Positions 1 through 35,997 of a stretch of DNA of 35,997 bases are shown here, piece after piece (positions within the stretch are counted from its first letter, which is position 1; each line of letters opens with the position of its first letter). The DNA lies in assembly GCA_965644295.1 (NCBI GenBank), contig CBFFRP010000447.1:1-35997 (forward strand), written 5' to 3'. The position numbers and the translations under genes were made by a program. Under the pieces are notes generated by a model, which made no database searches, was not told where the DNA came from, and worked only from the letters and a program-made list of their open reading frames with translations. The stretch comes from Paraphysomonas bandaiensis. Its lineage: Eukaryota > Protista > Chrysophyceae.

Positions 1-829
1 GGGGACCTGCTGGACACCAAGATATTTGGTGGAGTTAATTTTGTAGCCCTGGGGGTTTATATATAGTAGCAAATTGTAGTAGCGAAATAAAGCATTTTTA
101 GCAACAAGAAGAGAGTCAACAACAGAAGAAGGACAGCAAACAGTACAAGATATTTAATTACGTGGGAAGTACAAGGATCTAATAGCTACGAGTCATCGAA
201 TTACAACAGGCCATTCACACTGAAGTGTACACACGCGGCTACTCTAGGCAGTTATTAACATCACGCCACTCAAAATACGTTACCCAGTATCTCTACCTGA
301 TGCTATACATGTGGAGTCAGCCGGCTGCACCTGTAGTTCTATGAAGATCCCTTTTTCTTTTGATCTCTCTACGTATAATTCCATATATATAATATATATA
401 AAGATAAAGGGGAATCATTCTCTTCATAATCTTCAGACCTGCGTTGAGGTACATCTTTCCCTTCACCCATGTCAATAAGGAAGTTGTGCAACTTCGCTGC
501 TACTTTACGTCATACTAATGGCCACCTATTATATGCACATCGAAGTGGTCTCCAGAATATATTAGGAGTCATTGATTCACGTATATCCCTTAACGCGTGA
601 ATACAACACACGTATACAATGAAATACCAAATAGACTGAATAATTACCAAACTATACATGATACGCGACTGTACAAGATACGCACATGTGTGGTGCTAAC
701 GCTCTGCTCAAACGTGTCTTGCTATTATACTATTAGGCCTTATCGTTAAATCTTTATCTCCAATAATATCAAGTATATATGCTTAGTCTGTAGCCTATTG
801 GATTTTAAATGCAAAATGGGATTTTACAT

Positions 830-1036
830 CATAACACACACTAAGAACGGAAGTGGTTGCACCTTGGTGCTTGCGGCGACGCACAAGCAGCTTCTGTAGC
901 GTTAAATAGTAGGATAAAAGAGTTTGTATTGATTAGTTACGGGTAGTAGTCTAACTAGTATGACTAGCATTCTTCTAGCCACTAATTGGTGCAGGCTTTC
1001 AACGCCTATTGCTAAATAATCAGACATTCAATATAT
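830..1036 (+). mobile_element. 5'-truncated copy 1 of a dispersed non-coding retroposon-like repeat
   Basis: Matches the 3' ~200 nt of the 26706-27219 copy (GGAAGTGG..GCACCTTGGTGCTTGCGGCGACGCACAAGCAGC..AACGCCTATTGCTAA..TTCAATATAT). Flanked by a perfect 14-bp direct repeat ATGGGATTTTACAT at 816-829 and 1037-1050. Confidence 0.8.
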
Positions 1037-2973
1037 ATGGGATTTTACATGTAAAAAAACTATAAAATGACGAGAACGACGGTAGCTCGATTACTTATTA
1101 TAAAAATATATATATACTTAAGTTTTATTTGTTTTATGCATCTACTATACGTTAGTTACAACATTATTCAAAAGTTTAAAATTCGCAAAACTAACATTCC
1201 AGTTCTTAGTGATCACAATGCAATCGATTAGGGCTAGATATACAAAATATTATAATATACTATTATATACAATGTATATTATACAGCTGTGTTGTATACA
1301 ATATAAATGACAAAGTTTGTCACGCCCTAGTTCTCGCTACCAATCTGTCCATCAATGATTGTCTAAAAGTGGCGGGCAACGCGATCGGAACCATGATAAA
1401 TGGTCATGCGACGACGAATCCCGAGAGCCTACTCTGTGAAAAGACCGAGGCCTGTCCCTTGAACGATACCTATAATATCTCTGCAAAGACGGGCTACGCA
1501 ATGCAGTCGAGGAAAGCGTGGAGGAGAACGAGAACGCATTCGTCGCTCTAGCAACAGCAACGCAAGTTTATAGCGATTCCCAATCAAGAGACGATTCCCA
1601 GCAACGTGGATGGTGTGTTTCAACTTGGAGATGCTATTTCAAGAATTTATGGCCTCAGAAGATGCGTGGTCTCCTGTCTTTCCGACGACATATACACTGT
1701 CAGCTACAAGGATGGTAGTAGAGGACAAAAAACAGCTCGAACATTCAAGCCTCCTGCCCACAAAAACAAGGCGCCTGGGTGGGAGGCTGTACCGAATGTT
1801 ACTGAACACACACCGAACAAACTAAACCATGTGGTTATTAGTAAGAATATTCGATGGATTTCTCCGCGAATGCTTGCCTCCGAATTCAAGCATTATATGC
1901 ACCACCTGCAATAACGATTACTCCTGTATCATATCTTCGCACACTGCATATATATACAAGGGGTGCGTGCTCTCATTCAGAAATCAAAATATGTGCGCAT
2001 AAAACGTTTTTAATAACTATGACATTAAACAGTGTGTAATATACATGGCATTGAGTAGTGCAAAAATAAACAACACTACACAGCTCAGAAATTCTTCATA
2101 GTCGATGGGAAAACAACACCCCACCTTGATATATATGATGATGTATGTAACGCCTGGTGCAAGTTGTAGGTGATAAATGCTTAGTCGTTAATTGCGTTGG
2201 TGGATGAAGGGGGAAAGTAACCACCAGCAATAGACTCAATGCTGCTGTGTGAAACACGAATCAGATTGGCACTTTTACGATATCGGCCAAACAAAGTAAC
2301 CAAATATGCATCTGTTGGTATACTGGAATAGTTCTCACGTACATACATATCACAAGCATAGATGCTACACACACAGGCGGCATACTGAAGAGTGACAGCA
2401 ACATAAACTTCGATGCGTCCATAAATATTCACCATACAGCAGTGTGCAATTCGACTCACCAGTTCACGAGTTGGAATACAGACAATAGCAGCCCGGACAG
2501 TCATCAAGTCTCATTCCTTCATTCCTTTACGAGTCTCCTACTGTGCAGGTTCCAAACTAGCTACATAGATGTCCATACGACGGTACGGTCAGACCGATAG
2601 CGACGGGAAGAACACAGACGCCATTTCCATGCTAGACATCAACATCCGGATGAAGAGTATCGTGCAGTCCATCTGCCTGCTCACGATCCCTGTCGGCGTA
2701 ATTTCGACGCACCTCATCATCATGTTCGTCGATGAGAGACGCTGAGTGCGGAGCCCATCGCAACACCCACCACAGCGAACACGAAAGATACAAACAGAAC
2801 AGTTACATTAAAGTTTATTCCGCGAGATGGATCGACAGTCTGATCGATGAACGCATTGACTTGTTTGAGGTTGTGTATGCTAACATGACGAGAGGTGCGA
2901 GTGAAGCTTGAGTGTGTTTCAGACTGACAAGCCGCTGTGGAATAAAATCCCGAAATATGGCAGATAAAGCGCA

Positions 2974-3075
2974 GTATTTTGCTTTTGGGATATAAAAACC
3001 CTTGTATTATTGTTTATGGGATATAAAAACCCTTGTATTTTTGTTTATGGGATATAAAAACCCTTGTATTTTTGC
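2974..3075. repeat. 31-bp tandem repeat, ~3 copies (TGGGATATAAAAACCCTTGTATTTTTGTTTA)
   Basis: Units start at 2986, 3017 and 3048. Confidence 0.9.
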
Positions 3076-3327
3076 TCTGGAAAATTGATGGGGCCTCCCC
3101 TACGGAATATGCACACAGTATGATGAAGTGCTGATGGTGATGTGTGTATTTGTGGCAGGGGGATGAGCAGGCGTGTTCTAGATCATCTCCAGGCCGATTT
3201 GTTCCATGCATTCTTCTCTGCTGTATGGAAGTAGACGCCCTCCGATCCCGATCACACTTCTATCCAGTCACCCACACACTTCAACGAACCATAAAGTAAC
3301 CTTAAAAGTAAGTCTCACAAAGAAGGA

Positions 3328-4431
3328 ATGGCTACCATGCATCCCACTGCTCTTTATTCCACTGATGCTCCTAAACCGTCTCTGTTTTCTCCTTGTGGGA
3401 TGCAGCTATCGGGAGAGCACTTCGACCCCTCCACCCACCTGCAGATTGAGCCCCCCTCTCACATCAAGGATCTTAACTTCTGCAATGTTCGTTACCCATT
3501 CACGTCAGGTCACGAGAAGATAACTGGCAATCTCGCCTATACGAAGCCGTTCCGAGTGCTGTCTGATGAGGGTGTGCTGGCCGCCCGCCGATCCATCGAG
3601 AAACATGCATCTGAATTGGGAAAAACCAACTCACGTGCATCGAACTATATTCGAGGATTAGGCTATGTGTCCAACTGGCATCGTGAGTTTGCTTACAGCC
3701 CGGAGTTGGTTAAGACTCTGAGTTCCCTTGCCCGTGACAATCTCTGCCCCCACACGATGACGATGAACATTTCCCACACTAATGTGGGTAAAATTGGCAC
3801 GGGCAGAGCAGTTGATAAGTGGCATACGGATAGTGTAGACTATGTTATGGTGTTGATTCTTAGTGACCTCACCGACATACAAGGGGGAGAGCTTGAGGTA
3901 CTACAGCAGGGTGATGCGACCGGATCAACTTTCCGTATGTTGCAGGAGCAAGGCGTGCCTTCTGACCTGGTTGAAGCGGTCAAATACACTGGTCCAGGCT
4001 ATGCCATTCTCATGCAAGGCAGTCGTATTCTTCACCGAGTGAAGGCTGTTTTGGAAGCGAGGGAACCACGTATTAGCCTAGTGAACTCATATATGACATG
4101 CCGACCTTTCGCTCAAGACCTCACCAAGTACCATACCTTCACAAGTAAAGGGTTCAATGATGGAGACCACATCGCACCAGTTGAATTTTCTCGACATAAA
4201 GCGTGGCGCATCAGTGGACAAATGAAGTATATCTTGGACGAAGTTCAGTTCGGTACTGATGCCAAAGAACTCGCCCAGATATTTAGAAATGCTTCACGGG
4301 AGTTGTTGCTATCTGCGGAGCTCCTTGAGAACAAGCGTGATGACAACGCTAAATGGGTTGAAGATAAAGAAAACAATCTTCTTCATAAGAAGTCTGAGAG
4401 ACAGTTACCTATGCTTACTAGTCGCTTGTAA
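3328..4431 (+). CDS. 2OG-Fe(II) dioxygenase-superfamily protein, intronless, substrate unknown
   Basis: 367-aa ORF with HxD (WHTDSVDYVMVLILSD), GGEL strand, distal His (GSRILHRV) and 2OG-binding RxS (PRISLVNS). Confidence 0.8.
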   Translation: MATMHPTALYSTDAPKPSLFSPCGMQLSGEHFDPSTHLQIEPPSHIKDLNFCNVRYPFTSGHEKITGNLAYTKPFRVLSDEGVLAARRSIEKHASELGKTNSRASNYIRGLGYVSNWHREFAYSPELVKTLSSLARDNLCPHTMTMNISHTNVGKIGTGRAVDKWHTDSVDYVMVLILSDLTDIQGGELEVLQQGDATGSTFRMLQEQGVPSDLVEAVKYTGPGYAILMQGSRILHRVKAVLEAREPRISLVNSYMTCRPFAQDLTKYHTFTSKGFNDGDHIAPVEFSRHKAWRISGQMKYILDEVQFGTDAKELAQIFRNASRELLLSAELLENKRDDNAKWVEDKENNLLHKKSERQLPMLTSRL

Positions 4432-5004
4432 ATGCGGCGCAACGTATAACCTTGATTAGGGTATTTGTTCTTATTAAGTTGAGATGCAGCATATCTGCCA
4501 CTTAGTACTTTGTAACACTGTATCACTCGAGTGTTGTTTTTATATAGATTGTGTTCGGCACATGTTATAGGGCAAGAGTAGACAGTCGTTTTAGCTATCT
4601 GCTATGACTTGTCTACCGATACCACTTTCGTGTGACGAAATTTGCTCATCATCACAGTAACGTGGCGAAAGTAATAAATAGTGTTTTTTGAAGTGGCAGT
4701 TTCTGTTGTGATATACAGTAGAATAATCTGTGGTTGACATGACGTAAGTCATGTTGAAAAACTCTGTGTACCAGTAAATACGTAAATACGCTACAAAGGA
4801 TAGATATAGATACATAACAATAAAAAGTACATAGAATGTAACATGTTGTACATTTGTCGCCGATATGTAGTATAATCCATGAAAAGATCATTGTATTCTA
4901 ATACCTCTGACGACTTCGTTAATGCTATATTATGCTCAATGTAATACAATGGTACATATTATCAGCGTCCCACTTTTGTGTCCCTTATCTGACCTACTAT
5001 GTAG

Positions 5005-5434
5005 TGAATGTCTGGGCTGACTATTAGCAATAGACGTTTAGTTAGGACAAAGCATTGCAATTTAACTAACTTGGGCTCAACTCTGATATCCAACTATATT
5101 TAACGCTACGAATGCTGCTTGTGCGTCACCGCAAGCACTAACGTGCACCTACTTTCGCGCTGTCACTCAAAGTGAGCAAGCAGAGTGTTGATATACCTGA
5201 CATCTGCTGACTTCAGGATTTTTGAATCCGGATGCAGGCAGTCTTTATTCATCAAGCCCCAAAGACGTCAATAATACACAAGTGACACTTATATTAGTTT
5301 CCCTTGTACTACACAAGTGAGCAGGACACATCTACTACTATATATGCGGTTCACGTTAGTTTCCCAGAGAAATATCTCCGGTACTTACCCCCAGAACACC
5401 GCGCAAAGGTGCGAGTCCGACTTAGTTGAGGGGG
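5005..5434 (-). mobile_element. Copy 2 (divergent subfamily) of the retroposon-like repeat
   Basis: Reverse complement starts CCCCCTCAACTAAGTCGGACTCGCACC..GGTGTTCTGGGGG..GGGAAACTAACGTGA and ends TATTGCTAATAG..CAGACATTCA, collinear with 26706-27219. Confidence 0.8.
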
Positions 5435-6355
5435 ATTTGTGAGCCACAGACTGCTTCGAGTTGAGTTTGAGTTATAGTGCCTGTCCAGAATCTTTCAACC
5501 TGAGGGAGTTATGAGTCCCACGCTTTACTGGAGATGATCTTTAATACTGGGGTGCTTCGAGGCGGAAGTCTCTCGCCCCGTAAGGCTATCCGACCTATAG
5601 CAAAGGCTTTATTCTTCAAGTTTACTCTATCCTGTATCTATCACCTACTCGAATACTTTGTTTAAACGTTTAAACTACATCAAAGTTCGTACCATTCAAT
5701 TTCATGTAATACCATCTCTTGCTACTGTATTATTCAACTGTTACAATAGAAAAAACTTTAACTACAGGTTTTAATTGCTTCATAGAGCAATACTCAATAG
5801 CAATATTCAACAATAATGGCTCAACAAATCACCCATTTTAGATACTCCAAATATAGCAGATTTCAACAGTAATACGTTACAGTTAGGTGTTATAGAGGGC
5901 TATATTGCTACTTTCTATCCACTACCACCTGTACGCATGGTAGTGGATGGTGTTGCTATCAATGTCAAACACAGCACAGAACGACTTTGTGTGTCACTAA
6001 CGGTATGCTCAAACATCAAACACCCAAGTAGCGTCACAAATACCACCTATGTCACAAAAGTGTAAACAGTGAACCTGAGCTATAGTTTCACTGGGCCGTC
6101 TACAGTAGGGCCGGTACTACTATTTCTTTCTGTCGTCGTTGTGTCTGTTCCGATTACACTTTCAAGGTGGGTAAAGAGGCATAACAGTCTACGTTCTGTA
6201 CAATTGGAAAGAGCACAAAAACTCCCCCTAAGAGACATTGAAGAAGTACAAGAATTTATTATCGGAAACACACAGATCGATTGATCGTTGAAAGTAATGG
6301 CTTCGACAAGTGCTGGGCACCATTACTGTCGCCAGCAATAGCATCCACCATTGGT

Positions 6356-7059
6356 TTATCCTTTCGACTCACCACCGTCGCCGTTGATCTGTCCGACTAT
6401 CCACTCCATGCCATCTTGCAGACCATCACCACTCTTAGCAGAGCATGGAAGGATAGACCAGACTCTGTCCCTGATATCATTGAGACCGAGTTCATCAGTA
6501 ATCTCCCCAGGAGCAAGTGCATTCATCAAGTCCTGCTTGTTAGCCATAATCAGCAAAGGAGTGTTCTGAAGTCTGTCCTCGTCTAGTAGCTGTCTCAGCT
6601 CGACGCCAGTCTCCTCCATGCGTCTGCGATCTGCACTGTCGATGACGTAAATCTACGACAGAAAAAAGTCACAATGACAGACTGCGATCACACCACAACA
6701 CCTACCAGGGCGTCAGTCTGATCAAAGTAATTCCTCCAGTAGGGGCGGATTGACTTCTGCCCTGTGAGTGTGTTAGCAATAAGAGACACACACACATGCG
6801 GGGTCACCTCCGATGTCCCACACGTTCAACTTGAATCCCTCATGCATTAACGATTTGATATTGAATCCCTGAGTGGGCATGATGTGCGTGATGTCCTCAT
6901 CGGAGAGCTTCTTCAGGATGGTTGTCTTGCCAGAGTTATCGAGCCCGAGCACTAATATGCGGGCCTCTTGGTCCGTCTATACACACAACTAACACACACT
7001 CAACACCCCCACAACACACCCACCTTCTTAAGCTTCCTGAGCAATGTAAGGAGTCCCAT
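6356..7059 (-). CDS. ARL3: ADP-ribosylation factor-like GTPase 3; exons 7059-7024, 6976-6808, 6761-6706, 6652-6356
   Basis: Spliced product [81 protein letters not shown]. Three GT-AG introns of 47, 46 and 53 nt keep frame. Confidence 0.95.
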
Positions 7060-7605
7060 CGGTACTGTAGGTCACAAGAACAGCAAGACAATGTGGTGCG
7101 TTTATAGTAAACGGACTTTCTATTCTGTTCCAGCTCAATGCAGAAGTAGACGACAAGCTCGCTATGGGAGTGACCGTATGACTCTGTACAGCTTCTTCTA
7201 TACGTGTACGTACAGTATATAGAGTGTATTTTTAAACCTTGAGATTTTTTTGTATATTGAGATGGAGAATATAGAAACGAAGAATCTTGAGCGGACATTC
7301 AAAAAATTTAGTTTCCATTACTGTATGTATTGTACCTGATTATAATAACCGTAAACGGATCACTGTCCGGGAATGACGCTTTCCGTTTTTGTCCAGTTTT
7401 TGGATCCAGCATACGACACTTCAGACTTGTGCACATTGCCGCCATATCTAGTTGTAGTATCCTGGTGTCGCTGTGTGTGAAGGGGAGATGCATACTTACC
7501 ATCGAAAGATTCTGATCCTCTGCAGAGATTGAAGATGAAACTGTAAGTTCATTCGTCTATATAGTAACGCAGAGTGGTTGCCTTTTAATACACGGAAGTT
7601 GAAGA

Positions 7606-10600
7606 ATGGCACGAGGAAAGAAAAAAAACACGTTGAAGTCTGAGGAAGATGAAGAAAAACACGCAGACAGTCGCGATCGTCATGGGAAAAAAATACACAG
7701 ACAGAATGCTGAACAGAATCAGGCAGCAAGAGCGCCGCCACCCCCTCAACGGAGACCGCAATCACATCCAACCAACAGACAGACAGATCAACGTGTACAC
7801 ACGTCACTCAACCAGTCGGGTCCTCAGCCTGCTTCATTGAAAAATAGACAAAAATTTAAAGCCAATGAACAGAGAAGCTACAGAAAGGGAGATAGCGGCA
7901 AGTCCGATCGCTCACTGCCCGCAGCTGCTCGGAGAGACGGGAATAAAACCCGCCCGGGAAGATCGAGTATGTCTTCTGCTCTCAATAATTTTTCTCAACT
8001 TCTGCAGCGTTGTGTAGCGAAGGGAATATTCTTCGCTGATAACTCAACCAATTTAGCACTTTGGCAGAATGCGTTCAATTTGATTGCAGACGAAGAGTTT
8101 AATGATATGAAATTTACAAGAAATGTGCTGAGGATGTATTTATATCTTCCTGATAATGACGCGTATGCTATCAATGCAGAAATTGTATTGAGGGTACTCA
8201 CTAATATCTTGAGGTTTTCCGACACTGCAGACATCACACTAATCTCAGATATTATTGAGCAGCGCGTCTACCGACGCGGCTCACCCAGAAAAGTTGGTAA
8301 CAAGAGCACCGTGAAAGGGCTGATTGAAAAACTGATAAAAAGTAATGAGAAAAGTGTAAGAAATGCGCCAAGCTCGGAATTGATGGAAAGGATTTCCCTT
8401 TTCCAGAAAATCAAAACAGACCTCGAGAATTATCTCAATGCTATATACCAGATCGTCAATGATGAACCAATCCAAGGAGAAAGTAGCAACGTATCAATCT
8501 CTCATCATTTGAAGTGGGCCACTTTACCGACAATTGGATGGCTCTCTGATGGACACCTAATTTCGAAACTGGTCTCTCTGAGGCCTTCATATGACTCCTC
8601 TGATCAGTATGTGGAGACTCTTCGTGCCATGTGGACAATGCTCACCTTTTATTGGGGAACAGCAGCACTCTGGCCTCGTTGCTTATCAAAATGTGGAGGG
8701 GAGGACGAGAAGGGGATATGTGGTAAACCATTACTGTTTCCAGTAGCATCTCTCACGAGAAGCAACGGTACATGTAAAAAAGTGATAAAGAGAAGTGGAT
8801 CAAATGAAGTGAAAGTGTGTGGAGCTCAGGCACAGTGGCGTTGCCGGATGCGAGGACACGATGAAATTTGTGGAACGTGTTTGGACCTATATAAAGCAGC
8901 TGCATTAGGTCCGAAGGGAAAACCTGAAGCAAGCACAGATATTTATGACGGAATAGTAACAGATATATCGCTTCGACTAGACAGTTCAATAGTCAACATA
9001 GCTGAGGTTTCCTCTCGCAAACCGCCGATGGAGCGTAGTTCTGATGGACGCTCACAATTACGCGAAAGGCCAATTTCCTGGCGAACAAGCTATCGTCTGC
9101 AGCCATCCTCACTCGTTGCAGTTGTGCCCATGGGGATGACCAACCAATCGTTGTCGAGTAATATGCCTATATTCTGGGGTGAACTTGTGCCACACCATTC
9201 TGTCTCGAAGGAAAGCCATAGAAGTCAAGACGAATACAGTCGTCGTGAAAGGGGGCATATCTCCGTGCGCATTCTGTCGCGATCTGATTGCACTGACCTT
9301 CCCAACCATACATGCTTGCCGTTCTATCAAAGATCACCAGTGGTAGTAATAGACTTAAAAGTTTTTGTGCCAGAAGTGATGTCGGTTCTTGCAACACTGT
9401 CTCATTCTAGTTTCGCGGAGGGGTTAGAAAGTGTTTCTTTCAAACGATTACTGCTCGGGCAAAGCGATAGAAATGATATGGAGCGTTGTGATAAGCAGAA
9501 CAAGGCTCAGGATATTGCGCTTTCTGATCTTCTCTCGAACGTTTTAGAAAGTAGTAATGTGTCCTGCATAGCTGACATGACACCAAGCGATCGCAAAGAG
9601 GTATTAGAAGAAATACTCGATCTGCCTGTTGTGAGTAGCTTGGATCATGCTCAACGGATCGCGTTTGCAAATGGCTTGATGAAATCTTTGCACTGCACTC
9701 AGGGGCCTCCAGGGACTGGAAAATCTTATGTGGGTGTATGTCTTGTCCTTGCACTGATCATCATTCGCAAGAAAGTACGAAGGACTGGCCGGAATATCGG
9801 CCCCATTGTAGCTTTATCTTTTAAAAACCACGCCCTTGATGAGTTTTTGGTGGACATATTGCATTGTAATCCTGAATTGAAAAAGCATAGACAACTTGTT
9901 CGTCTCGGTAAGCCTGAGAATGAGGAGCTTCAAGCATGTACCGAACAGCGTTCTGTACGTGAAAAGGTTGCTCAGCAAAGAGTTGTAGAATGTCTTGAGG
10001 TAATTCGAGAAGGCCGACGCTATGTGCACAAATGGTTTTCACAATCTGATATTTTAAGTGGTTTCTGCATGGAAAGCGTAGTAGAGTGTGCTACTACACT
10101 CTTTCAGATTAAAAATGATGAGACATATGCGGGCGACATAACTGCGGAAAAAGGCTTCCGTTTACTGAAGTCTCTCTTGCGTACAATCAGTAAAGACGAT
10201 CCGGATTTTCCCTGGAAGTCATTGACTGATGATGCTGTGCACTGGAAGGATTGCAAGATCGACAATCTGGATCGCAGTCTGTCCTTGTTGCAGCATTGGT
10301 TGCAAGGGGATGAGCCCCCTCCCCGCTGTGCCGCAAAAGTCGGAATGAGTACATGTACCGAGGCTGCTGTTTCCAAAAAGAAATTTTGTGAGAGTGCACA
10401 TGATTGTAAGGTTCCCTCGTGCATGGAAATAAGAAGCCTTAATTCTGACTGCTATTGTGATACACACCGTTGTGAGACAGCGCATGTTCGTTGCAACGAG
10501 CGCCGTGTTGAATGTTTGAAAAGTCGTTTCTGTCCTCATCATAGCTGCGTCCTCTGCAATACAGTTGAGATTTTGTCTCCTGGTGCTAAAACATGCCAAA

Positions 10601-13600
10601 GGCACACATGTACTGTTACCGATTGTGAGCGGCCTCAAATTGTTTCTTTTCTGTTTTGCAAAGTTCACTGTTGTGAGGTGTGCTTGAAGCTTGACAGTGT
10701 TAGTGGCTCATCTCGCACAGTTCAACCTTCTAACTTCTGCGAACGACATAAATGCAATGCATCAGGATGTCACAATATGAGATATGATCAAATGAAATAC
10801 TGTTTGAAACATACCTGTGAATATTGCACAGAATTTGTTTCGAAAGAAGGATCTCGCGTATGTCAATCTCATCAATGCAATTATCACGAAGAAGATTGCC
10901 ATGATGCAGTAGTTTGCTCCAGTGATGGACGATTGTCATCATTTTGTGCCACACATACATGCCGATTCTGTGTGCTAGATATGGATACAAATTTGACTCG
11001 TGATGTTTATGCACCGTGGTTTACGTGTGCGCATCATCCTGTTTGCCAGGGTGTCTCAGAAAATGGAGAAGCGTGTCGGCAAGTACTGTCTGACAAGGGT
11101 GCAATGTGGTGTGTAAAGCATGACCCTGATAAAACCACTTGCTGTGGTATAACAACGAAAGGAAAACTATGCAAGACCGCAAAACCTAATGATGTAGCGG
11201 GAATGTGGTATTGTGAAGCTCATGCTTCTCAAGCTGATTATGATGAACCGCCTCCAGTCAAAGATTCAGTAAATGATTCTAATATGGCCGCACAGGCAGT
11301 GCTGATGGAAATACCAAAGCAGGTGCATGCTGGTGAGCCACTCATACCGCTTGGGAATTCCTTCGCTGTTCGTAAATGTCTAATTGAAAAATGCGATATA
11401 TTAGTTGCAGCTTTAGATGCCTCGGAAAGAGATACAATCCAATGTCCATATCATGCTGCAATGGCAGCTTTCACATGTGAAGTGGAGGTTACAAAAGAAG
11501 AGTACATATTGGATGCACTTGTACACGATAAGGCCACCGTGAAAGGTATGTGCGTGGTGATAATTCTCCTAACAAAGTAATATGATAAAATTGTTTATGT
11601 ACCGAAGCAGCATCGAATGCAGAAGGAAAAGAAGTGACTACGTCAGCAACAGTTGGGGACTACCAATTTGTGCATAATATTGCTGGAGAGGAATTTTTGG
11701 ACGAACCAATGGTGGCTGAAAATATGGATGAAGTAGAATATGTCGATGATGAAGATATCTACAGCGATGAAAATAGTTCAGGTGTGGATGAAGTGGTTAG
11801 TGAGAATCAAAAGCACCTGCGCGATATTTATTGTGAAGATGAAGAAGAAGATGATGGCATCATCTGTGAAATTAATTCAAAGCTATTTCATGTAGAAGTA
11901 GAAGATAAAGATCTCTCTCATGAAATGCTACAGACCTTATATGAGAATAGTACGGGTTGGAATTGGCATATGTGTATCACCACAAGACAGAGAGAGGTAT
12001 ATATGTTCATAGTGCGAGTTTCGGAATGGATGAGAAGGCTTTGTGAGAAGGCGGAAGAGTATGTAGATGAGGTGAGGTTGCGAAGAGAAGAGGCTGCGAG
12101 TCATGCTCTCAAATCTGCAGTCATTGTCGGGGGGACAATTGTTGGTGCTGCGAAGCGCTTAGTGGCCCTCCGTGCAGCTGAGCCCTTTGCGATTATTGTG
12201 GAAGAAGCATGTGAGGTCATGGAGCCGACTTTGGTTGCTGTCCTTGCAGTGAAATCGGTAATGAAGTTGGAACTCATTGGGGACCATCGTCAACTACCTG
12301 CTGTTATTAACAATTGTTGGTATGACTTGGAAATATCGAAACCATCAAATAATATCAATATTTCTCTCTTCCAGCGGCTGATAGAAGGACATGATGGTAT
12401 ATGCACGGTCTTAGAGGAACAACGTCGCATGCGCAGATGTATATCAAATCTTACTAAGTCTCACTATTCAGACCTCGTCGACATCATTGATAGCGACTGT
12501 ACTTTCAGGCAAAAGGTTGGGGATAGGGTTCTTTGCAGAGAATCGCGAAAGAAAATACAGGCAAGGTGGGAAGATCGTGGTAGATCTATTCCCGGTATGA
12601 AATCCTGTATATATTTCTGGGATATGGTGGGTAACACCGAGTCCAAGCGAAAGGTTGGCCTATCCGCCTGCAACGAGAATGAAGCTTCAGCGATCGTGGA
12701 ACTGGTGAAGTTTCTTTTGCTCTGTGGCGTTCCTCCATCTACCATCACTATAATTACTCCATATCAAGGGCAAAAGCGCATTCTTGTTAAAATGTTCAGA
12801 GCCGAGAAATGTTTGCCAAAAGACTTTAACATGTCTGCATCCTCCTTCATATCCACAGTGGATAGGTATCAGGGGGACGAAAATGATATTGTTATTTTAT
12901 CTCTTGTGCGAGCAAAGAGTGGAAATAGATTTATTGCTCTCAAGAATCGTTTCATCGTTGCTACCTCTCGAGCTCGACTTGGATTTTATGTGGTAGGATC
13001 TGTTGGCGCTGTTATGCAATCTCAGAGTACTCCTCATTCTCGAAATATGCCAACTCATTGGTCGGAGTTTGTAGAACACCTGCAGCAAAATGATAGGAGT
13101 GGATGCGACAACTTCAGTGGGAGTAGATGTGGCCCGGAGTTGCCAGTTTGCTGCCCTATGCATCGTTGTAGCACTTTACTTATCTCGTCGAAATCGGTAT
13201 CGAGAAAGTTTCCCTCCATTGATAATTGGAATACTCTCTGTTCTGAACCATGCCGTGTACGCCTACAATGTGGACACGACTGCCCTTCTACATGCCATTT
13301 TCTCTCTCCTGATGATCATGGACAATGTATAGAAGTAATTAAGCGGCCATGTGAGCGTCACAGTGAAGTTCCTCTTCCATGCAAAGAATTTGGACACTCA
13401 CCAAATTTATGGAAATGCGAAATACTTGTTGTTTATAAGTTCGAAAAGTGTAGCCACAACTTAAAGTTGAAATGCCACGAGGTCACTGAGATTGAGCATG
13501 GTAAGTGTCCTCCTCGCTGTGAAGTAGTTGTCAGCGATTTTATTATTTCATCATGCGGACATAAGATTGTAAAACCGAAATGCTATGAGCGGCAACAATA

Positions 13601-16600
13601 CGAAATCAATCCACCCCATTGCAATACTGTGATAAAGGTTCAACTCCACTGTGGTGATCATACAACTGAGTTACCATGCTCCGAGGCTGCCAAGGAGTTG
13701 TCTTCCCCAACACAGTGTCTTGAAATGACCAATAGCATACGCCCGCGATGCTTGCACCCAATATCTTTGCGTTGTTTTGAGAAAACTCATTTGAAGAAAT
13801 TGTGGGAAGAATCATCTGGGTGTGCTGCAATACAAAACACAATTCGCAATGAAACTACTACTGTCGTAATGGAAGGTGTGCATTATGGACAAGGCGAGGA
13901 TCAACTCTTGCCTTCAATAAACGTCAAGCGTTGTACTAGACCTGTACGTTTCCAGCGTAAATGTGGGCATATTATAACTAGAGTTCCTTGCGCTGAAGCA
14001 TTTGACTATGCGAATGGGGTAAAATCATTACAAGAGTGCACTGAAAAAGTAGAAGACTTTTGTCCCATCTGTCGAAGCCAGATACGCATCCCCTGTTGCA
14101 AAATCGAGTGTGTAAAAAAGTGGAGGTGGCAAAGTCTGTTTGACTTTGTTGAGGGTTCAGTAGTTGCTCAGGAGTCTCGAGTAAAGCATGTTATGCTTTC
14201 CGCTGAAGACAAAGAGATATGCGACATTCTGAAAAGGTGCAAATGCATTGGTGAGATAACGCTCGCTCGACAGTGTCACCCCAGCCATCGCATGAGGTTT
14301 AATTGCTACGCCCTCTTACAAGTTATCCTAGATCCTACCATGTTAAAACCATGTGAGGAAGTCGTATTACGACAGCTGAGGTGTGGACATGAGGCTAGTG
14401 TGCCCTGCAACAAACCCGATCCAGAGTGTCATCAGAAACCGGAAGAGTTATATATGTTTAAAAGTTGCAAACATCGTATCGAACTGCAGACATGCAGCCA
14501 GTTACAGAGTTATCGTAATGGCTCAGTACGAGTTGAGTGTAAAGAACTTTTGAGGCATCGTCTATACCGCTGTGGACATAATGTGACTATTCCATGCCAT
14601 CTGGCCCAAACACTGAAGCAGCCAACCGTGGGCCTTACTTTAGGTAACAGAGTTACGGATGCAACAGCAGTCGTAGAGGTAGGGATCCCTTACTGCAATC
14701 GATGTTCCGATGTAGTATGTGAAGCCAAAGTATCTCTTCTGCTGAAGTGTGGCCATGAGTTGGCCAATATAGACTGTGATAGTGCATTTGCTTATGCGCG
14801 AGGCGATGCTGAACCACCATTATGCAGAAAAGTGGTGTCATGGAAGAGTCCCATATGTGGGCACGATGTTAGCATTCATTGTTGTAATGTTGATACCGTA
14901 AAAGATTGGAGACCCTGGATAGAAGGGATGCCACGAGTTATCAGTAATACTTTTTCTTATCCGTTACCACCTCTGGACATGTCAAAGCGTCATGGCGATT
15001 ATTTTTCATGTGATGCTGAGGTTACTGTACTGTTTGAGGAGTGTCAGCACAGTCATGTTTATCTCTGCTCAACTCTATTTGAGAAACCGCAAGGCTTGCA
15101 GTGTACAGAGGAAGTTATTTTCCAATGCATTCGAGGTTGCGGAGCTGATATAAAAATGCCTTGCTATAGGCATCGACAACTTACAAAGGAACAGTTGATG
15201 GAAGTCTGCGACAATACTATCACTGCTACGTGTCAAGAATGTGGAATCAATGACGTCGATGTTCGCTGCAGTAATCAGCATTATGTTGAGTGTAAAAGAA
15301 CTGTTTCGTGTACTTTGTCATGCCAACATCAGGTCTCATGGCACTGTGGAAATGACATTGACCCTAGGAAAGGAGAAACTGGAGGTTCACCACCTTCGTT
15401 GAACGACCTGTGTCCTCATTGTGTGCGTGATGCATGGGCTTATGAAACGAATAGTATAGTGTTAGATCAAACAACTTTACATGACGTAGCCCGAGAAATG
15501 ATAATAGAGAATATTGAGGGTGGCGAAAAAGCTATAGTTTCAGAAGAAAATATTTCTATTCCCAAATTTTCTGAACTGCAAAAAGTTCGCGGTAAAATTA
15601 TTTTGAAGTTACTGGAGGCGATGGAAAACCAGAACTGTGATAGGTTCTTGCCTCCCGAACCTTACACCACCTGTATTTCTCAGTACATTCGAAAAAATTT
15701 CGATATCGTGTTTTTAGAGGTTCCTTATGACCGTAAACCTGATGCTACAACAGTTTGTCGCCGTTTCAACACCTCGAACACAGTATATGGGCAAGGGGTG
15801 GAAGCCCACCTTTTTCAAAAGGAATTAATTCACAACCTCGCTACATCCCATGGTCGAGTGAAATTATGTGTGGGGCTTGCCTACTCTAAGAGAATGCTAT
15901 GTAATGAACTGCCATGGGTAATCGGTAATGGAAGCGAAAACGTTCGCAAGCGAGCCAATAAAATGATGCATGAAAGTAGGAAAAAGGGATATGATTGCGT
16001 GGAAGTAAATACCGCTGATGGTAAAACGCTGAGCAAAAGAGTGTACTGGGAACCGGGAGCAATTATTCCGATATCTATATTGGAGTTACAACTTCATACT
16101 TCCTGTCCAGTGTGTTGGAATTATTACGCTCGCGACAGTTTGAACGGGGCAATATGCTCCGAGGGACACTTTCTTTGTTGGGACTGTTTTGGAGAGTACT
16201 TACAAAGTGCGAAAAACGACGATGCAATCAAATCCTACGTGGATTCAACTTGCAAGCTATGCTGCCCTGAATGTAATAAAGGGTATGATGTTATCCATCT
16301 TATATCGAACGAATCTCCGAAGCATATGTGCAACCAGCTCTTGGAAGTACAGCGAGAAATAGAGCTACGAAAACACGAAAGTACTGTTTTACAAGAAGCA
16401 CGCGAGGTATATGATATATTTGTGTACAGCAATGCTGTGTTGACTGTCAATGGTGTAATAGGCTTATGATAAACAACTACGCGAGGAGATTAAGCGTATT
16501 GAAGAAATGAATGAACTTGATCGTCAGGTTCACATTCTTCGTCGGATAATTGAGGAAGATATTTTAACTCAAAAGTGTCCCCGATGCAAGCAAGCATTTG

Positions 16601-16899
16601 ATACTTTTGACGGTTGCTTTGCTTTGACTTGTTTGCGAAATAATTGCGGTGCAAGTTTTTGTGCGTGGTGTCTTAAGGATTGTGGGCATGATGCACACCG
16701 ACATGTGGCCCACTGCAAGTATGGACATGGCGACGTCTTTGGAAGTATTGAAGAACTTAATAAAGTTCGAAAGCGGCGCGCCCGTCGGAAAATTCTGGAT
16801 TTGGTGATGCAAAAACCCAAGCAAGTAAAGAAAAAACTTCAGGAATTGATGAAAGTTGTATTTGATGAGGATCTGGACAAACTTCGGATCGACGAATGA
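7606..16899 (+). CDS. ZNFX1-like UPF1-family SF1 helicase with NF-X1-like zinc fingers, PARP-like domain, RING1 and Rcat; exons 7606-11545, 11611-16406, 16462-16899 (~3057 aa)
   Basis: Introns GTATGT..GCAG (65 nt) and GTATAT..ATAG (55 nt) join the three large ORFs in frame. Motifs: ISWRTSYRLQPSSLV (ZNFX1-type), QGPPGTGKS, SFKNHALDEFL, LVRLG, IIVEEACEV, IGDHRQLPA, SLFQRL, LEEQRRM, ITPYQGQ, STVDRYQGDENDIVILSLVR, NRFIVATSRAR. These are followed by many C-x(n)-CGH-x3-C repeats and C-terminal zinc-binding domains. Confidence 0.88.
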
Positions 16900-18683
16900 A
16901 CTACAAGTAGCCTACATCATGCTTTTCTTTGCACAATTATTCAATTTGCACCTGTACATGAGTTGTCGTACACAGCTCTGTGTTTGCAAGAGATATGTAG
17001 TATATTGCACAAGATCTCATACGAACACCAATAGGGGAAGGTGATATCCTTGTTCTATCCTCTACGCATTTTTAATATATAGTAGTAGTACAATGATAAA
17101 GTTGAATATGATGTGATAAATCAAAGGAAAATATTTCACAAATAGAAATGTTGCAAGGCGTTTAGTAAAGCTTATGTGATAGGAAAATATTAATATTTCA
17201 ACGTATACCAACTCAACTATCCTTAAATTTACTAGCAGAATTTACTTAGGTTTGCTACTTGCTCACCCACTGCAGATTATTGGCTGAGTGTATAGAATGA
17301 GAAATTTTGGTTGTACAATCTTATCTTCATTGAACACTACCACTTGAATATGAATATAGTAGTCAATCACGACTCCTAAATTCTTATCGTGTTGTCATTG
17401 AACACGCTATATTTGTTGAACATACAGCTGTCATACGTCATACTTGGTGTCTTATCTGATAAAATGTTACATCTGTGCTTTCTCGATAAACCACTTACAG
17501 TGTCAAATAGTGATGGTACCCTATATCCTAAGATAACAGACAACGTTGTGTGTAGTGGAAGCAATAGTGCATAAGCATGGAGGATTGGTCACAGTCGTCA
17601 AAATCTGACTCAATGGGTCTCATTCTAATAATTCTCAGTAAACTAATCTCTTCCAACCTTATCTATACAAGCCATACCCTGCTCATTTGACACTCTTCAG
17701 AAGGCAGAACCAGCGGCACATGGAGCATGCAATGCGTTGATGTCATTACAATTGATGACATCTAACAGGACACTACAAACCCATTCGGGAGCTCTGTAGT
17801 AGTCGATACGAATGGTGTGAAGTAGTGCCAGACACCATGCTCCTTGTGCATGAAGTATTACAACTAACACCGGATGCAACGCGAACATGGGTATTTAAGC
17901 CTCCTCAGTGAGTGAAGAGATATTGATAGTTGTATCTCCTCCTCCATGTGTACAGGTGATATATATATGATAGGGAATAGTGCAAAAGCCTTTTTATAAC
18001 ACTTGACACTTAATGCAACTTATTATTATTATTGCAGCTCTCTAAACTCTGCTATATCTAAAAATCCATATCCTGTCCCTATTTTCTCATAGCTAATTCT
18101 AGAAGCGGTTTCCCAACCACAAATAGTAGTCATATAGAAATCAGAAATCCCTTAACTTTCTACCACCTTGTCCTATATCATCCTACAGAATACCACCATA
18201 ATACCGTACGCGTTATATTAAAGTCCATTATGTCCGGATAGTCATCCCAACCCTATATTTAGCATATCTTCTGATCTCATCATAACTACCATCTATGTCT
18301 CATCTAATATTACAACCTGCACTACTTCATCCTTCTCCTTATACCAAGCTAGCTTCCAAAATCACCCACACTCATCATACCCAATTTTGCTACAAAAGCT
18401 TTCACATTGGGTTAGCAAGACAATATATTGATGTTGATTTCTTTATGGATTATATAGTGAATGGCGTAGTTCTTAATACACTCATAGCAGAAATAAATAC
18501 CGTACGCATAGCTAAACGACGTCCGACACGTAATCGAATAGACAGCTGAGCTTCTCCAACGGCTTTGTCCCCGCCACCACTAAATCCAGACAGTCAGGTA
18601 TCAAAATATTCTGCGTCAATCCAAAGAACAGGGAGAACTGGTCTTTATCGCCAGCATGCAGTATGCATAACAAAATAGCGACG

Positions 18684-20538
<1,855 letters not shown>

Positions 20539-20688
20539 GTCGGGCTCGGCTTAATTGGACGAGTAGCTTATGATGAATATGAAGATGCATGCAGACAACT
20601 CAAGAGCATAAACAACACTGCCGATGAACCTTCCTACATAATACATAAGGAGCAGCACCACTGGAAGTACTATACGACTGTACGTACG

Positions 20689-21337
20689 TACATACATACC
20701 TACATGCATACATACATACATACATACATACATACATACATACATACATACATACATACATACATACATACATACATACATACATACATACATACATACA
20801 TACATACATACATACATACATACATACATACATACATACATACATACATACATACATACATACATACATACATACATACATACATACATACATACATACA
20901 TACATACATACATACATACATACATACATACATACATACATACATACAATACATACATACATACATACATACATACATACATACATACATACATACATAC
21001 ATACATACATACATACATACATACATACATACATACATACATACATACATACATACATACATACATACATACATACATACATACATACATACATACATAC
21101 ATACATACATACATACATACATACATACATACATACATACATACATACATACATACATACATACATACATACATACATACATACATACATACATACATAC
21201 ATACATACATACATACATACATACATACATACATACATACATACATACATACATACATACATACATACATACATACATACATACATACATACATACATAC
21301 ATACATACATACATACATACATACATACATACATACA

Positions 21338-21368
<31 letters not shown>

Positions 21369-21439
21369 CATAAATACATACATACATACATACATACATA
21401 CATACATACATACATACATACATAAATACATACATACAT
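20689..21439. repeat. (TACA)n microsatellite, ~750 bp
   Basis: Near-perfect tetranucleotide run with a few 1-nt slips. Confidence 0.98.
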
Positions 21440-21526
21440 GCATGATTCGTCAGTTGGGTTCTGTATGTTGATGGAATGGAACATCGTGTAGGTGGTATTT
21501 AAGTGAGATTAATCACATCTATTAAA

Positions 21527-24500
21527 ATGCCCCATGAGTGGAGGGCTCTCGTCAGTGCCGTCAGTCGGCATATGCCCGCATTGTTTACGAGGCTACTGGA
21601 GGTTGTGGACATCGTGTTCGGACCCAAACAGGTACATCCTTAAGGAAATATACGTACACTCAGAAACACTAACCGCTATGTGTATGTTATAGTTATATAC
21701 ATGGTTATGTGTATGTTATAGTTATATATGGTTATGTGTATGTTATAGTTATATATATGGTTATGTGTATGTTATAGTTATATACATGGTTATGTGTATG
21801 TTATAGTTATATATGGTTATGTGTATGTTATAGTTATATATATGGTTATGTGTATGTTATAGTTATATATATGGTTATGTGTATGTTATAGTTATATATA
21901 TGGTTATGTGTATGTTATAGTTATATATATGGTTATGTGTATGTTATAGTTATATATATGGTTATGTGTATGTTATAGTTATATATATGGTTATGTGTAT
22001 GTTATAGTTATATATATGGTTATGTGTATGTTATAGTTATATATATGGTTATGTGTATGTTATAGTTATATATATGGTTATGTGTATGTTATAGTTATAT
22101 ATATGGTTATGTGTATGTTATAGTTATATATATGGTTATGTGTATGTTATAGTTATATATATGGTTATGTGTATGTTATAGTTATATATATGGTTATGTG
22201 TATGTTATAGTTATATATATGGTTATGTGTATGTTATAGTTATATATATGGTTATGTGTATGTTATAGTTATATATGTGGTTATGTGTATGTTATAGTTA
22301 TATATATGGTTATGTGTATGTTATAGTTATATATGGTTATGTGTATGTTATAGTTATATATATGGTTATGTGTATGTTATAGTTATATATATGGTTATGT
22401 GTATGTTATAGTTATATATATGGTTATGTGTATGTTATAGTTATATATATGGTTATGTGTATGTTATAGTTATATATATGGTTATGTGTATGTTATAGTT
22501 ATATATATGGTTATGTGTATGTTATAGTTATATATATGGTTATGTGTATGTTATAGTTATATATATGGTTATGTGTATGTTATAGTTATATATATGGTTA
22601 TGTGTATGTTATAGTTATATATATGGTTATGTGTATGTTATAGTTATATATATGGTTATGTGTATGTTATAGTTATATATATGGTTATGTGTATGTTATA
22701 GTTATATATATGGTTATGTGTATGTTCTAGTTATATATATGGTTATGTGTATGTTATAGTTATATATATGGTTATGTGTATGTTATAGTTATATATATGG
22801 TTATGTGTATGTTATAGTTATATATATGGTGATGTGTATGTTATAGTTATATATATGGTTATGTGTATGTTATAGTTATATATATGGTTATGTGTATGTT
22901 ATAGTTATATACATGGTTATGTGTATGTTCTAGTTATATATATGGTTATGTGTATGTTATAGTTATATATATGGTTATGTGTATGTTATAGTTATATATA
23001 TGGTTATGTGTATGTTATAGTTATATATATGGTTATGTGTATGTTATAGTTATATATATGGTTATGTGTATGTTGTAGCTATCATTGTTTTTTTGGTGCG
23101 TGTTTTAGTTTTATTCTTGTGTGACTGTATCTTGTGTATTTTAGTTATGGGGATGTTATGGTTATGTGTATTTTTGATCCGAATGTACGGAGTAACATGT
23201 TTTAGTTGTGTGTGCGTTATAGCTTTATATATATTATTGTTGAATATATTTTTGTTGCATGAAAGTTATGGTTATGTGTATATTATTGGATTTAGCTATA
23301 TTTACTGTGTGTGTAAAGTTTATTAGAATAGTGTTTTATTTATGGTTATTTACATGTATACAGGTGGTGAAACACGTTTTGCTTGCGGCAACTGCTCAGT
23401 GTATTATAGTTGGAGTACACCGTTTAAGCATGGGGATTGATTTTGCGTGGAGTCTTGTGCACCGTAAAAGTGCAGAGAAAAGAGCTCTCACATGGCGAAT
23501 GCAACAGGCGACTGACTTTTTTGCATGGCGTCGTATAGCTGAAGAACTGGACGATATGCTAGGGAACACGGAGTGGATTGAAGAGGATTCGTCACCTCTA
23601 TATGACTGGCGGGTTCTGTCGAGACGAGCAGCACAGATCCAGCACATGCTGTACAGTCGTGATACATTTGGACTCATGTTCCGACTCAGAGGGGCCATTA
23701 GCAGGGATCAGTACGGTATGCAGAATCATGGTTTATTTTCTCGTGCACTCAGCGGTACCAAACGACTGATACAGCAGTATCATGATTACGTAACCACAGC
23801 GTTGCAATTTATTGCCGATAAAGATCCTGATTCTGAGGTGAAACTGACAACAGTTACTGGAAATTTCATCATTGAATTGATTATTAGGTGCCCACTGATG
23901 CGAAGTTGGCATTTTTTAATGAAACCAGGCATTGCTATGGCCGGACAGCTCTACTTCTTTCTGGGGGTGCGTATCTGGGATTTTACCATATAGGCATTGT
24001 TAAGGAATTGCACGACCGGGGATTGTTACCCCGTGTTATATCGGGAGCAAGTGCTGGGAGTCTCATCGCGGCTGCTGTGGGGTACGGACGTGCATGTGTG
24101 CCGGAGTGTAGATTTTACTATTATTAGCCGTTTTTTCAACATCGCTGCCATGCACACATGTATATAGACGTGCGTTGTAGTGTGGTAATATATAGGATTG
24201 GCAACTTGTTTGTGGAAAATATGAATTATTGCCCACTGACCAGTGTTACATAATTTTATCTATGACAACTGGATTTGCGTAATGTCTGCTGTAGGGTCAG
24301 AAATGATGAAGAGCTCGATGCCCTCAATGAATACACTATTCCTCGCTTGGACCACTTTTTACATGACTGGGAGATTCCTGGTCCTTCCGCAAAGTGGTTA
24401 AGTAGGCGATATTTGGAACGAATTATACCAGAAAAGTATCACTACCTCGTCTCCTTTTTTTTTGGCGTACTTGTGGACAGAAGATCATTTATTAAACTTG

Positions 24501-26289
24501 ATACTAACCGCCTTGTGGAGGTGTGTAACCTACTATAGTGCTTTTAAAACTGCTAACCATCATATAGGTGACAAAAGAGAACTGTGGGGAACTAACGTTT
24601 CAGGAGGCGTTTGACAGAACTGGCCGTATTATTAACATCACAGTAGCTCCAGTGAATAATTATGACCCTCCTAGGCTACTCAACTACCTCACTGCCCCTC
24701 ATGTATGTGTATGGAGTGCGGCGATTGCTTCCTGTGCGATACCAGGTAAATGGTTGTCACCTTTCCACCAACCTTGACAAGGCGTTATTGCCTCGTAACA
24801 ATGATATTTTGCCTATCATGGAATCTAATGATACGTGTAGGGGTGTTCGACTCGGTACCCCTGATTGTGAGAGAGCCGGATGGAGTTTTTACAGAGGAGC
24901 ATGTTTGGACCAGACAAGGACCAGCTCCGTCAAGTGGCGGGGGTGACGACACCCTCGTCATCGACAGGGTGCGGTATAGTGATGGTAGTGTGGAGAGTGA
25001 TCTGCCGATGGAACAGCTCGCAGAGTTGTTCAACATAAATCACTTCATTGTAAGCCAGGTATGTTGTATTGAGGGCCCCATACGTGTTTTGATTTATCAA
25101 TTAAAGTTTATGGTGTATATTAAGTGCGTATGTTATTATATGCGACGCACTGCTGATATCAACTTATTAAGGTCAATCCTCATTCACCATTTCTCTCTTC
25201 TCTGACGGCGGATGCTTCCGTGTGGTCTCACTGGTCGTATACCTTTATAGCCGGTACGTTACGATTTCTCAAGACACAAATACGTAGCTACGTGAGAAAT
25301 CTGGTGGATTTGGTCGTCTATAGAGCAATTGCTCCTTCATGGTCAAGCAGGCGGGGTGTGATTCAGGCACTAACTCAGGTACCTTTCTGAGTTGTGGCCT
25401 GACGTGCATTGCATTCTTCTAAATACATGCCCAATCATTGCTCTTTTGGAATGTACAATATACAGGATTACACTGGTAGAGATAGCGATATCACTGTGAC
25501 TCCTTGGATGCAACACCTTTCTCTCCCAAAAGCTATCGCGTCGACCATCAAGGTGTGTTGTACGAATAAAATGTATCAGTATATCATATTGTTGTGGTCC
25601 GTAGAACCCTAGTCGCAATGAGATAAAGGATATTATTTTGACGAGTAGAAGAAGTCTGTGGCCCCATATTGCTCGGATAGAAGCCAGGTGTAGAGTGGAA
25701 ATGACACTCGATAAGTAGGGTTGAGCATTATGCACGACGTCTCGCTAATATATTATACTGTATTAGATGTGTGCAGAAGCTGCGAGTGCAGATGATGAAG
25801 GAAAACCTTCACAGGGATGACAGCAGCGTCTGTTCTGTGGATAGCGGTACCACAAATTCGTCATATACAAGTCGTGCTATTCTTACTCTTTCTGGCTTGT
25901 CTGTTTCTGACCCCGTACGCGGAACGGAAGAATTATCTTCTGATTTTCTGGGGAAAGAGAGGGGTAGCACTGCTACATTCCTAAAGGATTTCGGAGATAT
26001 GTTGATTCAGGATACCTGTGAAAGCAGCGACGATATGGGTAGAGATGGAAAGACATGTGTACCAGTAATGACCAGAACTACCAGTGACCCACAAGGGGGA
26101 CTCTGTTCTGATAACAGTACTTCCGGCAGTAGGATTCGCAGTAGTGCATCATGTGGAGATGTCAAGATTGAGGGCGAATCAAAAAGTACCAATGTAATGG
26201 ACAGTAGTCAGCGTTTTGTTCGAAAAGGCTCCATGGCCAACTTCTACTATCAACACAACGCCTCAAGTAATAGCTTATCTAGTAAATAG
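21527..26289 (+). CDS. Patatin-like triacylglycerol lipase (SDP1/TGL3-5 family); ~10 exons, first exon 21527-21631, second starts at 23364
   Basis: DUF3336-like N-region (W..AEELD..GN..W..SPLYD), [19 protein letters not shown], catalytic [76 protein letters not shown] junctions keep frame. Confidence 0.9.
21677..23077. repeat. 29-bp minisatellite (TATGTGTATGTTATAGTTATATATATGGT), ~48 copies, inside lipase intron 1
   Basis: Head-to-tail units with occasional 27-bp variants; decays into degenerate copies toward 23360. Confidence 0.97.
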
Positions 26290-26694
26290 AAGAAGGAATA
26301 GGGTATCCTCGTATACAATACTATCATGTTCTAACTCTCCTTGTAATTTAGAAAAAAATCGTGTATTGATTTTATATCTGAAGTATATAGTATATATGTA
26401 AATATATGTAGTACAAGTATATGCAAGAGCGGTAGAGTTATAAATAATTATTGCCGTCAAATGCAGCTTTATTCTTACGTTTTAAGGTTTATACTAAGGA
26501 ACGATCATATATCGTGTGTTAATACTACATCGTTTGCTATATCTACACATTTGTTGATATTAAACAAAACATCACATATATTCTCACTGCTTTAAATTCT
26601 TAGTGGTGTAGCATTTAACAACTGATGTTTCCATAAAGTATAAATAATGATAAAAATAAGTTTTCTAGTACATAACACATATCAACAATCACAC

Positions 26695-27474
26695 CAGGGC
26701 TGCGTTCCCCTCAACAAAGTCGGACTCGCACCTTTTCGTGGTGTTCTGGGGGATAAGTACCGGAGTTATTTCTCTGGGAAACTAACGTGAGCCGCAAACA
26801 TAGTCAGCGGATATTCTTCTGCCCACTCATAGCCGAATGCTTGTGTGGTACAAGGGACACCAATAAGTGTCACTTGTGTAGACGTCTTTGGGCCCTGACG
26901 AATAAACAGGCATCCGGGAATGGGCCCACCTCAAAGGCATCCGGGACAGGGCCCACCTGAAGGGTAACCGGGGTATTGGGCTGCCTGCTGAAGTCAAGCA
27001 TCCGGGATGTTCACCTTAAGAACACAGAGCGGAAGTGGTCGCACCTTGGTGCTTGCGGCGACGCACAAGCAGCTTCCGTAGCGTTAAATAGTAGGATAAA
27101 AAAAGTGTGTACTGATTAGTTACAGGTAGAGTTCTAACTAGTTTGTCTAGCATTCATCTAACTACTAAGTTAGTGCATGTTTTTAACGCCTATTGCTAAT
27201 AATAAGACTTTCAATATATAGGGCTGCGTATTGATATTATTGAAATTGCAAATATTGAAATTGGGACATCAAATCATAAATGCAATTATAATTGATTTCT
27301 GCTTGCTTCAATTAGTTGTCAATTTCTTGCAATTTATTGATATAAAATAGCACCTTTTTATACAAAAATAAACTGCAATTAATTAAAATAATAGATACTG
27401 AGGCAACAAGTAAGATTGCAATTACAATTGACTACAACCTGCGTCAATTGACAATTAATTGATACACAGCCCTG
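26695..27474. mobile_element. MITE-like element with CAGGGCTG(C/T)GTAT terminal inverted repeats, interrupted in its left TIR by retroposon copy 3
   Basis: Left end CAGGGCTGCGT (26695) resumes as AGGGCTGCGTATTGA at 27220; right end ATACACAGCCCTG at 27462-27474. AT-rich interior rich in CAATTG/AATTGCAATT palindromes. No clear TSD. Confidence 0.6.
26706..27219 (+). mobile_element. Apparently full-length copy 3 of the retroposon-like repeat (~515 bp)
   Basis: 10-bp direct repeat AGGGCTGCGT at 26696-26705 and 27220-27229; ends in TTCAATATAT; highly similar to 27518-28030. Confidence 0.85.
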
Positions 27475-27517
27475 ACAATGGGAGCCAGTCCTAGGTAATT
27501 CCCTACCCAATCTATAT

Positions 27518-28030
27518 CCTCAGCAAAAATGGACTCGCACCTTTTCGTGGTGTTCTGGGGGATAAGTACCGGAAAGATTCTCTCTGGGAAACTAACGTGA
27601 GCCGCAAACATAGTCAGCAGATATTCTTCTGCCCACGCAGAGCCGAATGCTTGTGTGGTACAAGGGACACCAATAAGTGTCACTTGTGTAGACGTCTTTG
27701 GGCCCTGACGAATAAACAGGCATCCGGGAATGGGCCCACCTCAAAGGCATCCGGGACAGGGCCCACCTGAAGGGTAACCGCGGTATTGGGCTGCCTGCTG
27801 AAGTTAAGCATCCGGGATGTTCACCTTAAGAACTCAGAGTGGAAGTGGTCGCACCTTGATGCTTGCGACGACGCACACCAAGCAGCTTCCGTAGCGTTAA
27901 ATAGTAGGATAAAAAAAGTGTGTACTGATTAGTTACAGGTAGAGGTCTAAATAGTTTGTCTAGCATTCAACTAGCTACTAAGTTGGTGCAGGTTTTTAAC
28001 GCCTACTGCTAAATAAAAAGACGTTTAATA
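27518..28030 (+). mobile_element. Copy 4 of the retroposon-like repeat
   Basis: Near-identical to copy 3 over ~500 bp. Possible 7-bp TSD TATATCC (27513-27519 / 28029-28035). Confidence 0.85.
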
Positions 28031-28475
28031 TATCCCACATATTATTTTTCTCTTGACGTCATGCTATTGCTACAGTAATATAATAAGACTTTAAATATTA
28101 CCCAATCTATAGTAAATACACTATATATATTTCACCGACGCAATATTTCCATAAAAGAGTTGATTTTTTTGTATCAAACTTTAAGTGTGTATATACGATA
28201 CGTTTCTGCTGTGCGAACAACTTCAGCCCACATTCTAAACGATATTTATTGAATTGTTATTTTCAAATATAATAAAAGCACAATACATATTACTTACCAC
28301 AAGAAAAACGAAAAAAGCAAAGATAAGAGTATTCCCTTCGGGAAAAGATTTCTTATAATCAAAATGATATCATCACAACAACCCTAATACTAACACTACA
28401 GATGTCTCAACAATGTGAAAACCTAATTCAAATATATGTTTTATTTTCTGTATATAGTGAGAAGTAATTTACAAA

Positions 28476-30040
28476 TTATAGATCTTCTTCGCCTTCGGGA
28501 TCATTCTCGCTGGAAATTTCTGTATCACTTCTGTGATCCTCATCGCCACCCAACAGGCCCAGTAGAAAAATATCATCCCCATCTACTTCATTTTGATTTC
28601 CTTCCTCTTGCTCTTCTTGTGGATGAGCGGAGAGTTGAATCAATCTTCTCCGAAATATCATACAGAGTGCCATGGCGTGATCCCTTTCACGCTCGACCTC
28701 CGCTAGTATTCCTTCTAGACGTCTGCACCAGCGTACAATATATGAGTACTCAGAAGTGACAACACGAGAATAAAAACCAAGCACGTTACGCATAAGGCAA
28801 TTCACTAAGTGAATGTTGTTTCTGTGTGGGAAAAATAACGCACCGTCTAGATTGTCGCTCTCTACGAAGTTGCCTCCGAAGATTGTCCACTTCATTCACG
28901 GGCCCATCGAACCAGTGTCGTGTACAATAGGAGAGTATGAGATGCCAGATTTCCACGGGGACCCTACTACAGACTCCACCTGCTTTGAGGGACGACATAT
29001 GTAATGCAACAATAGCCTCTTTGAATGATACTGGGATAATAGACTGACAGGCTCGACTTGGGTTCCACACGAATGACTTAAGTATGACTAAAGCAAATAA
29101 GTTTAGAGTTTGTGACAGGCATATTCAGTACTTGATATATGCAGAACACGCATTAATTATATATTGTATAAAATTGTACTCAAACAGCGGTTCTGTGATA
29201 TATTCAAGTATACACCACGCAAGAGTTCGTTACAGAACCTGTTTTATCATCATCCTGAGGTTGAACAAGAGGCGCAAAAGATACCATAGAAATAACCTCT
29301 CTCTGAATCAAACGCTCCCCTTCTTCAGTATCAACGTCTGACTTTTTCAACCGCATCATATTCATTCCAAATGGACCGACCAAGACCCCACCCGGAGAAA
29401 GAAGAGAGAGAAAGTATTCTTCGTGATGGACCATGGAACCAGCCCCCACATATATTCTATCATAATGGATATTAGTATCAGAGTCTATGGATAATCCGTT
29501 TCCACAGAAAAAAAAAGTGTGAGATGAGGCTCCCGGAAGGCAATTTCTATATCGTTGCTCTGCATGTTCTCGTAACTCATCATGAATATCAACACCATGG
29601 CTCACACCCAAGACACCTCTTGATAGAAGGATAGAATCCACCAGAGCCTGCATGTACCCCGTTCCTGACCCTACGTTCAAAAAAGAAAGTGCCTTCCCTG
29701 GAGGCGAGTCGAGGAGATCAAGATAACGCAAAGCAGAGGCGTATATATCAGGAGCACTCTGTTACACGAATGAATATCAGCAAGCAGCTACCAGCATCAG
29801 CCAATGAGCTCAAAGAGACTCGGACAGGGCTGATAGTGGGACTCCTACCTGATGGAAGATGCCGGATCTGACCGGGCGGATGACGTATGCCTCTTCAGCC
29901 ATGTGAGAGGGCAGGAATGAGGCTCTGTCCACTGAGAGGAAAGCGGAGAGGATGCGGGGGTCGAGGTGGCCGGACTCCCTCATGCGATCGACCATATGGA
30001 GGTTGCTGTTGGCAGTCTCTTCGATATCCATCGCAATCAT
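28476..30040 (-). CDS. Protein-L-isoaspartate O-methyltransferase (PCMT)-domain protein with C-terminal F-box/SOCS-like motif, coiled coil and acidic tail; exons ~30040-29849, 29758-29239, 29087-28844, 28722-28476
   Basis: NLHMVDRM..AFLSVDRASFLP..AY..P..HQSAPDIYA, SAM motif SFLNVGSGTGY, YDRIYVGAG, LSPGGVLVGP, VSFAPLV; then VPVEIWHLILSYC. The start codon (30040 or 30031) is uncertain. Confidence 0.85.
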
Positions 30041-30733
30041 CCTGCTGACGTATGTTAAGGTGGCGTATATGTATGTGTACGTGTGCTGTGGTATGATACG
30101 ACACACGAGATGGTACGCGTGTACATGTAAAGGCGTACACACACTCGACACAGGAGTATATCTGCAGGTCCTAACAGTGTTCATATCTGCGTATACCAGT
30201 GTATACCTGTATCGTTCTTTCGTGCAGATAGACTGCTGCTACCACTTGATAGAAGTGTGCTGTGATTGGTTCAGACAGGCTCTAGTAGAGTGGCAGCGTC
30301 ATGCTACTCATAAGTGTATCTTTCAGAATACAACACTCACTTCACTTCACTTCACTTCGCTCCTGTTCTGTGGATCTTCTATGTATGCATGCTGTATGCA
30401 TGAAAAACTGAAACTACAATAAAAAGAACACGAATACAGAAAAATCGTCATCAAAATCGACTGCATAAACTGAAATTAAATTAAACCTATTCAAGATACA
30501 TATATAGCCCAATAAGTGCGTCAGGACTGCCGTGTCAAAGGTATGATTGGTAAATATTGTCCCATGTGGGTCCATGTACTGCCCCACGCACCCTCATCAC
30601 ATACGACAAGCGCACACAGACATCGACTGCACTCACGTACGAGGAAAGCTCGCTCTCGTCTGAGTCTTCATAATGTGCAGCATATCACACGAATCGAATC
30701 CTTCAACTCCGACAAGGCGTATACATCGATAAT

Positions 30734-31861
30734 ATGGAGGAAATGATGCAGATGGGAGGGTACGTTAACTCATCCACGCTCCCGTGTATGTCTCTTCAAG
30801 ATACCCTCTGGAAAAATCTTCATTCTAGTCCTGAGGAATTGTCCCCTACTGACGTAAGTGCACAATGTTCAGACGATGGCGAGAGCGGATATAATGAGAG
30901 TGCATCTGCCTCATACTCCAGTAGATTATCCCCATTACTCTCTTCATCTCCTCAGCCGCTTATGGTCCCTCGCACTCAGCTGGGGTGCATTGTGGAGGTT
31001 CGATTCAAGTGCACCAAAGATAACTATAAGATCACGGACCAGATTCATGGTGAAATTAAAATTGGCGATTCAGTTGTTGTGGAAGCGGATCGTGGGTTTG
31101 ATGCTGGTGTGGTTCATGACATTCGCCCTCCGGCTCCTGTATCGATATATGCCCCTTCTCAACATTCCCCTTTGAGGCGTGTTGTGTCATTGGCTTCTAT
31201 TGAGGATAAACAGCTTATGCAGGCTAATGCAAAAGAAGAAGAAAGAGCACTACAGCTATGCAGACATCTCGCTCAGGTTCGCCACATACCCATCACTGTG
31301 GCTGCTGCAGAGATGCAATTTGACCGCAAGAAGCTCACCATCATATTTTCCTCCGATAGGAGAGTCGACTTTAGGGAGCTGGTGAGAGACATGTTTCAGG
31401 CATTCAAAACGCGAATATGGATGCAAAAGGTATCTCCTTCTGAAGCAACCACTTTGGCATTCATGTTCCCCACCGCCCCTCTTGCACCCGCTGCGGTGCC
31501 TCTGCGAATTCAAAATGCTCCTCGTAGTTCCAGACAGGTTTATACTCCACCAGCTCCGTCTGTAGTGGACGGTCAAATGCCTAACGCTATTCCTTATGTT
31601 CCTACCACGGCTTTGAAATCCTCAGATAGTTTTCGAACTGGGAAACCACCAACCCCAATAGTCACCGGATACTCGATAGACATCCATTCGGCTCCCGCTG
31701 AGGTGCAAAACTGGCATGCTCAAGGAGATGTGTATCAAGTACGAGATCCGGTTACTACTCCTGGAGGGTCTGCTTCATCTCTTCGGGTGGATTCTGCCTA
31801 TTTTTATCCCTCCACCAATTACTTGAGTCATCAAGCTATGCCACAGCACTACGAATTCTAA
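30734..31861 (+). CDS. PSP1 C-terminal domain protein (PSP1/YaaT-RicT family), intronless
   Basis: VEVRFK, IKIGDSVVVEADRGFDAGVV, EMQFDRKKLTIIFSSDRRVDFRELVRDMFQAFKTRIWM, flanked by low-complexity Ser/Pro regions. Confidence 0.9.
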   Translation: MEEMMQMGGYVNSSTLPCMSLQDTLWKNLHSSPEELSPTDVSAQCSDDGESGYNESASASYSSRLSPLLSSSPQPLMVPRTQLGCIVEVRFKCTKDNYKITDQIHGEIKIGDSVVVEADRGFDAGVVHDIRPPAPVSIYAPSQHSPLRRVVSLASIEDKQLMQANAKEEERALQLCRHLAQVRHIPITVAAAEMQFDRKKLTIIFSSDRRVDFRELVRDMFQAFKTRIWMQKVSPSEATTLAFMFPTAPLAPAAVPLRIQNAPRSSRQVYTPPAPSVVDGQMPNAIPYVPTTALKSSDSFRTGKPPTPIVTGYSIDIHSAPAEVQNWHAQGDVYQVRDPVTTPGGSASSLRVDSAYFYPSTNYLSHQAMPQHYEF

Positions 31862-32276
31862 TGGTGTCGGCGACAACGAAAATCATAGATAACGGCTCCA
31901 CTATTTTCATGGGTGTGTCTGAGAAGAGCTAAAGAATTGAGGGTTATACACTTGTTTGCAATAAACTACATATATATATATATATATACATAATCGGAAT
32001 TTGTAGGACTATATATTAGGAACCTGTCAGTGGATATTGTCACGTAGCAGCAACGGACCACCACATTCGCACTTGCATTGTTAATAATACACCCGTTGGC
32101 CATCAATGTATCTCATTGCTTTTGTTACAGCGTATAGTAAAAATGGGTGGTCTATGGAGCCATCATGGCACGAAGATATGGAGAGGTGTAGTGTAGATAG
32201 TAGGATAAGGTATTAGAAGTAGATGATAGTCTAAGTTAGATAAGAAGAGATGTGTGTTACTAACGATGCGACCAGA

Positions 32277-32515
32277 ACATTCACTTCTGTAGACTGTAGA
32301 TTATATTAGGATTTGACGTAATCAATCTAACGAGTACATTCCTTAAATAAACAGTTAGGTTTGTCCTGGGTACATTCCAACCCTAGCCATATCTAGCCCT
32401 ATCACTAACCTAATTATTTTATGTAAGGAATGTACTCGTTAGGTTGGTCACAATTTATTTAAGTCTTTACCACCTAATTATATCAAATCCCGATACAATC
32501 TACAGCAGTGAATGT
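32277..32515. mobile_element. Nested inverted-repeat (MITE/foldback-like) element
   Basis: Inner perfect 19-bp IR CTAACGAGTACATTCCTTA (32327-32345 / 32424-32442). Outer imperfect ~40-bp IR ACATTCACT.CTGTAGA..GGATTTGA..TAAT (32277-32322 / 32477-32515). Confidence 0.65.
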
Positions 32516-32860
32516 CATATTATTAACAATAGGCGTTTAAGAGTCAGAACTATTATAGCATTGAAATTTAACTAACTTGTGCTTAACTCGCTCTGATATC
32601 TTACTATTTATCGCTCGAAAGCTGCTTGTGCATCACCGCAAGCACCAAGGTACAATCACTTTCGCTCAATCACTCAAAGAAATACACCAGTGCACTAGCA
32701 GAATGTAGATATACCTGACATCTACTGACTTCAGGATTTTTGAGTCCTTAAGGTGAACAGCCCGGGTACTTGAATTCAGCAGGCAGCCCAACCCTCGCAT
32801 ACCCTTAAGGTGGGCCCATTCCCACTACACAAGTATTTAATTATCTGCTGACTACATATA
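32509..32860 (-). mobile_element. Copy 5 (5'-truncated, mosaic) of the retroposon-like repeat
   Basis: Reverse complement has GGGAATGGGCCCACC..GGGCTGCCTGCTGAA..GTTCACCTTAAG (as in copies 3/4) plus AAAAATCCTGAAGTCAG..GATGTCAGGTATATC (as in copy 2) and the common 3' end. Confidence 0.8.
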
Positions 32861-33242
32861 TAATCTACCTAGCATTAAAGGTTTATACTAACGTAATACT
32901 TACTCACTAGATAGAAAGTACTGAATATGCCTTTTTGTACAGATAGAGTACCTTTTGTAAAGCTTCAGCTAATACAAAATTACCTCCTTCATCCAAGCCT
33001 AAGTGTTTTAGATTGGATAACGAAATACTCATTTTTAGAGGGATATTCTACTATGCAAGTAATATTGAATTTCCTATAAACTTTCATTTTCCAGTGCAGT
33101 TGAGTGGTGAAAAGTTAAGCACATATCGTACTCACACAAACAAGAGAATGTGATTCGCTAGTATCACATCATACGTACAGTTGGTGGCAGGATACATTTT
33201 ACCCACACATGAAGCCGATTGCATATATTCCACGATCAGCTT

Positions 33243-35582
33243 TCAAAGGGCTTTTATACTGTTATGTCTTCGTAAAACAGCTGCTACACACTCTTGAATC
33301 TCATGGTTACTATCATCAGTCGCTGGTACTATAGGACTTCGTTGTTTATTCCCTAGCTTTAGGAGTCGTAAGAGCCATGACATAGCCACCGCGATGATCC
33401 CCTGGCGTGACACTACTTTCAGTGATGGAGCTGCGCTAGACAGTCCCCTTTCCTGTAGTACCTCATTCACAATGCTTTTTCTTTTCTCCCCAGCATCACT
33501 CCGAGCACGGGATAGGTCAGTATCAAGTAGAAGGCGAGCGACATGCCTTTTAACTCGTTCAGTTAGATTCGAAACATCGCTGCACCTCTTTCTGGAGATG
33601 TACCACACCAGTACATCACCAGCGAACATGATATTGTATATAGAAAAGCATGAGTAGTATATGGTAACAAAAATCCATTCATGAAATTTAGTTGCTCCAT
33701 GAATCACCAGTGCTGGGTAAAACACGTTCTCAAGAGCATTTACACACATAAACAAAAAGCACGTTAAAACATACACATCTAGCATCGTGAGGTAGGGAAC
33801 TGTTGGCAATGAAGACGCAACAACGAACTTATAGGCCACCGCTGTCAAAATAAGAGTAAGTGTAATGGATAGCCTATCTGCAGTCTCAATGGAGGAATTA
33901 TCCTCATTTACTGCACATGACATAGGCGCCAAAGCAGTTAACACACCCATAGGCAAAATCACGTTGGATATATAATACCCACTCTTACGGTATAAGTATA
34001 ACGTAAACACACAACGAGGGTATCTGGTACCTAAATAATTGGTTATCAGTACGAAATAGAATAATATTAACAAAATCATACATCGATATCTACTTGTAAT
34101 TATAGTACGCATTCCATAAACGTATTACCTGCTGAAGACTCAGATGGATGACTCAACTCAGTTTCTGCCATAACCATATCGCTATACACCACTTCAAATA
34201 TCGAGGACAGCTGAAAGCTGTTCACTTGAAAAATAGATGGGTACTCGTCATTAACCAGAAGTACTACCCTCGAGGCAGGTGTATTGAATGTAAGTGGCAG
34301 ATTCAATTCCTGCATATCGAACGGAAAATCCATGAGCTCCATTTTTTCATTGAACGACGCCTTCATTCGAATTTTAATAACGAAATCCAAACCACCGCGT
34401 AAGGTACCACTACTAAAACTAGTCCATACTTCTCGCTCACCTGAATGAGGGTTAGTTCAATATTGGTATCTACAGCCGCTTCTATAGATATATTACCACT
34501 TCTAACTGACATGTACAACCCATATATACATGAATAATATACAACGATTGCATTCCGAAATAGTACCACAGTATATTGCAACAGCCTTCGCGATCTATGT
34601 TGCTACCGCAAAAACGACCATAAATATAACCTAGATGCTTCGGCAACACAATAATACGCAACAAAGCACTTATACAAAAAGATACATATAACAAGATACT
34701 TATACATAGAAATATCCATACAAAATATTGCATATGCAAAAGCAAAGATATATAATAGGATTCTTATACATAACAAGGTACACAGTCAACAAGATACTTG
34801 TAGCTGTCGTCCTATCATTACCTATGTGGAAGATGTATATATAACTGAATACTTACACATCAAGATACTTATAACGAAGGCATATAAATACGAAGCTTAT
34901 ACCGATGTATTCCGATATATGCAGAAAGTCGACGTGTTTAATGTTGCAACTATAGCACTCCATCAGCTCCAGGACAGCCTCTGTGTCTTCCATATTGCAC
35001 ACATTCCTCAGGCGAAGTTCACAAAATAGATCAGCACGAAAAGTTTGATTGACTGTGTCGACTGAGTCGATGTTGAATACACTCACTCTTGTGTGGAATA
35101 TTAATGGAGGAGCTAAGTACACCTTCTCGACTCTGTCACCCTCATAGGGCCCTTTGTGCAGACGAATGTTGTCCTCTAGACACCGACTATGGGGTTCTTT
35201 TCGCAGATGGACATTCTCCCCCCACATTTCCTCACAGGTTGACTTCACGGTATGGGAAAATACGCAGCTAATTCTCCGGCCATCTTCAGCGACTTCATAA
35301 GCGTTCCATAAACCTGCACAGGCTCGCTTTCCTTCGACACATATGATTGGTCGAGAATATTTCGGACCCGAAGTGAGGATACGCGTGTATTCAGGGGATA
35401 CGGGGGGGTCTACGGTCAGACATATAGCTCGACGATTGTCGTCTCGTTTGAGGTCTTCATGAGAGAGAAGAGTCCCCTCCCAGTTCCACAGAGAGTAATC
35501 GATGCCCTTATAAGATGAGCTCATTGGAGTAAGAACAATAGATACATTCACATACGTATTGTATAAGTGTCATATCGGCCAT
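33243..35582 (-). CDS. Cys-less (Pro-loop) pentameric ligand-gated ion channel subunit; introns ~35555-35507, 34902-34441, 34128-34031; 5' end uncertain
   Basis: VFNIDSVDTVNQTFRADLF, MELMDFPFDMQEL (Pro-loop with no flanking Cys pair), pre-M1 YRKSGYYISNVILP, M2 DRLSITLTLILTAVAYK, SLPTVPYLTMLDVYVL, four hydrophobic segments. Confidence 0.85.
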
Positions 35583-35752
35583 CTCCACACTGAAACATAC
35601 AGCAGCAGATCATCTCACACATTGTCTTGAAATTTTTTCTTCAGTTATGCACACTTCTATATTTTAGCCAATAGTGTACCTTTCCGTTGTGATACGTCTT
35701 AGTGATTGGATGATCACTCTAGCAATACCTGTATAGTATACCGGTATACAGT

Positions 35753-35975
35753 GTGTATGTATGTACGTATGTGTATGTATGTATGTATGTATGTATGTAT
35801 GTATGTATGTATGTATGTATGTATGTATGTATGTATGTATGTATGTATGTATGTATGTATGTATGTATGTATGTATGTATGTATGTATGTATGTATGTAT
35901 GTATGTATGTATGTATGTATGTATGTATGTATGTATGTATGTATGTATGTATGTATGTATGTATGTATGTATGTG
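35753..35975. repeat. (TATG)n microsatellite (= TACA on the minus strand)
   Basis: Near-perfect tetranucleotide run upstream of the channel gene. Confidence 0.97.
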
Positions 35976-35997
35976 TGAGCACACACAAACGAACGAA

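What the first reader, a model, noticed from the sequence alone, without database searches (positions are those of the whole stretch)
7606..16899. Single-chain ZNFX1-like RNA helicase fused to pseudo-PARP, RING1 and Rcat: candidate protist RNA-sensing ubiquitin-ligase system
Seen: three ORFs splice in frame into ~3057 aa, ordered basic disordered N-terminus, ZNFX1-type SF1 helicase (motif II EEACE), ~750 aa NF-X1-like zinc-finger chain, ART-like domain, RING, coiled coil, Rcat. Established: animal ZNFX1 binds viral RNA or acts in small-RNA inheritance, and ends in an RNF213-like RZ finger with a catalytic Cys. Inference: this lineage independently coupled the same RNA-sensing motor to a different transthiolating E3 module plus an ADP-ribose/NAD-related fold, giving a modular innate-immune sensor-effector. 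I do not recognise this architecture as described.
Basis: partly seen in the sequence, partly recalled or inferred. Interest (0 to 1): 0.85.

Follow-up and report, generated by a model that had tools for sequence, protein, structure and literature searches.

The report
ZNFX1-like helicase with IBR-less RBR tail
A marine protist expresses one giant (about 3,057-residue) protein that joins a ZNFX1-type RNA helicase and zinc-finger stalk to an inactive-looking PARP fold and a shortened Parkin-type ubiquitin ligase; this uncharacterised design is not private to this lineage but is conserved across many protists and red algae.

Summary
Three ORFs (7606-11545, 11611-16406, 16462-16899) are one gene. 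A 9.4-kb transcript contig skips both GT-AG introns exactly as proposed, and two polyA metatranscriptomes skip the second.

The helicase, its 1B-like region and the zinc stalk are homologous to ZNFX1. A high-confidence model of the tail shows four parts:
- a PARP fold without the H-Y-E triad
- a parkin-like RING1
- two long helices in place of an IBR
- an Rcat whose catalytic Cys is invariant

- The helicase is split by a roughly 600-residue 1C insertion. It carries about 12 conserved CCHC zinc knuckles, with no solved structural counterpart, and an acidic stretch.
- The architecture was not invented in this lineage. The same full-length order occurs in dozens of clusters, from chrysophytes, brown and red algae, Chromera, Paulinella, Telonema and Thecamoeba. 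They form a clade separate from canonical ZNFX1, which this genome also encodes.

The RING-helix-Rcat cassette is modular. It sits on kinases in this genome, as this scan had already noted on other DNA, and on a Salpingoeca helicase.

Most likely function: a nucleic-acid-activated helicase coupled to a Cys-relay E3. I found no published description. I rate it a new variant of a known kind.

The parts
7606..11545 (+). Exon 1 (1313 codons plus 1 base). It encodes the basic N-terminus, the N-terminal domain, helicase lobe 1 with Walker A, and most of insertion 1C.
   Evidence: ORF, translation. The X1 transcript contig is continuous to 11543/11545.
11546..11610 (+). Intron 1, 65 nt, GT..AG.
   Evidence: Sequence. 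Skipped by the X1 contig and kept in the DNA-like X17 contig.
11611..16406 (+). Exon 2. It encodes the acidic end of insertion 1C, the helicase core, the NFX1-type zinc stalk, the PARP-like domain, RING1 and the start of the helical linker.
16407..16461 (+). Intron 2, 55 nt, GT..AG.
   Evidence: Sequence. Skipped in X1, X4 and X8. The junction is confirmed in protein P0001.
16462..16899 (+). Exon 3. It encodes the rest of the helical linker, the Rcat, the C-terminal helices and the stop codon.
7606..8010 (+). Basic, low-complexity N-terminus (31 K/R against 13 D/E in 135 aa).
8680..8880 (+). Conserved Cys/His cluster (7 Cys and 1 His, invariant or nearly so) in the N-terminal domain.
   Evidence: Alignment A7, invariant columns.
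8947..9765 (+). Region homologous to the ZNFX1 domain (the helicase 1B region) through Walker A (GPPGTGKS at 9703-9726).
   Evidence: hhalign A7 against A8: probability 96.9%, E 1.6e-10. Pfam AAA_11. Motif position.
10327..11223 (+). Array of about 12 tandem C-x(8-18)-C-x2-H-x-C zinc knuckles inside helicase insertion 1C.
   Evidence: The Cys and His are invariant or nearly invariant in 41 sequences (A3). AF2 pLDDT is 88.9. No PDB fold match.
11685..11912 (+). Strongly acidic end of insertion 1C (30 D/E against 4 K/R in 76 aa). Candidate counterpart of the ZNFX1 acidic plug.
   Evidence: The analogy is with bioRxiv 10.1101/2025.10.14.682297. This role is inferred.
11913..13052 (+). Helicase core: the rest of lobe 1 and lobe 2. 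Motifs are VEEACE at 12198-12215, GDHRQLP, YQGDEND and ATSRAR.
   Evidence: Pfam AAA_11 and AAA_12. PDB match to ZNFX1 at E 2.5e-37. Motifs.
13053..15452 (+). Zinc-finger stalk of about 800 aa (76 Cys, 39 His, 15 C-x(1-2)-H-x(n)-C knuckles). Its first third is homologous to the NFX1-type stalk of ZNFX1.
   Evidence: hhalign A4 against A5: probability 99.0%, E 2.8e-18, 207 columns. Motif counts. Pfam zf-NF-X1 itself does not hit.
15462..16100 (+). PARP/ART-fold domain without a conserved H-Y-E triad (pseudo-PARP).
   Evidence: VIA Z about 10, 162 residues aligned, to RCD1, SRO1 and PARP15. Also TASOR and PARP13. Foldseek. No PF00644 hit. Triad columns.
16104..16274 (+). RING1, of C3HC4 type with a long second loop.
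   Evidence: The family profile aligns to parkin RING1. VIA matches to the RING1 of parkin, HHARI and RNF144 at Z about 5. The Cys and His are invariant or nearly so.
16275..16575 (+). Two long helices in place of an IBR. They are interrupted in the DNA by intron 2.
   Evidence: Model helices 308-351 and 354-370 of P0001. There is no Cys cluster between RING1 and the Rcat.
16576..16716 (+). Rcat (RING2). The candidate catalytic Cys codon is at 16615-16617, within GCFALTC. The usual His is Ala here.
   Evidence: phmmer to the RING2 of parkin and HHARI places the Cys opposite their active-site Cys. Profile match. The Cys is invariant in 67-68 sequences. Pfam IBR_2 scores 23.4 bits, below its cut-off of 27.
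16717..16896 (+). C-terminal helices after the Rcat.
   Evidence: Model helices 432-472.

Best explanation
One expressed three-exon gene encodes a protein of about 3057 aa. It belongs to a deep, widespread sister clade of ZNFX1. I take it to be a nucleic-acid-dependent SF1 helicase rigidly linked, through a long zinc-finger stalk, to a Cys-relay ubiquitin ligase.

Shown:
- The helicase motifs are intact, including the deviant EE Walker B that is typical of ZNFX1.
- The 1B-like region and the stalk are homologous to those of ZNFX1.
- The tail is a PARP fold lacking the NAD-binding His and Tyr, then an RBR-type RING1, two helices and an Rcat with an invariant active-site Cys.

Inferred:
- RNA entering the helicase groove displaces the acidic part of the very large 1C insertion, as the acidic plug of human ZNFX1 is displaced.
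- RING1 recruits E2~Ub, ubiquitin passes to the Rcat Cys, and from there to the protein itself, to RNP partners or to RNA.
- The pseudo-PARP acts as a binding or regulatory domain, not as an enzyme.
- The biological role is defence against viruses or transposons, or small-RNA-linked silencing.
For: - Splicing and single transcript. Junction in the protein.
- ZNFX1 is the best solved relative of both helicase halves.
- hhalign to canonical ZNFX1: stalk 99%, 1B region plus Walker A 96.9%.
- Motifs. Human ZNFX1 has Walker B EEAA, an acidic plug in 1C, a rigid stalk, and an E2-binding domain relaying to a Cys finger in an RBR-like manner.
- Tail model pLDDT 93.6. PARP fold at Z about 10.
- The family profile hits both parkin RING1 and parkin RING2. 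The catalytic Cys aligns with that of parkin and HHARI and is invariant.
- The whole architecture is conserved in many taxa.
- The transcript is present in marine polyA metatranscriptomes.
Against: - No biochemical data exist for any member.
- The Rcat lacks the His next to the catalytic Cys (Ala in the family), and there is no IBR, so RBR-type relay is unproven.
- Pfam IBR and RING hits are below their curated cut-offs. Structural Z for RING1 and Rcat is only about 5-6, which the tool flags as a common level.
- The substrate of the helicase (RNA or DNA) is not tested.
- The plug role of the acidic stretch is only an analogy.
- The immune role is an extrapolation from animals.
Confidence: 0.7

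Rival explanations
1. The molecule is the same, but its role is in small-RNA amplification or heterochromatin and transposon silencing, like S. pombe Hrr1, Neurospora SAD-3 or C. elegans ZNFX-1. It would not be a virus-sensing immune effector.
For: ZNFX1 relatives act in RNAi in fungi and nematodes, as stated in the ZNFX1 preprint and in papers listed. The gene is single-copy and conserved over very long evolutionary distances. That fits a housekeeping silencing role better than an arms-race gene.
Against: No link to Argonaute or RdRP was examined here. The E3 cassette is also attached to an expanded kinase family in this genome, which looks more like signalling or defence.
Confidence: 0.35
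2. The tail is not a transthiolating ligase. RING1 works as a plain RING E3, or the whole tail is a structural or ubiquitin-binding scaffold, and the Rcat is a zinc-binding remnant.
For: There is no IBR. The catalytic His is replaced by Ala. Pfam IBR_2 is below its cut-off. Human ZNFX1 can also act in a one-step RING-like mode in vitro.
Against: The Cys aligned to the active-site Cys of parkin and HHARI is not a zinc ligand in those enzymes, yet it is invariant in 68 of 68 sequences. These include the kinase fusion and the Salpingoeca helicase fusion.
Confidence: 0.15
3. The PARP-like domain is an active ADP-ribosyltransferase. The protein would then couple ADP-ribosylation to ubiquitylation, as DTX3L/PARP9 or Deltex-type systems do.
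For: The fold match is clear. 23 of 54 family members have Glu or Asp at the position aligned to the catalytic Glu. ZNFX1-domain helicases with a true Pfam PARP domain exist (P0232, P0233).
Against: No PF00644 match in any of 54 members. The positions expected for the NAD-binding His and Tyr are variable and are never His or Tyr in the majority. This protein has Leu, Glu and Lys at the three positions. The best fold matches include the known inactive domains RCD1, SRO1, TASOR and PARP13. The residue mapping rests on a weak hhalign (probability 19%) and on motif reading.
Confidence: 0.08
4. The fusion is a recent, lineage-specific invention, or an assembly or annotation artefact that joins separate genes.
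For: Many database entries are fragments.
Against: Transcript contigs from several studies span the junctions. The same order of all nine pieces is seen in dozens of proteins from distant taxa.
Confidence: 0.02

Closest known systems
Animal ZNFX1 (NFX1-type zinc finger-containing protein 1; PDB 9q9z; bioRxiv 10.1101/2025.10.14.682297)
   Same: - Upf1-like SF1 helicase with an EE-type Walker B.
- A 1B-type region before Walker A.
- A very large 1C insertion with an acidic element.
- A NFX1-type zinc-finger stalk directly after lobe 2.
- A C-terminal two-part E3 unit: an E2-binding finger plus a Cys-bearing finger separated by helices.
   Different: - It sits in a separate clade of the helicase tree, with about 29% identity in the core.
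- The 1C insertion carries about 12 zinc knuckles.
- The stalk is about three times longer.
- The tail is a pseudo-PARP plus a true RING1 and Rcat, not Miz-like plus RZ. No profile similarity between the tails.
- The same genome also has a canonical ZNFX1-type gene.
RBR E3 ligases (parkin, HHARI/ARIH1, RNF216)
   Same: The RING1 and Rcat sequence profiles match parkin RING1 and RING2. The active-site Cys is conserved. A helix precedes the Rcat, as in RNF216.
   Different: There is no IBR (two long helices instead). Ala replaces the His two residues after the catalytic Cys. The module is attached to a helicase.
Inactive PARP-like domains (plant RCD1/SRO1, TASOR, PARP13/ZAP)
   Same: The ART fold is recognisable by structure only, and the catalytic triad is degenerate.
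   Different: No sequence-level similarity to any of them. Here the domain is placed directly before a RING1.
Kinase-RING-Rcat proteins of the same genome, and Salpingoeca rosetta PTSG_05285 (helicase-RING-Rcat)
   Same: The same RING-helices-Rcat cassette with the GC[FL]AL[TY]C active-site motif.
   Different: They have other N-terminal heads (a protein kinase, or a ZNFX1-domain helicase without the long stalk) and no PARP-like domain.

Membership tests
ZNFX1 (canonical) | Upf1-like SF1 helicase core with the deviant EE Walker B | tested here: met
   AAA_11 and AAA_12. VEEACE. The best PDB hit is ZNFX1 at E 2.5e-37. Human ZNFX1 has EEAA.
ZNFX1 (canonical) | ZNFX1 domain (PF25396) before Walker A | tested here: inconclusive
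   Pfam gives no hit on exon 1. A profile-profile comparison aligns the region at probability 96.9%.
ZNFX1 (canonical) | NFX1-type zinc-finger stalk after the helicase | tested here: met
   hhalign probability 99.0%, E 2.8e-18. Pfam zf-NF-X1 itself is silent.
ZNFX1 (canonical) | C-terminal RZ finger (PF20173) and Miz-like domain | tested here: not met
   No RZ in this gene; the RZ hits in the genome lie on other contigs. Tail against ZNFX1 tail: hhalign probability 0.65%.
ZNFX1 (canonical) | Groups with ZNFX1 in a helicase-core tree | tested here: not met
   The family is its own clade (SH-aLRT 99) on a long branch, apart from the ZNFX1/RZ clade. This was a quick tree with a midpoint root only.
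RBR E3 ligases | RING1 of RBR type | tested here: met
   The profile aligns to parkin RING1 (stretch E 4e-4; whole-chain E 3.2e-6 together with RING2). Fold matches at Z about 5.
RBR E3 ligases | IBR domain between RING1 and RING2 | tested here: not met
   The model has two helices there. Only one Cys lies between the fingers.
RBR E3 ligases | Rcat with a catalytic Cys | tested here: met
   Aligned to the active Cys of parkin and HHARI. Invariant in 68 sequences.
RBR E3 ligases | Ubiquitin thioester intermediate on the Rcat | not testable with these tools
   This needs biochemistry.
PARP/ART (PF00644) | ART fold | tested here: met
   Z 10.3 to 9.2 over 154-166 residues against RCD1, SRO1, PARP15, PARP1, PARP10, TASOR and PARP13. 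Foldseek E about 1e-4.
PARP/ART (PF00644) | H-Y-E (or H-Y-hydrophobic) NAD-binding and catalytic triad, and a sequence match to the family model | tested here: not met
   0 of 54 members hit PF00644. The triad columns are variable, and this protein has Leu, Glu and Lys there. The mapping is of low confidence.

The most novel reading that the evidence does not exclude
The RING1-helices-Rcat cassette is a distinct, ancient class of IBR-less Cys-relay E3. In this family it is driven by an RNA-activated ZNFX1-like motor and gated by a pseudo-PARP reader (of ADP-ribose, NAD-derived signals or nucleic acid). It would ubiquitylate RNA or RNPs as a eukaryote-wide antiviral or anti-transposon system that animals replaced with the Miz+RZ version.
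Probability: 0.2. Interest if true: 0.85.

Novelty: new variant of a known kind. Interest (0 to 1): 0.62.

Why it matters
Human ZNFX1 was only recently shown to be an RNA-activated helicase whose two C-terminal fingers work like an RBR relay.

This family shows a parallel solution on the same chassis. A homologous helicase and stalk carry a genuine RING1 and Rcat, plus a PARP fold. The family is conserved across at least six major eukaryotic lineages and coexists with canonical ZNFX1 in one genome.

It therefore offers three things:
- A natural comparison for how helicase activity is coupled to ubiquitin transfer.
- A minimal RBR without an IBR for mechanistic work.
- A candidate nucleic-acid surveillance factor in ecologically important algae and protists, where such systems are almost unknown.

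Tried and rejected
- **Tail search among long proteins:** The search for homologous proteins on the tail, among proteins of 879-2796 aa, found nothing. The exhaustive representative search then found 129 relatives, so the blank was a limit of the word and length filters.
- **Weak or absent Pfam hits on single pieces:** the N-terminus, the 1C insert and the zinc stalk gave no family. RING hits were far below cut-off.
- **Stalk against the PDB:** phmmer of the stalk alone found nothing meaningful. Only the profile-profile comparison showed the ZNFX1 relation.
- **PARP-like domain by sequence:** the family profile against PDB sequences gave only a spurious designed-binder hit.
- **1C zinc array by fold:** Foldseek gave E above 0.7 and VIA gave Z of 2.2 or less. 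I record this as 'no solved counterpart found', not as proof of a new fold.
- **Tail homology to ZNFX1 Miz/RZ:** rejected.
- **Literature:** searches for ZNFX1 with RBR, PARP, algae or protists found no description of this family. The library is incomplete, so this is not proof.
- **PF26600/PF26601:** these precomputed Pfam families mark the family but are absent from the Pfam copy at hand, so I could not name them.
- **Not run:** Exons were searched apart by reference, and the exon 2/3 junction was studied through database protein P0001.
Full report
**Observation**

The region holds three + strand ORFs (7606..11580, 11634..16469, 16507..16899).

- The proposed introns 11546-11610 and 16407-16461 begin with GT, end with AG and keep the frame.
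- The protein is 1313 + 1 split codon + 1598 + 145 = 3057 residues.
- An in-frame stop lies directly upstream of the ATG at 7606.

Public runs hold the stretch. When four were laid on 11200-16950:
- A 9358-nt contig of X1 skipped exactly 65 and 55 nt at the two sites.
- Contigs of two polyA marine metatranscriptomes (X4, X8) skipped the 55-nt intron.
- The DNA-like contig of X17 kept both introns.

The X1 contig reaches from about 7485 (or further upstream, if there is a 5' intron) to about 16962. It therefore spans the whole reading frame.

A database protein, P0001 (481 aa, 98% identical), carries the exon 2/3 junction exactly as predicted.

Exons were searched apart by reference.

**Helicase**

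Pfam AAA_11 is split. Profile positions 2-134 match exon 1 residues 679-808, and positions 146-254 match exon 2 residues 103-232. AAA_12 follows at 249-463.

The motifs are intact: GPPGTGKS, VEEACE, GDHRQLP, YQGDEND and ATSRAR.

The best solved relative of both halves is human ZNFX1 (9q9z). The scores are E 2.5e-37 and 5.7e-10, against about 1e-17 for aquarius and UPF1. The 2025 ZNFX1 preprint reports the same deviant EE Walker B.

A family profile of the N-terminal region aligns to the ZNFX1 domain plus Walker A of canonical ZNFX1 (probability 96.9%).

About 600 residues lie between the two AAA_11 halves. They have two notable parts.
- **Zinc-knuckle array.** About 12 tandem C-x(8-18)-C-x2-H-x-C units at 10327-11223. 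Their Cys and His are invariant or nearly invariant in 41 homologues. The array models with pLDDT 88.9. It has no match among solved structures.
- **Acidic stretch.** 76 residues with 30 D/E against 4 K/R. Human ZNFX1 has an acidic plug helix in its 1C insertion that blocks the RNA groove until RNA binds. I infer a similar autoinhibition here, but this is not shown.

**Stalk**

After lobe 2 come about 800 residues with 76 Cys, 39 His and 15 C-x(1-2)-H-x(n)-C knuckles.
- Pfam zf-NF-X1 does not fire, and phmmer of the stalk alone finds nothing.
- The family profile of the first 340 residues aligns to the NFX1-type fingers of canonical ZNFX1 with probability 99.0% (E 2.8e-18, 207 columns).

**Tail**

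I folded P0001 with 67 homologous tails (A1). Mean pLDDT was 93.6.

- **PARP-like domain.** Residues 22-234 have the PARP/ART fold, with Z 10.3 to 9.2 over 154-166 residues. Matches include RCD1, SRO1, PARP15, PARP1, PARP10, TASOR and PARP13, and Foldseek agrees. No member hits PF00644. A weak hhalign to a true PARP domain (P0233) puts Glu at the Tyr position and Lys at the catalytic Glu position. The columns expected for His and Tyr are variable across the family. 23 of 54 members have Glu or Asp at the third position. I read this as a pseudo-PARP, with low confidence in the exact residue mapping.
- **RING1.** Residues 236-292 form a C3HC4 RING.
- **Linker.** Two long helices (308-351, 354-370) replace an IBR.
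- **Rcat.** Residues 375-421 form the Rcat.

The family profile of this part finds parkin as the best PDB entry. Its RING1 and RING2 match the two fingers respectively. phmmer puts the Cys of GCFALTC opposite the catalytic Cys of parkin and HHARI. That Cys is invariant in 68 sequences, while the neighbouring His of classical RBRs is Ala.

The tail shows no profile similarity to the Miz-like/RZ tail of canonical ZNFX1 (probability 0.65%).

**Distribution**

An exhaustive search with the PARP-like plus RING piece found 129 representatives at 50% identity.

I mapped nine pieces of the window protein onto these hits. The same complete order appears in dozens of proteins of 2,400-3,400 aa.

Named sources:

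| Group | Sources |
|---|---|
| Chrysophytes | Ochromonas/Chlorochromonas, Spumella, Dinobryon |
| Brown algae | Ectocarpus |
| Pelagophytes | Chrysophaeum |
| Red algae | Chondrus, Gracilaria, Agarophyton |
| Alveolates | Chromera |
| Rhizaria | Paulinella |
| Telonemia | Telonema |
| Amoebozoa | Thecamoeba |

Their database names are generic: hypothetical protein, RING-type domain-containing protein, DNA2/NAM7 helicase.

A quick ML tree of the helicase core puts the family in its own clade (SH-aLRT 99). It stands apart from canonical ZNFX1, from ZNFX1-domain helicases with true PARP domains, and from kinetoplastid helicases. Within the family, the nearest named relatives of the window protein are chrysophytes. 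I did not test that identification further.

**This genome**

The helicase family is single-copy here. A canonical ZNFX1-type gene with PF25396 lies on another contig.

The helices-plus-Rcat segment occurs at nine or more other loci.
- One is a 983-aa protein kinase-RING-helices-Rcat ORF.
- Five further copies are 80-83% identical to it, and one is divergent.

This scan had already reported kinase fusions of this IBR-less module on other DNA of this genome. My result agrees with those reports.

Salpingoeca rosetta PTSG_05285 carries the same cassette on a ZNFX1-domain helicase.

**Interpretation**

The molecule is best read as a paralogue-level variant of the ZNFX1 design. It has a nucleic-acid-dependent motor, a rigid zinc stalk and a two-finger Cys-relay E3, here built from genuine RBR parts without an IBR.

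The claim of a different transthiolating module on the same chassis is supported. The immune role remains an analogy, and a small-RNA silencing role is equally possible.

I found no paper describing the family, though the library is incomplete. Pfam 38 apparently has two families over part of it (PF26600, PF26601) that I could not name.

I rate it a new variant of a known kind, of moderate to high interest.

Noticed in passing
G000:C263:321157-324105 (L012:358-3306, minus strand). Also C138, C618 (two copies, head to head), C453, C461 and C409.: A family of ORFs of about 1000 aa with a protein kinase, RING, helices and Rcat. Five further copies are 80-83% identical to the one on C263, and one is divergent at 27%. 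The same IBR-less cassette as in the helicase sits on another head. This scan already noted it elsewhere in the genome.
   Followed up: partly
G000:C362:128408-132690 (L022), minus strand: A canonical ZNFX1-type helicase gene (PF25396, AAA_11, AAA_12, NFX1 fingers) in the same genome. An ORF with ankyrin repeats and an AAA ATPase follows it on the same strand. No RZ finger was seen at this locus.
   Followed up: partly
G000:C186:24843-24968 and G000:C219:178131-178324: RZ-type zinc fingers (PF20173, above the cut-off) at two loci that show no similarity to this helicase. The proteins that carry them were not identified.
   Followed up: no
P0232 and P0233 (metagenome proteins): ZNFX1-domain helicases with a true Pfam PARP catalytic domain at the C-terminus (E 3.8e-34 in P0233). 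PARP-type domains have therefore joined ZNFX1-like motors more than once, or anciently.
   Followed up: partly
P0163 (Salpingoeca rosetta PTSG_05285, 1817 aa): A helicase that groups with canonical ZNFX1 in the tree but ends in the RING-helices-Rcat cassette, without the long stalk or the PARP fold. Its branch is long, so its placement is unsure.
   Followed up: partly
window 7535-7605: A possible 5' mini-exon. An ATG at 7535 and a GT..AG intron at 7543-7604 would add Met-Lys-Leu in frame before the ATG at 7606.
   Followed up: no
window 20681-21443 and 21677-23082: A (TACA) microsatellite of about 190 copies, and a 29-bp minisatellite of about 49 copies at 98% match. They account for the low G+C and the extreme GC skew in that stretch.
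   Followed up: partly
window 23259-23990 (+), 29207-29731 (-), 30734-31858 (+): Neighbouring ORFs with DUF3336, PCMT (isoaspartate methyltransferase) and PSP1 C-terminal domains. They show no apparent link to the helicase gene.
   Followed up: no
P0011, P0051 (Chondrus), P0160 (Agarophyton), P0162: Some family members carry N-terminal CCCH (C3H1) RNA-binding zinc fingers. The window protein has a basic low-complexity N-terminus instead.
   Followed up: no
window 11200-16950: The X1 and X17 contigs differ from the window at about 26-27 positions in 5.7 kb, and the metatranscriptome contigs show partly different sets of differences. This points to strain or allelic variation in the sea.
   Followed up: no
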